Of a stretch of 64,000 nt of DNA, positions 1 through 64,000 are shown piece after piece. The translations under genes were made by a program, and so were the position numbers. Within the stretch, counting starts at the first letter, position 1. Every line of letters starts with the position of its first letter. The notes beneath the pieces were generated by a model. It was not told where the DNA came from and did no database searches. It was given only the letters and a program-made list of their open reading frames with translations. The DNA comes from Planctomycetota bacterium (GTDB taxonomy: Bacteria > Planctomycetota > SZUA-567 > H5-PLA8): the NCBI GenBank assembly GCA_038227875.1, contig JBBRPR010000037.1, positions 1-64,000 of the forward strand, given 5' to 3'.

Positions 1-307
1 GGCGGGTGGCGAATTGGGCGACCTGCTCGACCGCCTTCGCCGCTGCCTGCTGGGCCGTGTCGCCCTGCCACGCGTCCCACAGCACCTGCGAGACGTAGTC
101 AGGCTTGTCACGCCAATCGGCGGGCGACCTCAGTAACTGCGAAAGCTTTCTGGCGCAGTCCAGTTGGACTGCGGAGTCCGTCGTCCTGATGGATCGTTTG
201 ACGCGTGCGCGATTGAGCAAAGGATGGAACCAGATCAGCGATAAGGGATAACCAGCCTTCTTGGCTTGTCCCAACGTCACGCCAGGATATTCTGTCAATT
301 TCGGCAT
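1..307 (-). CDS. 5' part of a gene running off the left edge; possibly a tyrosine integrase N-terminal (arm-binding) region
   Basis: Translated by hand: ATG at 307 with GGAG SD, open to the edge, MPKLTEYPG...RARVKRSIRTTDSAVQLDCARKL. The RxxRSxxTTD motif resembles integrase N-termini. No catalytic domain is visible. Confidence 0.4.
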   Translation of the reverse strand, partial: MPKLTEYPGVTLGQAKKAGYPLSLIWFHPLLNRARVKRSIRTTDSAVQLDCARKLSQLLRSPADWRDKPDYVSQVLWDAWQGDTAQQAAAKAVEQVAQFATR

Positions 308-518
308 CGGTTAACTCCGCTTTGTCATGGCCAAACGGACTATAAACGGGAAGTTTTAATGTTCTACTCTTTTGTTCCCCTATTTGCGAAGCGTGCACGC
401 TCGACAATAGGAGAATCGGAATTAAAAAGACCAGTCGTCCCGCCCGGTCCGTATTGAAAACCGCTCAACTTCATCCCGACGGAAGCGTCTCTTGCAAAAA
501 ATTCGCGTCCGTCGCTGA

Positions 519-540
519 CCGGGCAGGATGCCCGGACTAC
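519..540 (-). repeat. GTAG-headed REP-like hairpin
   Basis: Minus strand reads GTAGTCCGGGCATCCTGCCCGG; related copies at 11223-11245 and 55953-55970. Confidence 0.65.
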
Positions 541-559
541 AAACGATCCGGAGACGCTC

Positions 560-814
560 ATGGACATCAGCAATCCCAAGCTGCTCTACTTCAAGGGATT
601 TTTGTTTGTCGTCTGTGGATTGATGGCGGCGGGAGTGATCCTACTCGAGCATCCCAGCTGGAAACTGGCGGGACTGATGGCGCTGACGGTCTGGTGTTTC
701 GCGCGCGCGTATTATTTTGCATTCTACGTCATCCAACACTACGTCGATCCGAATTTCCGCTTCGCCGGGCTGTGGGATTTTTTCTGCTACGCGCTGAAGC
801 GTGAGAAGAAATAG
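560..814 (+). CDS. small membrane protein
   Basis: 84 aa, GGAG SD, two hydrophobic segments. Confidence 0.7.
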   Translation: MDISNPKLLYFKGFLFVVCGLMAAGVILLEHPSWKLAGLMALTVWCFARAYYFAFYVIQHYVDPNFRFAGLWDFFCYALKREKK

Positions 815-815
815 C

Positions 816-1733
816 TCACGGATTCCACCAGCACGGCCCCTTCCCTTCCATCGCCACGACCGCACGCGCACGCAAGTCTTTCTGCTCGGAGTCAGACATC
901 GGCGCAAACGCAGCCGCGGCGGCGAAGGCGGCGTCCTGCTCGTTCGGGAAACTCAATCCCAGCAGCGCCACGTCCGGATCATGCGTGAGCGTGTAGCGGA
1001 CGCATTCGTTGATGCTCAACCGCGGCAGCGTGGGCGTCACGTCATCGGTTCCGCCAGAACTGACTTTGCCGCGCGGACGGTTCTGCAGCGGCTGGTTGTA
1101 GCCGCTGGTGTCGCCGATCAGCTTTCCCGCGCCAAACGTTTTAAAACAGACCGTGCCGACGCCGTGCTTTTTCGCCAGCGGCAGCATCTCGTTGACGTAA
1201 CGTTCATCCACAAACGGACCGACCGGAAAGAGCACCACGTCGCAGAGCCCCGACGGAATCGCGACTCGCAATACTTCCGGGTGATGGCACGAGATCCCGC
1301 GAAAACGCGTCTTTCCCGCGCGGATGCACGCGGCAGTCTGCTCCAGACCGCCGCCGGCTTGGGACAGTTTGCTCCACTGCTCCAGCGACTTCACGCCGTG
1401 AAAGACAAACAGGTCGGTGTGCTCCATGCCCAGCCGCTTCAAACTCGCGTCGATCTGCGGAACGACCGGCGCGTCGAGCTCATCGATCTTGTCGATCACG
1501 AAGATGCCGTCGCGCCGGCCTTTGAGCGCCGCGCCGACGATCTCCTCGCTGTAGCCATTTTCGTAGCTCGGCGCGGTGTCGATCAGATTCAATCCCGCGT
1601 CGAGCGCGCGGCGGACGGTCGCCACGCAACGTTCCAGCGGCACGGAACGGTCGGCGAGATCGCCGATGCCCAGTTGCGTCGCCACGAATCCGGTGCGGCC
1701 GAGCTGCCGGCGAGGCTTGAAGGCGTGGCTCAT
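816..1733 (-). CDS. aldo/keto reductase
   Basis: RRQLGRTG, IDTAPSY, SEEIVGAAL, K and H of the catalytic tetrad, GKTRFRGISCH. Confidence 0.92.
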   Translation of the reverse strand: MSHAFKPRRQLGRTGFVATQLGIGDLADRSVPLERCVATVRRALDAGLNLIDTAPSYENGYSEEIVGAALKGRRDGIFVIDKIDELDAPVVPQIDASLKRLGMEHTDLFVFHGVKSLEQWSKLSQAGGGLEQTAACIRAGKTRFRGISCHHPEVLRVAIPSGLCDVVLFPVGPFVDERYVNEMLPLAKKHGVGTVCFKTFGAGKLIGDTSGYNQPLQNRPRGKVSSGGTDDVTPTLPRLSINECVRYTLTHDPDVALLGLSFPNEQDAAFAAAAAFAPMSDSEQKDLRARAVVAMEGKGPCWWNP

Positions 1734-1862
1734 CAACAGTTCTCCACGGTCGTTCTACCTATTGGGGCATCCGAAAAAAGTGTAACTACGGATAGGGGTT
1801 CCGGTAAATTTACCGGGTGATTAGAAAGCAACACCCTGCCGCCAATTGGCGGCGGGGTCAAC

Positions 1863-1902
1863 AAAAACGGGGGCGATCCTTTCAGATCGCCCCCGTTTCT
1901 TT
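1863..1902. terminator. intrinsic terminator, probably bidirectional, after sodC
   Basis: AAAAACGGGGGCGATC-loop-GATCGCCCCCGTTTCTTT. Confidence 0.85.
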
Positions 1903-1914
1903 TCGAGCCAGGAA

Positions 1915-2472
1915 TTACTTCGCGGCCGGCTTGGCCACGCCGATCACGCCGCACGCAATGCGCGCGCCGGCGTTGCCGACGGGCTGGCCGCCGTCATCAA
2001 CCTTCGCATGCACGATCACGCCGCGTCCGAGAATCGAATTCTTGCCGCCGACGCTGACGCCTTCGACGGTGATCTCGTAGTGCGCTTTGCCTTCCTTGTC
2101 GGCCTGGAGATTGCCGAGGTCGCCGGCGTGCTTTTCAGCGGCGTCAGGCAGACCGTGCTTGTGGCCATCGGGATTGAAGTGGCCGCCGGCGCTGCTGCCG
2201 TCCTTGGACGTCGCGTCGCCGAATTCATGAATGTGGAAGGCGTGCTTCGCGTCGGGCGTCAGGCCTTCAACATCGGCGACGACCTTCACTTTGCCGCCTT
2301 CTTCGGTGAAGCGAACCACGCCGGAAACCTTGTTACCTTCCGTCGCGTGCAACACACAAACAGCCACCGTCGGCGCAGCGGCCGGAGCCGGCGGCGCGTC
2401 TTCGGCGCGCACCAGCGAACTGAGAGCGGCCACGGAAACCAGAACCATCACTGCCAAGGACAGACGTCGCAT
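1915..2472 (-). CDS. sodC: periplasmic Cu/Zn superoxide dismutase
   Basis: Signal peptide; HAFHIHE, SAGGHFNP, HAGDLGN, VIVHAKVDD, GNAGARIACG. Confidence 0.95.
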   Translation of the reverse strand: MRRLSLAVMVLVSVAALSSLVRAEDAPPAPAAAPTVAVCVLHATEGNKVSGVVRFTEEGGKVKVVADVEGLTPDAKHAFHIHEFGDATSKDGSSAGGHFNPDGHKHGLPDAAEKHAGDLGNLQADKEGKAHYEITVEGVSVGGKNSILGRGVIVHAKVDDGGQPVGNAGARIACGVIGVAKPAAK

Positions 2473-2690
2473 TGCTCTTCCCCCTCTTATAGAATGAGTC
2501 TCATCAAACCCGCGATCACACGAACATGTGCAATCTAACCGCCCCAGAGGGAATTGAAAAGCGACCGAAGTGGAAATTCAGCAACACTTTCCGCATAGTG
2601 AAGTTTCCCCGGTGAGACTCTCGAACGATCTCCTTGTCCTCCTGCATTTCGTGGGGTACTTTTAAGAACCTTCCGAGGAACCATCAGCGC

Positions 2691-3581
2691 GTGAACAAAC
2701 TTCGAGTTGCAGTCACCGGCGGCAGCGGGCGCATCGGCACGCGGGTCGTCCGGCGCTTGTGGGAAAGCGGACACGACGTCATCAACATCGACCGCCGGGC
2801 ACCGCAAAACGCCATCGCCAAATTTTGCTACGCCGACATCCGCCAGCGTTCGCAACTGCAGCCCCTGCTGGAAGGCGTCGATGCCGTCTGCCATCTGGCC
2901 GAAATTCCGACCAATTCGCAGATGATTCCGCCCGACGAGGTCTACATCCACAACACCACGGTCGGCGCCACGGTGCTGCAGACGGCCTCGGATTTGAAAA
3001 TCAAGCGGCTGATCTACACCAGCACCTGCCAGGTCTACGGCATGTGGGGCGAGCCGCCGTTGGCGCTCAAGCAACTGCCCATGGACGAAACGCATCCGCT
3101 CCAGCCCAACAATTCCTACGGCTGCGGAAAAGTGGCCAACGAATTCTTCGCACACATGATCGCGCGGACCAGCGGGCTCTCGGTCGCGATTTTCCGTTTC
3201 CCAATGGTGCTGAATTTCGATTTCGAAACGCCAGGCTGTGAAAAATGGTTCGACTACAGTCAGCAGTTCGGCGACGGCTTCGGCACGCATGTCCACACCG
3301 ACGACGCGACGCGTGCGTACGCCCTGGCGCTGGAGCATCCGCGACCCGGCTGCGAAGCCTATCATTTCAGCGCGGAGGAAGCGCTCTGCACGCTGCCGAT
3401 CCGGGAATCCGTCCAGCGCCGCCATCCCGACGGCGCACAGCTACCCGCCGACTGGCCGAAGACGAAAAGCTTCATCGATTGCAGTAAAGCCAAGGCGCAT
3501 TTCAACTGGGTGCCGGAAAAAAATCTGATGCAGCAGTTCCGCGAGAAGTTCGGCCGCGATCCGCACCCGCCGAAAGCATGA
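2691..3581 (+). CDS. NAD-dependent epimerase/dehydratase (extended SDR)
   Basis: VTGGSGRIG Rossmann motif, YGCGK (YxxxK); GTG start inferred. Confidence 0.9.
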   Translation: MNKLRVAVTGGSGRIGTRVVRRLWESGHDVINIDRRAPQNAIAKFCYADIRQRSQLQPLLEGVDAVCHLAEIPTNSQMIPPDEVYIHNTTVGATVLQTASDLKIKRLIYTSTCQVYGMWGEPPLALKQLPMDETHPLQPNNSYGCGKVANEFFAHMIARTSGLSVAIFRFPMVLNFDFETPGCEKWFDYSQQFGDGFGTHVHTDDATRAYALALEHPRPGCEAYHFSAEEALCTLPIRESVQRRHPDGAQLPADWPKTKSFIDCSKAKAHFNWVPEKNLMQQFREKFGRDPHPPKA

Positions 3582-3582
3582 C

Positions 3583-3726
3583 GTGGTGCCATGGAAGTGC
3601 GGATGCTTGAGCGTAGCGAAAGCAGCCGCTCATCCGTGCCGGCACGCATGGAGTAGGCGGAGCGCAACGCACGGATGAGCTAATTTCTTCGCTACGCTCT
3701 GAAATTCGCACATCCATGGCCCCATA
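3583..3726. repeat. long imperfect inverted repeat (about 50-bp arms)
   Basis: 3589-3639 pairs with 3669-3720 (CCATGGAAGTGCG..GAGCGTAGCGAA..GCTCATCCGTGC and its complement). Confidence 0.8.
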
Positions 3727-3793
3727 CACCTCGCTTGAATCCCGCGCTGCCGCGGGTATCCTCTTACACATCACTTCAACCAGGGAAGCAACC

Positions 3794-4201
3794 ATGAATT
3801 GGCGGGAAGAGCTCGCGGCCGCATTCTTAAAAAAGCGCGAGGAAAAGGCTGAAAAAGGTTTCCACGAGCAGCAGATCCAGTGGGAAACGAACAAGTTTTT
3901 CGACGAGGTCGTGCAGCCCGCGTTGAACTCCGTCGCCGTTGAACTGCGCAAGAACGGCCGCGCCGCGGAAATCAAACGCCTCCCCACGTCAATCCAGATC
4001 AGCTCCGCGCCGGTCGTTTACACCGTCGGCGTCAGCACGCGCCGATTGGCGGCGTTCATCGAGATCGAACTCTTTGGACGCAAGTCCCACACGATCCGCA
4101 CCGCGCTGATGGGCGAAGGCGGACGAGCACTGCGCATCAGCGAAACCACGCAGGATCACATCGCCGCGCATTTCGTCGACACATACACCAAGTACATTTG
4201 A
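3794..4201 (+). CDS. hypothetical protein
   Basis: ATG with purine-rich SD, host-like codon usage, 135 aa. Confidence 0.7.
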   Translation: MNWREELAAAFLKKREEKAEKGFHEQQIQWETNKFFDEVVQPALNSVAVELRKNGRAAEIKRLPTSIQISSAPVVYTVGVSTRRLAAFIEIELFGRKSHTIRTALMGEGGRALRISETTQDHIAAHFVDTYTKYI

Positions 4202-4219
4202 ACTATTTCAAAGAAAATC

Positions 4220-4247
4220 TGTAACCTCCACCCTGCATCTGCAACTA
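4220..4247 (+). promoter_or_regulatory. candidate ECF autoregulatory promoter
   Basis: TGTAAC-N16-CAACTA just upstream of the ECF sigma gene. Confidence 0.4.
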
Positions 4248-4263
4248 GACTGCGGAGAGGCTT

Positions 4264-4845
4264 ATGGAATCAACCACGCTTACGGAAGTGCCCGACCTTG
4301 AACTGGTCGCCCGCGTCTGCAAGGGCGAACAGGCGCTTTATGCCGAACTCATCCGCCGCCACCATAGCCGCCTGCGGACGGTGCTCTCGTTCTATATTCA
4401 TTCGCAGGAGGAACTCGAAGAATTTCTGCAGGCCTCGTTCGTCCAGGCCTACATTCATCTCGAATCCTGCAGCCTCTCCAGTGGTTTCTTTCCGTGGCTG
4501 AAGGGCATCGCCCTCAACACGCTCAAGATGGAGCTCCGTCGACTCCACGCGACGCGCAAAAAGGCCGGCGACTATGTCCGTTACGTCCGCCTGCAGCGGC
4601 TCGAGAACGATCCCGACGGCGCCCAAGCCGAAGCCCGTGCCGCCGCGCTACGCGGCTGCCTGGAGAAACTTCCCGACGAAGACCGCGCGCTGCTGAAATC
4701 CAAATACGGCGACAACCTGCCCGTCAAGACGCTCGCGCAGACGCTGCACAGCACCGAAGGCGCGCTGAAAGTCCGCCTGCTGCGAATCCGCAATCTGCTC
4801 CGCGCATGCATCTACAAGCACGTCGCGCTCGCGGAGGACGCATAA
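4264..4845 (+). CDS. ECF RNA polymerase sigma factor
   Basis: Region 2 (FFPWLKGIALN) and region 4 (LRGCLEKLP...ALKVRLLRIRNLLRAC). Confidence 0.92.
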   Translation: MESTTLTEVPDLELVARVCKGEQALYAELIRRHHSRLRTVLSFYIHSQEELEEFLQASFVQAYIHLESCSLSSGFFPWLKGIALNTLKMELRRLHATRKKAGDYVRYVRLQRLENDPDGAQAEARAAALRGCLEKLPDEDRALLKSKYGDNLPVKTLAQTLHSTEGALKVRLLRIRNLLRACIYKHVALAEDA

Positions 4846-4848
4846 ACC

Positions 4849-5778
4849 ATGGAACGCATCGACCAACTGGTGGAAGACTACCTCGACGGCTCGCTCTCCG
4901 AGTCCGAATTGCGCGACCTTGCCGACTTGATGCGCGACACGCCCTCTCATCGGTCGCGCTTCGTGGGACAGGCGGAGGTCGCCGGCTTGCTCGCCACTCT
5001 TTTTCATGCAGAGGATGCCGACGCGATCGTTGCGCGCACGATGGTCTCGCTGCCGGCCAAGCCTGGCGTCGCCGCCGTCGACACAACCACGCAGGAAATC
5101 ATGGCGACGCTCCCCCGCGCTCCCCAATCGAATGTTGAGGCCCCAGCGTCGCGTTGGCGCTGGAAACTTTGGACACTCGCAGCCGCCACGGTCGTGCTCG
5201 CGGTTGGATTGGCCATAAAATTCATCGACTTCCACCCGGGTCAACTGGCTGGAGTCGCAACGCTGCGAGCCAGCGGCGACGTGCGGATCGTCTCGGCGCT
5301 CACCGGCGAGCAGCGCAGCGCACGCAGCGCGGAAGAGACGCTGCAATCGCTGGACGGCGTGGAACTCGGCGCGAACGGACACGCCACGATTTCGTTCTGG
5401 GATCAAACCACACTCGAACTGACCGGCAGCGGCACGAAGCTGTGGATGAGCAACCGGCAAAACAGCACCGGCGAACGCGAACTCGCGCGCACGGCCAACC
5501 TCGGCAAGCATTTGGTGCTCGAGTCCGGAGTGCTGACCGTCGTCGCCGCAAAGCAGCCGGCCAACGCGCCGATGGTCGTGATCACGCCGCACGCGGATGC
5601 GGAGGTGGTCGGCACGAAGTTCGTGCTGACGGTGACCGGTGATTCCACCCGGCTGGATGTGACTGAAGGCATCGTCAAGCTTACGCGCGCGTCAGACAGC
5701 ACGAGCATTGAAGTTGACGCCGGTGAATCCGGCGTCGTCGACGGACACACGCGATTTAAATCGTTCAAGGAACCGTAA
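4849..5778 (+). CDS. FecR-domain anti-sigma factor
   Basis: YLDGSLS N-terminus, one TM helix, VITPHADAEVVGTKF...LDVTEGIV. Confidence 0.88.
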   Translation: MERIDQLVEDYLDGSLSESELRDLADLMRDTPSHRSRFVGQAEVAGLLATLFHAEDADAIVARTMVSLPAKPGVAAVDTTTQEIMATLPRAPQSNVEAPASRWRWKLWTLAAATVVLAVGLAIKFIDFHPGQLAGVATLRASGDVRIVSALTGEQRSARSAEETLQSLDGVELGANGHATISFWDQTTLELTGSGTKLWMSNRQNSTGERELARTANLGKHLVLESGVLTVVAAKQPANAPMVVITPHADAEVVGTKFVLTVTGDSTRLDVTEGIVKLTRASDSTSIEVDAGESGVVDGHTRFKSFKEP

Positions 5779-5843
5779 GACTTCTTTAGTCCGTAACGTC
5801 GCGAGCCAGGATTCCCTCATCCGAGCGGAACAGGAGAACGCAC

Positions 5844-7007
5844 ATGCCTACATACTTTCGGGGTTCGTCCACGCCAACACTGTCCGCTCCGCCCAGCGCT
5901 CCAGCGCCGCGTGCCGTTGTGCCGACTCCGCCCGCGAAGAAAGCGCGGTTGAGTTTTCATCTGCGCGTGAAGCAGAAGGAACTCACGCGCTTCACGCGGC
6001 AATTCGCCATTCTGCTCAACGCCGGGCTGCCGATCGTGCGGGCGCTCGACATTCTGCGCTCGCAGCTCCGCGAAGGGTTGCTGCGCGACGCGGTCAACGG
6101 GGTGAAGGAGGACGTCGAGAGCGGTTCGTCGCTCTCGGCCTCGATCGGCAACCAGCCGCACGTCTTCGACAAACTCTTTATCAACATGGTCCGCGCCGGC
6201 GAGGTCGGCGGCGTGCTCGACGAGATCCTCGGGCGCCTCGCCGACTTTCGAGAGAAAGCGCAACGCCTGCAACAGAAGATCACCGGCGCGCTGGTTTATC
6301 CGGCGGCTGTGGTCGTGATCGCCACGGCGATTCTCTCGTTCATCATGATTTTCATCATCCCGCGTTTCGAAGTGATGTTCAAAGAGATGAACCTCGGCGA
6401 TCTGCCTTTTTGCACGCAGTTGCTGATGCTGGTGACGCACGCGATGGTCGACTACTGGTACCTGCTGGCTTTCACGCCGGTGCTCGTCTACTTCGCGTAC
6501 CGGTTCGTAGGCAATACCACGCGCGGCCGGCTGCTGATCGACCGCACCAAACTTCATCTCCCGGTTTTCGGGCAGATCATTTCCATGTCGGCCGTCAGCC
6601 GCTTCTGCCGCACGCTGGGGACGCTGGTTCAATCGGGCGTGCCGATCCTTGATGCGCTGAGCATCATTAAGAATGCAACCGGCAACCAGGTCGTTGCCAA
6701 CGCGGTGGAATCGGTGCACGCTTCGATCAAGGAAGGCGATACCATCGCCGATCCGCTCCGGGCGTCCGGTGTCTTCGACGAGCTGGTGGTCAACATGATT
6801 CAAGTCGGCGAGGAAACCGGCGAGCTGGACAAGATGCTGATGAAAATCGCCGACACGTACGACGACGAAGTCGACACACTGGTCGCCGCGCTGATGAGTC
6901 TGCTCGAGCCGTTTCTGATCGTCGGAATGGGAATCGCGGTGGGCTTTATCGTGATCAGCCTGTTTATGCCGCTGATTATTATGATGCAGCGTATGGGAAA
7001 TGCGTGA
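5844..7007 (+). CDS. pilC: type IV pilus / T2SS inner-membrane platform protein (PilC/GspF)
   Basis: FTRQFAILLNAGLPI, NMVRAGEVGGVLD, GEETGELDKML, LLEP. Confidence 0.93.
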   Translation: MPTYFRGSSTPTLSAPPSAPAPRAVVPTPPAKKARLSFHLRVKQKELTRFTRQFAILLNAGLPIVRALDILRSQLREGLLRDAVNGVKEDVESGSSLSASIGNQPHVFDKLFINMVRAGEVGGVLDEILGRLADFREKAQRLQQKITGALVYPAAVVVIATAILSFIMIFIIPRFEVMFKEMNLGDLPFCTQLLMLVTHAMVDYWYLLAFTPVLVYFAYRFVGNTTRGRLLIDRTKLHLPVFGQIISMSAVSRFCRTLGTLVQSGVPILDALSIIKNATGNQVVANAVESVHASIKEGDTIADPLRASGVFDELVVNMIQVGEETGELDKMLMKIADTYDDEVDTLVAALMSLLEPFLIVGMGIAVGFIVISLFMPLIIMMQRMGNA

Positions 7008-7040
7008 ATCGTACCGCCGAGAGGCCTGACGCGGTACGGA

Positions 7041-7517
7041 TCAGTCTTCGAAACTCTTGCGCGTAACGGACGTCAGCGCGGTGTGCTCGCCGGACTTGGG
7101 CACGTCGACTTCCTGGATTGGGGCGGGCGTCGTCTGGACCATGCAGATGGCGCTCGCCAGATCGTGCGCGGTCGGGAACTGATCGGCGACGTCGAGAATG
7201 TCGAAGACTTCCTGCACACTGGGAGTCACACTGAGCAGCACCACGTTTCCGTTCTGCTCGCGGGTTTGAGACAACGCATCGACGATCACGCCAGTCCCAC
7301 TCGACGAAATCTCACGCACCTCACTCATATCCAGAATAATGCGGAATATGTTTCCGACAAAAGCGTCTGCGATTTGGCTTTCCAGCTGCTCGAACGTACG
7401 CGCGTCGAGCGTTCCATTCAGTTTTAACAGTACGACGGATCCGCCTTCGATCTCTTCACGGTCGATGTTCAGCGAACTCGTTGCGTTTAGATTGCTGCGC
7501 GAACCCATGAATTGCAT
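7041..7517 (-). CDS. STAS anti-anti-sigma factor
   Basis: LNGTLDA, ILDMSEVREISSSG, VQEVFDI. Confidence 0.88.
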   Translation of the reverse strand: MQFMGSRSNLNATSSLNIDREEIEGGSVVLLKLNGTLDARTFEQLESQIADAFVGNIFRIILDMSEVREISSSGTGVIVDALSQTREQNGNVVLLSVTPSVQEVFDILDVADQFPTAHDLASAICMVQTTPAPIQEVDVPKSGEHTALTSVTRKSFED

Positions 7518-7743
7518 CCCTTAATATGTAACAGACGCACCGCTGCGCCTTTTCTTATGTCTAAAATTCAACGGAACGCGCAGCGTATCCTTTGGTGAAT
7601 TTTTTTGCCAAAAAATTATACCGCATCCATTCATTTCACCTGACGTGCGTGAATTAAACTGTCTTGTCCGTTCTCTCGCGGTAAAAAATCAGCATCGGCA
7701 GAACGTTCCAGCACACAACGAGCACGACTATCGGAGCGCGAAA

Positions 7744-10176
7744 ATGCCAGACTTCACCCTCTTTAAGTGTGATCCCGCGGCACTTATTCCCACACTTTCC
7801 GTGCGGTTGCGATTTGCGACCGATCGCTTCAACGCGAAGCAGTCGTGGACGCAGGCCGAATATGATGCGGCCAAGCGCGAGCTCGATGCGATCCACGCCG
7901 ACGCGGAGAAAATCGCCGCTGGCAAAAACATTCTCGCCACCGGCCGCGAAATGCTGATGGGTTATCACTCCGATCTCGACGACAGCAACCAGCCGTACAG
8001 CCTGTGGATTCCTGACAGCTACGACGGCACGCGCGCGCTGCCGCTGGTGGTGCTGCTGCACGGTCAAGGCATGTTCAACCCGCTGCAATGCCGCGCGCAA
8101 CCGATCGGCAACCGCATCGTCGTTGCCCCGCAAGGTCGCGGCGGGATGGATTACATGTACGTCGGCGAAGAGGATGTGCTGACGGTCCTCGACCAGGTCC
8201 AGAGCCTGCTGAACGTCGACGCGACGCGCGTTTACGCGGCGGGAATCTCGATGGGCGGCACCGGCGCGTGGCATCTGGCCTCGCGCTTTCCCGATCGCTT
8301 TGCGGCGATCATGCCGCTGTGCGGCAACACGGACATCAACGTCTGGGCCGACCTGTGGCATTGGCGCACGCCCGAGCAGTCGCCGATCGCCGGCGTGCGC
8401 CAGTTTCTGCGCGAAGACACGAGCTCAGTCACGTACGCGAAGAATCTGCAGCACGTCCGCGTCATCGCGTTGCAGGGCGAAGCAGACACCATCGTCAATC
8501 AGCGCCACGCCAAAAATATGCTCACCGCGCTGAAGGCCAGCGGACACGCGCAGCATGAAGTACACATTCTGCCGTACATGACGCACGGCATTTCGGCGAA
8601 TTTCGATCTCGGCCTGCGCGAAATTCAAGGCGAGAGCAAACCCACGCGTGTGCAGTACAAAACCGCATGGCTGCGCTATTCCGGCGCATACTGGATTCAC
8701 ATCACCGCGTTCGAACAGCGCCTGCGTCACGCGAGCGTCGACGCGAAGGCCGCGCCGGCACTACGGACCATTTCCATTTCGACCGAGAATGCGACGGAGC
8801 TGCGCATCGATCCGGCGCGGTTGCCGATTCAGGGTGTGCCGATCCAGATTGAGATCGACCGGCAAGTGCTCAAGCCGCCTTTCGCCACGGATGCCGCGGG
8901 CGCGTTTGCGTTCGGCCGTGACGAGAACGGTGCATGGACATCCGGCACGCGCGCACAGGAAACGGCGTATCCGCCCGCCAAGTGCACGCGCGTCGAAGGA
9001 CCGATAGAGCACGCGTTCATGACGCCGTTTGTGGTCGCGTCTGGTGAAGTGTCGAAAAACTCCAGCGCGCTGGCTGTCGCCGCCAACGCCGCCGCGGATC
9101 AGTTCGTCAACCATTGGCGCACACGCTACGCCGTGCCGTGCCGGAAGAAGAGCATCGCGGAACTGTCGTATGCGGATAACCGCGACTCGAATCTGATCCT
9201 CTTCGGTTCGCCGGAAACGCATCCGTACATTGCCAACACGATTGCATTGATCAAGCGCGCCGCCAGCCAATCGCCATTCGAATTCAACGGACAGTCCATC
9301 CGGATCGGCGACGAGAACTTCACCGGTCCCAATCTCGGCGCGATGCTCTGCTACCCCAATCCGCTCAACCCCAAGCGCTACATCGTACTGATCCCCGGGA
9401 CCACGCCGCAGAGCTACACCGACATCAACGTGCGCTTTGGCAACTGGTTCGACTGGGTACCGTTCGATTTCCGGAAGCACTTCGACTTCGCGGTCTTCGA
9501 TGACCTGACCAGTGGCCGCCATCCGGAAACGTTTCTTACGTGGGGATTTTTCAACGAGCAGTGGAAGCTGGCGCCTGCGCTGACGTTCTCTGCCGTCGAG
9601 TCCTTCCGCCGCGTGCTGGTGCCACGCGTTTTTCCGACGGTGCGCTTGAAGGAGCTCGCGCAGGACAATTCGCGCCCGGAGACGGTGTACCTCGACGCCG
9701 CGTTCACCGAGCAGGAAAGCATGACCAAGGAATACCTCGAGCGCAACCGGACGCTGGAGGGCTCCGCGCTCCAACTGCTCGGAAAGAATTACGAACGCGG
9801 CTTGTGCTGTCGTTTTCCCTGCGCGCTCACGTTTTCGTGCACCGGGTATCAGCGCTTGAAGCTGACCGCTGGAGTTTCCTGGGACGGCGTCACCGAACCG
9901 TGCGACGACCGGAAGCAATTCGAGAAGGTTTACGTCTCGGTGGTCGCCGACGGCAAGCCGCTCTTCGAAGCGCATCACCAGATGTACAACAGCGCGCCGC
10001 TGAGCATCGATGTGGATCTCGGCGGAGCGAAAAGCGTGACGCTTTCGGCCAACGGTGGACTGCCGTGGTTGAACGGGAGTTTCATTTTCGCCGACGCGCG
10101 TTTGGAAGGCGTGGCGAAAATTCAAAATTCAAAAGTAAAAATTCAAAAACGCACGCGGAAGAAAACGCGCAAGTAG
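7744..10176 (+). CDS. alpha/beta hydrolase (esterase/peptidase) with C-terminal NPCBM/NEW2-like module
   Basis: PLVVLLHG, GISMGG, GEADTIV, MTHG; C-terminal YERGL...VVADGKPLF...FIFADARL; start inferred. Confidence 0.8.
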   Translation: MPDFTLFKCDPAALIPTLSVRLRFATDRFNAKQSWTQAEYDAAKRELDAIHADAEKIAAGKNILATGREMLMGYHSDLDDSNQPYSLWIPDSYDGTRALPLVVLLHGQGMFNPLQCRAQPIGNRIVVAPQGRGGMDYMYVGEEDVLTVLDQVQSLLNVDATRVYAAGISMGGTGAWHLASRFPDRFAAIMPLCGNTDINVWADLWHWRTPEQSPIAGVRQFLREDTSSVTYAKNLQHVRVIALQGEADTIVNQRHAKNMLTALKASGHAQHEVHILPYMTHGISANFDLGLREIQGESKPTRVQYKTAWLRYSGAYWIHITAFEQRLRHASVDAKAAPALRTISISTENATELRIDPARLPIQGVPIQIEIDRQVLKPPFATDAAGAFAFGRDENGAWTSGTRAQETAYPPAKCTRVEGPIEHAFMTPFVVASGEVSKNSSALAVAANAAADQFVNHWRTRYAVPCRKKSIAELSYADNRDSNLILFGSPETHPYIANTIALIKRAASQSPFEFNGQSIRIGDENFTGPNLGAMLCYPNPLNPKRYIVLIPGTTPQSYTDINVRFGNWFDWVPFDFRKHFDFAVFDDLTSGRHPETFLTWGFFNEQWKLAPALTFSAVESFRRVLVPRVFPTVRLKELAQDNSRPETVYLDAAFTEQESMTKEYLERNRTLEGSALQLLGKNYERGLCCRFPCALTFSCTGYQRLKLTAGVSWDGVTEPCDDRKQFEKVYVSVVADGKPLFEAHHQMYNSAPLSIDVDLGGAKSVTLSANGGLPWLNGSFIFADARLEGVAKIQNSKVKIQKRTRKKTRK
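10117..10149. repeat. heptamer array (AAAATTC)n inside the CDS 3' end
   Basis: AAAATTC AAAATTC AAAAGTA AAAATTC. Confidence 0.8.
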
Positions 10177-10193
10177 CGGGAATGGACGTGTCT

Positions 10194-10350
10194 GTGTGTC
10201 AAGGAGCAAGCGGCAGTTTGCTTGTTCCTTGTTAAACGCGCGCGACTCGCGCGCAAGCAGGCTGACAGCTCTTCATTCAGAGCACCCGTAACTCGGATGG
10301 GATTACGCTGAGCAAGAAGCAAGCATACAGCCGCTTGCTCCTTGTCACAC
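10194..10350. repeat. long inverted repeat between convergent genes
   Basis: 10194-10233 pairs with 10311-10350 (40-bp arms, few mismatches). Confidence 0.8.
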
Positions 10351-10382
10351 AAGCGCGCTCGCCGCCTACGGCCGCTCTCTGC

Positions 10383-11144
10383 CTACTTTTCCTTCGCGAT
10401 GCCGAGCGCCTTCGCGTGAAACGCCAGCGCCTCGCGAATATGGATGTCCCAGTAATCCCAATCGTGAACGCCGGGGAATTCGGTGTAGGTGTGCGGGATC
10501 TTCAGGCTTTCGAGATGCGCGTGGAAATCGCGGTTGCCGGCGACCAGGAAATCGCCGACACCGCAATCGATCAGCATCTTCGGCAACTTCGTGCCATTAC
10601 GCTTGTGCTTCTCGGATTGAGCAAAGACGTCGCGAACGCTTCCCATCACCTGCTTCTTCGTGCCGAACACTTTCGCGAATTCCGGATCCTTGAGGAAATC
10701 GAAGAGCGGCTTGCCCCGCCAGAACGCGCCGGAATGGCTGTTGGCGCTGACGAACATCTCCGGTCGCAGCAGCGCCAGGCTGATCGCGCCGTATCCGCCC
10801 ATGGACAAGCCGCCGATGCAACGCCCCGCCCGCGTGCGGAGCACGGGGAAAGTGCGCTCCACGAAGCCGACGACGTCATTGAGCATATACGTTGCGAACT
10901 TCGGGCCGTCAACGTGATCGCAGTAAAATCCGCGGAAGCCGTCGGGCATCACGACGACCAGCGGCAGGTCGCCGAGATAATTTTCCAATCGCGTCCAGCG
11001 TTGCCACGCCGTGTAGTCGTCGCTCAAGCCGTGCAGAAGGTAGAAGACCGGAAACGGGCCGTTGCCTTTGTTGGGCGTGAACACATTCATCTGCACTTGC
11101 TTGCGCAGCGTATCGCTGAAAAACGTCGCGTGAAGGACGGCCAT
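10383..11144 (-). CDS. esterase family protein (FrmB / tributyrin-esterase-like)
   Basis: FFSDTL, PVFYLLHGLSDD, GLSMGGYGA, IDCGVGD, PGVHDWDYW. Confidence 0.9.
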   Translation of the reverse strand: MAVLHATFFSDTLRKQVQMNVFTPNKGNGPFPVFYLLHGLSDDYTAWQRWTRLENYLGDLPLVVVMPDGFRGFYCDHVDGPKFATYMLNDVVGFVERTFPVLRTRAGRCIGGLSMGGYGAISLALLRPEMFVSANSHSGAFWRGKPLFDFLKDPEFAKVFGTKKQVMGSVRDVFAQSEKHKRNGTKLPKMLIDCGVGDFLVAGNRDFHAHLESLKIPHTYTEFPGVHDWDYWDIHIREALAFHAKALGIAKEK

Positions 11145-11222
11145 GAATCTTTCCCCTGAAGGGTTGATGGAAATCAGGGAGTTTTCATAGCGGAATGCGC
11201 GACGCGATTCAATGCGCTGTTT

Positions 11223-11245
11223 GTAGTCCGGGCGGCTCGCCCGGA
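11223..11245 (+). repeat. GTAG-headed REP-like hairpin
   Basis: GTAGTCCGGGCGGCTCGCCCGGA. Confidence 0.65.
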
Positions 11246-11254
11246 GTACGAAGA

Positions 11255-12763
11255 TTACACCCCCGCCGCGACGGGCATGGCCAGCCCCCTGCTCTGCTGG
11301 GGCGATGCCAGCAGGCTCTGGCGGAATTTCAGGTGCCGCTGGCGCGTGATTTCCACGAGCGGGTTCCACGCGGCGTGAGTCAACCCGTACTTGATCAGCA
11401 CCGGCCAGAAGAGATTCGCGCGCTTGTAGAGCAGACTCATGGCAATGAACGGGAGTATCTCCGATCGCCGCTCCGGCCGCCGACGCCAGATCGAACCGAG
11501 CGTGAACAAGCGTTCGTAGAGCCAGTGGTAGCCGGCTTCGAGCTCCGCTTCCGACATGTTCTTCGGCCGGAAAACCACGTGAGCGGTATCGAACAGGTCC
11601 CAGTTTTTGTGCAGCAGCCGTCCTTCCTTCTCCATTTGCCGGAAGAGCGGCGTGCCAGGGTACGGCGTGAGAATGTGGAATGTCGCGCACTCCAGCTTGT
11701 TCCGCTCGATCCAATCGGCGGTCCGTGCAAAGACGTCCGGGCGGTCGTGGTCGAAACCAAGGACGAAGCTGCCGTTCACCTGGATGCCGTAGCGATGGAA
11801 GATGGCGACGCGGCGCGCGTAGTCTTCCGGCCGCGGCGTTTTCTTGTGAGCGTCGTCGAGGTTCTCGCCGGTCAGCGATTCAAAGCCGACGAACACGCCC
11901 GTACAGCCGGCCAGAGCCATCTCGCGGACCAGCGATTCGTCGTCGGTGACGTCGATGGTGACCGCGGCGCTCCAGATTTTCTCCAGCGGCCGCAGTTCAC
12001 GGCAGAGCGCGCGCAGGTAATCTGGCTTGGAGCCGAGGTTGTTGTCGATGAAGACGCCGTACGGTTCGCCATTTCCGGCAAACTCCGCGGCGACCTGCAA
12101 CGTCTCGCGCATCTGGTAAGGGATGCTGAGGTTCCGCGTCGACAGGTAGCAGAAATCGCAGCGGTTGTGGCAGCCGCGCGTGGCGATCATGCTCGTCGTG
12201 GTCAGGAAATCGTCGCGCGGCAGAATGTCACGGCGCGGCGTTGGGTCTTCGCGGTAAGGCTTCAGGTAACTTCCGGCGTAGCGCTTCTGCAGACAATCGT
12301 GCTCGATGTCGTGCAGGATCTGCGGCCAGAGCTGCACGCCCTCCCCCAGCGCGAGCGCATCGGCGTGCGGCGCGGCCTCCTCGGGGCAACTTAAAACATG
12401 CAGCCCGCCAAGCACGACCTTGGCGCCCCGGCGGCGGTACCAGTCGGCCAGTTCGTACGCGCGGCGTGCGAACGTGAGATGGACGGAGATTCCCACCACC
12501 GCCGGAAACGGATCATACGGCGGCGGTCCCTTGAGCAGATTTTCGTCCCAGTAGCGCACGGTCCAGTGCTCCGGCGTCGCACCGGCGATCGACGTCAGCG
12601 CCAGCGACGGCGTCAGCACGTGCTTGCCGAAGCTGGCGTACGGGTCCTTGCGGTAGAACGGATTGATCAGCAACGCCGAACGCGGCTCGGGCGGTGCGGG
12701 CACGACGTACGGATTGAGCAACGGCGCTTCGCGCATGGCGCGCGGCAGATAAGGCTTGAACAT
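11255..12763 (-). CDS. B12-binding-domain radical SAM protein
   Basis: VVLGGLH, LGEG, TRGCHNRCDFC (CxxxCxxC), FIDNN, VGFES, LTPYPGT. Confidence 0.93.
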   Translation of the reverse strand: MFKPYLPRAMREAPLLNPYVVPAPPEPRSALLINPFYRKDPYASFGKHVLTPSLALTSIAGATPEHWTVRYWDENLLKGPPPYDPFPAVVGISVHLTFARRAYELADWYRRRGAKVVLGGLHVLSCPEEAAPHADALALGEGVQLWPQILHDIEHDCLQKRYAGSYLKPYREDPTPRRDILPRDDFLTTTSMIATRGCHNRCDFCYLSTRNLSIPYQMRETLQVAAEFAGNGEPYGVFIDNNLGSKPDYLRALCRELRPLEKIWSAAVTIDVTDDESLVREMALAGCTGVFVGFESLTGENLDDAHKKTPRPEDYARRVAIFHRYGIQVNGSFVLGFDHDRPDVFARTADWIERNKLECATFHILTPYPGTPLFRQMEKEGRLLHKNWDLFDTAHVVFRPKNMSEAELEAGYHWLYERLFTLGSIWRRRPERRSEILPFIAMSLLYKRANLFWPVLIKYGLTHAAWNPLVEITRQRHLKFRQSLLASPQQSRGLAMPVAAGV

Positions 12764-12793
12764 TTGACTTCCCCCTCCTCTTCATTCCGTTTA

Positions 12794-12875
12794 CTTTGAA
12801 GTACAAAGCCTAGACTTTGCGCCACAAAGTAAACGAGGATAGAACGATTGCAAGAGAAAACTTTGAATTTCAAAG
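12794..12875. promoter_or_regulatory. three palindromic operator-like boxes CTTTG-N5-CAAAG
   Basis: 12794-12808, 12815-12829 and 12861-12875 in the divergent intergenic region. Confidence 0.7.
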
Positions 12876-12932
12876 CTTTAATCGCGGATCGGGTATTTGC
12901 ATTTCCGTCACGCCCGATAATAACGACGGCTC

Positions 12933-14039
12933 ATGAATTCCGAACCGCTCCCCACCCTGCTCCCGCCGCCGCTCGAACTCCCGGCCGTGTTGATCAAGCA
13001 CCGACCGGAGGACTTCGTCGTCGAGGAACTCGCGCTGTACGAGCCCTGCGGCACGGGCACTCACACGTACCTCTGGATCGAAAAGCGCGGGATGAACACA
13101 CACGATGCCGTGCGCCGCTTGGCGGGCATAATTGGCAAACGCCCCGCGGATGCTGGAATTGGCGGCTTGAAGGACTCCACTGCGGTGACGCGGCAGTGGA
13201 TCAGCTTCGAACACGTGAAGGACAATCGCGACGCGCTGGCGGCGTACGCCACGCCGGAGCTCAAAGTTCTCGCGGTGAGCGCGCACGGCAACAAGCTCAA
13301 GATGGGCCACCTGCGCGGGAATCGCTTCACGATCACGCTGCGACTGGTGGAAGACTCCGCCGCCGCGCGCGAAAAAATCCGCCAGCGCGCGCAGTTCGCG
13401 TGCGGTGAACTGGCGAAGCTGGGCGTGCCGAATTACTACGGCCCGCAACGCTTCGGCCGGGGCGGCGCCAACGTGGCACTGGGCAAGCTGCTGGTTCAAG
13501 GCGACCGCGACGGTTTTGCTCGCGCGTGCGTCGAACACTTCGGCAACCGGCCGCCGGACCGGAAGCTCCGCAACTTGATCGTCAACGCGTTTCAGTCGGA
13601 CCTGTTCAACCGCGTGTTGGCGCGGCGCATGCCCGAGCTTTCACGCCTGCTGCCCGGCGATCTAGCATGCCTCCACCGCAACGGCGCGGTCTTCGCGGTG
13701 AATTCCGCCGAAGACGCTGCCCGCGAGCAGCCCCGCGCCGACGCGCTGGAGATCAGCCCAAGCGGCCCGCTCTTCGGTCCACAGATGCCCAACCCCGAAG
13801 GCCGTCCGCGCGAGATCGAAGCCGAAGTCCTCGCCGCATCCGGTGTCCGTGCCGAAGACTTCGGCCGCCGCGAAGCCGAAAGCCAGCCCGGCGCGCGGAG
13901 AAGCCTGCGCACGACGCTACTCGAAGCGCCGCGGGTCGAGGATGCGCCGGACGGCGTGGTGCTCCGGTTTGCGTTGCCGTCGGGGGCGTATGCGAGCGTG
14001 GTGATCGGGGAGATCTTGGGAGGTAGTTTTGAGTTGTGA
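12933..14039 (+). CDS. truD: tRNA pseudouridine(13) synthase
   Basis: PEDFVVEE, GLKDSTAVTRQW, GHLRGNRF, PNYYGPQRFG, FALPSGAYAS. Confidence 0.95.
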   Translation: MNSEPLPTLLPPPLELPAVLIKHRPEDFVVEELALYEPCGTGTHTYLWIEKRGMNTHDAVRRLAGIIGKRPADAGIGGLKDSTAVTRQWISFEHVKDNRDALAAYATPELKVLAVSAHGNKLKMGHLRGNRFTITLRLVEDSAAAREKIRQRAQFACGELAKLGVPNYYGPQRFGRGGANVALGKLLVQGDRDGFARACVEHFGNRPPDRKLRNLIVNAFQSDLFNRVLARRMPELSRLLPGDLACLHRNGAVFAVNSAEDAAREQPRADALEISPSGPLFGPQMPNPEGRPREIEAEVLAASGVRAEDFGRREAESQPGARRSLRTTLLEAPRVEDAPDGVVLRFALPSGAYASVVIGEILGGSFEL

Positions 14040-14118
14040 GTTTTGAGTTGAGTTGCACTTTTCAGACAATTAAAAAACCTTGGGCATTGCCCAAGGCTTC
14101 AATTCAAAACTTAGAACT
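14024..14118. repeat. inverted pair of (AGTTTTG)n heptamer arrays enclosing a terminator
   Basis: TAGTTTTGAGTTGTGAGTTTTGAGTTG ... CAATTCAAAACTTAGAACT. Confidence 0.7.
14072..14098 (-). terminator. intrinsic terminator
   Basis: Minus strand CCTTGGGCAATGCCCAAGG followed by TTTTTT. Confidence 0.75.
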
Positions 14119-14126
14119 GTCGTACA

Positions 14127-14633
14127 TCATCCGCTCTTGCGCTTATTCAAATAGCATGTGCGGCAATACACGGGCCGGTTCGGGTCGGGCTTGAAGGGGA
14201 CGGTCGTTTCGACGCCGCAGCCGGAGCACTGAACTTTGAACTGCGAATGACCGGTGGGGCCGGATTGGCCGCCGGAGCCTGTGGGATGAAGTTCGTTGCC
14301 GTGTTCGGGTGCGTCGCGCCGCGATCCGCCGCCGTGGCCGCCTGGATTGCCGTGGCCGGCATGGCTTCCGCCGCCACCACCACCGCCTTGCCAGCGGTTT
14401 CCGCCACCACCACCACCGCCGCCGCTTCCGCCACCGCCTCCACCAAAGCCGCCGCCGCCACCACTTCCGCCGCCACCGCCGGACGCTTTCCGCTTATCGC
14501 GGCACGTCTTGCAGCGGCGCGGGGCTTGGTAGCCGCGCTCCTGGTAAAATTGCTGGTCTCGAGCGGAGAACGTGAACTGCGCGCCGCAATCGACACACGT
14601 CAGTGTCTGATCGCCTTGAGTTGAGTCCGGCAT
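14127..14633 (-). CDS. zinc-ribbon protein: zf-trcl-like N domain, Gly-rich linker, CxxC-x17-CxxC domain
   Basis: LTCVDCGAQFTFS...PRRCKTCR; CSGCGVETTVPFKPDPNRPVYCRTCY. Confidence 0.9.
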   Translation of the reverse strand: MPDSTQGDQTLTCVDCGAQFTFSARDQQFYQERGYQAPRRCKTCRDKRKASGGGGGSGGGGGFGGGGGGSGGGGGGGGNRWQGGGGGGGSHAGHGNPGGHGGGSRRDAPEHGNELHPTGSGGQSGPTGHSQFKVQCSGCGVETTVPFKPDPNRPVYCRTCYLNKRKSG

Positions 14634-14736
14634 AAAAGCACCTCCGGAATATCCTGATACCCTAAACTCTACCCTTTATTCCAAGCGAAAACCACACTTT
14701 CCGAAGACCAATTTTGGTTTTTGAACGCAAAAAACT

Positions 14737-16620
14737 TCATTGCGGGGCTTCAACGCCCGTCGTATCGGTGTTCACAGTTGCATTTTCATCAGGTTGTTCA
14801 GTGTGCTTCTCGCCAGCGCCCTTCTCGTTGGTGCGGCCTTCCTTGGCGTCCTTATTGATCTTATAGCACGCGTCGCAATAAACCGGGCGGCCGGGATCGG
14901 GCTTAAAATTGACCAGCGATTGCACGCCGCATTGCGAACAGGTAATGCTCACATTTTTCTCACGGCGTCCACGCCCGCGGCTCCGACTGCGCTTGCGGCG
15001 CCCGCCTTCGCCACCTTCTCCGTTGGCACCGTCGCCGGAGACTCCGTCCACGGCACCTTCCGGAGCTTCGACGTTGACTTCGATCACTTCACCGGCTTCG
15101 CCCACTTCGCCCGGCGCAACACTGCCCTCAGCACTGGGGGCACTCGCGGCGCGCGGCGATTCCGAACGCCGGCTCCGTCCACCACCACTGCCACCGCTGC
15201 CGCCTTCGTCGCGTCGTCCGCGCCGTCGGCCCTTTTTCTTGTCGCCACCGCCACCACCTCCGCCACCGCCGCCGGGCGCTTCCAGTTGATTGGAGGCGTC
15301 GCTGACGTCGTCGGGTTCCCAATCGGTTTCCGGTGCGCTGGGCGGGATCGGCCACCACTTGCTCTTCAGATCATCGAAGTGCATGCGGTTGATTTCCTTG
15401 TTGATCAGCAGCTCGATTTCCGTGAGGTACTCGCCCTCTTCGCGGCTGACCAGCGTGTACGCCTTGCCCGATCGCCCGATGCGGCCCGTGCGGCCGATGC
15501 GGTGAACGTAATCTTCGATCTTGTACGGGATGTCGTAATTGATGATGTGCGTGATGTTGTCGACATCGATGCCGCGGCTGGCGACGTCGGTGGCGATCAA
15601 CAGCTTGACCTTGCCCTTGCGGAAGTTGCCCATGATCTTTTCGCGGCGGCTCTGATGCAGGTCGCCATGAATTTCACGCGCGCTGATGTACAGCCGGTTG
15701 AGCCGCTCGGCCAGCCGTTTGGCGCCCATCTTCGTGCCGCAGAAGATGATCGCCAGCTGCGGGTTCTCGGTCTCCAGCAGTTTCAGCAGCACCGGCATCT
15801 TTTCGCGCGAATCGCAGACGAAGTAATGCTGCTCGACGGTATCCACCGTCATCTTTTCGGCGGCGGTCCACACTTCCAGCGGGTCGTACATGAAACGCTT
15901 GGCCAGCTTCAAAATGTCATCGGGAATCGTCGCCGACAGCAGCAGTGTCTGGCGCTGCGCCGGGCAATGCTTCAGGATGAATTCGATATCCTTGCGGAAG
16001 CCCAGGTCGAGCATGCGGTCGGCTTCGTCCAGCACCGCGACCTTGATGCCGGAAAGATCCAGCCGTCCGGACCCCATGTGGTCCATGATGCGTCCGGGCG
16101 TGCCGACGATGATGTCGACGCCGGCCGCGAGCGCTTCGATCTGCGGCTCATACGACGAGCCACCGTAGATCGTCACGGAGGTAAAGCCCAGCGTCCGGCC
16201 CAGGCGGCCGATTTCGCCTTCGATCTGCATCGCCAGTTCGCGCGTCGGCGCGAGGATCAGCGCCTGCGTTTTGGCTTCACCGGGCTTGATCCGTTCGAAA
16301 ATTGGAATCAGAAACGCGCCCGTTTTGCCCGTGCCGGTTTTCGCCTGGCCCATCACATCCCGGCCGGACATCGCCAGCGGTATGAACTGCGCTTGAATCG
16401 GCGTGGGTTTGGTGAATCCGGCGGCGGCTAGACTGGTGAGGACGGGTTGCGATAGTTTCAATTCGTCGAAGGTGGTGATCGCCGGTATGGCCGGCGCGTC
16501 GGGATCGGACAAATCGACCTCGGGTAACTGGGGCGATTCGTCCGGCGTACGCTCCTCAACGGGGTTGGTATCTGAGTCGGTTGAGGAGTCGGAGGGAGTA
16601 GGTAATGCGGGGTCTGCCAT
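14737..16620 (-). CDS. DEAD-box RNA helicase with C-terminal CxxC-x17-CxxC domain
   Basis: PTPIQ, AKTGTGKT, PTRELA, TPGR, DEAD, SAT, HRIGRTGR; CSQCG...FKPDPGRPVYCDAC. Confidence 0.95.
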   Translation of the reverse strand: MADPALPTPSDSSTDSDTNPVEERTPDESPQLPEVDLSDPDAPAIPAITTFDELKLSQPVLTSLAAAGFTKPTPIQAQFIPLAMSGRDVMGQAKTGTGKTGAFLIPIFERIKPGEAKTQALILAPTRELAMQIEGEIGRLGRTLGFTSVTIYGGSSYEPQIEALAAGVDIIVGTPGRIMDHMGSGRLDLSGIKVAVLDEADRMLDLGFRKDIEFILKHCPAQRQTLLLSATIPDDILKLAKRFMYDPLEVWTAAEKMTVDTVEQHYFVCDSREKMPVLLKLLETENPQLAIIFCGTKMGAKRLAERLNRLYISAREIHGDLHQSRREKIMGNFRKGKVKLLIATDVASRGIDVDNITHIINYDIPYKIEDYVHRIGRTGRIGRSGKAYTLVSREEGEYLTEIELLINKEINRMHFDDLKSKWWPIPPSAPETDWEPDDVSDASNQLEAPGGGGGGGGGGDKKKGRRRGRRDEGGSGGSGGGRSRRSESPRAASAPSAEGSVAPGEVGEAGEVIEVNVEAPEGAVDGVSGDGANGEGGEGGRRKRSRSRGRGRREKNVSITCSQCGVQSLVNFKPDPGRPVYCDACYKINKDAKEGRTNEKGAGEKHTEQPDENATVNTDTTGVEAPQ

Positions 16621-16630
16621 GGATTGGATA

Positions 16631-17092
16631 CTACGCGCCTTTCTGTTTCAGCAACTTCGCGAGCAGGCGAAGCATGTCGGATTCTGTGATGATCCCCACC
16701 ACCTTCTTACTGGTGGGATCCACGACCGGGAGACACCCGATCTTTCGTTCGCTCATGATCACCGCGGCATTCGCCAGCGGCATCTCCGGCGTGGCGGTCA
16801 TAACGTTCTTGACCATCGCCGTACGAATCTTGGTGAGTGCGGGCAGGAAATAGCCCTTGGGAGCATGACTGGGGCCCTGTTCGATCTCTTCCATCGACAA
16901 CCGCAGATCGCGGTCGGAGATCAGCCCGCACATGTGTCCGTCTTCTTCGACCACGGGAAGATGGCGGATGCGCTGAGTGCGCATAATTGTCATCGCGCGG
17001 TCAAGTCCCGCGTCGGCGGCAATCGTGAACACCGGGGTGCGCATCGTATCTTTAACTAAGGGATCTTTACCGACCACGTCGCGCGTCCTCAA
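16631..17092 (-). CDS. CBS-pair protein (AcuB-like)
   Basis: IRHLPVV...GLISDRDL; IGCLPVV...GIITESDML; start uncertain. Confidence 0.88.
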   Translation of the reverse strand: MRTRDVVGKDPLVKDTMRTPVFTIAADAGLDRAMTIMRTQRIRHLPVVEEDGHMCGLISDRDLRLSMEEIEQGPSHAPKGYFLPALTKIRTAMVKNVMTATPEMPLANAAVIMSERKIGCLPVVDPTSKKVVGIITESDMLRLLAKLLKQKGA

Positions 17093-17189
17093 TGATGTTT
17101 TAGAGTGTACCCTAATTTCCCTCAGAGTATAGCCCTAACTTGGGCGCGCTGCCAGTGCCGGAGTGGAGGGTTGGGACGGGTCTGGAAAA

Positions 17190-17708
17190 TTACGGTTTCT
17201 TCGCCTCGGAGAGCAGTTTCTTGACCGTTGCGAGATTCTCGGGCGTCGCAGAGAGGGTTTTCATGACACGCTTTTCTTTCAGCCAGAGAATGAGCGGGAC
17301 GTCGGAAACATTGAGCGGCGACTCGGGCTGTTTCCGTTCGCTGCTCTCAAGGTAAGAATAGGTGAGCGTTGTCTCACCTTTCTCTGCGCCCCGCAAACTC
17401 TGGGAAACTTGAAAGCGCTGACGCACGTTGACCCTTGTAAGTACGTCACCACCCGCCAACCCACCACCTCCCACTCGTCCGTACGAAATTGAACAGGTAT
17501 TTCGATTCACAACCTCCGCCGCTGCAGCCACCGTCGCCACGACGATGGCCTCCGCCGAGGTCATCGCGTCTTCCATCTTAAGATCCGAGCCCGGAACCAC
17601 CTCTGACGCCCTTTTTGGAGTTTCGTCGTCCGAGGCAAATCCCGCGTGGCACAGCAACGACACCGCGATCAGCAGTCCCAGCCAGCGAGAAACTTTTCGC
17701 GATGCCAT
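17190..17708 (-). CDS. secreted hypothetical protein
   Basis: Signal peptide; starts 2 nt after the SRPBCC stop. Confidence 0.65.
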   Translation of the reverse strand: MASRKVSRWLGLLIAVSLLCHAGFASDDETPKRASEVVPGSDLKMEDAMTSAEAIVVATVAAAAEVVNRNTCSISYGRVGGGGLAGGDVLTRVNVRQRFQVSQSLRGAEKGETTLTYSYLESSERKQPESPLNVSDVPLILWLKEKRVMKTLSATPENLATVKKLLSEAKKP

Positions 17709-17710
17709 GC

Positions 17711-18153
17711 TCACTCCCCCAGCACCTTCTCCAACACGCCCAACATTTTCACCCACGACCCCTTGGCGCGGTCAGCAAAATTCTTCCACTTCGGCGCCAT
17801 CTCGTGCGTCAGCGTCAGTTCACATCCGCTGCCCTGCCGCACGATCTCGATGATCACCCGCGAAGTTTCTGGAAGGCTGTCCGCCGTGCCCCACGTGAAA
17901 ACCAGCCGCTTGGGTCGATCCATCTCGAGATACGTACCGACATGGTCGATCGTCTGCTCGCCCCGTTGCACCAAATATGAAAACGTTCCGTTCACGCGCG
18001 GATCGGTCTTGAGATGCAGGATTGTTTCCTCGCGAATGTTGCAGCCGAACATCCACGTGCCCAGCGTCTCCGGTTTCAGCCACGCGTCATAAGCCGCTCC
18101 GCCGACGCCGAAAACCGCTGCGTGACCACCGCCTTGACCGATTCGTCGCTCAT
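17711..18153 (-). pseudogene. SRPBCC/AHSA1-domain protein with a 1-nt frameshift near 18093
   Basis: ATG at 18153 overlaps the ArsR stop. MSDESVKAVVTQRFSASAER continues as YDAWLKPETLGTWMFG only after a frame change. Then DPRVNG, GTYLEMDRPKRLVFTW, LTLTHE. Confidence 0.75.
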
Positions 18154-18533
18154 TTCCCTCTCCTCTTCTTAGTGTGAAGCTGCTGTGATTTCGCCTGATC
18201 TTCGGCCTGAAGCATCGCGTCGAGCGCCTTCAGCCGCGTCTTCCAGAAATCCTGCTGCTGCGCGATCCACTGCGCCGCGCGATCCATCGGCGCCGCGTCG
18301 AACGAAACCCAATGCTCGCGCCAGACCCGCCGCCGCCGGACCATGCCGGCCCGTTCGAGCACCCGAATGTGTTTGGAGACCGCGTTGAGCGACATGTCGA
18401 ACGGCGCCGCGAGTTCCGAGACGCACGCATCCCCGCGCATCAAGCGCCTGACAATCGCCCGCCGCGTAGGATCCGCGAGCGCAATGAGCGTTCGGTCGAG
18501 CTCCGGCGAACCGTCCTTGTCATTCATCTTCAT
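18150..18533 (-). CDS. ArsR/SmtB-family transcriptional regulator
   Basis: ALADPTRRAIV, VSELAAPFDMSLNAVSKHIRVLERAG. Confidence 0.93.
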   Translation of the reverse strand: MKMNDKDGSPELDRTLIALADPTRRAIVRRLMRGDACVSELAAPFDMSLNAVSKHIRVLERAGMVRRRRVWREHWVSFDAAPMDRAAQWIAQQQDFWKTRLKALDAMLQAEDQAKSQQLHTKKRRGK

Positions 18534-18541
18534 GGTTGAAT
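18522..18541. promoter_or_regulatory. candidate ArsR autoregulatory operator over the start codon
   Basis: ATTCA-N10-TGAAT imperfect palindrome. Confidence 0.5.
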
Positions 18542-18678
18542 GATAGGTGATGCGAGAGGTTCGTCAACTTCGGCTGCAACACTTTCTTGAAAATTGCGCT
18601 CGTGTTAGAGTCGGCTGGGGAGTCTGTGTTCGCGCTCGGTATGGAGCACGCGGCGGGATTTAATGAATTGAGGGTCGC

Positions 18679-19053
18679 ATGACAGAATCCGATATCTTCG
18701 ACGAGTACCAACGAATGTGGGACTCCTTTCGGCGCTGCTGTGAGGCAGCAAATTCGCTTAACACGCCGAATCCGGAAGATGACATCTTTATCAAGATGGC
18801 AATCGTCGGATTTTCGCATCACCAGAAAACAGAAAGCTGGGAGCATGATAATTATAGGGTGGCAAAACAATATCTTGATGAGGGCACTTCACTGGGCGAT
18901 TCGGAAACAATGCGAAAATTCAATCTGCTCGCGCTGGGCGCGCTGATGGGTCTGTACGCCTCTGGGAAAATCGATCAACGCGTCTACAGCATCGGATACT
19001 GTTTGTTACCCGGATTTGTTTTGGGCAAAGGTGGCGCCGTCGAAAATCTATAA
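18679..19053 (+). CDS. hypothetical protein (lower GC)
   Basis: GAGG SD, 124-aa ORF. Confidence 0.6.
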   Translation: MTESDIFDEYQRMWDSFRRCCEAANSLNTPNPEDDIFIKMAIVGFSHHQKTESWEHDNYRVAKQYLDEGTSLGDSETMRKFNLLALGALMGLYASGKIDQRVYSIGYCLLPGFVLGKGGAVENL

Positions 19054-19575
19054 GCGTCGTTCCGTCCAACGCAGCACCAACACCACCGCGACAAGTAAAG
19101 CCGCAAAGACCGGCGTCGCCAGAATTCCGAAGCAGACCCAGTTTTGACCTTCATTCAAAAGCAGCACGACGACACACCCCAATAGTGCCATTCCGACGGA
19201 AACGTGCCCGCGCAACCACGGTCGCCTCCGTTCCGCCCACTCGACGGGAATGATCACCAGCGTCAGCAACGAGAGCGCTACGGCGAGATCCCAGCCTGTC
19301 TGCCAGCCGTTGAATTTTCCGAGCCACGTTCCGTCTTTGTCTGTCACCGTGTAGCAGGCGACGATTGGCCATCCAATTCGCCTGGCACCATCGACGACTT
19401 GTATCTCAATGTCGATTTCGGGATCGAGGCTGTCGCCGAATTGACCCAGCACCACGTTGCCATAGACCAACAACGACGCCGTCAACATGATGAGCATCAT
19501 TGAGATCAGGTGAATGCGGAAGAATCTCCGCTTCGTTGAGACTACTTTCCCGCCAATAGTCCGACTTTGTTCCAT
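19048..19575 (-). CDS. membrane protein, RF-x-IHL family
   Basis: RRFFRIHL followed by TM segments; GWP motif. Confidence 0.6.
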   Translation of the reverse strand: MEQSRTIGGKVVSTKRRFFRIHLISMMLIMLTASLLVYGNVVLGQFGDSLDPEIDIEIQVVDGARRIGWPIVACYTVTDKDGTWLGKFNGWQTGWDLAVALSLLTLVIIPVEWAERRRPWLRGHVSVGMALLGCVVVLLLNEGQNWVCFGILATPVFAALLVAVVLVLRWTERRL

Positions 19576-19692
19576 AAGATCGTATCGGCAAAATCAGCAG
19601 TACCAAACCTCCAAATGTGATCAAAACGCACGCGTGCGGCCCGCGACATAAGTATCTCACTCCGCCATCTGTTTACGCCACGCACATTGGTC

Positions 19693-19722
19693 TCTCAGTC
19701 CTCGGCCCTCAGTCCTCCGTTC
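19693..19722. repeat. heptamer array (CCTCAGT)n
   Basis: TCTCAGT CCTCGGC CCTCAGT CCTCCGT. Confidence 0.7.
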
Positions 19723-19759
19723 TGGCCCCTGCCCCTTTCAGTATTCTTCACATTGTCCC

Positions 19760-19786
19760 TAAACACCTCAAAACCCGACCCGATGA
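19760..19786 (+). promoter_or_regulatory. sigma-28 (FliA) promoter of flagellin
   Basis: TAAA-N15-CCCGATGA versus consensus TAAA-N15-GCCGATAA. Confidence 0.75.
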
Positions 19787-19843
19787 GTCATGTGAGGCAG
19801 ATGGGGTTTGGCAGGTTCGAGCGAACAGGCGCCCCGGACGCAA

Positions 19844-19880
19844 CGGCAAGGATGCCGAAGGATCTCCCCCAAGGAGGGAA
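19844..19880 (+). promoter_or_regulatory. CsrA-type binding sites in the flagellin leader
   Basis: GGCAAGGATGCC hairpin with GGA loop, AAGGAT, and CAAGGAGG at the SD. Confidence 0.65.
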
Positions 19881-19886
19881 TGTACC

Positions 19887-20699
19887 ATGGCTGCAATCTA
19901 TACCAACACGAGCGCGCTGACGGTGTACAAGAATTACAACCGTAACCAGATGGCGCTGTCCTCGTCGATGGAAAAGCTGGCGACCGGTTTGAAGATCAAT
20001 CGCGGTTCGGACGACGCGGCAGGTCTGGCCATCAGCGAAAATCTCCGCGGTCAGATCGCGGGCACGAACAAGGCCGTCGACAACATCGCCAACGCCACCA
20101 ATTTCATCAACGTCGCGGACGGATATCTCCAGACCGTTCACGGCATGCTCGGACGCATGGAAGAACTGGGCGTTGAAATGGGCGATGCCACGAAGACCAG
20201 CAGCGACAAGGGTAACATCTCCAGCGAATACAACGCGCTGAAAGGTGAAATCGACAACGTCTTCGCCAACGGCAAGTTCAACGGCCAGGCGATCTTCGGC
20301 ACCGGCACGCAGAACTTCGTGGTCGACGCCAACGGAAACTCGAACGGCGTGTTCTCGCTCGATAGCGCAGCGGTCGCTTCCTTCTCCTCGACGGCCATCA
20401 GCACGATTGCCGCGACGTCGGATGCCACCACGGCTGTCAGCCAGATCCAGTCGGCGATCCAGACCATTTCCGCTCAGCGCGCCGCTCTCGGAGCCAACCA
20501 GAGCCAGTTGAACTTCAAGAGTCAAGGCCTCCAGAACTACTCTGAAAACGTGTCCGCCGCGGAAAGTCGTATCCGGGATGTGGACGTCGCCGCCGAAACG
20601 ACGAACTTCTCCCGACAGCAAATCCTGGTGCAAGCGTCGACTTCAATGCTCGCGCAAGCCAACTCACTGCCCCAGGGCGTGCTGAAGCTCCTCGGTTGA
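19887..20699 (+). CDS. fliC: flagellin (270 aa)
   Basis: IYTNTSAL, EKLATGLKINRGSDDAAGLAISE, AESRIRDVDVA, SMLAQAN..PQGVLKLL. Confidence 0.96.
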   Translation: MAAIYTNTSALTVYKNYNRNQMALSSSMEKLATGLKINRGSDDAAGLAISENLRGQIAGTNKAVDNIANATNFINVADGYLQTVHGMLGRMEELGVEMGDATKTSSDKGNISSEYNALKGEIDNVFANGKFNGQAIFGTGTQNFVVDANGNSNGVFSLDSAAVASFSSTAISTIAATSDATTAVSQIQSAIQTISAQRAALGANQSQLNFKSQGLQNYSENVSAAESRIRDVDVAAETTNFSRQQILVQASTSMLAQANSLPQGVLKLLG

Positions 20700-20720
20700 T
20701 CCCGAAAACTAGCCCGGTCC

Positions 20721-20754
20721 GGGGCCGCAGATCGACTGCGGCCCTGGGCATTTT
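20721..20754 (+). terminator. terminator after flagellin
   Basis: GGGCCGCAG-ATCGA-CTGCGGCCC then ATTTT. Confidence 0.6.
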
Positions 20755-20865
20755 CACCCGCGGCCTGAAGCTTCGAATCGTTTCCAAGAAAGGGCCGCTC
20801 CATGATCGTCGCCACTCAAGCCGGGAATCTCGACCCCGGCTGGCGGGTTAAAAAGGGTTAAGCCC

Positions 20866-21741
20866 ATGACCCCGAATGTGAGCAGTGCCCCGAATGCCAC
20901 GCCGGCAGGTTCCAACTGGAATCTCCCGGCTACGCGCGTTTCAGGCCAGTCCGCGCCGTCCGACCCGTCGTCGGGAAAGTCCGCCGACGCCGCAGCCGCA
21001 TCACAGCCTCAGCCACAGCCACAGGACAGCATCGAAATCGGCAAGACGCCCAATGCCACCACGCTGCCGTCCCTGGCCGTGATCACGCAGCGCATCATCT
21101 CTGAAATTCGCACCGACGCGAAGAACCAGGAGAAGCGGACCAACGAACGCCGCGCGCAGGACGAAAGCGACCGCCGCGACGCCGAGTTGCGTCAGCGTGA
21201 GGAGCAGGCGGTGGAACGTAAACAGATGGCGCAGAAGATCGACGCCGCGCGTTTGGATTCGCGCAAGACTGCCGCGCCGCAGCCCAAGCCCGAGGCGCAA
21301 GCCGCCCAACCCAAGGCCGCGCCTGCTCAAGCACCATCACAGACGCAGTCCACGCACATTCCTCAGGACCCGAGGCCCGGCGACCCGGCCAACCCGTCCA
21401 TCCTGCACGCGCAGGAAATTCAAGAGCAGGGCGCCAAGGCGCTCACCACTCTCAGCGCGCGCACGACGCCGATCCAGCCTCCACAGGATCTGGCCCCCGC
21501 GCCGGAAGTTGCAGTGCCAAAGTCCGCGAGCCCCATCGGTACCATGAACGTCATGAGTACCGCGAGCTCACTGGCGCCCCCGAGTTCCGCCGCGCCGATC
21601 AGCCCGCCGGTGGAAGCGCCGGCCAGAGCGCCGGAATCCAACCCCACGGAGCTCCTCCATACGATCACATCGCAGTTGAGCTCATCGAGTCTTAACGAGA
21701 TGTCGTCAGTGCATTTGCTGAGCGTGAATTTTCAGTCGTAA
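20866..21741 (+). CDS. low-complexity Pro/Ala/Gln-rich protein with a central charged coiled coil
   Basis: 291-aa ORF with host-like codon usage. Confidence 0.65.
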   Translation: MTPNVSSAPNATPAGSNWNLPATRVSGQSAPSDPSSGKSADAAAASQPQPQPQDSIEIGKTPNATTLPSLAVITQRIISEIRTDAKNQEKRTNERRAQDESDRRDAELRQREEQAVERKQMAQKIDAARLDSRKTAAPQPKPEAQAAQPKAAPAQAPSQTQSTHIPQDPRPGDPANPSILHAQEIQEQGAKALTTLSARTTPIQPPQDLAPAPEVAVPKSASPIGTMNVMSTASSLAPPSSAAPISPPVEAPARAPESNPTELLHTITSQLSSSSLNEMSSVHLLSVNFQS

Positions 21742-21753
21742 CGCCGCGCGTAA

Positions 21754-21810
21754 CCTCCCCCCGGCCCCCTTCCCTATTAGTGAAGGGGGCCGGGGGTCAG
21801 GTTATTTTTT
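21754..21810 (+). terminator. intrinsic terminator
   Basis: CCCCCGGCCCCCTTC...GAAGGGGGCCGGGGG then TTATTTTTT. Confidence 0.7.
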
Positions 21811-21849
21811 GCAATCGACAACATCCCCTTTCCCGCCGATGATCGTGGT

Positions 21850-23706
21850 ATGATTGAAAACCTTAAACGCCGTACAGGCATCCGCGTGCGTATCCACGGC
21901 ACGGCGCTGATTTCCAGCATGGACCTGGGTGGCGAGGAATTCACCTGTTCGCTCGACGACATCAGCACCAGCGGGTGCCAGTGCCGTATCGCGTTGGACA
22001 ACGCCAGCGACGCCGACGTCAACGCCTGGAAAAAGATTCTTTCCAGCGGCCGCATCTTCTCGCTCAAATTCGTCCAGCCCAAGGAATTCAACGGGCTTGA
22101 AATTCAGGAAGCGGAGATCCTCTGGGTGCGTGAACGCCCGCCCGCGGCGCTCATTTTTGGCGTCAAGCACCTCGCCGTCACCGCTGAGCAGACGCAGATT
22201 CTTTCCAATACATTGACCAAGCTTTCGTCCAACAAGCTGCGCGTGAAATCGGCCGACGAATCGGGCCAGAATTCAGCCGTGACCGGCACGCCTGACGCAG
22301 CAACGGCGCCCGTCGCGACAGCCACGGCCGTTCCTGTCGCGACGGCGGCACCGGTCCCGACGGCACCTCTTGCGCCAGCAGTGCCGGTCGCAAAAGTAGC
22401 TGCGCCCCACCCCACCAGCGGAGGCAACGGCGGTGGCGCGGCGAAGCCCCTCGGAAAAGCCGCACGCCCCGCGCCACCTCCCGCCGCGGCAGCGGACGAT
22501 GTCGCCAATCGGCAGGAACGCGTGGCCAGCGGCTATCCGGTCACCTTTTACTTCGGCAATACCGCCGGCAAACGGCTGCACAAAACCGCCATGGCCGGGC
22601 GCGTCACCAATTTCAGCGAAGGCGGCTTTCTGATCGAAGGCGACGAGCCGGGCTTCTGCGAGGCCTCGGATCTGCTCAAAAATATTCTGATGCACGCCGC
22701 GATCCGCACGCCCGAATCCGAATTCAACGCCACGCTCACGGTTCTCTCCGTCCGGCCCGCGGACACTCCGGGTCGCCTCTTCTACGGCGTGAAGATTGTC
22801 CAGATGGCGGAAGACGACCTGCTCCGCCTGCGCGCGCTCTACGAACGCGATTCGCGCCCGACCAACAAGTACACCCGCCAGATGCGCGATAAGAATGTGG
22901 CTGAACTGGAACTCGCCAGCCTGCGCGAACACGCCTCGCGCGCCTCCAGTGCGCTCAACGAACTGCAGCGCAGCCTGGAAGCCGCACGCAAGACGCAGGT
23001 CAAAATGCTCCCCGACCGCCCGCCGGTCGTGGAAGGTTACGAACTGGCCGCGCTCTACGAATCCTGCGTGGAACTCAGCGGCGATCTCTATCATTTCCTC
23101 GAAGTGCGGCCCGGCTACACCGGCCTGCTGATCGGCGACGTCGCCGGCCACGGCGTCGAAGCCGCGATGGTCATGGCCGCAACCCTGCGCTGCTTCGCTG
23201 CGCGCTGCAAAGATGTCGCCTCCTCGGCCGCCGTGCTCACGGAAGTCAACAACGACCTGCACAACAACCTGCGCCGCGGCATGTTTGTTAGCGCCTTCTA
23301 CGCGGTCCTCGAACACAAGACCGGGAAACTGACCTACAGCCGCGCCGGCCACAATCCCGCGATGCTCTTTACTCCGTCGGAAGGCATGCGCAGCTTGGAC
23401 TCCAACGGCCTGGCCTTGGGGATCGCCGGCGACGTCAAATTCAGCAGCACGATCGAAGAACGCCAGATCACCCTGCCTCCCGACGCGTTGCTGGCGCTCT
23501 ACACCGACGGCATCCCCGAAGCCGAAAACGCCGACCGCGAACAGTTCGGCATGGACCGACTATGCAGTCTGCTGAAAGACAACGTCACGCTCCCCAGCGC
23601 CACGATCCTCCAGAAAGTGCAGGAGGGCCTCTCGGCCCACACCGTCGGCCAGGCCGTCGCCGACGACCAGACACTGGTGATCCTGAAAACCGCAAAGACC
23701 CGGTAA
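21850..23706 (+). CDS. two PilZ-like domains + coiled coil + SpoIIE/RsbU PP2C phosphatase
   Basis: RRTGIR/DISTSG; RQER/NFSEGG; SGDLY, GDVAGHG, RAGHNP, YTDGIPE, DDQT. Confidence 0.88.
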   Translation: MIENLKRRTGIRVRIHGTALISSMDLGGEEFTCSLDDISTSGCQCRIALDNASDADVNAWKKILSSGRIFSLKFVQPKEFNGLEIQEAEILWVRERPPAALIFGVKHLAVTAEQTQILSNTLTKLSSNKLRVKSADESGQNSAVTGTPDAATAPVATATAVPVATAAPVPTAPLAPAVPVAKVAAPHPTSGGNGGGAAKPLGKAARPAPPPAAAADDVANRQERVASGYPVTFYFGNTAGKRLHKTAMAGRVTNFSEGGFLIEGDEPGFCEASDLLKNILMHAAIRTPESEFNATLTVLSVRPADTPGRLFYGVKIVQMAEDDLLRLRALYERDSRPTNKYTRQMRDKNVAELELASLREHASRASSALNELQRSLEAARKTQVKMLPDRPPVVEGYELAALYESCVELSGDLYHFLEVRPGYTGLLIGDVAGHGVEAAMVMAATLRCFAARCKDVASSAAVLTEVNNDLHNNLRRGMFVSAFYAVLEHKTGKLTYSRAGHNPAMLFTPSEGMRSLDSNGLALGIAGDVKFSSTIEERQITLPPDALLALYTDGIPEAENADREQFGMDRLCSLLKDNVTLPSATILQKVQEGLSAHTVGQAVADDQTLVILKTAKTR

Positions 23707-23750
23707 TTTCGTCATACCGTAAATTTAATTAATATTTACCGAATTCATAT

Positions 23751-23779
23751 TTGACAATCCGCATTTCACGGTATATTGT
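23751..23779 (+). promoter_or_regulatory. sigma-70-type promoter
   Basis: TTGACA-N17-TATTGT with an AT-rich upstream tract. Confidence 0.6.
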
Positions 23780-23897
23780 AAATAGTTGGAACGATCTGGC
23801 TCTCTGACAACCGAATAGCGGCTGGTGGCGCGAGCGTCTGTCGCTCGCGCGAAGTACAACAGCACTGTTGTACGGAAAACATCCGAATACCTGAAAT

Positions 23898-23929
23898 GCG
23901 TAACATTCTGTAACATTTTGTAACATTTA
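23898..23929. repeat. three 10-bp direct repeats with core GTAACATT
   Basis: GCGTAACATT CTGTAACATT TTGTAACATT; inverted copy AATGTTACA near 23973. Confidence 0.75.
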
Positions 23930-24101
23930 CCTATGAGACCCGTGTAGTACTGCACCCCGTGCAAACGACCCAAATGTTACATCGAACGGGGCAATGGCAT
24001 TCCTTACAGGTGCTCTTTTCGTCTGGACCCGCGCCCCGTTCTCTACTAAACCAGCATCCTCTTAATTCACTCTACCGACACTTTTCTGGAGGTTCGATAC
24101 C

Positions 24102-25022
24102 ATGCGGCAGGGAAGCGGTTCGCATTCGTTTGATGTCGAAGAAAACTGGGCCAAGTTGCCGGCCGGCGTCACACTGGGTTACACCCACGGCGTCGTGATC
24201 GATGCCAAGGACAACGTCTACATTCACAACCAGAGCAAAGATTCGGTCATCGCGCTCGACCGCGACGGCAAGTTCCTCAGCTCATGGGGTCCGGAATTCG
24301 CCGGCGGCGCGCACGGCATGTACCTCAGCAAGGAAGACGGCGTCGAGTACCTCTACCTCGCCGATCCCAACCGCCACATCGTCGTCAAGACCACGCTCGA
24401 CGGCAAAACCATCTACACGCTGGAAGTGCCGCCGCTGCCCAACGTCTACAAGACCGCCGACCTCTACAAGCCGACCGACACTGCCGTCGCGCCCAATGGC
24501 GACGTGTATGTCTGCGACGGTTACGGCCAGAGCTGGATTCACGTCTACGATAAGAAGGGCACGTGGATCCGTTCATGGGGCGGCGCCGGCAGCGAACCGG
24601 GCAAGATGAAGTGTCCGCACGGCATCTGGATCGACACCCGCAAGTCGACGCCCCGCGTCTACGTCGCCGACCGCGGCAACAACCGCATCCAGATTTTCTC
24701 GCTGGTCGGAGAACATCTCGGCTTCGTGACCTACGATCTGCGCCTGCCGTGCTGCTTCTATCAATACGGCACTGAGCAGTACATCCCCGACCTGCACAGC
24801 CGCGTCACGATCCTGGACGAACACGACCGCTTGATCACCCACATCGGCGACGTTCCCGGTGCGTGGACCAAGACCGGCTGGCCCAACGTGGCGAAGGAAG
24901 AGCTGAAGCCCGGCCTGTTCAGTTCCCCCCACGCCTGCGCGCTGGATTCCAAGGGCGACCTGTACGTGGTCGAATGGATCGCCGTCGGCCGCATCACCAA
25001 GCTCCGCCGCGTCGCCCACTAA
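24102..25022 (+). CDS. NHL-repeat beta-propeller protein
   Basis: PTDTAVAPNGDVYVCDGYG, CPHGIWID, VADRGNNRIQIF, SPHACALDSKGDLYV. Confidence 0.9.
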   Translation: MRQGSGSHSFDVEENWAKLPAGVTLGYTHGVVIDAKDNVYIHNQSKDSVIALDRDGKFLSSWGPEFAGGAHGMYLSKEDGVEYLYLADPNRHIVVKTTLDGKTIYTLEVPPLPNVYKTADLYKPTDTAVAPNGDVYVCDGYGQSWIHVYDKKGTWIRSWGGAGSEPGKMKCPHGIWIDTRKSTPRVYVADRGNNRIQIFSLVGEHLGFVTYDLRLPCCFYQYGTEQYIPDLHSRVTILDEHDRLITHIGDVPGAWTKTGWPNVAKEELKPGLFSSPHACALDSKGDLYVVEWIAVGRITKLRRVAH

Positions 25023-25050
25023 ACCCTTCGTAGGCGGCAATCAACAGTAC

Positions 25051-25086
25051 GCGCGCGCCAGGAAGTTCTGGCGCGCGTTCTATTTC
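25051..25086 (+). terminator. intrinsic terminator
   Basis: CGCGCGCCAG-loop-CTGGCGCGCG TTCTATTT. Confidence 0.7.
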
Positions 25087-25173
25087 ATGCGCTCGACCCT
25101 CTTCGCACTCGTGCCCAATTTCGCTTTCAAAATTCTGGCGGGATCGCAGCGCCTCGTTCGTTAGCCAATTGCT

Positions 25174-26853
25174 ATGCGAACCACACCTCCTGCGCTATTG
25201 CGCACTTCATTTTACGTTCACTGGGGCGCGCTGGGAACATTGGTAGCGACCGTCGCGTGCGCCTACTACCTGCCCCACGGCGAACAGGCGCTGACCATCG
25301 CGGGATACATGGGCTCCATCACGCTGGTGCTTTTGGGCTGGTCGGCGGTGCTGTCGCTCCGTGCACGGTGGAATGGCGATGCGACACGGTGGTGGCGCGT
25401 CGTCCCAATATTCACGATGCTGGAATTGAATGTGGCGGTGATCGGTGCTTACGCCATGGCTGCCCAGTCCCATCCACGCTGCGAACTGCTCGACGGGATC
25501 ATTGAGAGCGGGCTACCATTGTTCCTCCCGTTTTTCACGATCGTCGGCGGAGTCGCAGTCGCGTGCGGCGCATTGATCGCAAGGCTTGCGCATCGCAAAG
25601 ACGATGAACCCATCTTGGCAGCGCAGGCGCGGAGGTACACCTGGCGAATAGGCTTCGTGATGACGGCTGTACTGCTGCCGATTCCACTGTTTTTGTACTG
25701 CGCATGTCCGCCAGGCTGCAGTCCCGAGTCAGAATCGGGCAATGAATCCGTCTACGTCCGCGGTTGGCGCGCGGCGATAGCCGACGCAATGCCTAACGTT
25801 GTTCGAGACGCGGCAGTGAACTGCGCGCTGTCACTACCAGGCGGCAATGTATGGTCCATGCTTGCAATTCTGAAGCACGGGCGATGCTCGCGCGCAGAGT
25901 TATTTACGCATCTCTACGATCCCGTATACCATAACTGGCATGTCGATAGGACCGATCGAGAGTTTGCTTTCGAGGGTTTGATCCGCGCTTATCCGCGGGA
26001 CGCTTTGGTTCTGGCGCACGCATTCGCTCAAGACAAGGCAGGCATGGCCTGGTCGAGAAGCACAGCCTTACGCTCAGGAGAATGTCTGGCCGAGAATGGA
26101 AGCATTCAGGATATTCAAAATGATCTGGGGTTTGCACGGGAACCCAATTTCATCAGAGGATTACTCAATCAGCTCGCGCGCGACGACCGGCACGAGTTCG
26201 CACCGGACTTGTTCTATTTTGTGGAGCGGTCGTTCATCGACGCCTACATCACAGACTGGTGTCCTGGCACAACCTTGGAGTTTGTCGATCCCGGAGTGAT
26301 TAGCGAAACCCTGGCGGCAGAGTCGAAACTCGGCGAACCCGGCGTATTCATTCCACAATGGAGCCGCCTGCTCTGCGATCCGAAGCGACGGAAATTGCGC
26401 GAGTTTGGTTCGAGATGCCTTGTCGACATCAAACCAGTTCGAACACGTCTGCAAATCGTGATGAACGCCTGGGAGCGCGCCGACGACGAAGGCAAACGGC
26501 TGCTGCTCAGCGAGCGCCTCATGGAGGAGAAATCGAATGTGCTCCACTTGGACGCAGACGATCGTGCAATGGTCGCGACCTGGCTGACATGGCTGATCGC
26601 GCATAGCGCGCACGACGACTGCGTAATCCGGCGCGCCGTGGCGAATCGACTGGCGGAAGTTACAGGCATTTCACTGCACTCCACTCCGCAGCCGTATTCA
26701 TTCCTCCCGGGGGGGAACGAAGAAAAGCGACGCTGGAACGATGCGGACTACCAGACGGAGACGCCGGCAGAATTGCAGAACCGGGCATGGCAAATCGATG
26801 GGGCGAAAGCGCTGATCGCGGAGTTCGCCACGCGGGTGGCGGACCAACGGTGA
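25174..26853 (+). CDS. hypothetical membrane protein (about 5 TM) with a helical, HEAT-like C domain
   Basis: 559-aa ORF, hydrophobic N-terminus, atypical codon usage. Confidence 0.65.
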   Translation: MRTTPPALLRTSFYVHWGALGTLVATVACAYYLPHGEQALTIAGYMGSITLVLLGWSAVLSLRARWNGDATRWWRVVPIFTMLELNVAVIGAYAMAAQSHPRCELLDGIIESGLPLFLPFFTIVGGVAVACGALIARLAHRKDDEPILAAQARRYTWRIGFVMTAVLLPIPLFLYCACPPGCSPESESGNESVYVRGWRAAIADAMPNVVRDAAVNCALSLPGGNVWSMLAILKHGRCSRAELFTHLYDPVYHNWHVDRTDREFAFEGLIRAYPRDALVLAHAFAQDKAGMAWSRSTALRSGECLAENGSIQDIQNDLGFAREPNFIRGLLNQLARDDRHEFAPDLFYFVERSFIDAYITDWCPGTTLEFVDPGVISETLAAESKLGEPGVFIPQWSRLLCDPKRRKLREFGSRCLVDIKPVRTRLQIVMNAWERADDEGKRLLLSERLMEEKSNVLHLDADDRAMVATWLTWLIAHSAHDDCVIRRAVANRLAEVTGISLHSTPQPYSFLPGGNEEKRRWNDADYQTETPAELQNRAWQIDGAKALIAEFATRVADQR

Positions 26854-26862
26854 CCCGAGTAC

Positions 26863-29643
26863 TTACGAGTGCGCGGCGACGGCGGCCCAGCGCTGCAGCG
26901 CTTCTTGCAGGGCCGCCCTCGAGATGGGCTTGGTGAGGTAATCGTTCATGCCGGCGGCCAGACAGGCTTCGCTGTCGCCCTTCATCGCGTTGGCCGTGAG
27001 CGCAATGATGGGCACGGCCGATAAAGGAGACGACATTTCCCGGATCAACCGAGTGGCCTCGTAACCGTCCATTTCGGGCATCTGACAGTCCATGAGGATC
27101 AGGTCATGGCCCCCAGCTTGCGCCTGAGCCACGGCCTCCTGACCGTTGCGTGCCACCACCACGCGACAACCCATTCGTTCCAGCATCACTTGAGCCAGCA
27201 TTGCATTGATGGGGTTGTCTTCAGCCAGCAGTACATTGCATGGCGACTTACCCGACGGGCTGTTGGGGAACGGAGCACTCGCGCTGCCGGTCTCGGCGAC
27301 GGGCGTGCGCTCCGTCTGCGGCCGAGACAGCGCCCGCGGCAAGGTGAACCAGAAGATCGAACCCTTGCCGGGTTTGCTTTGCAAGCCGATCTGTCCGCCC
27401 ATCATTTCGACCAGGCGTTTGCAGATCGCCAGGCCCAGCCCCGTCCCGCCAACGGAGCGCGTGGAGGAGGAATCGCCCTGCGTAAAGTGCTGGAACAGCC
27501 GGGACTGAACGTCGGGTGTGATCCCCACTCCGGTATCGCAAATGCTGACTTTCAGGTGGGGTGAGTCGGCGATGTCTTCGAGTTTGACGAGCACCTGTCC
27601 CGCGGCCGTGAACTTCACCGCGTTTCCGACCAGATTGTACAGGACCTGGCGCAGACGGGTGGGATCGGCCAGCACCACGAGGTTGGCATCCGCTTCGGCA
27701 TCGAATTCCAACCGCAACTTTTTCAGCTCAGCCTGTGCGCGCAGGGACGCGAGGATTTCCACGGTGGCCTTACGCAGGGATATCGGAGCCGGAGAGAGCG
27801 TCATCTTTCCGGCTTCGATCTTGGAGAAGTCGAGGACGTCGTTGATCAGGGAGAGCAAAATGTCGCCGGAGATCTTGATGTTTCGCACGAATTCCAACTG
27901 CTCGCGATTCAGCGGGGATTCCAGGAGCAGATCGCAGTAGCCCAACACGCCGTTCATCGGCGTACGGATCTCGTGACTCATGGTCGCCAGGAAAGCGCCC
28001 TTGGCGCGGCTGGCGGCTTCGGCCTGGTCGCGGGCATGGCGCAAGGCTTCTTCGATGACGCGTCGTTCCTGAATTTCAGACTGGAGGGACTGCGTCCGCT
28101 CCGCGACGACTTGTTCGATGCGCGCAGTCCGGCCAGTCAGAATCAAAAGGAAGACCTCCAGCAGTGCGACCAGCGACAGACCGCCACTCAGCACCGCCCA
28201 GGAGTAATCGGTAACGTGCGCGCGCATGTATTGCGCGGTCGGACGAATCTCGACCCGCCAGCGGTGATCGGCCAAATCCAGGTGTTCAGAATAGCAGATG
28301 GACGAGTGAGCCGGCGCTGTGGTGCTGGCGTAGAGTGCCTGGGGTTCGCCGGACTGGGAAACATCGTGTACGGCCACGGCGAATTCGCCAGCCTTGTCGG
28401 CCAACGTACGTTCCACCAATGGAGGCACGCGGAAGGCGAGGGTCGTAAAGCCGATCAAGTCCTTCTCCGACGAACCGGCGCGGAAGATGGGCAGCGCCAG
28501 GATCTCCGACCAGATTGTCTCGTCGTCTTGAGCCAAATGGATGCGGGAGGAGATGGCCAGGTTGTGGGTTTGCCATGCGGCACGAAGCGCTTCTGAACGC
28601 CGTGGTTCGGAGCGCTGATTGAAGCCGATCGCCTTGAGATTGGCCTGGGATGGCGAAAGGTATGTGATCGGCCAGTACTCATTACTGGGCGTTGCGCGCT
28701 GGCGGCCAGCCGGGCCGTACTCCCAGATTTCCCCATGCTGCGCTTCGAAGGCGCTGCGTCCTTCGTCGGGGAGGCGCTGAATCAGCCCAATGGTGCTGCC
28801 CGTGGGATAGCGAGCCTGGAACGGCTGGGTGAAGGCTTCAAACTGCTCGGCCGATAGAAAGGGATTGATCGTCATGAATTCACGGGCAGCACGCAGGGTT
28901 TCGATCGTGATTTGAACGTCGTTCTTCATGCCCTGGAACGATTGCGCGGCGCGTTCACGGAATTCGCTGAGCCGGCGCCGGTCTTCCTGAGCCCGTGCCT
29001 GGAGGAAAAACAGGACGACCACAGTGAAGGCCAGCGACATTGGCGCAGCAACAGTCCAGCGGCGGCTCGACCAGAGCAAACGCGGCTGGCCAAAGTACAC
29101 CAGGAGGACAGGGGTCAGCGTCAGCACGCCGATCGTGTCGCCGACCCACCACGTCCACCAGGTCTCCAAGACCTTTTCGGCCGGCAGCAGTCCGTAGAGG
29201 GAGAGCATGAAGATGCCGTTGCTGGCGGAGATCAAGCATGCGCCGACACCGCCCAGCAACGTAAACCAGAACACGCTGCGCTCGGTATCGAGAGCCAGGT
29301 CTCCAACGCAGCGCTGCATGCCAAACCGGCCGGCCGCGGCGCTCAGAGCCGCGCCCACGCCAATGCCGGCGGCAAGAGCCAGCGTCGAGCCGTCGCAAGG
29401 CGCGCCGCGTTCCACCGATACCCAGAAGTTGAGTACCGTGGAGCCCAGCCATACGGCCAGTGACATGCGGTATCCCAGCAGCAGAACCGCAGCCAACGCC
29501 AGTCCAGATGGCAACCACACCGCGGTTGCATATCCCGGCGGAATAGCCAGCAACAACCCTGTCTTCCCGGTCACCAGGTACAGCGCAGCTACCGCAATGA
29601 ACTGGATAGCGCTACGCAGGTACGAGTTTGATGACGTTTGCAT
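26863..29643 (-). CDS. hybrid histidine kinase MASE1-CHASE-HisKA-HATPase-REC
   Basis: AVWLPSG/WWVGD (MASE1); FLATMSHEIRTPMNG; NLVGNAVKFT; GGTGLGL; ILMDCQMPEMDG. Confidence 0.93.
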   Translation of the reverse strand: MQTSSNSYLRSAIQFIAVAALYLVTGKTGLLLAIPPGYATAVWLPSGLALAAVLLLGYRMSLAVWLGSTVLNFWVSVERGAPCDGSTLALAAGIGVGAALSAAAGRFGMQRCVGDLALDTERSVFWFTLLGGVGACLISASNGIFMLSLYGLLPAEKVLETWWTWWVGDTIGVLTLTPVLLVYFGQPRLLWSSRRWTVAAPMSLAFTVVVLFFLQARAQEDRRRLSEFRERAAQSFQGMKNDVQITIETLRAAREFMTINPFLSAEQFEAFTQPFQARYPTGSTIGLIQRLPDEGRSAFEAQHGEIWEYGPAGRQRATPSNEYWPITYLSPSQANLKAIGFNQRSEPRRSEALRAAWQTHNLAISSRIHLAQDDETIWSEILALPIFRAGSSEKDLIGFTTLAFRVPPLVERTLADKAGEFAVAVHDVSQSGEPQALYASTTAPAHSSICYSEHLDLADHRWRVEIRPTAQYMRAHVTDYSWAVLSGGLSLVALLEVFLLILTGRTARIEQVVAERTQSLQSEIQERRVIEEALRHARDQAEAASRAKGAFLATMSHEIRTPMNGVLGYCDLLLESPLNREQLEFVRNIKISGDILLSLINDVLDFSKIEAGKMTLSPAPISLRKATVEILASLRAQAELKKLRLEFDAEADANLVVLADPTRLRQVLYNLVGNAVKFTAAGQVLVKLEDIADSPHLKVSICDTGVGITPDVQSRLFQHFTQGDSSSTRSVGGTGLGLAICKRLVEMMGGQIGLQSKPGKGSIFWFTLPRALSRPQTERTPVAETGSASAPFPNSPSGKSPCNVLLAEDNPINAMLAQVMLERMGCRVVVARNGQEAVAQAQAGGHDLILMDCQMPEMDGYEATRLIREMSSPLSAVPIIALTANAMKGDSEACLAAGMNDYLTKPISRAALQEALQRWAAVAAHS

Positions 29644-29801
29644 TGGCGGCTGGCACTCAGACGTAATCTTCGGGTCTACACACTCAGACCCGTCACTCTT
29701 ACGAAATCTGATCGGCCGCAAAGTGTGGTGCAATAGGTGACAACAGAAGAAAATATCGCGCCTGTGCAGGCGAAGGATTCAGAATGCCAATCACTGGAAT
29801 G

Positions 29802-29829
29802 CAAAACGGCGCCTTGCGGCGCCGTTTTG
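29802..29829 (-). terminator. terminator after pilC
   Basis: CAAAACGGCGCC-TTGC-GGCGCCGTTTTG. Confidence 0.75.
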
Positions 29830-29855
29830 GGTCTTCGAATCGTGCTCGCGTTGGC

Positions 29856-31109
29856 TTACTTGCCGATGCGTTCCATGATCGCGATCAACGGAAGGAACAG
29901 GCTGATGACGATGAATCCGACCGTAATACCCATGCCGATGATCAGGATCGGTTCCAACAAGCTCATCAACGCGCCGACCAGCGTGTCGACTTCACCTTCG
30001 TACGTGTCGGCGACCTTGATCAACATCTTGTCCAGTTCGCCGGTTTCTTCACCGACCTGGATCATGTTCACGACCAGGTCGTCGAAGCAGCCGGAATGGC
30101 GCAGCGGTTCGGCGATCGTGTCACCTTCTTTGATCGAGGCATGGACCATTTCGACGGCGTTGGCAACAACCTGATTACCCGTCGCGTTCTTGATGATCGC
30201 CAGCGCGTCGAGGATGGGCACACCGGACTGGACCAGCGTTCCCAGCGTGCGGCAGAAGCGGCTGATGGCGGTCTTGGAATTGATGATGCCGAAGACCGGC
30301 AGCTTGAGCTTGAAGCGGTCGACGAACAAACGGCCGCCGCTGGTGCGGACGATTAGGCGGAAGCCGACGTAGATCAACACCGGCAGGAAGACCAGCACGA
30401 ACCACCAGTCGACCATCGCGTGCGCGACGTTCAAGAGGATCGTGGTCATCATCGGCAACTGACCGAGGTCCATTTCCTTAAACATCTGTTCAAACTTAGG
30501 GATGATGAAGATCATGATGAACGTCAGGATCAACGCGGCGATCGTGATCACGGCCGCCGGGTACACCAGCGCGCCGATGATCTTCTGCTGCAGGCGCTGC
30601 GCCTTTTCGCGGTAGTCGGCCAGACGCGCGAGAATATCGTCGAGCACACCGCCCGCTTCGCCGGCGCGGACCATGTTGACGTAGAGCTTGTCGAAGACCG
30701 TCGGATGCTTCGAAAGCGCTTCCGAAAGCGACGAGCCGCCTTCGACGTCTTCCTTCACGTCACTGACGGTGTCTTTCAAAATGCCGGGACGAATCTGGGC
30801 CTGGAGAATGTCGAGGCTGCGGACGATCGGTAGACCGGCGTCCATCAGCGTGGCGAACTGGCGCGTGAACGCGGTCAGCTGTTTCTGGTTGACGCGGAAG
30901 CTCAGCGAAAACCCGCCGCGCTTGCGCTTCACGGACTGCGGGCCCTGGTTGGCCGGAGCCGCGGACTTGCCGCCCTTCGGAATCACCTTTGAAGGGAAGA
31001 AGTTCAGCGCTTTGATTTTGTCGATGGCATCCTGCTCAGAGCTGGCGTCGATCTCCGCCTTGACTTCCTTGCCCTGGCCATCCATCGCTTCGTACACAAA
31101 AGTCGGCAT
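29856..31109 (-). CDS. pilC: type IV pilus assembly platform protein PilC/GspF, full length
   Basis: MPTFVYEAMD N-terminus and both T2SSF repeats. Confidence 0.95.
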   Translation of the reverse strand: MPTFVYEAMDGQGKEVKAEIDASSEQDAIDKIKALNFFPSKVIPKGGKSAAPANQGPQSVKRKRGGFSLSFRVNQKQLTAFTRQFATLMDAGLPIVRSLDILQAQIRPGILKDTVSDVKEDVEGGSSLSEALSKHPTVFDKLYVNMVRAGEAGGVLDDILARLADYREKAQRLQQKIIGALVYPAAVITIAALILTFIMIFIIPKFEQMFKEMDLGQLPMMTTILLNVAHAMVDWWFVLVFLPVLIYVGFRLIVRTSGGRLFVDRFKLKLPVFGIINSKTAISRFCRTLGTLVQSGVPILDALAIIKNATGNQVVANAVEMVHASIKEGDTIAEPLRHSGCFDDLVVNMIQVGEETGELDKMLIKVADTYEGEVDTLVGALMSLLEPILIIGMGITVGFIVISLFLPLIAIMERIGK

Positions 31110-31348
31110 TGTTCCTCTCCGGCGGGGTTTCGTTGCTGGCTCGTGTAAGGTAGCTCACGGGGCCGACGTTAGGACAAAGTATCGCTGTTTTTCACAATGC
31201 GTCAATACCTACTTAACAGAGTCATTGCTCAAGGGTCATTAGGGAACGGTTATTTTTCACTTTCGCACGCTGCCAGCGGGTGCACATGTGCCAAAACTGC
31301 CGATCCGTTCGGCACAAATCGCAGTCTTCGAGATACACAATGACTTTG

Positions 31349-32350
31349 TCAGGCCGTTCCAGCGGCGACAAGCTTCTCGATGGCCGCTTCGTGGTACTGG
31401 CCGATGGCGCGAAGTTTCTTGTAGCGCAAGTCCAGCAGCTTGGGGATCGGGATGCGTTTGAGCGCCGCCAGTTCCGCCAGGATGCAATCTTTGAGCAGCT
31501 GCGTCGCGCCGGCTTTGTTACGGTGCGCTCCACCCAGCGGCTCCGGCACGATGCTGTCGACGACACCCAGGCGCTTGAGTTCCGGCGCGGTGATCTTCAA
31601 GGCTTCGGCCGCGTCGGCTTTGCGGTCGGGATCTTTCCAGAGAATCGAGGCGCAGCCTTCCGGACTGATGACACTGAAGTATGCGTATTCCTGGATCAGG
31701 AACTTGTCGCCCACGCCGATGCCCAGCGCGCCGCCCGATCCGCCTTCGCCGATGACGATGCAGACGATGGGTACCTTGATTCCCGACATTTCGAACAGGT
31801 TGCGCGCGATGGCTTCCGACTGGCCGCGCTCTTCGGCCTGAATGTCTGGCGCCGCGCCCTTGGTATCGATCAGACAGACGATGGGAATCTGGAGCTTCTC
31901 GGCCAGGCGCATCTTCAGCAGCGCCTTGCGGTAGCCTTCCGGCTGAGGGGAACCAAAGTTGCAGATGGAGCGCTCGTTGACGTCGCGGCCCTTGTGCTGG
32001 CCGATGAGCATCATGCGCACGCCATCGATCTGCGCCAGACCCGTGAGCACCGCGCGGTCGTCGGCAAAGTGGCGGTCGCCATGAAGCTCGATGAATTCCG
32101 AGCACATCGATTCAATATAATCACAGGTCTGCGGGCGATGCGGATGCCGGGCGACCTGGATGCGATCCCACGCCGTCAGCTTGGAATACGCTTCCTTCAC
32201 GACCCGATTCCGTTCGCTGTGCTGCTTGGCGATGTCGGCGCTCAGGTCCATGTTGTTCTGCTTGCTCAAGTCTTCCAGCTTGGCGATGCGATCGTCAATT
32301 GCCTTGAGCGGCTGCTCGAAGGGCAGGTAGTTGTGGTTGCGCGTAGCCAT
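31349..32350 (-). CDS. accA: acetyl-CoA carboxylase carboxyltransferase alpha subunit
   Basis: ARHPHRP, ELHGDRHFADD, PEGYRKA, GEGGSGGALG, SVISPEGCASILW. Confidence 0.97.
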   Translation of the reverse strand: MATRNHNYLPFEQPLKAIDDRIAKLEDLSKQNNMDLSADIAKQHSERNRVVKEAYSKLTAWDRIQVARHPHRPQTCDYIESMCSEFIELHGDRHFADDRAVLTGLAQIDGVRMMLIGQHKGRDVNERSICNFGSPQPEGYRKALLKMRLAEKLQIPIVCLIDTKGAAPDIQAEERGQSEAIARNLFEMSGIKVPIVCIVIGEGGSGGALGIGVGDKFLIQEYAYFSVISPEGCASILWKDPDRKADAAEALKITAPELKRLGVVDSIVPEPLGGAHRNKAGATQLLKDCILAELAALKRIPIPKLLDLRYKKLRAIGQYHEAAIEKLVAAGTA

Positions 32351-32392
32351 GGCGGAATCATCCTCCCCTCAATAGGAAAATCAAGTCCGTCT

Positions 32393-32514
32393 GAACGGAG
32401 TCATTGGTCATTGGGCATTGGTCATTTTTCATTTGTCATTTACGGAGCGGAAGTCAGTCCGTGAAACACGGAATCACGCTCCTCGTAAATGAAAAATGAC
32501 CGATGACTCTGTTC
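32393..32514. repeat. inverted pair of (GTCATTG)n heptamer arrays
   Basis: The left arm has more units than the right; the unique flanks also pair. Confidence 0.85.
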
Positions 32515-33544
32515 ACGTCGTCGTCTTTGCTTTGCGCTTCCGAGGCGCGGCCTTCTTCTTCGCTGGTGCTGCAGCGGGGGCGGCGGCGGGAAGTTCTTCG
32601 ACGACGGGCGCGGGCTTTGACGCAAGGCCGTAGAGGTCTTCTCGGCGCTCCGCGATAAAGGGGCTGGTGAGGCGCTGGACGCGGATGTCGTCGATGCGGA
32701 AGGACGCGTGGAGGAGTTCGTCCTGTTGAAAATGGGCGATGGGGATGATCGCTTGCGGCGGGGCGCCGGCGAGGGTTTCCAGATCGCGCTGTACGTTCTG
32801 TGAGGGCTCGGCCAGCGGTCGGCCGTCGGCGTCGAGGATCACGCTGCCGCCGCGGCAGCGGGCGAGGAACGAGCCGTCCTTGTCCTGGACCAGCGCCATC
32901 GCCAGCGCGCTGAATTCCGGGACGCCCGGGTAGACCTTGCGGAAGCCGATGCGGTTGGCGACCAGCAGCGGCACGCGGTTGCGCAGCGCCATGGCGCTCA
33001 GGAAATTCACATCGGGATTGATCTGGTTGAGCGCCACGACGATCAGGTCCGCACCGCGCAGCGCCAGCGTGCGGAACGCTTCGGGAAATTCCGCATCGAA
33101 GCCCAGCAACACGCCGACGCGCGCGTCGCCGAGGTCGATGATCGACAGTTCCGAACCCGGCGCGAGCACTTCGGCATCGCGGTAGGAATCATGTCCGTGC
33201 GCGTCGCGAAAAAGATGCGTCTTGCGCGCGACGCCCTTCACGCCGTCCTTGGTGATGAAGGCACACGCGCTGTAGACCTTGCCGTCAGCGGCTTTCTCCA
33301 GCAGCGGCAGCGCGACTGTGGCGTTGCCCGCCGCGCGCTGGACCAACTCCGTTGACGGACCGGGAATCGCTTCCGCAAACTGGCCGGCATCGCGGTAGAG
33401 GTCGCTGACGCACGCTTCCGGCAGCACGATCAACTTCGACCCGCGCGCGACGGCTCCGGCAATCAGCAGCAGAATGTTGTGGCGGTTGGATTCGACGTCG
33501 CCGCTATCGACGTGGGTTTGAATGACGGTGACAGGATAAGCCAT
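32513..33544 (-). CDS. carbon-nitrogen hydrolase (nitrilase) fold protein; catalytic Cys replaced by Gly
   Basis: LIVLPE, RKTHL, GVLLGFDAEFPE, ANRIG, GGSVILDADG. Confidence 0.88.
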   Translation of the reverse strand: MAYPVTVIQTHVDSGDVESNRHNILLLIAGAVARGSKLIVLPEACVSDLYRDAGQFAEAIPGPSTELVQRAAGNATVALPLLEKAADGKVYSACAFITKDGVKGVARKTHLFRDAHGHDSYRDAEVLAPGSELSIIDLGDARVGVLLGFDAEFPEAFRTLALRGADLIVVALNQINPDVNFLSAMALRNRVPLLVANRIGFRKVYPGVPEFSALAMALVQDKDGSFLARCRGGSVILDADGRPLAEPSQNVQRDLETLAGAPPQAIIPIAHFQQDELLHASFRIDDIRVQRLTSPFIAERREDLYGLASKPAPVVEELPAAAPAAAPAKKKAAPRKRKAKTTT

Positions 33545-33590
33545 GGGGGGACATTAGATGCAGCGGGGGAAATGGCGCAAGGTTTTTTTG

Positions 33591-33670
33591 AGAAGACGGG
33601 AATCGGGATTCGGGATTCAGGATTCGCCGCTGTCCCCGATTCCCGAATCCCGATTCCCGAATCCCGTTCT
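33591..33670. repeat. inverted pair of (GGGATTC)n heptamer arrays
   Basis: CGGGAATCGGGATTCGGGATTCAGGATTCG ... CGATTCCCGAATCCCGATTCCCGAATCCCG. Confidence 0.9.
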
Positions 33671-35718
33671 TAGTGCTTATCCGGCTGCAGCTGCATATAC
33701 CGGTAGTACACCTCCAGGCACAGCGCGCCGATGGCCGTTGAGCCGACGCGGCCCCAGCATTCGGAGTAGGTGCCCATCGGGTCCCAGCTGCCGTCTTCGT
33801 CGCCGCCTTTGCGCTGGTTGGGGACCAGCGCGGCTTTCAGGCCTTCGTTCCACTGCTTCCAGATATCCCCGCCCTGTTGGAAGACACAGAGCGTGCCGTA
33901 GTACCAGTAGTACATGTCCAAGGTGTTCTTGTGCTGCTTGTCGCCGTCGTCCTGCCACTTCGGCACGCCGCCGTCTTTGATGAACAGCTCGACGCTGGAC
34001 TGCAGATCTTCCTTCTTCCAACCCATGAACTGGCGGCAGAGATTCCCGATGGCGCAGCGGCGGTGATTGGTGCCGGCGCCCTTCTGGTATTCAAAACGCG
34101 ACGCCGGACCGTAGCCGGAATCGGGCGCGGCGTTCTTCTGTTCCATCTGGTCGATGAACTTGATCGCGCCTTCGAAAGCGCTGGCGGGAACGTGGATGCC
34201 GGCGACCTTCGCGGACTTCAGCGCCATCACGAACCAACCGGTGACGGAAATATCGGCGGCCATCTTCGGCTGGTAACGCCACGCGCCGGTTTCCGATCCC
34301 GCGCCTTCGGCGTGGGATTCGACGCAGTAGGTCACGGCCCGCGTCGCGGCGGCGCGGGTTTCTGGAATGTTGCCCATGCCCGCGGCTTCGGAGAGTGCCA
34401 TCGTGGCCATCGCGCAGCTGTAGCCCAGGCCCAATTCGGAGCTGTCGGTGCGGTCGAAGACGCAGCCCTTGGCGTCCTGCATGCTCTTGAGCCACGCCAC
34501 GGCGCGCTTGACGTTGTCTTTGTACTGGCCGACTTTTTCCGTGTGGCCCGCGCCGAGAAACGCCAGCAGGGAGAGCGCAGTCACGGCGGTATCGCATTTC
34601 ACTTCGCGCCAGTACGTGGCCTTGCCGCCGTCGTACTTGCGGGAATCCCAGTGGCCGTCGGCTTCCTGATGATACGCCAGCCACTGCAGAGCCTTGTCGA
34701 CGGCGTTCTCGGTCATCTTCGAACCGCCGTGCCGCTTGACCATCAAGCGGCGTCCGCCGCCGTTGCGCTGGCCGAAGCTGCCGCGGCCGGCGCCCGTGCC
34801 GACGCCGACGCCGGTGCCGTCTCCCCCGCCCCAGCCGCCGCCGGTGCCTTTGCTGGCGACACCGCCGACGCCGATCAGGTCTTCCATCCCCATGCCGCCC
34901 ATGCCGCCACCGCCTTCGGGTTCATCGTTGCCTTCCACCGAGTGGAACATCCTGGCGTCGGGATTGCCAAAGGCGCTCTGGGTGTCCGGTCGGTCCGGGT
35001 TGATGGTTTCGAAGTGGTCGCCGAGTTCCGCCTTGGCCAGCAGGTCCGGCGGGACGACGATATCGGATGCTTCCTTAGATGTAGGATCGGTGGCGGGAGT
35101 GTCGTGCTTGGACTGCAGCGCCTCGAGCGCCGATTCGGGCTTTTCCTTCTGCTGTTCCTGTTCGACCTGCGGACGCGCGGCCAGTTCGGTCATCATGATC
35201 ACGGCATCGTCGTTCTTGGGAAGATCGATCGACATCGTCACCAGTCCGGCCAGTACAATGATGAGAATATGGAGCGCGCAGGAGACGGCCCACCACGGCG
35301 CGGCGCCCAGCTTGGCGAACAGGCCGCCGCTGGCGCCGACTTCGACGGGTTCTTCCTGGCCGGTTTCGGCGGCGAGTTCCGCGGCCAGCGCGTCGGGATC
35401 GGTTTCGTGCTCGATGGCTTTCATGCGCCGCGAATCCTGGCTGGTCACGGCCCGCGGACGATCGGGAGTCTGTCGCATTTCGGTTAACCTCTTGTTCGCG
35501 TTCAGATCAAATCCGTCGGAGATCCGCCGCTGACCCAATGTGTTTCCCAGCAGCGCCAGCACCTGGCGACGCCGCTCAAATTCTTCCAGGCAACCGGCGC
35601 AGACGGCAATGTGCGAATCCAGCGACGCGGACAGGTCCGGCGAAGCCTCGCCGTCCAGGACCGAGCGGATGGAAGCAATCGCCTCTTCGCAGTTGATGAA
35701 TGTTGTCGAATCGCTCAT
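33670..35718 (-). CDS. zf-HC2 anti-sigma domain + TM + prenyltransferase/squalene-oxidase repeat barrel
   Basis: LDGE...HIAVCAGC; TM WAVSCALHILII; QEADGHW, TALSLLAFLGAG, YYWYYGT, DGSWDP. Confidence 0.85.
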   Translation of the reverse strand: MSDSTTFINCEEAIASIRSVLDGEASPDLSASLDSHIAVCAGCLEEFERRRQVLALLGNTLGQRRISDGFDLNANKRLTEMRQTPDRPRAVTSQDSRRMKAIEHETDPDALAAELAAETGQEEPVEVGASGGLFAKLGAAPWWAVSCALHILIIVLAGLVTMSIDLPKNDDAVIMMTELAARPQVEQEQQKEKPESALEALQSKHDTPATDPTSKEASDIVVPPDLLAKAELGDHFETINPDRPDTQSAFGNPDARMFHSVEGNDEPEGGGGMGGMGMEDLIGVGGVASKGTGGGWGGGDGTGVGVGTGAGRGSFGQRNGGGRRLMVKRHGGSKMTENAVDKALQWLAYHQEADGHWDSRKYDGGKATYWREVKCDTAVTALSLLAFLGAGHTEKVGQYKDNVKRAVAWLKSMQDAKGCVFDRTDSSELGLGYSCAMATMALSEAAGMGNIPETRAAATRAVTYCVESHAEGAGSETGAWRYQPKMAADISVTGWFVMALKSAKVAGIHVPASAFEGAIKFIDQMEQKNAAPDSGYGPASRFEYQKGAGTNHRRCAIGNLCRQFMGWKKEDLQSSVELFIKDGGVPKWQDDGDKQHKNTLDMYYWYYGTLCVFQQGGDIWKQWNEGLKAALVPNQRKGGDEDGSWDPMGTYSECWGRVGSTAIGALCLEVYYRYMQLQPDKH

Positions 35719-35745
35719 GACCTGTGTGTTCCTGAATTCATCCGC

Positions 35746-36324
35746 TCAACTTTTCAGCAGCGAGGCCAATTTCTGTGCGAGCATTCCGTCGGCGCGCGTC
35801 AGTCGGCTGCGCACAGTTCCGGACGGGATGCCGAGCTTCGCGGCGATCTGGTCGGTCGACATTTTTTCCCAGTACCGCAGGATCACGACGTCGCGGTACG
35901 GTTCGGGCAAGGCATCGACGGCGCGCAGCACGGCCGCGTCATCGGGGCCGGGAATGCTGGGCGCGTGCGGAGCCCGGCGGTCTTCGGGCGCTTCGATCGC
36001 CTGCAATTTTTCCGTCGAGAGACGTTCCTCTTTCGCGCGACGGCTGCCGCGGCGCCAGGCCAGCGCGGTGCAGCGGTTGATTTCGCGCAGCCACACTCCG
36101 AGTTTTGCCGTGTCGCGAAGCCGGCCGATGTCGAGGAACGCCTTGCAGAGCGTTTCCTGCGCGATGTCTTCGGCGTCCTGCTGTTTATCGACGATGGTCA
36201 GAGCCTGGTGGACGAGGCCGGCGCGGAAGCGTTCGAGCAGAATCCAGAAATGGTCGACCGCCGCGGCGTCGGGATTCGCGCGGAGACCTTCCAGAGCTTC
36301 AATCGCCATGTCCGTCGTGTGCAT
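35746..36324 (-). CDS. ECF RNA polymerase sigma factor
   Basis: DAEDIAQET, WLREI, LPEPYRDVVILRY, GTVRSRLTRA. Confidence 0.93.
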   Translation of the reverse strand: MHTTDMAIEALEGLRANPDAAAVDHFWILLERFRAGLVHQALTIVDKQQDAEDIAQETLCKAFLDIGRLRDTAKLGVWLREINRCTALAWRRGSRRAKEERLSTEKLQAIEAPEDRRAPHAPSIPGPDDAAVLRAVDALPEPYRDVVILRYWEKMSTDQIAAKLGIPSGTVRSRLTRADGMLAQKLASLLKS

Positions 36325-36410
36325 TAAAACTCCCGAAAACACCACGCTCCATAAGTAAGGCTGCTTGCCGCGTCCGTTTCGCTCCCGAAAAATTGAAAAT
36401 AGTTTTGGGA

Positions 36411-36465
36411 GTACTCTGTGGCCAGCTGGCCACAGGGTACCTTAGGAGCAATTGCTCCTAAGGTA
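36411..36465. repeat. two abutting loop-less palindromes
   Basis: CTGTGGCCAGCTGGCCACAG (36416-36435) and TACCTTAGGAGCAATTGCTCCTAAGGTA (36438-36465), both perfect. Confidence 0.9.
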
Positions 36466-36537
36466 GCATACCCCGTAGCGCGAGGAGAAGGGCTTGAGAC
36501 GCGGATTGTCGCACTAAAGAGGGAGCGAAAGAGAAGT

Positions 36538-36573
36538 TTGCATCGTGCAACGAGCAACTCTTGCATAGTGCAC
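36538..36573. promoter_or_regulatory. tandem TTGCA-N3-TGCA(A/C) operator-like boxes
   Basis: TTGCATCGTGCAA and TTGCATAGTGCAC, starts 23 bp apart. Confidence 0.55.
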
Positions 36574-36583
36574 GAACTACACA

Positions 36584-37102
36584 CTATGTGGGCATCGGCC
36601 GGTAGTCACTGCCACGCTCAATGCGCCGGAAGTCGCCGTTCTCAAGAAACGTAATCAGGCAATTCGCGGCGTGCTGGGCGATTTGCGGAACCTGCTTGCC
36701 GCCATACGGCCAGATCGAAGTCAGGCGCGGCGTCATCTTGCCGATCAGGTTCATCGTCGCCATCTTGTTGGGATCGGCGACGAGATAATCGCCCACTCCA
36801 CTTTCTCCGGCATGCAGACTTCGGCGCAGAAACAGAATTGGAATATCTTTGACCACTGGATCGAGCAGCGGCATCAGGTCCTTGGCGCCGAACGTATTGA
36901 TGACCACGATGGCTGGCTGGGTTTGCGCGGTCTGAGTCGACGCGAGGACGACGGCCAATTCTTTGAGATTGGATGCAAACGGCAGCGGCGCGATCTTGCT
37001 CTTGAACAGCAGTCCGCGGATGGTCGTGCAGATTCGTGTCTGCTCGTTCCCGGCAGCGGCTTCCGCTTCAAAGAAAACCGGTATGCGGCGCATAGGGCTC
37101 AA
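36584..37102 (-). CDS. hypothetical protein, possibly a degenerate receiver-like domain
   Basis: PAIVVINTFG...DIPILFL pattern; abuts the upstream stop (start at 37102 or 37093). Confidence 0.6.
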   Translation of the reverse strand: MSPMRRIPVFFEAEAAAGNEQTRICTTIRGLLFKSKIAPLPFASNLKELAVVLASTQTAQTQPAIVVINTFGAKDLMPLLDPVVKDIPILFLRRSLHAGESGVGDYLVADPNKMATMNLIGKMTPRLTSIWPYGGKQVPQIAQHAANCLITFLENGDFRRIERGSDYRPMPT

Positions 37103-38736
37103 CTGCTTGACGTGGCTTCACCCGTCAAACCCGTGCCGAGCAGGGACATCTTGACGTACGCGGCAGCGAAGTCTTTGAAGAACTCGTCCTGATTGTTGGC
37201 GTAGCGCAGGATGATCTCCCGGCACTCGGGATCCTTGATCATGTCCTTGTCGGTCGAGAGCATGTTCTTGGTGTTACCCGAGATCAGCGCTTTGTAGTAG
37301 CTGTTGTTGAACTTGTACCAGTCGTCGGTGAACGGAATACCTTTCAGCCGTCCGATGGTGTGAGCGCCGGAGAGCGCGACCATCTCCTGGACAGTGAGAC
37401 CGGTGTCGGCAAAGCGATCCTTCAACTGCGTCGTCGTCAGGTTTTCCAGATCGAGCACATTGGCGGGCGTGTACTTATCGGAATCCACGCGGCCCAGCGG
37501 CACGTGGATTTCCGGCCCGCCGCACTTCTCAACCGCCACCGCACCGCCGAGGGCGATCAAGTCGGCCCAGGAAACTTCCGGGAAACGTTCCTTCACCGGC
37601 TTGAGCAGATTGATTGGGATTTCCATGCCGCGATTTTCGTAGCGCGACAGTTGTTCCGGCAGACGCAGCGAACCGTCGGCGCCACCGGTTTTCATGCGCG
37701 CGCTGTACTTGCCCGCGTCGTGAAACGCGGCGCGCAGAAAGAGCGGTGCCTTCTGTTGCGTGACGACGTCGCAGAGCGCCCGGTTGACGCGGCGGCGCAG
37801 GTCGCCTTCGCGGTCGATGATCTGCGTCTGGTCGTAGAGGCGCACGACCTCATGCAAATGATACGATCCGCTTTTGCCTTTCAGCAGAGCGTCGTGGGTG
37901 CGGCCCAGCTGGATCCGGTTTTTGAGGTGAAAATACACGGCGTCGGAAATCAGCAGCGAGGCCTGATACGTCTTCGTTGCCGATTCGATGCGGCTGGCCA
38001 TGTTGACGTTGTCGCCGATCACGGTCATCTGGCGGCGGTTGGGATGGCCCAGTTCGCCGAGGATCGCTTCGCCAAAATGGATGCCGACGCCAATGCGGAA
38101 TTCGACGTCGAAATTGCGCTTCAGATAAACGTTGAGCGACTTGAGTTCGTCGACCATTTCCAGACCGGCGTTGACGGCGTTGAAGCAATTGATCTGCGGA
38201 TCGGAGGTGTTGATGCCGAAGAGCGCCATCATGCCGTCGCCCATGTACTTGTCGATGTAGCCTTCGTTGCGCAGCACCGCTTCGCCCATCTGGTAGAAAT
38301 AGCGGTTGAGAATATGGATCGTGTCGTACGACAGGTGGCGTTCGGAAAAGACGGTGAAGTCGCGGATGTCCGTGAACATGATCGCCAGGCGCGTTTCACG
38401 CCCGGTCGTGACCTGCGGGCAATGGATCACCAGATCCGCGTCGCCATCGTCGAGCACCAGGCGGCGGACCGAGACCGGTCCGGTCACGCGGGTCTGGCAG
38501 GCGAGGCGGATGTTCTTCTCGAAACCTTTGATGTCGGCGAGTTTTTGTTCAGCGGCATTGCGTGGCGTGCAATTGTCGAGGTTATCGAGCACCATCACGC
38601 GGCAGGTGGAACAACGCGCCGTCGCACCACACACATGCATGTGCGGTACTTTGTTCTTCAACGCGATATCGAGCAGGGACAGGCTCTGGTCCGTCTCTTC
38701 AAACGTCCCGTCCTGATGAAAATCAATCAACGCCAT
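37099..38736 (-). CDS. [2Fe-2S] ferredoxin - class III adenylate cyclase - class I heme peroxidase fusion
   Basis: CGATARCSTC...RLACQ; FTDIRDFT, DKYMGDG, TVIGDNVNMASR; LRAAFHDAG, SWADLI, VALSGAHTIG, LSTD. Confidence 0.92.
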   Translation of the reverse strand: MALIDFHQDGTFEETDQSLSLLDIALKNKVPHMHVCGATARCSTCRVMVLDNLDNCTPRNAAEQKLADIKGFEKNIRLACQTRVTGPVSVRRLVLDDGDADLVIHCPQVTTGRETRLAIMFTDIRDFTVFSERHLSYDTIHILNRYFYQMGEAVLRNEGYIDKYMGDGMMALFGINTSDPQINCFNAVNAGLEMVDELKSLNVYLKRNFDVEFRIGVGIHFGEAILGELGHPNRRQMTVIGDNVNMASRIESATKTYQASLLISDAVYFHLKNRIQLGRTHDALLKGKSGSYHLHEVVRLYDQTQIIDREGDLRRRVNRALCDVVTQQKAPLFLRAAFHDAGKYSARMKTGGADGSLRLPEQLSRYENRGMEIPINLLKPVKERFPEVSWADLIALGGAVAVEKCGGPEIHVPLGRVDSDKYTPANVLDLENLTTTQLKDRFADTGLTVQEMVALSGAHTIGRLKGIPFTDDWYKFNNSYYKALISGNTKNMLSTDKDMIKDPECREIILRYANNQDEFFKDFAAAYVKMSLLGTGLTGEATSSS

Positions 38737-38894
38737 GCGGCGGATGTTAACAGAATTTCCATGCACGTCGAAGATGATTTCTTGACTTCTCACTGCCCTG
38801 TCGGCATCGTTTTACTCTATCGTCCCCTTCCCCGGTTTTGCGCCGTACTCCGCAACGCGGAAGGCAACCTCACGCTCAGGAGTTTGAACAGTCC

Positions 38895-39503
38895 ATGGCA
38901 TTGGTCACCGTCACCAGCAGCGGCGCGGAGCCGCGATCCTACGAAATCAACAAACCCCGCATCGTCTTCGGACGCGATTCGAACAATTCCGACGTCCATC
39001 TCGACAATCTGGCCATCTCCAAGAACCACTGCGAAATCGTCAAAGACGACCAGGGCTACCTGCTGCGCGATCTGAAAAGCTCCAACAAGACCTATGTGAA
39101 CGGGAAGGAAATCCAGGAGCACCGTCTCTCCAACGGCGACGAGATCGTCGTCGGAAATTTCAAGATGACGTTCTCCGGCGCCGTCGCCGTTGAGTCGCGC
39201 CCCAAGCCCGTGGCTGAGGATTCTTTTGAACCGACGCTCCAGCTTCCGCCGGAAATGATCCGCAAGAAGATGGAGGAAATGCAGCGCGAGAAGGAGCAGG
39301 GCGTCTCCGCCACCCGCGCCGCCGCCGCGACCACCGCCAAGCGCCCGACCGCGTCGAGCTCCCAGGACAATCACCCCGCGACCAGCCAGAACGCGCAGTC
39401 CGGATCGGGATCCGGCAATTCCAACATGGCCGTGATCATCGTCGTCGGCGCGATCATCGCCGTGATTGTGGTCAACGTGATCATCGCGCTGAGGCAGCAC
39501 TAA
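38895..39503 (+). CDS. FHA-domain protein with C-terminal TM anchor
   Basis: FGRD, ISKNHC, DLKSSNKTYVNG, LSNGDEI. Confidence 0.88.
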   Translation: MALVTVTSSGAEPRSYEINKPRIVFGRDSNNSDVHLDNLAISKNHCEIVKDDQGYLLRDLKSSNKTYVNGKEIQEHRLSNGDEIVVGNFKMTFSGAVAVESRPKPVAEDSFEPTLQLPPEMIRKKMEEMQREKEQGVSATRAAAATTAKRPTASSSQDNHPATSQNAQSGSGSGNSNMAVIIVVGAIIAVIVVNVIIALRQH

Positions 39504-39520
39504 CTTCAACGGCAACGGAT

Positions 39521-39552
39521 GGCATCGGAGATCGGGCATCGGGCATCGGTTA
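39521..39552. repeat. heptamer array (GGCATCG)n
   Basis: GGCATCG GAGATCG GGCATCG GGCATCG; inverted match at 42135-42160. Confidence 0.8.
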
Positions 39553-39791
39553 ATAAGGGTGCTCGGCGCTTTAACCTCATGCCGGTGCGAGTGGAGTTCG
39601 ATTTCAAATATGAGAAAGCGAACCCCGCTCGCAGATCATTATTCTGCATACAGAATTTACCATTGACCAATTTCTAAAGCCCGAATCCACGATCCAATCC
39701 GTTCGCGACGTTTGCGTTTTTCATATTTTCCCGATACATCGCCGGTGTATGCAGTTAAACTAAATGTGGCCTATTGATCAGGTTGGCAACC

Positions 39792-40964
39792 ATGCAACTG
39801 TACTACTGCGCAAAATGTGGATCGCGTCTTCCGAACGATGAGGCGGCGCGCGTCCAGCCGGAGGAAGAACCCGCCAACATTCTTTGCGTGGGTTGCGCGC
39901 CGCAAGTGCCGGCAGCGGACTTCAGTCACGCCGCGTCTGGTCCGAAGTTAGCCACGCACACGCCGGCCATGCCCGCGCGCGCAATTTCCGCAGCCAAAAC
40001 CCGCACGACTGAATTGCGCACGCGACCGAGCACCAATACCAATGTCTCGGCCAGCAACATCAGCCGCGCCACGCGTGGCGCTCCCGTTGCGCCCGGCAAA
40101 AGCGGCCCCAATTCAGGCCAGAAAAACAACACCATGATCTACGCCGGCGTGGGCGTCGGAGCGCTGGCGATTCTGTTCGGTCTGTATCTGATTGCCGGTT
40201 CAAGCGCGAAGCCCGAGGCACACGTCGCACGTACCGACGAGACCAAGCCTGATCCTTCGAAATCAACGACTTCGCCGGCGCCGAAAAGCGACAAGCCCAT
40301 CGAAACGAAAAGTACCACCAACACGCCCACAACTGCTCCTGAAGGCACGCAGTCTCCAAAGCCCATCGCCGATCCCGTCTTCTCGCCGAAAGAAGATTAC
40401 GAACGCCGCGTGAAAGCAGGCTTGATCAAGACCAACGAACCCGCGACGCCAGCAACTCCAGCGACGCCCGCCACGCCGGACGCGCCCAAAGCGACGGACG
40501 CACCGGCCACCGGTCCGCTGCCGGGGTATTCCGCCGATGACCCGAGCTGGAAGCTGATTTTCAACGGCAAGGACACCACGGGCTGGCACGATCTCAAGGG
40601 CCACTTCACGGTACAAGACGGGTGCCTGATCCACGTTGCTGGCACGGGAAACGCTTTTATCTCCACCGATGTCAATTACGGCGATTTCGATCTGAGTTTC
40701 AAAATCATGCTCATGGCAGGCGGTCGGCACGCGGAAGTGAAAGTCCGCGAGAGCAGCAGTTCGTTTTATATTGATGGCGGAGACTTCAATGTCTGGCGCG
40801 ACGTGCGCGTCTCCGCTCACGGCGGGCAGGTGCGCGCTTCCGTCAATGGCGAGCCACTCGCCTCCGCCGAAGGAGATGGCGCGGCGCTGACCGGCCCGAT
40901 TCAATTTTACTGTTCCAATGTGATTCAATACAAGATCAAGGACCTGGCCATCCGCACGAAGTAA
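39792..40964 (+). CDS. zinc ribbon + TM + Pro/Thr linker + DUF1080-like domain
   Basis: YYCAKCG...LCVGC; WKLIFNGKDTTGW, YGDFDL, GPIQF. Confidence 0.8.
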   Translation: MQLYYCAKCGSRLPNDEAARVQPEEEPANILCVGCAPQVPAADFSHAASGPKLATHTPAMPARAISAAKTRTTELRTRPSTNTNVSASNISRATRGAPVAPGKSGPNSGQKNNTMIYAGVGVGALAILFGLYLIAGSSAKPEAHVARTDETKPDPSKSTTSPAPKSDKPIETKSTTNTPTTAPEGTQSPKPIADPVFSPKEDYERRVKAGLIKTNEPATPATPATPATPDAPKATDAPATGPLPGYSADDPSWKLIFNGKDTTGWHDLKGHFTVQDGCLIHVAGTGNAFISTDVNYGDFDLSFKIMLMAGGRHAEVKVRESSSSFYIDGGDFNVWRDVRVSAHGGQVRASVNGEPLASAEGDGAALTGPIQFYCSNVIQYKIKDLAIRTK

Positions 40965-41021
40965 CCCCACCGATTTTCGCTTTCCCCGCCCCGCCCTCGT
41001 CCGTATGAATGACGCCCTGAA

Positions 41022-42056
41022 ATGACCGAGCCGAACCAGACCCCGCCGCCGCCGCGTGCCCCTGTGAACTTCGCGCCCAAACGCAAGCCGCGCGATCCGT
41101 TCGTGGACAGCCGCGCCTTCGCCGTGGCCAACGCCGCCTTCACCATTCTCAACGCGCTGCCCGCGTCGTGGGCGCGCGCCTGTGGGCGGACGCTGGGCCG
41201 CCTGTTCTGGAAATTCGACAAGCGCCACCGCGCCCGCGTGCTCCGCCAGATGAGCATCGCCTTTCGCGCCGGAAAATCCGACGATGAAAAGGCGCGTCTC
41301 TGCGCGCAGTTCTTCGAACACATCGGCCTGTCGGTGGTCGAATTCGCGCGGATGAGTCAGCTGAACGCGGAGAACATCGACCAACTCGTCGACTTCTCTG
41401 AACTGAAAGCCTTCGACGCGCTGCTGGCGCGGAACAAAGGTTTGCTCTGCGTTCCCGCGCACCACGGCAACTGGGAGCTCTGTGGCTACTCCGTCGCGTT
41501 GAAAGGCTACAAGCTCAAGTCCGTCGCCCGGCCGCTGGACAACCCGCTGCTCAACGAATTCGTGATGAATCACCGCGAACGTTCCGGCAACGAGATCATC
41601 CAGAAGTGGAAGGCGCTCTGGAAGCTGAAGAAACTGCTCGACCGCCGCAGCATCGTGACCATGTCCGTGGATCAGAACGGCGGCGTGGCGGGATTGTTCG
41701 TGCCCTGCTTCGGCTCGCTGGCCTCGACGGTGACCTCGCCTGCCGAATTGCACCTGGCCACCAAGGTGCCGATCATTGTCACGACGCTCAACCGCAAACC
41801 CGATGGCATTCATCACGTGCTGCGCATCTGGGACGTGATCGAACATGCCTCCAGCGACGACCGCGACCGGGACATCCGCGACGTGACCACGCGCATTAAC
41901 GCCGCGATCGAAAAAGCCGTCCATGCCTACCCCGAACAATGGCTCTGGTTCCATCAGCGCTGGAAGACGCGCCCCCCGGGAGAAGTGGCAGCGGCAGATG
42001 GCTTGCCACCCTTGTTAGCGGATGGCAGATCGGGCGGAACAGCGGGCAACGGTTAA
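41022..42056 (+). CDS. lipid A late acyltransferase family (LpxL/HtrB-like)
   Basis: AHHGNWE, RPLDNP, VDQNG, PEQWLWFHQRWKTRP. Confidence 0.9.
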   Translation: MTEPNQTPPPPRAPVNFAPKRKPRDPFVDSRAFAVANAAFTILNALPASWARACGRTLGRLFWKFDKRHRARVLRQMSIAFRAGKSDDEKARLCAQFFEHIGLSVVEFARMSQLNAENIDQLVDFSELKAFDALLARNKGLLCVPAHHGNWELCGYSVALKGYKLKSVARPLDNPLLNEFVMNHRERSGNEIIQKWKALWKLKKLLDRRSIVTMSVDQNGGVAGLFVPCFGSLASTVTSPAELHLATKVPIIVTTLNRKPDGIHHVLRIWDVIEHASSDDRDRDIRDVTTRINAAIEKAVHAYPEQWLWFHQRWKTRPPGEVAAADGLPPLLADGRSGGTAGNG

Positions 42057-42276
42057 TTGGCGCTATCGGCTGCTCGAAGATCGTTCCGTTGTGAGATGGG
42101 CCTGCAATATATAGCGCCAATCGACTATCCAAAATAACCGATGCCTGAGGCCCGATCCCCGCGGCCAGTTAGTTCCCCATTCGCCATTTGACATCGATTT
42201 GAAAAACGACCAAACTGTGCACCCTCATTTGGCAGGTTGTCTAATTATCAACATTCTTTAGAAGAGGGAGACCCCC

Positions 42277-43497
42277 ATGAAAAACCGCGGTGTTGTCTAT
42301 CTCGCCCCGGGAAAAGTTGAGATTCAGGAAATCGACTTTCCCAAACTCGAACTGCCGGTTCAGAAGCGCAAGTGCGAGCACGGCGTGATCCTCAAAGTAG
42401 TCTGCACGAATATCTGCGGCTCCGATCAGCACATGGTTCGCGGACGCACGACCGCGCCGGCCGGACTGGTGCTCGGCCATGAAATCACCGGCGAAGTGCT
42501 CGAATGCGGGCGCGACGTCGAATTCGTCAAGAAGGGCGACATCGTCAGCGTTCCGTTCAACATCGCCTGCGGCCGCTGCCGCAATTGTAAAGAAGGCAAG
42601 ACGGGCATCTGCCTGAGCGTCAATCCTGCGCGTCCGGGCGCCGCGTACGGCTACGTGGACATGGGCGGCTGGGTCGGCGGACAGGCGGAGTACGTGATGG
42701 TGCCGTACGCCGACTTCAATCTGCTGCGGCTCTCCGCGTCCTCCAAGGCCGACAAGGGCCTGCCGGACAAGGGCCACGTGATGGAGAAGATCAAGGATCT
42801 CGCCCTGCTCTCCGACATTTTCCCGACCGGCTACCACGGCGCGTTCTCCGCGGGCGTCGGACCGGGATCGACGGTCTACATCGCCGGCGCAGGCCCGGTG
42901 GGTCTGGCGGCGGCCTCGGCAGCGCAGTTGCTCGGCGCGGCGGTGGTGATCGTGGGCGACCTGATTCCCGAGCGTCTGGCGCAGGCCAAGAGCTTCGGCT
43001 GCGAAATCGTCGACGTCTCCAAGAAGGCGACGGTCGGTGAACAGATCGACCAGATCCTCGGCGTTCCGGAAGTGGATTGCGCGGTAGACTGCGTCGGCTT
43101 CGAAGCGCGCGGACACGGCGGCGATGCAGGCAAGGAACAGCCCGCGAAGGTGCTCAACACGGTGATGGAAATCGTGCGCGCCGGCGGCGACATCGGCATC
43201 CCCGGACTGTATGTCACCGGCGATCCGGGCGCGGTCGACGAGGAAGCAAAGATCGGCAGCCTGCGCATCCGCATCGGACTGGGCTGGGCCAAGAGCTGCA
43301 AGTTCACCACCGGCCAGTGCCCGGTGATGCGCTACAACCGCAACCTGATGATGGCGATTCTGCACGACAAGATCAAGATCGCCAAGAACGTCAACGTGCA
43401 GATGATCAAGCTCGACGACGCTCCGAAGGGCTACGTGGACTTCGACAAGGGCGCGGCGAAGAAGTTCATCATCGATCCGCACAAGACCGTCGCGTAA
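42277..43497 (+). CDS. fdhA: glutathione-independent formaldehyde dehydrogenase
   Basis: TNICGSDQHMVRGRT, GHEITGE, CGRCRNC, GAAYGYVDMGGWVGGQAEY, IPGLYVTGDPG, GLGWAKS. Confidence 0.95.
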   Translation: MKNRGVVYLAPGKVEIQEIDFPKLELPVQKRKCEHGVILKVVCTNICGSDQHMVRGRTTAPAGLVLGHEITGEVLECGRDVEFVKKGDIVSVPFNIACGRCRNCKEGKTGICLSVNPARPGAAYGYVDMGGWVGGQAEYVMVPYADFNLLRLSASSKADKGLPDKGHVMEKIKDLALLSDIFPTGYHGAFSAGVGPGSTVYIAGAGPVGLAAASAAQLLGAAVVIVGDLIPERLAQAKSFGCEIVDVSKKATVGEQIDQILGVPEVDCAVDCVGFEARGHGGDAGKEQPAKVLNTVMEIVRAGGDIGIPGLYVTGDPGAVDEEAKIGSLRIRIGLGWAKSCKFTTGQCPVMRYNRNLMMAILHDKIKIAKNVNVQMIKLDDAPKGYVDFDKGAAKKFIIDPHKTVA

Positions 43498-43522
43498 CGA
43501 CTGCCACGGCGTAAGAAAGAAC

Positions 43523-43561
43523 GCGGCCCTCCGGATTCAAAAGCAGAATTCGGAGGGCCGC
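43523..43561 (+). terminator. terminator hairpin after fdhA
   Basis: GCGGCCCTCCG...CGGAGGGCCGC. Confidence 0.7.
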
Positions 43562-43633
43562 TCTATTGTAATTTATCGAAACACGCTCAAGCTAAACGCG
43601 TCAAAGACGCTGTCTCGGTCTTGCGGAGAGTCC

Positions 43634-44881
43634 ATGCGAATAGTGTGCGCGCTCAGTGTCTTTGTAATCTGTATGTCCTTGGGAGCCGCAGAGACGCCGT
43701 TCGTCGTTCACGAATGGGGCGTGATGGTCCGCGGACGCACCACCCACGGCAGCCTGTTGTGCGCGCCGGATGAGTTGATCACTGGACTTCCGCCGTTTGC
43801 CCTGCTGCTCAAGAACGAGTACACGCCCAAGACCGAAAACCATGGTTGGGACAAACCCGTTCTTCATTTTTATGGTCCCGAAAATCTCGCCATCACCGTC
43901 AAGGTACTGACGCCGCAGGGCCGTCCGACCGCCTATTATCCCAAGCCCAACCTCGTGGAAAAAACAGTCCATATCACCGACGTGAAAGCCATGGACGCGT
44001 ACAGCCTGACCGACTGCGTGGGGCTCGAATGGTCCGGGACACTTAGCGCACAACCGTCGAAAAAAATACCGCAACCCTCCGCCGGCCACTGGTGGAACGA
44101 CGCGCGCCAGATTCCGAGCATGTATGTAAACACGCCCAACGGCGCCGAGCGTTTTCTGTTCTACGAAGCGACTGCGTTCCAGGAGCCCGCGATCACCGGT
44201 TCTGTGTCCGGGACGGAAATCGTGCTGAAAAACAGCCACTCCGCCGCCAGCGACCCGGTGCTGCTGATCCTCAATGATGGAACGACGCGGTATCTAACCG
44301 TCGTCAAAGCCGTCCCCGCGGGCGGCAGCGTCACCGTTAGCAAGGCCGACTTGCTGCGCACACCGGTGGACGCCGCCGCCATTCTGGACGCCGCGCGCGC
44401 TCAATGGGAATCGTTCGGCATGACGCACGATGAAGCGCCCGCCATTGTCTCGGTCTGGAAATCGGACCTGCTGAATACCGTCGGCTTTCTGTGCATCGCG
44501 CGGATGCCCGAAGAACTCTATGAAAAAATGTTTCCACTGACCATCACGCCCAACCCAGCCAGCCAGGTCCGCGCAGGCGTGATTTTCGACACGCTCTCCG
44601 GTGAGGAGGCGCGGCTGGATTGGCTTCCGCAGATCAAGGTGAAACTGGAACCGATGATCAGGAATCTCTCCGACGACGATTTCGAAGTGAGGCAACAGGC
44701 TGTCTCACAACTCATACGGATGGGCGATATCATCCTTCCCCGCATCAATGAATTGACGAAGAGCGAGAATTCCGAACTCGGTTCCAATGCCCGGGAAATC
44801 CAGAAACGCCTGCAACCCCTGATCGTGGATACGCCGCTGGAAAAAGGCGGCGCTGAAAACTCGTATATTCGACGGCGCTGA
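43634..44881 (+). CDS. secreted hypothetical protein with C-terminal HEAT-like repeat
   Basis: Signal peptide, VHEWG, KPVLHFY, ERFLFYE, LSDDDFEVRQQA. Confidence 0.75.
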   Translation: MRIVCALSVFVICMSLGAAETPFVVHEWGVMVRGRTTHGSLLCAPDELITGLPPFALLLKNEYTPKTENHGWDKPVLHFYGPENLAITVKVLTPQGRPTAYYPKPNLVEKTVHITDVKAMDAYSLTDCVGLEWSGTLSAQPSKKIPQPSAGHWWNDARQIPSMYVNTPNGAERFLFYEATAFQEPAITGSVSGTEIVLKNSHSAASDPVLLILNDGTTRYLTVVKAVPAGGSVTVSKADLLRTPVDAAAILDAARAQWESFGMTHDEAPAIVSVWKSDLLNTVGFLCIARMPEELYEKMFPLTITPNPASQVRAGVIFDTLSGEEARLDWLPQIKVKLEPMIRNLSDDDFEVRQQAVSQLIRMGDIILPRINELTKSENSELGSNAREIQKRLQPLIVDTPLEKGGAENSYIRRR

Positions 44882-45001
44882 TCCCGTTAAATATAACCGG
44901 AAGAACCTGCTGAAAGTTCTTTCAATATATAGCGACACGACTAACCTCGTTATTACTGCTGACCCTGACTAAATTCTGTTTCAACCTGTGCGAGCGAACC
45001 C

Positions 45002-47746
45002 GTGTCCGCAAAGCAGACCCAGCACTCCGCCGAAATTGAGGCACTGCGCTCGGAGATCGAATCGCTCCGCGCCTCGCTGGCCCGCTTTGAACTCGACTCT
45101 CCGCTTCGCCGCAAGGAAAACGATCACTGGCGCATCCTGCTGGACCAGTCGCCGGACTTCATCTCCGAAATTGATCGTGATTACCGCATCATTTACACCA
45201 ATAACCTGCTGCCGCAGTTCAAGATGGATGACGTCATTGGCAAGAGCGTGCTGGATTTCATCGATCCGGCGCACCGCGCGATTCAGAAGGAAAGCATGGA
45301 CCGCGTCTTTCGCGAAGGCGTGCAGGTCAGCGTTGAAATCGATGCCGTCGGCCCCAACGGCACACGCGCGGTCTATGTGAATGCCATGGGTCCGGCCTGG
45401 CGCAACGGGGAACTCAATTCCCTGGTGGTGGTCTCACGCAACGTCACGGAACTGAAACTGCGCGAAGAGGCACTGCGGGCTTCCGAAGAACGCTTTTCGA
45501 AAATCTTTCACTCGTCGCCGGCGGCGATGGGCATCAGCCGGATGACCGACGGCAAACTCGTCGACGCCAACGACAATATGTGCGCGCTGATGGGATACCC
45601 GCGCGACGAACAGATCGGCCGCACCGTCGTCGAATTGAACATGTGGGTCTATCCCGAAGAGCGGCAGAAAATCCTGCAACGCCTGCGCAACGGAGAAGCG
45701 ATCCGCAATGAATTGGTCTCGCTGCGCACAAAAAGCGGCGCGCAACTGACCGTGATGGTTTCCATGGTCACGCTGAACCTTCACGGCGAAGAGATGATCG
45801 TGGCGATGCTCCACGACATCACCGAGAAACACCGCGCCGAACAGGCGCTGCGCGAAAGCGAAGAGCGTTTGCGCATGGCCCTGCAGTCGGCGCAGTTGGG
45901 CACCTGGGAATGGAACGACGACCGCAAGCAGAACATCTGGGACGAGACGATGCACGCGATCTACGGCCTGGCGCCGGGATCGTTTGAAGGCACGCGCGAA
46001 GCCTTCCTCAAGCGCGTCCATCCCGACGACCTTCAGCGCATCACCGATGCGTCGTGGCGGATGATGAAACCGCCGTACCTGTTCAACGAGGAATTTCGCA
46101 TCCTTCGCGGCGACGGAGCGGTGCGCTGGGTGACGAGCAGCAGCAAGTCGTATTGCGACGACGCCGGCAATGTGATCCGCATGCTGGGAGTTCTGAAGGA
46201 TATCACATCGCGCAAGGAGGCCGAAGCACAGCTGGCCGAAAGCACCGAACGCCTGAAGTTCGCCCTGCGCGAAGCCAAAATGACCGCCTACACCTGGGAC
46301 ATCGCAGCGGATACCCTGACTGCCGTGAATACGCTGGGCTTTCTCGACGAATCGCGCCACACACGCCAGCAGGACGTACTGGCGATCATCCATCCCGACG
46401 ACCGCGCGATGATGTTACATCGCATCAATTCGGCCGTGAACGGCCAGACCGAAAACGGTGAATACTTCTCCGAACACCGCGTGCTGCTGCCCAACGGAGA
46501 AATCCGCTGGATGCTCGACAAGGGCCGAGTCTCCTGGAACGCGCAGGGGCGCAAAATTCTCAACGGCATCGTCACCGACATTACCGAGTCCAAGCGCCTC
46601 GAAGAACAGCTCCTGCAGGCGCAGAAAATGGAAAGCATCGGCCGGCTGGCCGGCGGCATCGCGCACGATTTCAACAACCTGCTGACGGTCGTGATGGTCT
46701 CCGTCGAATCGCTGGCCGGTGCCGCCAACGCATCGGGGCCTTCGGCGCAGCGCCATCTCCAGAACATCCGGGACAGCGCCAACCGGGCCGCCAGCCTCAC
46801 CACCCAATTGCTGGCCTTCGCGCGCAAGCAGATGATTCATCCGCGCATCGTGGACCTCAATGAGGTCGCGCGAAAAATGGAAGCGCTGCTCTGCCGGCTG
46901 ATCGGCGAGAACATCCGCCTCGTCTCAGACTACGACAACAGTCTCGGCCGCGTGCGCGTCGATCCCACCCAGATCGAACAGCTGATCATGAACCTCGCCG
47001 TTAACGCCCGCGACGCCATGCCTGCCGGTGGCGCGCTGGAACTCCGCACCCGTAACGTTGACGTCACCGCGGCCGAAGCTGAAACGCACGAAGGCGCCAC
47101 CGCCGGTCCGCACATCGAACTGGCCATCGCCGATACCGGCGCGGGTATGTCCGACGACACGATGAAGCATCTGTTCGAGCCGTTCTTCACCACGAAGGAA
47201 GTGGGCCGCGGCACGGGGCTGGGTCTGGCCACCTGTTATGGCGTGGTGCGGCAGAACGGCGGCCACATCCGCGTGCAGAGTTCCCTGGGTAAGGGCACGG
47301 TTTTTTCCATCTACTTGCCACGCGCCGAAGGCCTGGTAGCTGCGCCCGCCACGCCACTTCCGGATGCGCCGCCAACCGGCAACGAAACGGTGCTGCTGGT
47401 CGAAGATGAACCGCAATTACGTACGATCAACGCCGTCCATCTGCGGCAGCTGGGCTACACCGTGCTCGAAGCCGAAGACGGCGAGCAAGCGCTGCGGGTG
47501 GCGCGGGTGGCGGGTCCGATTCACCTCTTGTTATCCGACGTAATCATGCCGCGGATGGGCGGCGAGGAACTCGCCCGTATCCTCACGCAGGAACGACCGA
47601 CTCTGCGCGTGCTCTACGTCTCCGGCTATGCTGCGAACATCGCCCGCCTGACTCCCGACGCGTCCGCGTACCTGCAAAAGCCCTTCACGCTGACGGCGCT
47701 GGCCCTGCGCATCCGCGAGATTCTGGACGCGAAGGCACCGCGTTAG
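45002..47746 (+). CDS. multi-PAS hybrid histidine kinase (CckA-like)
   Basis: Four PAS/PAC blocks, QKMESIGRLAGGIAHDFNNLL, NARDAM, FFTTK, LLSDVIMP. Confidence 0.93.
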   Translation: MSAKQTQHSAEIEALRSEIESLRASLARFELDSPLRRKENDHWRILLDQSPDFISEIDRDYRIIYTNNLLPQFKMDDVIGKSVLDFIDPAHRAIQKESMDRVFREGVQVSVEIDAVGPNGTRAVYVNAMGPAWRNGELNSLVVVSRNVTELKLREEALRASEERFSKIFHSSPAAMGISRMTDGKLVDANDNMCALMGYPRDEQIGRTVVELNMWVYPEERQKILQRLRNGEAIRNELVSLRTKSGAQLTVMVSMVTLNLHGEEMIVAMLHDITEKHRAEQALRESEERLRMALQSAQLGTWEWNDDRKQNIWDETMHAIYGLAPGSFEGTREAFLKRVHPDDLQRITDASWRMMKPPYLFNEEFRILRGDGAVRWVTSSSKSYCDDAGNVIRMLGVLKDITSRKEAEAQLAESTERLKFALREAKMTAYTWDIAADTLTAVNTLGFLDESRHTRQQDVLAIIHPDDRAMMLHRINSAVNGQTENGEYFSEHRVLLPNGEIRWMLDKGRVSWNAQGRKILNGIVTDITESKRLEEQLLQAQKMESIGRLAGGIAHDFNNLLTVVMVSVESLAGAANASGPSAQRHLQNIRDSANRAASLTTQLLAFARKQMIHPRIVDLNEVARKMEALLCRLIGENIRLVSDYDNSLGRVRVDPTQIEQLIMNLAVNARDAMPAGGALELRTRNVDVTAAEAETHEGATAGPHIELAIADTGAGMSDDTMKHLFEPFFTTKEVGRGTGLGLATCYGVVRQNGGHIRVQSSLGKGTVFSIYLPRAEGLVAAPATPLPDAPPTGNETVLLVEDEPQLRTINAVHLRQLGYTVLEAEDGEQALRVARVAGPIHLLLSDVIMPRMGGEELARILTQERPTLRVLYVSGYAANIARLTPDASAYLQKPFTLTALALRIREILDAKAPR

Positions 47747-47821
47747 ACATACTGCGACAGAATTAAATTTAATACGAGGTGTCCGGATTTAACCAGCGGG
47801 TAAATTTACACCCAGGTTCGC

Positions 47822-48574
47822 TCAGCTTTCGGCGGAATCCGAGGACGTCAGATCCAGGAACAGATCTTCCAGGCGATGGTGTCCCTCGCCGGAACGCTCT
47901 GTCTGCTTCTGGCGCATTTCTTCCAGCGTGCCGAGCGCCACGAGATTTCCGAAGTTGAGGATGCCGACGCGGTCGCAGACCTCCTCGGCGACCGAGAGTG
48001 TGTGCGTCGACATGAAGATCGTCACGCCTTCTTCGCGCGAGAGCGACTTGAATGTGTCCTTCACCGTGCGCGCGCTCTTGGGATCCAGCCCCACCATCGG
48101 TTCGTCGACGACCAGCAGTCGCGGCTCGTGCAGCAGCGCCGCGGCGATGACCGTGCGCTGCTTCATGCCGTGGCTGTAGCTTTCCGTGAGCTGATTCAGA
48201 AAACCACCGAGCTCAAAACGCGCGACGACTTTTTCAATCCGCGCTTCGATTCTGTCGCGCTGCATGCCGTAGAGTTCGCCGATCATGCGCAGGAATTCAT
48301 ATGCCGTGAGCTTGTCGTAGAGGTACGGTTCGTCGGGCACGTAACTCATCAGCGTCCGTGCCTGCAGGCCTTGCGTGGCCAGATCGTAGCCGCCGATGCT
48401 GGCGGTCCCCGATGTCGGCCGCAGCAGTCCCGCGAGGATTTTGATCGTGGTGGTTTTGCCCGCGCCGTTGGGTCCAAGAAACGCGAAGACCTCGCCGGTT
48501 TTGACGCTCAGCGTCAGGTCGTGGACCGCAACCTTCTCTTGATAAACTTTGCGCAGGTTCCTGATTTCGATCAT
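47822..48574 (-). CDS. ABC transporter ATP-binding protein
   Basis: GPNGAGKTT, YSHGMKQR, VVDEP, STH. Confidence 0.95.
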   Translation of the reverse strand: MIEIRNLRKVYQEKVAVHDLTLSVKTGEVFAFLGPNGAGKTTTIKILAGLLRPTSGTASIGGYDLATQGLQARTLMSYVPDEPYLYDKLTAYEFLRMIGELYGMQRDRIEARIEKVVARFELGGFLNQLTESYSHGMKQRTVIAAALLHEPRLLVVDEPMVGLDPKSARTVKDTFKSLSREEGVTIFMSTHTLSVAEEVCDRVGILNFGNLVALGTLEEMRQKQTERSGEGHHRLEDLFLDLTSSDSAES

Positions 48575-48625
48575 CGTGGATAGAAGGTAGATTGCAGCGC
48601 GCGTCTGTGCAAGGCGCAAACGAAA

Positions 48626-48659
48626 ATCGGGATTGGGGATTGGGGGTTCCCGAATCCCG
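48626..48659. repeat. short inverted (GGGATTG/C)n heptamer pair
   Basis: ATCGGGATTGGGGATTGGGG TTCCCGAATCCCG. Confidence 0.65.
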
Positions 48660-48664
48660 CACTG

Positions 48665-49651
48665 CTAGTTCTCTCCGCTTTCATCCCCATCACTTACAGC
48701 AGGTTTACCGCGGCTGCCTCCGTTGCGGATGATGAAGACGTCGAACAATCCCAGAAATACGTACGTCTGCTTCAACACCACGCCGTCGGCCGAATACCAC
48801 GCGCGCGCGGTACCGTCTTCGCTCCGCACTTCGAACACCGTCACCAGGCTCCCGCGGTGTTTGATCTGCGTCTTGCCCGTGCAGGTCACCTTCATGCTCG
48901 TCAACTTCGGCTCGGCGGCCGAACTCATGTCGATGCTGCTCAAGTCCAGCTGCACCAGATCCCAGCTGTACTTCACCTGGATGTCCTTGTTGCGCTGAAA
49001 CGGCGTCACGTCCACCATCGGCGCCGAGCGTTCCCCCACCGGCAGCCGGTCGGTGGCGTGGTATGCCTGCTTGCCATCGAAAGACACGTCCTTGGTGATG
49101 AACATCTCCGAACCGCTGCGCAATCCCAACGCGTAGGCGTCCAGCATGTCGCCGACGCTCAACTTTGCGTTGCAGTATTCCAAGCCTTGATCGAGGCTGA
49201 AGTCGGCGCGACTTTCCATGCGGATTTTGCGGAGCGGATCGGGAATGCGCAGCTCTTCAGGAAAGACGAGATTCAAATTCGCCGTTTGTTCCACGCGCGT
49301 AAACTTGCGCTTCATGTTGGTGTCGAGTCGTCCGACGTGTGTCAGGCCGGTTTCGTCGACGCCATTCCATTCCACGTGCGGCGGCGGATCCTTCTTGGGA
49401 TGCGCGCTGCCGTTCAGGTTCGTGTCCATGCCGGAGAACGGAAGAATGTTGCTGTCGTTGATCTCAGAGGGGCGCACGTACACGTCCCAGCTCATCGCGA
49501 CGTCGCCATTGTCGTCGAAGAGATTATCCAGCGCCGCTGTGTTGGCCGTGACAATATTGTGCGAAACCTGCGGCCCGAATTTCACGTACACAAAACGCAT
49601 GCAGACCAGCCAGGCGATCAGAGTCACGATCAGAATCGACCATCGCAGCAT
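48665..49651 (-). CDS. membrane-anchored hypothetical protein upstream of the ABC ATPase
   Basis: N-terminal TM, beta-rich body. Confidence 0.75.
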   Translation of the reverse strand: MLRWSILIVTLIAWLVCMRFVYVKFGPQVSHNIVTANTAALDNLFDDNGDVAMSWDVYVRPSEINDSNILPFSGMDTNLNGSAHPKKDPPPHVEWNGVDETGLTHVGRLDTNMKRKFTRVEQTANLNLVFPEELRIPDPLRKIRMESRADFSLDQGLEYCNAKLSVGDMLDAYALGLRSGSEMFITKDVSFDGKQAYHATDRLPVGERSAPMVDVTPFQRNKDIQVKYSWDLVQLDLSSIDMSSAAEPKLTSMKVTCTGKTQIKHRGSLVTVFEVRSEDGTARAWYSADGVVLKQTYVFLGLFDVFIIRNGGSRGKPAVSDGDESGEN

Positions 49652-49660
49652 GGTTTACTG

Positions 49661-49749
49661 CAGTTTTGAATTTTGAGTTTTGAGTTTTGAGTTGCGTGCG
49701 CTATCGCGGCCCACGGAACTCAAAACTAAAAACTCAACGCTCAAAACTG
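49661..49749. repeat. inverted pair of (AGTTTTG)n heptamer arrays
   Basis: 38-bp arms with a short GC-rich loop. Confidence 0.9.
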
Positions 49750-49835
49750 TCCTCAATCGTGGCCCACACTTTCCCTGCAATCAGGCACTCGCCCGGTTAT
49801 AGTGCCAAGGGTAGGAATTGGAAGAGGCTACTGCC

Positions 49836-50036
49836 GTGACGATCTCGGTAAATTCAAAAGAACAGACCCTGGAACCCGAAAGCACCGTCCAATCCCTGCT
49901 GCAGCAACTGGGCTTCGCGGAGAAACGCGTCGCTGTCGAAGTGAACCAGGAACTCGTCGTCAAGTCACAGTGGAATGACGTCCGCCTGAAGCCGGGCGAT
50001 AAGGTGGAGATTGTCAGTTTCGTCGGCGGCGGATGA
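49836..50036 (+). CDS. thiS: sulfur carrier protein ThiS
   Basis: VAVEVN, GDKVEIVSFVGGG. Confidence 0.95.
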   Translation: MTISVNSKEQTLEPESTVQSLLQQLGFAEKRVAVEVNQELVVKSQWNDVRLKPGDKVEIVSFVGGG

Positions 50037-50042
50037 GCACGG

Positions 50043-50180
50043 TTAGTTTTTAGTTGTGAGTTTTTAGTTTTGAATTGAACAGCTACGCTATCCCGTGCGA
50101 GATGAAATGCGGATGGTTTTGAGTTGATCGCCGCTCCAGCGCAACGCAACTTAAAACTCAAAACTGAAAACTCAAAACTC
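50043..50180. repeat. inverted pair of (AGTTTTG)n heptamer arrays between thiS and thiG
   Basis: TAGTTTTTAGTTGTGAGTTTTTAGTTTTGAATTG ... CAACTTAAAACTCAAAACTGAAAACTCAAAACT. Confidence 0.85.
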
Positions 50181-50198
50181 TCAGTTCCCGAGGTCCCC

Positions 50199-51023
50199 AT
50201 GTCCGAACTCTTTAACACCGTCAAGTCTTTCAAGCTCGGCTCCTACACGCTCCGTTCGCGGCTGCTCGTCGGCACGGGCAAATATCCGTCGCTGGAGATC
50301 ATGCGCCAGGCGCTCGATGCCTCCGGCTGCCAGGTCGTCACCGTCGCCGTCCGCCGCGTCGAGATGGGGCAGAAAAACGCGGAAGGCATTCTCGATTACA
50401 TCGACCCGAAGAAGTACATCATCCTGCCCAATACGGCCGGCTGTTTCACCGCCGCCGATGCCATCCGCTCCGCGCGCCTCGCCCGCGAAGGTCTCGGCGT
50501 CGATTGGGTGAAACTCGAAGTCCTCGCCGACAAGAAAACGCTGCTGCCCGATCCGCTCGGCACGCTGGAAGCCACGCAGGTGCTGGTCAAGGACGGCTTC
50601 AAAGTTCTCTGCTACACCAACGACGACCCGATCATGGCCCGCCGCCTGGAAGACGCCGGCGTCACCAGCGTCATGCCCGCAGGCTCGCCGATTGGCTCCG
50701 GGCAAGGCGTGCTCAACCCCAACAACATCCGCATCATTTTGGAGACGATCAAAGTCCCCGTGATCGTCGACGCCGGAGTCGGCACCGCCAGCGACGTCTG
50801 CATCGCGATGGAACTGGGCGCGGAAGGCGTGCTGCTCAACACGGGCATCGCCCACGCCAAGGACCCCGTCGCGATGGCCCGAGCGATGGGCCAGGCCTGC
50901 GATGCGGGATATTACGCCGCGCGCTCGGGCCGCATCCCGAAGAAACTTTACGCCACCGCCAGCAGCCCGTGGGAAGGACTGATTGAATCCGTGAAGCGGC
51001 CGGAAACTATCCCCGGCGAGTGA
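50199..51023 (+). CDS. thiG: thiazole synthase
   Basis: [41 protein letters not shown]. Confidence 0.97.
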
Positions 51024-51089
51024 CGCGGCGCTCGAACGGTGGTTAGAAGAATCGGTCCGAGAAAAATGGCGCGGTAAAAGGTATCCCCA

Positions 51090-51551
51090 ATGGATCCGGC
51101 GATTGTAGCGGTGCTGGTGCTTTCTGCCTTGCCTCTAATCATGATCGTGATGCTTTTGCGTGAACTGCAAAAAGCCAAGTGGACACTCATGGATGTACTC
51201 GTCGGGTCGATCATCTTGGGGCACGTTGTAATTATTCCCATGGCAATCGCGTACCACCAAGAATACCGCGACAAGCGGCTGATCACGATGGCGATTGTCG
51301 GCGCGTTAAGTTGTGCGTTCGCCATGGCCATGGCTTACGGAACACTGTGGATTTTCCGCTGCCTGCATTCCATCGGCGAGAGAAGACCGGCAGTCCGAAT
51401 CGGTTACATGGTCCTGGGATTCTTTTCGATTCCGCTGATCTTTGTTCCACCGTTGAATATCTTAATCTGGAGGACGTTGATAGAGCTATATCGCAAAGCA
51501 AAATCCATGGACCCTGCGGCGCCCCGAATTGAGCTCTTTGAGTCGACGTAG
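51090..51551 (+). CDS. small membrane protein (paralogue 1 of 3)
   Basis: About 4 TM; motifs shared with the next two ORFs. Confidence 0.7.
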   Translation: MDPAIVAVLVLSALPLIMIVMLLRELQKAKWTLMDVLVGSIILGHVVIIPMAIAYHQEYRDKRLITMAIVGALSCAFAMAMAYGTLWIFRCLHSIGERRPAVRIGYMVLGFFSIPLIFVPPLNILIWRTLIELYRKAKSMDPAAPRIELFEST

Positions 51552-51600
51552 TATCTCTAACCCACTTCAAACTCATGATTTCAAGCAGCGCGCCCCAAGC

Positions 51601-51632
51601 AAATCCGCAATCCGAAATCCGAAATCCGCAAT
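51601..51632. repeat. heptamer array (AAATCCG)n
   Basis: AAATCCG CAATCCG AAATCCG AAATCCG CAAT. Confidence 0.85.
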
Positions 51633-51693
51633 AAGCCGTGACCTCCCCGCCGCTCGTCGGTACAGCAATTGATTTACAGCTGGGAGCGCGCAC

Positions 51694-52197
51694 ATGTTCT
51701 ACGGAATCGCCATCGTTCTCGTGCTCATGGTCCTCCTGCTCGGGCTGGTCTATGCCGAAGCGCGGCGCACTCAGTGGTCGTTGTTTGAAGCACTTCTTGC
51801 CACAGCGATCCTCGGCCACGTGCTGGTCGTGCCCCTTACTCTGGGCATCAATGCTCACGTCGGCGCGGAAAAGATCGCCGCAATCGTGGTCCTTTCCGTG
51901 GCCACCGCTTGTGGCATGAGCTATGGCGCGGCCTGGGTGTTTGGCAATCTCGCAGCGCTTCATGAGAAACGCACGTCCACCCGGCTGTTCTATATTCTGC
52001 TGGGACTGCTCTTCATCCCCAGCCTGCTGGCGATTCCGTTCAACCTGATCGGCGGATGGTTCATTTGGATTCCGTTGATTTCACTCCACAACAACGCCGA
52101 AACCCAGCGCAACATTCTGGAAATTGACCAAAACCGAGCGAAGTTGGAAGAAACGTTTTTTCCCAAGTCAGAAGTTCCCAAACAGGAGACAGTCTGA
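51694..52197 (+). CDS. small membrane protein (paralogue 2 of 3)
   Basis: WSLFEALL..ILGHV; RLFYILLGLLFIP. Confidence 0.75.
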   Translation: MFYGIAIVLVLMVLLLGLVYAEARRTQWSLFEALLATAILGHVLVVPLTLGINAHVGAEKIAAIVVLSVATACGMSYGAAWVFGNLAALHEKRTSTRLFYILLGLLFIPSLLAIPFNLIGGWFIWIPLISLHNNAETQRNILEIDQNRAKLEETFFPKSEVPKQETV

Positions 52198-52790
52198 TGC
52201 CGGCGTTGCTGATCATCGCCTGGCTGATCACCGCCGTCGTTTTCGTGCGGACGCTCTATGTCGAAGCGATGCAGACGTCGTGGGACCTGCTGGAATCGCT
52301 GATCGCCGCGAACATTCTCGGCAATGTCGTCGCCATCCCCATCGCCCTCGCGCTGGCTGAAACGACTTACTCCCGCGAAATTCGCCTGACAGAAGTGTTG
52401 ATGACCGGCCTGGTCGCCACGTTCATCGCCGCGTTCATGGCTGGCGGAGCAATCTGGGTGTTCCGCCGCTTGAAAATCATCGACGAAACCCGCCGCTGGC
52501 CGCGCATCGGCTACATGCTTCTGGGCTTGATGCTCTTCCCCAGCATGGTTGCCTTTCCATTCAATCTTTTCTTTGGCTGGATGATCTGGCTGCCGCTGCG
52601 GAGTCTCCATGGCGACGCCCAGCGAACCTGCCTGCGCGAAGCCATGCTCGCCGAGCGCGCTCGGCGCTTGTTAATTGAATCGCAGACGTCCGTCGGCGCT
52701 ACGGATGCGCGAACTTCCGAACGCCACGGAGATCTTCGCTCAACCGTGCCGAACCCCCCGCCATTGCAGCCCGTCTCTCGCACGGAGTAA
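52197..52790 (+). CDS. small membrane protein (paralogue 3 of 3)
   Basis: TGATG coupling; WDLLESL..ILGNV; RIGYMLLGLMLFP. Confidence 0.75.
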   Translation: MPALLIIAWLITAVVFVRTLYVEAMQTSWDLLESLIAANILGNVVAIPIALALAETTYSREIRLTEVLMTGLVATFIAAFMAGGAIWVFRRLKIIDETRRWPRIGYMLLGLMLFPSMVAFPFNLFFGWMIWLPLRSLHGDAQRTCLREAMLAERARRLLIESQTSVGATDARTSERHGDLRSTVPNPPPLQPVSRTE

Positions 52791-52970
52791 CGATTCCCCG
52801 ATTCCCGGTCGCCCCGTACACTTCCCCCACTCCCTCTGCCCATTTTTCCCACATTGTTAGCGACCCAACAAAAAGCCGACCCACGTGGCACGCTGGTATG
52901 AATATTGCACGTTGCCACGATTGCCATTCTTGACGATAATCGACGCATCACTGCAAACGGGAACCGCGCC

Positions 52971-54290
52971 ATGTCTCTTTCGTACTCGACCAACGTCCAT
53001 CCCGCCGAATCGCTCGACGACCTCATGCGCAGCCTGCGCGAACATGTCGCTCCGATTTCGCGCGGCGCTTTCGGCGACTCGGTCGCCGCGGTGAACCTGC
53101 GCGTCGGCATCAAGCAGGTCGACGAACTGCTCGCCCACGCCGCGTTGCCCAGCAATTCGTTCGTCTCCGATGAAATTTTGTCGGCGGCGCCGTCGCCCGC
53201 CTGCCAGCAATTCCTGAACGAACTCGACGCGCTGAAACTCGACGTCGTCTCGATCAACGCTTTCCCGATCCGCGATTTTCATGCCCCGCGCGTCAAGGAG
53301 CAGGTGTACTCGCCGCCGTGGACCGATGGCGGCCGCGCGTTGTACTCGCTGAAAATTGCCAAGGCGATGACGCACTTCATGGCGCGCAAAGGCGTCGACC
53401 GCAAAGTCGCGGCGATCAGCGTGCCGTCCGGCGTATTCACGGGCCTCTATCCGGAAAGCGAAGACGTGCAGATGCAGTGCGCGCATTTCATCACCGAATG
53501 CGTCCGTGAACTCCTGCGCCTCGAACGCCTGACAGGCCGGACCGTGCAGCTGGGATTCGAACCCGAACCGATGACGCTCGGCGAAACCTGCTCCAAGTTC
53601 ATCACGTACTTCAAATTCATTCTCGCCGACGCACGCGAAAAGTTCCCGAAGCAACTGGGCGTCACGCGCACGCAAGCCGAGGAGATCGCGCGGCGTTTCG
53701 TCACCATCAACCTGGACCTCTGCCATCAGGCCGTCGAATTCGAAGACCCGGAGGACGACCTGAAGCAGCTCGCCGCCGCCGGGATCACGCTCAGCGGTCT
53801 GCATCTCAGCGCCGCGCTGCAACTCAAGCAACCCGCGCGCAACGCTGATGGCTGGGCGCGCCTGAAATCGCTCGACGAACCGCGCTACCTTCATCAAGTC
53901 GTGGCAAAGCTGAACGACGGCTCGTTCGTCCGCTACTCCGATCTCCCCGACCTCTGGAATCCGAAACGGTCGAAAGGAAAATCGCTCGAAGACTTCGCCG
54001 AGCTTCGCTGCCATTTCCATGTGCCGTTGTTCATCGAAGGCGATCTCGGCGGAGGCCTGTCGACGACCGTACAATCCGTCGCTCCGGCCGTCCGTTACGC
54101 GCTGAAGCATAAGCTGACCGACAACTTCATCGCCGAAACGTACACGTGGAACGTACTCGCCGGCCTCGCCGAAAAAGGCAACGCCGGCGCAAAGTCCGTC
54201 GTCGGCGGCGCCGGAGTTGACGTCCACGCGGGAATCGTCAAAGAGCTGCAGTGGGCGAAAGCGGTGCTGGAGTCAGGTCTTGGCTCGTAG
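52971..54290 (+). CDS. eboE: metabolite traffic protein EboE (xylose-isomerase-like TIM barrel)
   Basis: LSYSTNVHPAE, INAFP..FH..VKEQVY.P.W, EPEP, DLCHQAVEFE, EPRYLHQV, RCHFHVP, ETYTW. Confidence 0.9.
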   Translation: MSLSYSTNVHPAESLDDLMRSLREHVAPISRGAFGDSVAAVNLRVGIKQVDELLAHAALPSNSFVSDEILSAAPSPACQQFLNELDALKLDVVSINAFPIRDFHAPRVKEQVYSPPWTDGGRALYSLKIAKAMTHFMARKGVDRKVAAISVPSGVFTGLYPESEDVQMQCAHFITECVRELLRLERLTGRTVQLGFEPEPMTLGETCSKFITYFKFILADAREKFPKQLGVTRTQAEEIARRFVTINLDLCHQAVEFEDPEDDLKQLAAAGITLSGLHLSAALQLKQPARNADGWARLKSLDEPRYLHQVVAKLNDGSFVRYSDLPDLWNPKRSKGKSLEDFAELRCHFHVPLFIEGDLGGGLSTTVQSVAPAVRYALKHKLTDNFIAETYTWNVLAGLAEKGNAGAKSVVGGAGVDVHAGIVKELQWAKAVLESGLGS

Positions 54291-54299
54291 CAATACCCG

Positions 54300-54488
54300 C
54301 GAAGGGTGGCCCGGCCCCTCGGGCCGGGTTGCGTTAGCAACAAGAAGCTCCGGGACAGACGCACCTATGCCGAGAGTACATGCGACTTCAGTGCAGTCAG
54401 GACAATCGATCTCGTACGGCGAATTCCAAGATTGTCCTGGAACTTCTTGTCGCAAGCGACCCGGCCCGAGGGGCTGGGCCACCCTTCG
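54300..54488. repeat. REPIN/MITE-like element with about 57-bp inverted arms
   Basis: 54300-54357 pairs with 54433-54488; each arm holds a hairpin of the type CCCGGCCC-CTC-GGGCCGGG. Confidence 0.85.
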
Positions 54489-54511
54489 AGAATGAGCGAC
54501 GCACTGACCGC

Positions 54512-55927
54512 ATGAATCCCAAGAGCCAAGAGCCAAAAGCCAAGAGCCTGCTCGTCCTCAACGTCGTCGGCCTGACGCGCGAGTTGCTCAACCGTTTCCC
54601 GCAACGCGCGAAGAATCTCGTCACGTTCGGCAGCGAGGGCAGCTCGTGCACGCTCGGCACGGTCTTCCCGGCTGTCACCTGCACAGCGCAGGCCAGCATC
54701 CTCACGGGGCTGCTGCCGCGTGAGCACGGTATCGTCGCCAACGGCTGGTACTTTCGAGAACTCGCCGAAATCCATTTCTGGAAGCAATCCAACGCGCTCG
54801 TTAATGGTGAGAAACTCTGGGACGCAGCACGTAAACAGAGCGGCGGCGATTTCAAATCGGCACAGTTGTTCTGGTGGTACAATATGTATTCCACCAACGA
54901 CATCGCCGTCACGCCGCGCCCGGCGCATCTGGCCGATGGCTCGCTGATTTCGCTCACCTACACGCAGCCGCCGGAACTTGCATTGCAACTCGACGACGAA
55001 CTCAGCCGCTTCCCGCTCTTCAAATTCTGGGGCCCCGATGCGGGCTTGGGTTCCAGCGAGTGGATCGCCCGCTGCGCCGAATCCGTGCAGCGACGCTACG
55101 CGCCGGGGCTCACGCTCGTCTACCTGCCGCACCTCGACTACAACCTGCAGCGCGTCGGCCCGGATGATCCGAGCATCGCCGACGATCTGGAAGCAATCGA
55201 TCTCGTCGCCGGAAAACTGATCGACGCCGCCCGCGCGCGCGGCCAGGACATCGCGGTCCTGAGCGAATACGGCATGACGCAAGTCGACGGCGCGATCGAC
55301 ATCAACCGCGTGCTGCGCCGCGCCGGTTTCTTGAAAGTCCAGCAGCAAGCGACGTGGGAGCTGCTCGACTGCGGTGCCTGCCGCGCGTTTGCCGTCAGCG
55401 ATCATCAGGCCGCGCATGTGTACGTCAAAGATCCCGCCGATCTCTCCGCCGTCAAAGCGCTGCTCCAGAAAACGCCGGGCATCGAACGCGTCCTTGATGC
55501 GGCCGGCATTCGCGAACTCGGCATCGATCATCCCCGTTCGGGAGAACTGATCGCGATCAGCGCCGCGGACAAATGGTTCACCTATTATTATTGGGAAGAT
55601 GACGCCAAATGCCCGCCGTGGGCGCACGAAGTCGACATCCACAACAAGCCCGGCTACGACCCGGTCGAACTGTTTCTCGACCCGAAAGCGCATCTGGTCA
55701 TCCCGCGCATCCTGTGGCGCTTGGGCAAACGCAAGCTCGGCTTCCGCGCGACGATCATGGATTTCATCCCCTTCGATTCGTCGCTGATCCGCGGCAGCCA
55801 CGGCCGCCTCACCGATCATACCGACCAGGGCCCGCTGCTGATGCTCTCCCGCAAAAACGTCCCGCTGCCAGAGCATCTCCCCGTGACGGAAGTCAAAGCG
55901 CTGCTGCTGAAACTCCTGCGGGAGTAA
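54512..55927 (+). CDS. eboF: alkaline phosphatase / nucleotide pyrophosphatase family protein EboF
   Basis: LNVVGL, PAVTCTAQ, HGIVANGWY, YLPHLDY, LSEYG, DIHNKPGYDP, GSHG. Confidence 0.9.
   Translation: MNPKSQEPKAKSLLVLNVVGLTRELLNRFPQRAKNLVTFGSEGSSCTLGTVFPAVTCTAQASILTGLLPREHGIVANGWYFRELAEIHFWKQSNALVNGEKLWDAARKQSGGDFKSAQLFWWYNMYSTNDIAVTPRPAHLADGSLISLTYTQPPELALQLDDELSRFPLFKFWGPDAGLGSSEWIARCAESVQRRYAPGLTLVYLPHLDYNLQRVGPDDPSIADDLEAIDLVAGKLIDAARARGQDIAVLSEYGMTQVDGAIDINRVLRRAGFLKVQQQATWELLDCGACRAFAVSDHQAAHVYVKDPADLSAVKALLQKTPGIERVLDAAGIRELGIDHPRSGELIAISAADKWFTYYYWEDDAKCPPWAHEVDIHNKPGYDPVELFLDPKAHLVIPRILWRLGKRKLGFRATIMDFIPFDSSLIRGSHGRLTDHTDQGPLLMLSRKNVPLPEHLPVTEVKALLLKLLRE
54519..54548. repeat. heptamer array (CCAAGAG)n at the eboF 5' end
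   Basis: CCAAGAG CCAAGAG CCAAAAG CCAAGAG. Confidence 0.85.
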
Positions 55928-56064
55928 TTTCGCCTCTGGGGGGCTCCTCCAAGCGGGCCGCCCGGACTACACACTGCACGGTAACCCGCGATGACCTGAC
56001 ATGGCACTAAGCGGTTGAAGCGAATATGCTTCGAGTCACGTTTTGTCTGGGGAGAGCCGTTCGT

Positions 56065-57966
56065 ATGACCGTCCGCCGTGCCGCCCTTTACGCCGCTCTA
56101 CTGCTCTGCCTTTCCGCCGTCGGCCGGTCCGCGTTTGCCGCGGCCACGCAGGCGGTCGCTTTTCAGGGGAAAGTCTACGACGTCACGTTCCTCACCCCGG
56201 ATGTCAAAGTCCCCCTTTTCGGCACCAACGACCTCATTTTTTATCAGGACATCAGCGGCAACCGCTACCTGATGCTTCCCACCGACCAGAATCTGCGCGG
56301 CGACTATGATATCAACGCGCAGCGCTTTTACATTCTGCAGCAGCAGAGTCTCAATAATTTCAACATCAACAGCTACGACCGCATCGACGCCACGGTGATG
56401 GATCTGAACGCGCAGTTCATCAACTCCACCACCCTTTCACCGCTGACTCCGTATACGACCTACGCCACGCCCATCCCGGTCAATGAACTCTCGCAGGACG
56501 TCTGCATCGTCGACAATTTCTTCATGGGCCTGCGCACCGACGGGCCGACCACCGCCACCACCGCCACCACCGACGAACATCTGTTCACGATCACCCGCGT
56601 TTCCAACTCCACCGTTCAAGCCACGATCAATCCCAACCTCCACAATTCCACGGCACCCTTCATCGTTTACGATCCCAACAACGTCACGTATCTGACGATT
56701 CAGCGCACGCTCGATTCCAATCCGGCTGTAAACACCGACACGCGCCACCGCATCAGTTCTTTCAATCTCTCCGATGGCTCCCTCAACAGCATCATCAATC
56801 TCGATGGGCTCGACGTTTCGCTGGGCTTCAGCGGGAACACGGCCGGCATGACCATCGATCCCTCGACGGGCGTCATCTACCTGCTCGATGCCGGGTCGTC
56901 GACGCCCGCCATCCCACGCAAGATTTTCACATTTACCCCGCGTGTCCCGCGCATCACGTCTGTCTCGCCGTCGAAGGGTACGTTCAAGGGCGGCACCGCG
57001 GTCACCGTCAACGGCGTCAATCTACCGGCGGATGCCCAAGTCTTCTTCGATGGCATCCTGGCCTCGAACATCGTCGTGAATTCCACGATCAGCATCAGCT
57101 GCACCACTCCGGCGCACGCACAGGGCGCCGTCGACGTCGTCGTCACCGGCACGGGTATCAACACGCAACTCACCCTCGCCAAGGCGTTCACCTACATCAA
57201 TCAACCGCCCTCCGCGGCACTCTCCGCGTCGCCGACGTCCGGCCCGCCCCCGCTGACGGTCAGCTTCAACATCGGCGCGTCGACGGATCTCGATGGCTCG
57301 CTCACCCAGCGCGTGATCACTTTCGGCGACGGCCAGTCGTTCACGTTCTCGTCGGACCAGAGCGTCGTGGACACCACGCACATCTACCTGGCCAACGGCA
57401 CGTACACCGCGACGCTTACAGTCACCGACGATCTCGGCGCGACCGGCACCGCGACGCAGACAATCATCGTCGGCACCGGCGGCGACGACATCTCCGACAA
57501 CAATCTCGTCCTGCGCCAACTGTCCTTTACGCTCAACGGCGGCTCGAAAGACAGTGTGAAAATCCGCGCGGAATTCATCCTTCCCACCGACGTACCGCTT
57601 GGCAGCGCCATGGTTGATATCGGTGTAAGCGGCGGCCAGCCCGGCGGTGTGGTCTTCTCCAACACGCTCAATTCCAGCGGCAATAAGGTCGTCGGCTTCC
57701 CCAAGTTCTCGCTGAAGCTTTTGAACAAGCGCGGCTTCGATCCACAGACCTACACGCTCTCGTTCTCGAAGAACAACACGAGCATCAAGGACGACCTGAC
57801 CGCCTCCGGCTTGAATCTAACGTCCAGTAATCTGGCCACGCTGACGGTTTACGTGCGGATCACCACCGAACAGGGCCGCGAGATCACCCACACCAAGCCC
57901 AGTGCGGTGGTCTCCGTCAAAGCCGGCCGCAACTCGAAGTCATCAGTGAAGCTGACGCGCAATTAG
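56065..57966 (+). CDS. secreted protein with IPT/TIG and PKD domains
   Basis: Signal peptide; PRITSVSP..G...GGTAVTVNG; NQPPSA..PLTVSF..FGDG..HIY..GTYTATLTVTDD. Confidence 0.88.
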   Translation: MTVRRAALYAALLLCLSAVGRSAFAAATQAVAFQGKVYDVTFLTPDVKVPLFGTNDLIFYQDISGNRYLMLPTDQNLRGDYDINAQRFYILQQQSLNNFNINSYDRIDATVMDLNAQFINSTTLSPLTPYTTYATPIPVNELSQDVCIVDNFFMGLRTDGPTTATTATTDEHLFTITRVSNSTVQATINPNLHNSTAPFIVYDPNNVTYLTIQRTLDSNPAVNTDTRHRISSFNLSDGSLNSIINLDGLDVSLGFSGNTAGMTIDPSTGVIYLLDAGSSTPAIPRKIFTFTPRVPRITSVSPSKGTFKGGTAVTVNGVNLPADAQVFFDGILASNIVVNSTISISCTTPAHAQGAVDVVVTGTGINTQLTLAKAFTYINQPPSAALSASPTSGPPPLTVSFNIGASTDLDGSLTQRVITFGDGQSFTFSSDQSVVDTTHIYLANGTYTATLTVTDDLGATGTATQTIIVGTGGDDISDNNLVLRQLSFTLNGGSKDSVKIRAEFILPTDVPLGSAMVDIGVSGGQPGGVVFSNTLNSSGNKVVGFPKFSLKLLNKRGFDPQTYTLSFSKNNTSIKDDLTASGLNLTSSNLATLTVYVRITTEQGREITHTKPSAVVSVKAGRNSKSSVKLTRN

Positions 57967-57975
57967 CGAAGTGCG

Positions 57976-60894
57976 CTAATTGTACGTGTAGATGTTGCTG
58001 GCGGAAGTTCCCGTTCCACCGGCCGTGGTGACCGTAACATTCACCGCACCAATGGCGTGAGCTCCGGTGACGCACGTGATCGTGGTGGAGTTGACCACTA
58101 CGAGAGACGTCACCGCCACGCCGCCAATTTTCGCTGACGTCGCGCCGAGAAAATTCGTGCCCGTGAGGGTCACGGACGTCCCGCCCAGATGCGTGCCGAG
58201 CGCCGGCGCGATGCCGGTCACGGTAGGCGCGATCACGCCGCCATCGGTGATCGTCCAGCTGCGTCCCGTCACCAGCGTGGTGTTGCGCCCTACGTAAGCG
58301 GTGTCGTCGTAGGTGCTCGTGCCGCCGCTGAAGGTGACCGTCGTGTTCGTGTTGGCCGCGATCGCGCCCGCACCGTTGGCGAGCTGATTGAGGATCGCAT
58401 CGTATGCGGACGTGGACATCTTCCACCCATTGAAACAATTCGTTCCGTTGGTCATGGCGTGCATGTCCAGCGCGGGGAAGTTGTACGCGTTGAGTCCTGT
58501 GCAACCGCTCCACGTACTGGTGAAATTGGTTCCAGCACCCGTCAGCACGGCGTTGAAACTGGTCAGGGCCGTGCAATTGAGCCACGCTGAACTGAAGTTG
58601 GTTCCCACGCTCAGATTCAGCGCGGGAAAAGTCGTCAGGTGGTTACAGCCGCTCCACGTCGACGTAAAATTCTGGCCGGCGGTCATGGTCAGACTCGGGA
58701 ACGCCGTCAACCCGGTGCAGCCATTCCATGCGTTGGTAAAGTCTGTGCCGCCGCTGGTGTTGATGACGGTCATCGGCGTCAGCGCCGTGCAACCCTGGAA
58801 GGCCGAGGTCCAATCCCTGACCGCAGAGGTCGCGGCGGTGGCGCTGTCGGTGGCGGTGATCTTCAACGCAGTGCAGCCGTAGAACGCGGAGTTGAACGTG
58901 CTCCACGTATTGACGCCCCACTGCGCGATCGCGGTCACCTGAGTCTTGCTGCCGCCATTGTTGAACTTCATCGTGGGGAAGCCGCCGACCGCGTTTTCCA
59001 GAACTTGGACGGTGTACGTGGCATTCGCCGGATAGCTGTGCGCGATTGGCGAATTGCTGGTGATCGCCTGCCAGTTTGCGGTATCGCCCCAATTAACCCA
59101 GGCGTTGTAGGTCGAAACTCCGTCGAGCGGGAGCGTGAACGACATGCCGACGCCGGAAGTCACCGTCAGTTTGAGCGCCAGGGTCCCGGTTCCGCCGTCG
59201 GTAATAGTCCAGGCGCGCCCGCCGTTGCCCGTGGTATTCGTAAGCAGCGTGTGCGCGGCGATGGCTGAAGCATCATACGTGGCCGTGCCGCCGTGGAACG
59301 TGACGCTGGTATGCGTGTTCGCTGCGATGGCGCCCGCACCGTTCGCGAGCTGATTGAGCATCGCATCGTAGGCCGTCGTGGACATTTTCCAGCCGTTAAA
59401 GCAGGTCGTGCCGACGGTCATGTCATGCATGTCCATCGTTGGGAAATTGTAATTAGTCAAGCCGGTGCAACCGTTCCACGCGCTGGTGAAATTCTGCCCG
59501 CTGCTCGTGCTGACCGCCCCGAAGCTGGTCATCAGGTTGCAGCCCTGCCAGGCACTGCTGAAGATTGTTCCCGCGCTCAAATTCAGCGCCGGGAAGCTCG
59601 TCAGATGCGTGCAGTTCTGCCAGGTGCCGCTGAAATTGGTGCCACCGCTGAGCGTGCTGCCGGCCGGGAAACTGGTCAGCGCCGTGCAGTTCTGCCAGGT
59701 CGCGACGAAAGTGCTGGCGTTGGTGTTGGCCGTGAGCGTGCCAAAACTTGTCAGGCCCGTGCACCCGCTCCAGGCATTGTTGAACCGCACGCCGAGGGGC
59801 ACGTTCAGCGCCGGGAAAGTGGTGAGACCCGTACAGCCCTGCCATGCTCCCAGTCCCGATCCGTCGGCCTGAAAGTCGACCACGTTCGGACAGGTAATCG
59901 CAGGAAAACTGGTCAGGCCCGAACAGACCGACCAGGCCGCGCCGAAAATGACCGCGGACGAAAAATCCGTCGACGCAAAAGTCGTCAACAAATTATCGCC
60001 GACCCACGCGTATTGAAAATCCGTGCCCTTGCTGAAATCCAGAGCGGGAAAAACTCCCGTCAGATGCGGACACGAATTCCAGCACGAATGAAACGTCAAA
60101 CCCTTGCTGGTATTGATCAGAGGAAAACTGGTCAGCGCCGTATTGCTGTACCACGTTTCCCAGAACGACTGAACGTTGGCCGTATTCAATGCCGGAAAGC
60201 TCGTCAGTCCCGTGCACTGAGCCCACGTGTCCATAAAAATGATGGCCGACGACGTATCGATCGCCGGAAAACTCGTCAGCGCCGAACACGCGCGAAACGC
60301 GCCTTGAAAGTCCGTCACGCCCCGCGTCAGCGGCAAATCCGTCGCCGGCATCGTCATGTTTGAGCAGCCGTAAAACGACTGGCTCATCGAGACCCACACG
60401 TTCGTGCCCCACTGCGTTAAGGACAACACCTTCTTGCAATCTCCGCCGCCGTTGAAGTTCAGCGTCGGAAATCCATTGGGCGAACGTTCGGTGATCTTGA
60501 CCGTGTAAGCGCCGCCGGCCGCGTAAACGTGCGTGACGTTGGGAAACCCCGCGACCGCGTTGTTCACGATTTGAACCGCGCCATCGCCCCAATCCACGCT
60601 GCAATCGTACGTAAATGCATAGGTCGGCGAGTACGCGAGATTGGTGCCCGTTACCACGGCCGTGCCTACGTTCTGTGCATACACGCCGGTGTAGCCTCCA
60701 TTGAGCGGCAGCACGAACGTATTCGCGGCCGATCCGGGTTTGGTTGTGTCGACCGTCAGCGTCAACGGCTTCGCCGGATTCGCCGCCTGCAGAATCGCCG
60801 CCAGTTCGTTCGGCTTGACACCGTTCAACGGCTGCGGCTCAGTGGGAAGCCCTGCGAGCAGCGCGACGGCCAGGAGGAGGACCTTGATTTCCAT
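57976..60894 (-). CDS. BspA/DUF285-like repeat surface protein with PKD-like and C-terminal IPT/TIG domains
   Basis: Many W..CT.LTSFP..... repeats of about 23 aa, VDWGDG, QWG, APTVTGIAP..GGTSVTLTG. Confidence 0.85.
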   Translation of the reverse strand: MEIKVLLLAVALLAGLPTEPQPLNGVKPNELAAILQAANPAKPLTLTVDTTKPGSAANTFVLPLNGGYTGVYAQNVGTAVVTGTNLAYSPTYAFTYDCSVDWGDGAVQIVNNAVAGFPNVTHVYAAGGAYTVKITERSPNGFPTLNFNGGGDCKKVLSLTQWGTNVWVSMSQSFYGCSNMTMPATDLPLTRGVTDFQGAFRACSALTSFPAIDTSSAIIFMDTWAQCTGLTSFPALNTANVQSFWETWYSNTALTSFPLINTSKGLTFHSCWNSCPHLTGVFPALDFSKGTDFQYAWVGDNLLTTFASTDFSSAVIFGAAWSVCSGLTSFPAITCPNVVDFQADGSGLGAWQGCTGLTTFPALNVPLGVRFNNAWSGCTGLTSFGTLTANTNASTFVATWQNCTALTSFPAGSTLSGGTNFSGTWQNCTHLTSFPALNLSAGTIFSSAWQGCNLMTSFGAVSTSSGQNFTSAWNGCTGLTNYNFPTMDMHDMTVGTTCFNGWKMSTTAYDAMLNQLANGAGAIAANTHTSVTFHGGTATYDASAIAAHTLLTNTTGNGGRAWTITDGGTGTLALKLTVTSGVGMSFTLPLDGVSTYNAWVNWGDTANWQAITSNSPIAHSYPANATYTVQVLENAVGGFPTMKFNNGGSKTQVTAIAQWGVNTWSTFNSAFYGCTALKITATDSATAATSAVRDWTSAFQGCTALTPMTVINTSGGTDFTNAWNGCTGLTAFPSLTMTAGQNFTSTWSGCNHLTTFPALNLSVGTNFSSAWLNCTALTSFNAVLTGAGTNFTSTWSGCTGLNAYNFPALDMHAMTNGTNCFNGWKMSTSAYDAILNQLANGAGAIAANTNTTVTFSGGTSTYDDTAYVGRNTTLVTGRSWTITDGGVIAPTVTGIAPALGTHLGGTSVTLTGTNFLGATSAKIGGVAVTSLVVVNSTTITCVTGAHAIGAVNVTVTTAGGTGTSASNIYTYN

Positions 60895-60896
60895 GA

Positions 60897-62471
60897 TCAC
60901 GGTTTTCCCCCGACCACGTCGTATGTGTCGACGCCAGTCTGAACCAGCGCACACCACGGATTGACCTGGCCGCTGACGCGAACATCGTTAACCGTGGCGC
61001 CCGCGCCTGCGACAAACGCACACGAACCTTTCGACGCCAGACCAAATCCGTTCGGCATACCCGTGTTCACCGTAAAGGACGGGGACGCGGTGCAAATCAA
61101 CGTCGCGGCGTCATCGGTCGCGACCAGCGCGCGACCGGCGCTTTCGGCGCTCACCACTCCAACGCCAAGATTGGTCAGAGCCGCCGGAGCGGTCGTCGCT
61201 CCCGTTCCGCCGTTGGCAACCGCCACCGCGCCACTCAAATTCGCCGCGGTGAGGTTCGTTAGTCCCGAGCCGCTCCCTGAAATCGTACCCGTCGTGCTGA
61301 TGCTGCTGTTGCTCGCGAGATTCCCACCGGTAATCGTGCCGTTGGCAATCTTCGCGCCGGTAACCGCGCCGGCCGCGATGGAATTGTTGTTCGCCGCGCC
61401 GCCGACGTCGCCGCTCAGCGTCACGCCGCCGGCCACCGCACTGATCTTTCCGTCAGGCGCCACTGAGATCGACGAATTGTCCGCGTAAACAATTCCTGCC
61501 GTCGCAGGCGCCGTCCCCGCGAGCGGAAGACGCGCCACCGGCACCGTGCCTGTAGCGATGTTCGAACCGTTCAACCCAGTCAATCCCGCACCGCTTCCGA
61601 CCAAAGCGCCTTGAGCGTTGATCGCCGTCTTGACCGCGCCCGCGGCATCCTGCCACTGTTGCAGGTCGCCGGTTTGATTGACCGAGTTGGCTTTGACCAC
61701 CAGCCCGGCCGTCGCGTCGCTGCCGGTCAGCACGGTCTGGGTTCCCGTGGTGAAGGTGTTGGGGGAATTCCGCAGCGCAATGTTGGGATTGAGCCGGTTG
61801 ATATTAATGGTGGAACCTGTCGCGCCGTTGTTGATCGCCGCGACAATGCTGTCGCCGGAATTCGCAGCCACACTTTCGGACGCAGGCAGCACCGACCAGA
61901 GCGCTCCGCCGCTTCCATCCGCCAGCAGCGCGAAGTTGGGGGACGATTGGCCGCTGGAAATCTTCAGCGCAGTGACCGCGCCGTCGGCAATCGTCGATGT
62001 CGTGACCGCGCCGTCCGCCAGTTTGTTCGAGGTAACCGCGTTATCCGCAAGCTGCACCGTGCCCACGCCACCCGACGGCGTGCCGATCGAGAACATTCCC
62101 GACGTGGCGGTGAACACACCGTCGGAGACGCGAATCAGGCACGTGTTGGAGGCAGGCAGTCCCACCTGCCACGACAGGGTCGTGCGCTGCGACAATTCTG
62201 TTGCGCCACTATTGATCGTGCCCAACGGCGAAAACGTTTTTCCGCCGTCGCGGCTGAGTGTGACATTGAGAATCTTGATTCGAGACGAAACGCGGACAAC
62301 CTGAGACTGACCGACGACGTAAATTTCTCCACCGGCAGGCGTCGTGAGCGTAACGCGAGCTTGCGCGGCAATCGCTGCCGTGCAGAAACACGACGTGTAG
62401 ATTACGAGACAGAGTCTCAGGATTCGGGACACTGTCCGACGACTGTTATTGCCAAACGGCAGTAGCTGCAT
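60897..62471 (-). CDS. secreted fibre-like protein with phage tail-fibre-type repeats
   Basis: Signal peptide; LADNAVTSNKLADGAVT, GSGAGLTGLN, VANGGTGATTA. Confidence 0.75.
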   Translation of the reverse strand: MQLLPFGNNSRRTVSRILRLCLVIYTSCFCTAAIAAQARVTLTTPAGGEIYVVGQSQVVRVSSRIKILNVTLSRDGGKTFSPLGTINSGATELSQRTTLSWQVGLPASNTCLIRVSDGVFTATSGMFSIGTPSGGVGTVQLADNAVTSNKLADGAVTTSTIADGAVTALKISSGQSSPNFALLADGSGGALWSVLPASESVAANSGDSIVAAINNGATGSTININRLNPNIALRNSPNTFTTGTQTVLTGSDATAGLVVKANSVNQTGDLQQWQDAAGAVKTAINAQGALVGSGAGLTGLNGSNIATGTVPVARLPLAGTAPATAGIVYADNSSISVAPDGKISAVAGGVTLSGDVGGAANNNSIAAGAVTGAKIANGTITGGNLASNSSISTTGTISGSGSGLTNLTAANLSGAVAVANGGTGATTAPAALTNLGVGVVSAESAGRALVATDDAATLICTASPSFTVNTGMPNGFGLASKGSCAFVAGAGATVNDVRVSGQVNPWCALVQTGVDTYDVVGGKP

Positions 62472-62733
62472 TTTTTAGGTCCCCGTTTTAGGGTGGCATC
62501 CAGAAGTTTCCGCCACTCCTGCAATAGAGACTGCAAGTAATGTACCCAAAGTGCAATTTCTGTAAGAAATGCAGCGCACTGACTTTATATAAATATATAA
62601 AGGACGCATACCGACCCGTCTCACGGTAGGAGACCGAACCGCGCCGCCGCCGGTCTCACGGCATTTTTTTCAACACGTGTACTGCGGAGAACATCGACGT
62701 CGGAAAATTTTTTCCGTTCCGAATCAGGACATG

Positions 62734-63024
62734 TCAAGCTTCATCAGAGCCGCGATTTTTTCGCCGCTCAATCAGATACTCACACGCTTCCGCGACATAA
62801 TAAAGGAGCACCAGCAGCCCTGCGCACAGCACCAACACAAATCCAAACGCGACGAGAAGATTCTCGCCGCGCGCCGCCAGCTTTCCGGCAAAGCCGTCGC
62901 GCAAAATCGGCCTGAGATAATTCACCAACGGAAACAACAGTGTGCCGCCCACTCCGACCAGCACCAACGCCGTGCTAAGATGAATCTGGTAAAAGCGCCG
63001 CGTCTTATTTTCGGAATCGTCCAC
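62734..63024 (-). CDS. small membrane protein, RF-x-IHL family
   Basis: RRFYQIHLSTALVL, 2 TM. Confidence 0.65.
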   Translation of the reverse strand: MDDSENKTRRFYQIHLSTALVLVGVGGTLLFPLVNYLRPILRDGFAGKLAARGENLLVAFGFVLVLCAGLLVLLYYVAEACEYLIERRKNRGSDEA

Positions 63025-63033
63025 GTTCGGTCC

Positions 63034-63288
63034 TCAACTCTCGTCAATTTCCCGGCTCATCCCGACAATCCACCGCCAGACCGCGAACAAGATCACGCCC
63101 AGATAAATGCAGATGAAGAACATGCGCCATCCTTCACGGTTGGATTCCTCAAATCGCCTCACGACCAACGGCATCAACAGTCCGCAGATCAGCATGATGG
63201 CGATCACCGTGCTCAGGCGAAAGTTGAACCGCTCGAGTTTTGAATCCGCTGAACTCTCGGTTGCGTGCGCTTCGGGGTCGTCGCTCAT
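63034..63288 (-). CDS. small membrane protein, RF-x-F-x-LST family
   Basis: RFNFRLSTVIAIM, 2 TM. Confidence 0.6.
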   Translation of the reverse strand: MSDDPEAHATESSADSKLERFNFRLSTVIAIMLICGLLMPLVVRRFEESNREGWRMFFICIYLGVILFAVWRWIVGMSREIDES

Positions 63289-63477
63289 ACGCCACTCCAA
63301 TGTCAAAATTCTCGCATTTGGTACGCCTGCGTAACATCCGATTCCTATTGCCATTTACATCTCCCTACCGGACACTCGCCCGTAAGGTCTCCAGATTTTT
63401 ACCGACATCCGCCCTGCAGTGGAGTACTAAGTACAACGTTTAGTTACACGGTGCTCGCATTCGAGGTACTTTCGACC

Positions 63478-64000
63478 ATGGCAAAGTCGATCCCAACCAC
63501 GGTGGTATTGGTTGCCCTTAGCGCCCTCCTCTGCGCCACAACCTGGGCAGAATCCGACACACCAACTCAGGCCGCCACCGACTGGCCGCAATGGCGCGGT
63601 CCCAATCGCGACGGCATCGCGCCCGCCAGTCCCAAGCTCCTCGACACCTGGCCCAAGGAAGGTCCACCGCTGCTCTGGAAAAGCGATTGGATTCCCGGCT
63701 GCCAGGAAGGCGGCACCGGCAGTCCCATCGTCGCCGACGGCAAAGTCTACCTCTACGCCAGCGCAAAGTTTCCCGCCAACGGTGGCAAGCCGTACCAGAT
63801 GATCACGCCCGAACTCCTCGCCGACTCCGGCTGGCTGGCGAATCTCCCCGACGATCTGGCGAAGAAAATCGAAGCCGCGTGGTCGGACAAGGATCGCCCC
63901 AGTACCGCCGGCTGGGACTGGCTCAACCCGGAGCTCGCAAACAAACCCGCCGAAATGGATGCCTTCCTCGCCAAGAAGCCGGACGTCGACACGTACATCA
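63478..64000 (+). CDS. PQQ-like beta-propeller repeat protein (5' part, runs off the right edge)
   Basis: Translated by hand: signal peptide, DWPQWRGPNRDG, WPKEGPPLLWK, SPIVADGKVY. Confidence 0.85.
   Translation, partial: MAKSIPTTVVLVALSALLCATTWAESDTPTQAATDWPQWRGPNRDGIAPASPKLLDTWPKEGPPLLWKSDWIPGCQEGGTGSPIVADGKVYLYASAKFPANGGKPYQMITPELLADSGWLANLPDDLAKKIEAAWSDKDRPSTAGWDWLNPELANKPAEMDAFLAKKPDVDTYI

Follow-up and report, generated by a model that had tools for sequence, protein, structure and literature searches.

Ferredoxin domains joined to class III nucleotide cyclases are not without precedent. In the part of PMC4821796 available to us, class IIIb cyclases such as Q132R4 of Rhodopseudomonas palustris combine a ferredoxin directly N-terminal of the cyclase with a heme module, and the authors predicted that these ferredoxin-linked enzymes, which possess a 6TM cytochrome-b-like heme anchor, are redox-linked. 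The heme of the Q132R4 type resides in this N-terminal membrane anchor, whereas the protein described here, encoded in a 64,000-nucleotide stretch of planctomycete DNA (the window), is soluble, with a C-terminal peroxidase as its predicted heme domain. A second precedent is lic12506 of Leptospira interrogans, which appears as “FeS, AC/GC, Heme peroxidase” in the accessible text of PMC5100919. By that published domain listing, as opposed to an alignment of the LIC12506 sequence, this protein of the Spirochaetota matches the window protein of the Planctomycetota in its three domains and their order, and the three-domain architecture is already in print. In the same source, a lic12506::Tn mutant was fitter in hamster blood, kidney, and liver by Tn-Seq. 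Beyond PMC5100919, no mention of lic12506 was found in the literature searched, and no biochemical study of a Fer2–cyclase–peroxidase protein was found in a search that excluded ~1.7 million PMC articles and subscription-only papers. The fusion goes unmentioned in the available portions of PMC10294975, which deals with Leptospira oxidant defenses, and of PMC4420034, which deals with how heme peroxidases evolved.

The individual domains also have described counterparts. The nearest cyclase folds are those of CyaC (Spirulina platensis) and CyaB (Pseudomonas aeruginosa), which share the catalytic set and Lys/Thr pair of the window protein but carry other regulatory domains, with neither a ferredoxin nor a peroxidase. 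Among peroxidases, cytosolic ascorbate peroxidase (APX; soybean 1oaf, pea 1apx) is the closest solved match, at 36% identity and with identical heme ligands. Cytosolic APX carries the Arg172 loop, Trp41, and Trp179, whereas the window domain lacks the loop and has Phe at both Trp positions. The other relevant group is APX-R (Arabidopsis APX6, Chlamydomonas APX2), which has Phe41, no Arg172, and the same catalytic Arg/His/His/Asp as the window domain. In the sections of PMC8069737 at hand, Arg172 is described as the ascorbate-binding residue of APX, and replacement of Trp41 by Phe plus loss of Arg172 as the hallmark of APX-R. The accessible parts of two further reports state that Arabidopsis APX-R reduces H2O2 but does not use ascorbate as the reductant (PMC7825652), and that the in vivo electron donor of plastid APX-R is still unknown (PMC11496181). 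In green eukaryotes, APX-R stands alone as a plastid protein, whereas the window peroxidase is a fused bacterial domain.

Gene limits, domain layout, and distribution

The open reading frame (ORF) list places a 564-aa frame on the minus strand at 37099..38793, starting at GTG, while translation from the ATG at 38736 yields 545 aa. The latter start, and hence gene limits of 37099–38736 including the stop codon, is taken as correct because homolog lengths and N-termini agree: the closest relative (P0002; 94% identical across 100% of the query) is likewise 545 aa long, and the consensus N-terminus of the fusion family is MxxIxF. The features of the gene are as follows, with residues in 545-aa numbering.

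37099..38736, minus strand: entire coding region, 545 aa and a TGA stop, reading Fer2, then class III cyclase, then heme peroxidase (ORF list, translation, Pfam, AF2)
38452..38736, minus strand: N-terminal predicted [2Fe-2S] ferredoxin domain, residues 1–95, with C36/C42/C45/C80 (Pfam, fdx_isc, Cys conservation)
38389..38463, minus strand: Fer2-to-cyclase connector, residues 92–116, RRLVLDDGDADL..., helix at 97–105 (conservation, AF2 model)
37837..38397, minus strand: predicted class III nucleotide cyclase catalytic domain, residues 114–300 (Pfam, conservation, Cya2 alignment, Foldseek)
37762..37836, minus strand: variable cyclase-to-peroxidase linker, residues 301–325 (low conservation, pLDDT dip, bridging contig)
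37129..37761, minus strand: C-terminal predicted class I-type heme peroxidase domain, residues 326–536 (Pfam, PDB APX match, Foldseek, loop, tree)

As the initial annotation had read it, this is one uninterrupted frame, free of internal stops, with three domains, each of which exceeds its Pfam threshold. In 564-aa numbering, which applies to the Pfam positions only, these are Fer2 (PF00111) at 30–104 (E 9.6e-9, 35.5 bits against a cut-off of 21), Guanylate_cyc (PF00211) at 133–308 (E 4.5e-22, 79 bits against 21.9), and peroxidase (PF00141) at 342–534 (E 5.6e-41, 141.3 bits against 27). An AlphaFold2 model built from 117 aligned sequences has a mean pLDDT of 92.5 and a pTM of 0.78; for this monomer, such a pTM denotes a defined domain arrangement and is silent on which domains touch. 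The gene is present once in a 9.3-Mb genome, a metagenome-assembled draft of 176 contigs that is 88% complete. Taken from its sequence, the product is a cytoplasmic, 545-aa predicted signaling enzyme of a planctomycete and a member of a conserved bacterial family.

The fusion is genuine and conserved among bacteria, is not rare, and has already been annotated in many of them. Fer2, Guanylate_cyc, and peroxidase recur together in 117 of the 120 top-scoring database clusters, at 42–94% identity and lengths of 523–586 aa; with matches of E 1e-9 to 1e-41, the arrangement is beyond chance. With clusters built at 90% identity, the family comprises well over 100 of them, so the earlier statement that a few other bacteria have similar architectures was sound but understated. 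Sampled genomes with a full-length copy number 3 of 401 in Planctomycetota and 25 of 301 in Spirochaetota; the fusion is common in Leptospira-like genomes and scattered over Planctomycetota, Myxococcota, and others. For instance, the Leptospira-type members P0063 and P0114 are 45–50% identical to the window protein over 97–98% of its length.

Ferredoxin, cyclase, and peroxidase domains

The residue-level statements made earlier for all three domains were checked in their motifs, in APX and Cya2 alignments, and in conservation across 118 aligned members, and every one of them agreed. The N-terminal domain had been described as a [2Fe-2S] domain with C-x5-C-x2-C...C, and it has both the Pfam Fer2 match and the four ligands, C36-x5-C42-x2-C45 and C80, the last spacing being C-x34-C. 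These Cys are kept in 117–118 of 118 members. NCBIfam fdx_isc matches the domain weakly, and its top solved relatives are the ISC ferredoxin of E. coli (1i7h, E 2.3e-9), adrenodoxin homologs, and putidaredoxin. By sequence, it is an adrenodoxin/ISC-type [2Fe-2S] ferredoxin with a predicted cluster.

The cyclase domain displays the motifs FTDIRDF (D123), KYMGDG (K163, D167), and MTVIGDNVNMASRIE (T238, N245-x3-R249), which supply both metal Asp, the Lys/Thr pair, and the NxxxR motif reported at the outset. Assigned roles are metal binding for D123 and D167, substrate recognition for K163 and T238, the transition state for N245 and R249, and phosphate for K286. D123 and D167 are conserved in 118/118 members, K163 in 115/118, N245 in 116/118, and R249 in 117/118, while position 238 is Thr in 108 and Ser in 10. 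K163 lies opposite the Glu of the guanylate cyclase Cya2 and the Lys of an engineered, adenylate-forming Cya2, and T238 lies opposite a Gly of Cya2. Foldseek matches the middle part of the model to CyaC (1wc*), CyaB (3r5g), and Cya2 (2w01), with TM by target of 0.87–0.91. Because of the K163/T238 alignment to Cya2, and with class IIIb CyaC and CyaB as the nearest folds, the domain is predicted to be of adenylate rather than guanylate type, with the Lys plus Thr/Ser pattern in place of substrate-position Asp that we take to mark class IIIb.

The peroxidase domain, of class I within the peroxidase-catalase superfamily, contains LRAAFHDAG (R335, F338, H339), SGAHTIG (H459), IPFTDD (F469), and LSTDKD (D496). 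The distal Arg and His, proximal His, and Asp named initially are thereby located, and all are well conserved (R335 in 116/118, H339 in 117/118, H459 in 118/118, D496 in 117/118). Neither of the two Trp that characterize APX, CcP, and KatG, one distal and one proximal, is present, again as first noted: in the soybean APX alignment, F338 pairs with the distal Trp (lrlaWhsag) and F469 with the proximal one (gPWt). Among the 118 aligned members, position 338 is F in 86, Y in 31, and W in 1, and position 469 is F in 94, M in 10, Y in 7, I in 5, and L in 2.

The domain had been likened to ascorbate/cytochrome c peroxidase. This stands for overall sequence and fold, since the best PDB sequence match is APX (E about 1e-41) and in Foldseek the C-terminal part aligns with ascorbate peroxidase at a TM by target of 0.87–0.88; the loop and the tree, in contrast, lie nearer the APX-R type. 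The loop after the proximal His is 11 residues long (HTIGRLKGIPF), compared with 17 in canonical APX rows (HTLGRCHKERSGFEGPW, with HKERSGF) and 8 in APX-R rows, and the “hker” segment is an insertion on the APX side of the HMMER alignment. With Trp41 replaced by Phe and Arg172 lost, the window peroxidase has the APX-R residue pattern. In a careful peroxidase tree of 80 rows and 218 columns, a bacterial clade (98/97 support, 32 rows) and an APX-R-like clade (99/94 support, 12 rows) are neighbors at 85/81, both within a Phe-41 clade supported at 100/99, outside of which falls the canonical APX P0196 (E 2e-118 to 1apx). The missing Arg172 loop and the Phe-41 placement rule out ascorbate peroxidase sensu stricto (EC 1.11.1.11), and membership of APX-R proper is likewise rejected, as the bacterial clade is beside rather than inside the APX-R-like clade, a sister rather than a member. 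By these sequence features, the peroxidase is nearer the ascorbate-independent APX-R type than APX or CcP.

The accompanying view that single-domain class I peroxidases are mainly eukaryotic requires nuance, as stand-alone relatives of 212–265 aa occur in metagenomes. Some of the “short” tree rows may be pieces of three-domain genes cut off on short contigs. One short stand-alone relative is named from a Chloroflexi MAG. A cluster look-up of 10 unnamed peroxidases gave informative names for Closterium and an MMETSP transcript only.

Two-domain relatives and a proposed mechanism

The Fer2–cyclase pair also exists on its own. Among Planctomycetota genomes with a match, 22 of 25 align over residues of about 1–300 only, as do 27 of 52 among the Spirochaetota, and nine such loci that were read encode Fer2–cyclase proteins of roughly 300 aa. 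Two- and three-domain forms interleave in a tree of the Fer2–cyclase region, with 4 changes needed and starred branches forcing at least 2. The connector between the two domains contains an invariant D96 and D99, has R92 and L93 conserved at ≥90% (117 sequences), and forms a short helix at residues 97–105 in the AF2 model. An RRLVxDxxD-like motif recurs at this position in 11 of 13 two-domain relatives that were read, the two in which it was not found being the Hyphomicrobiales loci L006 and L008. These two fit the Q132R4 type, with Fer2 and cyclase following about 280 N-terminal residues, and are distant in the Fer2–cyclase tree. The connector is a candidate signal-transducing element. The linker on the other side of the cyclase (residues 301–325) is the least conserved stretch of the protein, with a mean identity to the query of 0.19 and pLDDT falling to 65 at 301–310.

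Fusions of Fe-S domains to peroxidases recur as well. For example, P0245 is composed of Rubredoxin_C, Fer2_BFD, and peroxidase, and P0206 keeps the ferredoxin Cys and peroxidase residues alongside degenerate cyclase motifs.

Judging from sequence conservation, all three chemistries are under selection across the 118 aligned members, and the fusion probably signals peroxide, or the redox state, by way of cAMP. The full reading that we favor, to which we give slightly less than an even chance, is that peroxide oxidizes the cluster via the heme and that the redox state of the cluster sets cAMP output. The cyclase domains of two chains would pair as a head-to-tail homodimer, which is expected to make cAMP because every chain has the full catalytic residue set. 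The Fer2–cyclase pair would be the core sensor-effector, with the [2Fe-2S] redox state setting cyclase activity through the connector, since the pair occurs without a peroxidase in close relatives and its connector is invariant at key positions. The peroxidase would then be an add-on input module whose heme reacts with H2O2 by means of the distal Arg and His and, because there is no ascorbate site, would draw electrons from the reduced [2Fe-2S] cluster(s) of its own protein. Peroxide acting through the heme would oxidize the cluster far faster than it could directly and shift cAMP output in either direction, after which a cellular reductase or ferredoxin partner may re-reduce the cluster and reset the switch. 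The resulting cAMP might be read by the many cNMP-binding proteins of the organism, whose genome has 12 cNMP_binding matches. An invariant connector on the N side and a variable linker on the C side would fit mechanical coupling on the former and electron coupling on the latter.

Several observations sit less comfortably with this mechanism. The electron relay would require a cluster within electron-transfer distance of a heme, in the same chain or across chains. Two-domain relatives function without a peroxidase, which leaves room for the cluster to respond to a signal other than peroxide. With the pseudo-cyclase P0206, at least one lineage keeps ferredoxin and peroxidase without cAMP output, as would suit an enzyme no less than a sensor. 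The fitter Leptospira mutant, as given in the available part of the Tn-Seq study, is contrary to what simple “peroxide defense” predicts. Also counting against the mechanism, at the loci compared, no conserved neighbor gene hints at a reductase or cAMP receptor. A 172-aa ORF at 36584–37102 (minus strand), which overlaps the stop codon of the fusion, has no Pfam match and is absent from 65 related loci and five fusion-carrying genomes. The ECF sigma, anti-sigma, FHA, and DUF1080-like neighbors in the window are not adjacent to the fusion in L001–L003, and the neighbors of seven other loci have nothing in common across phyla. A conserved operon partner is rejected on the basis of these comparisons. 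A promoter/terminator scan yielded one promoter-like and two terminator-like sites, not above shuffles.

Alternative readings and wider meaning

The cluster might instead be the sole sensor, of redox poise, O2, NO, or iron, and the peroxidase a passenger that scavenges local H2O2, e.g., to protect the cluster. The interleaving of two- and three-domain forms, the greater frequency of the former in matching genomes, and a conserved connector that joins Fer2 and cyclase next to a variable peroxidase linker all speak for it. However, a fixed position and catalytic residues kept in 116–118 of 118 members would be unexpected of a passenger, and a peroxidase that has lost its ascorbate site still needs a reductant, of which the fused ferredoxin is the nearest. 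We consider this reading doubtful, though a serious one.

Cyclases fused to a heme-based sensor are known, and the heme domain here could be a peroxidase fold that senses a gas or other ligand (NO, CO, O2, or a small organic peroxide or phenol) and acts allosterically on the cyclase, with the ferredoxin maintaining the heme oxidation state. Replacement of both radical-carrying Trp of class I peroxidases, which alters classical radical chemistry, would suit such a role. Nevertheless, the peroxide-cleavage set of distal Arg/His and proximal His/Asp is as well conserved as noted above, the least-conserved linker is poorly suited to allosteric transmission to the cyclase, and, according to the accessible text of PMC8069737, active class II/III peroxidases and APX-R normally have Phe at these Trp positions. 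Taken together, an allosteric heme sensor appears improbable.

A role mainly as a self-contained, ferredoxin-dependent detoxifying peroxidase, with the cyclase fold as a dimerizing scaffold and cAMP constitutive or secondary, is quite improbable. P0206 would be an example of such an enzyme, and KatG and the fusion are mutually exclusive among 31 relatives: KatG was not seen in the five fusion genomes (G000, G237, G406, G407, and G408), and none of the eight KatG genomes has the fusion. Conservation of the cyclase catalytic residues in 108–118 of 118 members would be unexpected of a scaffold, however, and the KatG pattern is weak, as it contrasts about two genera with four in genomes that are 74–95% complete, one of the eight (G409) being unpublished. 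Finally, the chimeric join that had been named as a concern, or a decaying gene, for which a fragmented and incomplete draft assembly leaves some room, is refuted by the recurrence of the architecture in 117/120 clusters from many sources and 25 Spirochaetota genomes with full-length copies, by an intact ORF and high-confidence model, and by a contig of a second study (run X2, record 11, 37734–38043, 4 differences) that spans the cyclase/peroxidase junction.

The window gene itself offers nothing beyond what many annotated homologs do. The new detail lies in the class IIIb pattern, the adrenodoxin/ISC-type ferredoxin, the APX-R-like peroxidase, and the two-domain close relatives. More broadly, the family may represent a heme-peroxidase-based H2O2 receptor with second-messenger output, in which the fused ferredoxin is the physiological donor and its oxidation the signal, and ferredoxin would likewise be the reductant of plastid APX-R; we regard this wider proposal as unlikely. 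Its plant side follows from the position of the bacterial clade as nearest to plastid APX-R together with the fusion itself, which by Rosetta-stone logic predicts a [2Fe-2S] ferredoxin as the chloroplast APX-R reductant. On this proposal, the Phe-41 peroxidases of green eukaryotes would also have relatives among bacteria, which published APX-R phylogenies left out. The fusion thus offers ferredoxin as a concrete candidate donor for plant and algal APX-R, and, as a compact, predicted three-cofactor protein, it is suited to studying cluster-redox gating of a class III cyclase. Bacterial peroxide sensing is known chiefly from thiol- or metal-based transcription factors, e.g., OxyR and PerR. If the proposal is true, the coupling of a heme peroxidase to a nucleotide cyclase would link H2O2 to cAMP by an enzyme-based route unlike these, in a family that occurs in pathogenic Leptospira, where, by the portion of the Tn-Seq report available, its mutation altered fitness within the host.

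Gene, domains and family

The fusion gene is read from the minus strand, where two starts are available.

37099..38793, minus strand: fusion-gene frame in the ORF listing, from an upstream GTG start
ATG at 38736, minus strand: start of the 545-aa coding frame of the fusion protein (P0001), as used by relatives

The ATG is taken as the start shared with relatives, since 545 aa is also the length of the closest cluster (94% identity over 100% coverage) and the family consensus N-terminus reads MxxIxF; the 19 residues added by the GTG have no counterpart among relatives. Fer2, Guanylate_cyc and peroxidase each exceed the curated Pfam threshold, so the three-domain finding of the initial annotation was correct, and every motif it named was located in P0001. 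The NCBIfam matches, to KatG and ISC ferredoxin models, are partial and sub-threshold only. The identity of the three parts is regarded as nearly certain. In an AlphaFold2 model based on 117 aligned family members (mean pLDDT 92.5, pTM 0.78), the only less confident stretches are both linkers between domains, a single loop of the peroxidase and the final four residues. P0001 is single-copy in its own 9.34-Mb, 88%-complete genome, which also carries four further cyclase paralogs.

All three Pfam domains are present in 117 of the 120 best clusters for the whole protein (42–94% identity, 523–586 aa), the others (P0020, P0032 and P0121) being shorter pieces. The initial annotation's mention of similar architectures in a few other bacteria is borne out: cluster sources include Planctomycetota, Phycisphaerales, Tepidisphaeraceae, Myxococcota, Leptospiraceae and Leptospira semungkisensis, under product names such as "peroxidase family protein", "adenylate cyclase" and "guanylate cyclase". 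P0001 joins a family that is annotated in many bacteria and has appeared in print once, the domains of L. interrogans lic12506 being given as "FeS, AC/GC, Heme peroxidase" in PMC5100919. A literature search found no other paper naming lic12506 and no biochemical work on the fusion.

Conservation was assessed in an alignment of 118 of 121 proteins (500–600 aa; P0020, P0113 and P0121 dropped for length). In the ferredoxin, C36, C42 and C45 are each kept in 117/118, the single miss being a gap, and C80 in 118/118. Cyclase positions comprise D123 and D167 (118/118), K163 (115/118), T238 (108 Thr and 10 Ser of 118), N245 (116/118), R249 (117/118) and K286 (110 Lys and 6 Arg of 118), and those of the peroxidase are R335 (116/118), H339 (117/118), H459 (118/118) and D496 (117/118). 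At the level of sequence, the three domains are intact, with all cofactor and catalytic residues constrained family-wide. Against P0001, mean identity reaches 0.56 (Fer2), 0.57 (cyclase) and 0.47 (peroxidase), but only 0.19 in the cyclase–peroxidase linker. The tether of the peroxidase is thus variable, in contrast to a conserved Fer2–cyclase connector in which D96 and D99 are invariant and R92 and L93 nearly so.

The Fer2–cyclase core

Among solved proteins, the ferredoxin is closest to the ISC ferredoxin of E. coli (1i7h, E 2.3e-9), to adrenodoxin homologs and to putidaredoxin, in agreement with its C-x5-C-x2-C spacing. For the cyclase, Cya2, CyaB and CyaC are the top sequence matches, and Foldseek pairs the middle part of P0001 with two adenylate cyclases (CyaC and CyaB) and with Cya2, a guanylate cyclase (TM by target 0.87–0.91). 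K163 aligns with a Glu of Cya2 and with a Lys in the Cya2 form engineered into an adenylate cyclase, and T238 aligns with a Gly of Cya2; from these specificity positions, the P0001 cyclase should use ATP. The Lys/Thr pair is the "class IIIb" mark of the Linder-Schultz classification.

The first two domains also occur without the third. Matches were found in 25 of 401 Planctomycetota genomes (E<=1e-40), full-length in three (G000, G237 and G094) and confined to residues about 1–300 in 22. With the Leptospira protein P0114 as query, 52 of 301 Spirochaetota genomes matched (E<=1e-60), 25 at full length and 27 over residues about 1–300 only. Nine Planctomycetota loci that were read encode Fer2–cyclase proteins of ~300 aa with the same motifs. 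In a quick Fer2–cyclase tree (34 rows), two- and three-domain forms interleave; four domain-state changes are needed, and the starred branches force at least two, so gain or loss of the peroxidase has happened repeatedly on a shared Fer2–cyclase core. The Fer2–cyclase pair with its conserved connector would thus be the core, and the peroxidase an optional module.

Other additions to this pair were seen. Two Hyphomicrobiales relatives (L006 and L008) have ~280 additional N-terminal residues and fit a class IIIb cyclase cluster described in PMC4821796, in which a 6TM heme anchor resembling cytochrome b precedes a ferredoxin. A Spirochaetia MAG protein (L005:3581-4981, plus strand) has an N-terminal Cys-rich DUF2769 domain and no C-terminal peroxidase, and nests among three-domain proteins in the tree. 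Many of the residues 1–300-only matches in Spirochaetota (e.g., genomes G705, G672 and G592) sit in ~450-aa open frames, which may carry a further domain.

The peroxidase domain and its relatives

The best solved sequence matches of the peroxidase are cytosolic ascorbate peroxidase (APX; E about 1e-41) and then cytochrome c peroxidase (CcP; about 1e-26), and Foldseek aligns the C-terminal part with APX of soybean and of pea (TM by target 0.87–0.88, 36% identity). Despite this likeness, Arg172 is absent and the ascorbate site lost, since 11 residues separate the proximal His from the proximal aromatic residue, versus 17 in canonical rows bearing HKERSGF, and "hker" is an insertion in APX relative to P0001 in the HMMER alignment. 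According to PMC8069737, Arg172 is the critical ascorbate ligand, and APX-related proteins (APX-R) are defined by Trp41-to-Phe and a missing Arg172, both of which apply to P0001. Among the 118 members, position 338 (Trp in APX) is F in 86, Y in 31 and W in 1, and position 469 (also Trp in APX) is F in 94, M in 10, Y in 7, I in 5 and L in 2. The initial interpretation as a peroxide or redox sensor making cAMP is reasonable, but its likening of the peroxidase to APX and CcP shifts to APX-R-like, an assignment that this analysis adds. Arabidopsis APX-R (APX6) is reported to bind heme and to reduce H2O2 with guaiacol or pyrogallol, not ascorbate (PMC7825652), and a 2024 review calls the in vivo electron donor of APX-R unknown (PMC11496181).

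Residues 320–545, scanned against 1.84 billion representatives, gave 3442 matches at E<=1e-3, of which 73 reach E<=1e-30. A search of shorter proteins gave 62, including stand-alone peroxidases of 212–265 aa with 42–52% identity, among them one of a Chloroflexi MAG, and proteins of plants or algae annotated "L-ascorbate peroxidase 6". The peroxidase tree suggested initially was built with IQ-TREE from 218 columns and 80 rows of a 176-row FastTree overview (the other 96 left out): 15 three-domain, 15 short metagenomic, 12 APX-R-like, 36 others and, as outgroup, two KatG N-domains from relatives' genomes (L082 excluded, its genome being unpublished). All three-domain and short metagenomic rows, with P0203 and P0216, form a 32-row clade (98/97), neighboured at 85/81 by a 99/94 clade of Chlamydomonas, Volvox, Selaginella "APX6" and Closterium. 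The enclosing 100/99 clade holds 59 rows, all with Phe at position 41, and nests among Trp-41 rows, which include a genuine cytosolic APX (P0196, E 2e-118 against 1apx). Three-domain rows thus fall beside APX-R-like rows and outside canonical APX, in a tree whose rows were chosen by likeness to the query, are mostly unnamed, include four flagged long branches and, among the "short" ones, may include gene fragments from short contigs.

Of the 150 listed peroxidase representatives, 30 were examined with Pfam, which revealed several cyclase–peroxidase fragments. A metagenomic protein of 571 aa (P0245; Rubredoxin_C, Fer2_BFD and peroxidase) resembles a class I-type peroxidase joined to the C-terminal portion of a reductase that depends on NAD(P)H, and looks like a second, independent iron-sulfur/peroxidase fusion. 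Three giants (P0184, P0194 and P0251; 2198–2731 aa), probably eukaryotic, also rank among the best matches; they combine two to four peroxidase domains with DOMON, cytochrome b561, cytochrome b5 or multicopper oxidase.

Genomic context and proposed mechanism

The genes around the fusion are as follows.

33670-35718, minus strand: 682-aa anti-sigma-like protein, with zf-HC2 at the N-terminus and a squalene-hopene-cyclase-like domain at the C-terminus
35746-36345, minus strand: ECF sigma factor (Sigma70_r2 and r4_2)
36584-37102, minus strand: 172-aa ORF whose TTG start overlaps the TGA stop of the fusion gene (TTGA)
38838-39503, plus strand: FHA-domain protein ending in a hydrophobic tail, divergent, 101 bp upstream of the fusion gene
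39774-40964, plus strand: 396-aa protein carrying a DUF1080-type (3-keto-disaccharide hydrolase) domain, after the FHA-domain gene

No conserved neighbour was seen at the related loci and fusion-carrying genomes examined. The sigma/anti-sigma-like pair (33670-36345), downstream on the same strand, is not adjacent to the fusion gene in relatives. Pfam gave nothing for the 172-aa ORF, and neither 65 related loci nor five fusion-carrying genomes yielded a relative of it; it is an orphan gene or no gene at all. The source genome has 12 cNMP_binding matches, and KatG was not found in its 88%-complete sequence. Across 31 relatives, the five fusion genomes (G000, G237, G406, G407 and G408) show no KatG, and the eight KatG genomes (G221, G091, G066, G283, G405, G154, G328 and G409) show no fusion; this pattern, which does not depend on the unpublished G409, is a lead only, since the sample amounts to few genera, with incomplete genomes.

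In the mechanism proposed here, the cyclase would be a homodimer gated by the redox state of the [2Fe-2S] cluster. The heme would reduce H2O2 with electrons from the fused cluster, cluster oxidation would be the signal, and a partner would reset the cluster. The whole chain is put forward tentatively, with somewhat less than an even chance of holding in full. Sensing by the cluster alone, with the peroxidase as a passenger, is unlikely but deserves weight; peroxidase-free relatives and the variable tether stand beside the family-wide retention of peroxidase residues. It is rather improbable that the heme domain is a ligand sensor, a role to be set against the same catalytic residues. One metagenomic protein of 561 aa (P0206) represents a naturally occurring "pseudo-cyclase" form of the fusion: Pfam detects Fer2 and peroxidase and no cyclase domain, the metal Asp, substrate Lys and NxxxR are replaced, and the ferredoxin Cys and peroxidase Arg/His/His/Asp are kept. 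That the fusion is mainly a ferredoxin-dependent peroxidase is nonetheless quite improbable for a family with conserved cyclase residues. A chimeric join, named initially as a refuting possibility, can be practically dismissed along with any other artefact: 36800-39000 is fully matched, with no differences, by contigs from what is probably the source sample, a contig of another study (run X2, record 11, 37734-38043, 4 differences) bridges the cyclase/peroxidase junction, and the architecture recurs among the best clusters.

The value added by this analysis lies in assigning the peroxidase to an APX-R-like type and in recognizing a Fer2–cyclase core with an optional peroxidase. Under the proposed mechanism, the fused ferredoxin also yields a prediction for the peroxidase family, namely that ferredoxin would be the electron donor of APX-R.
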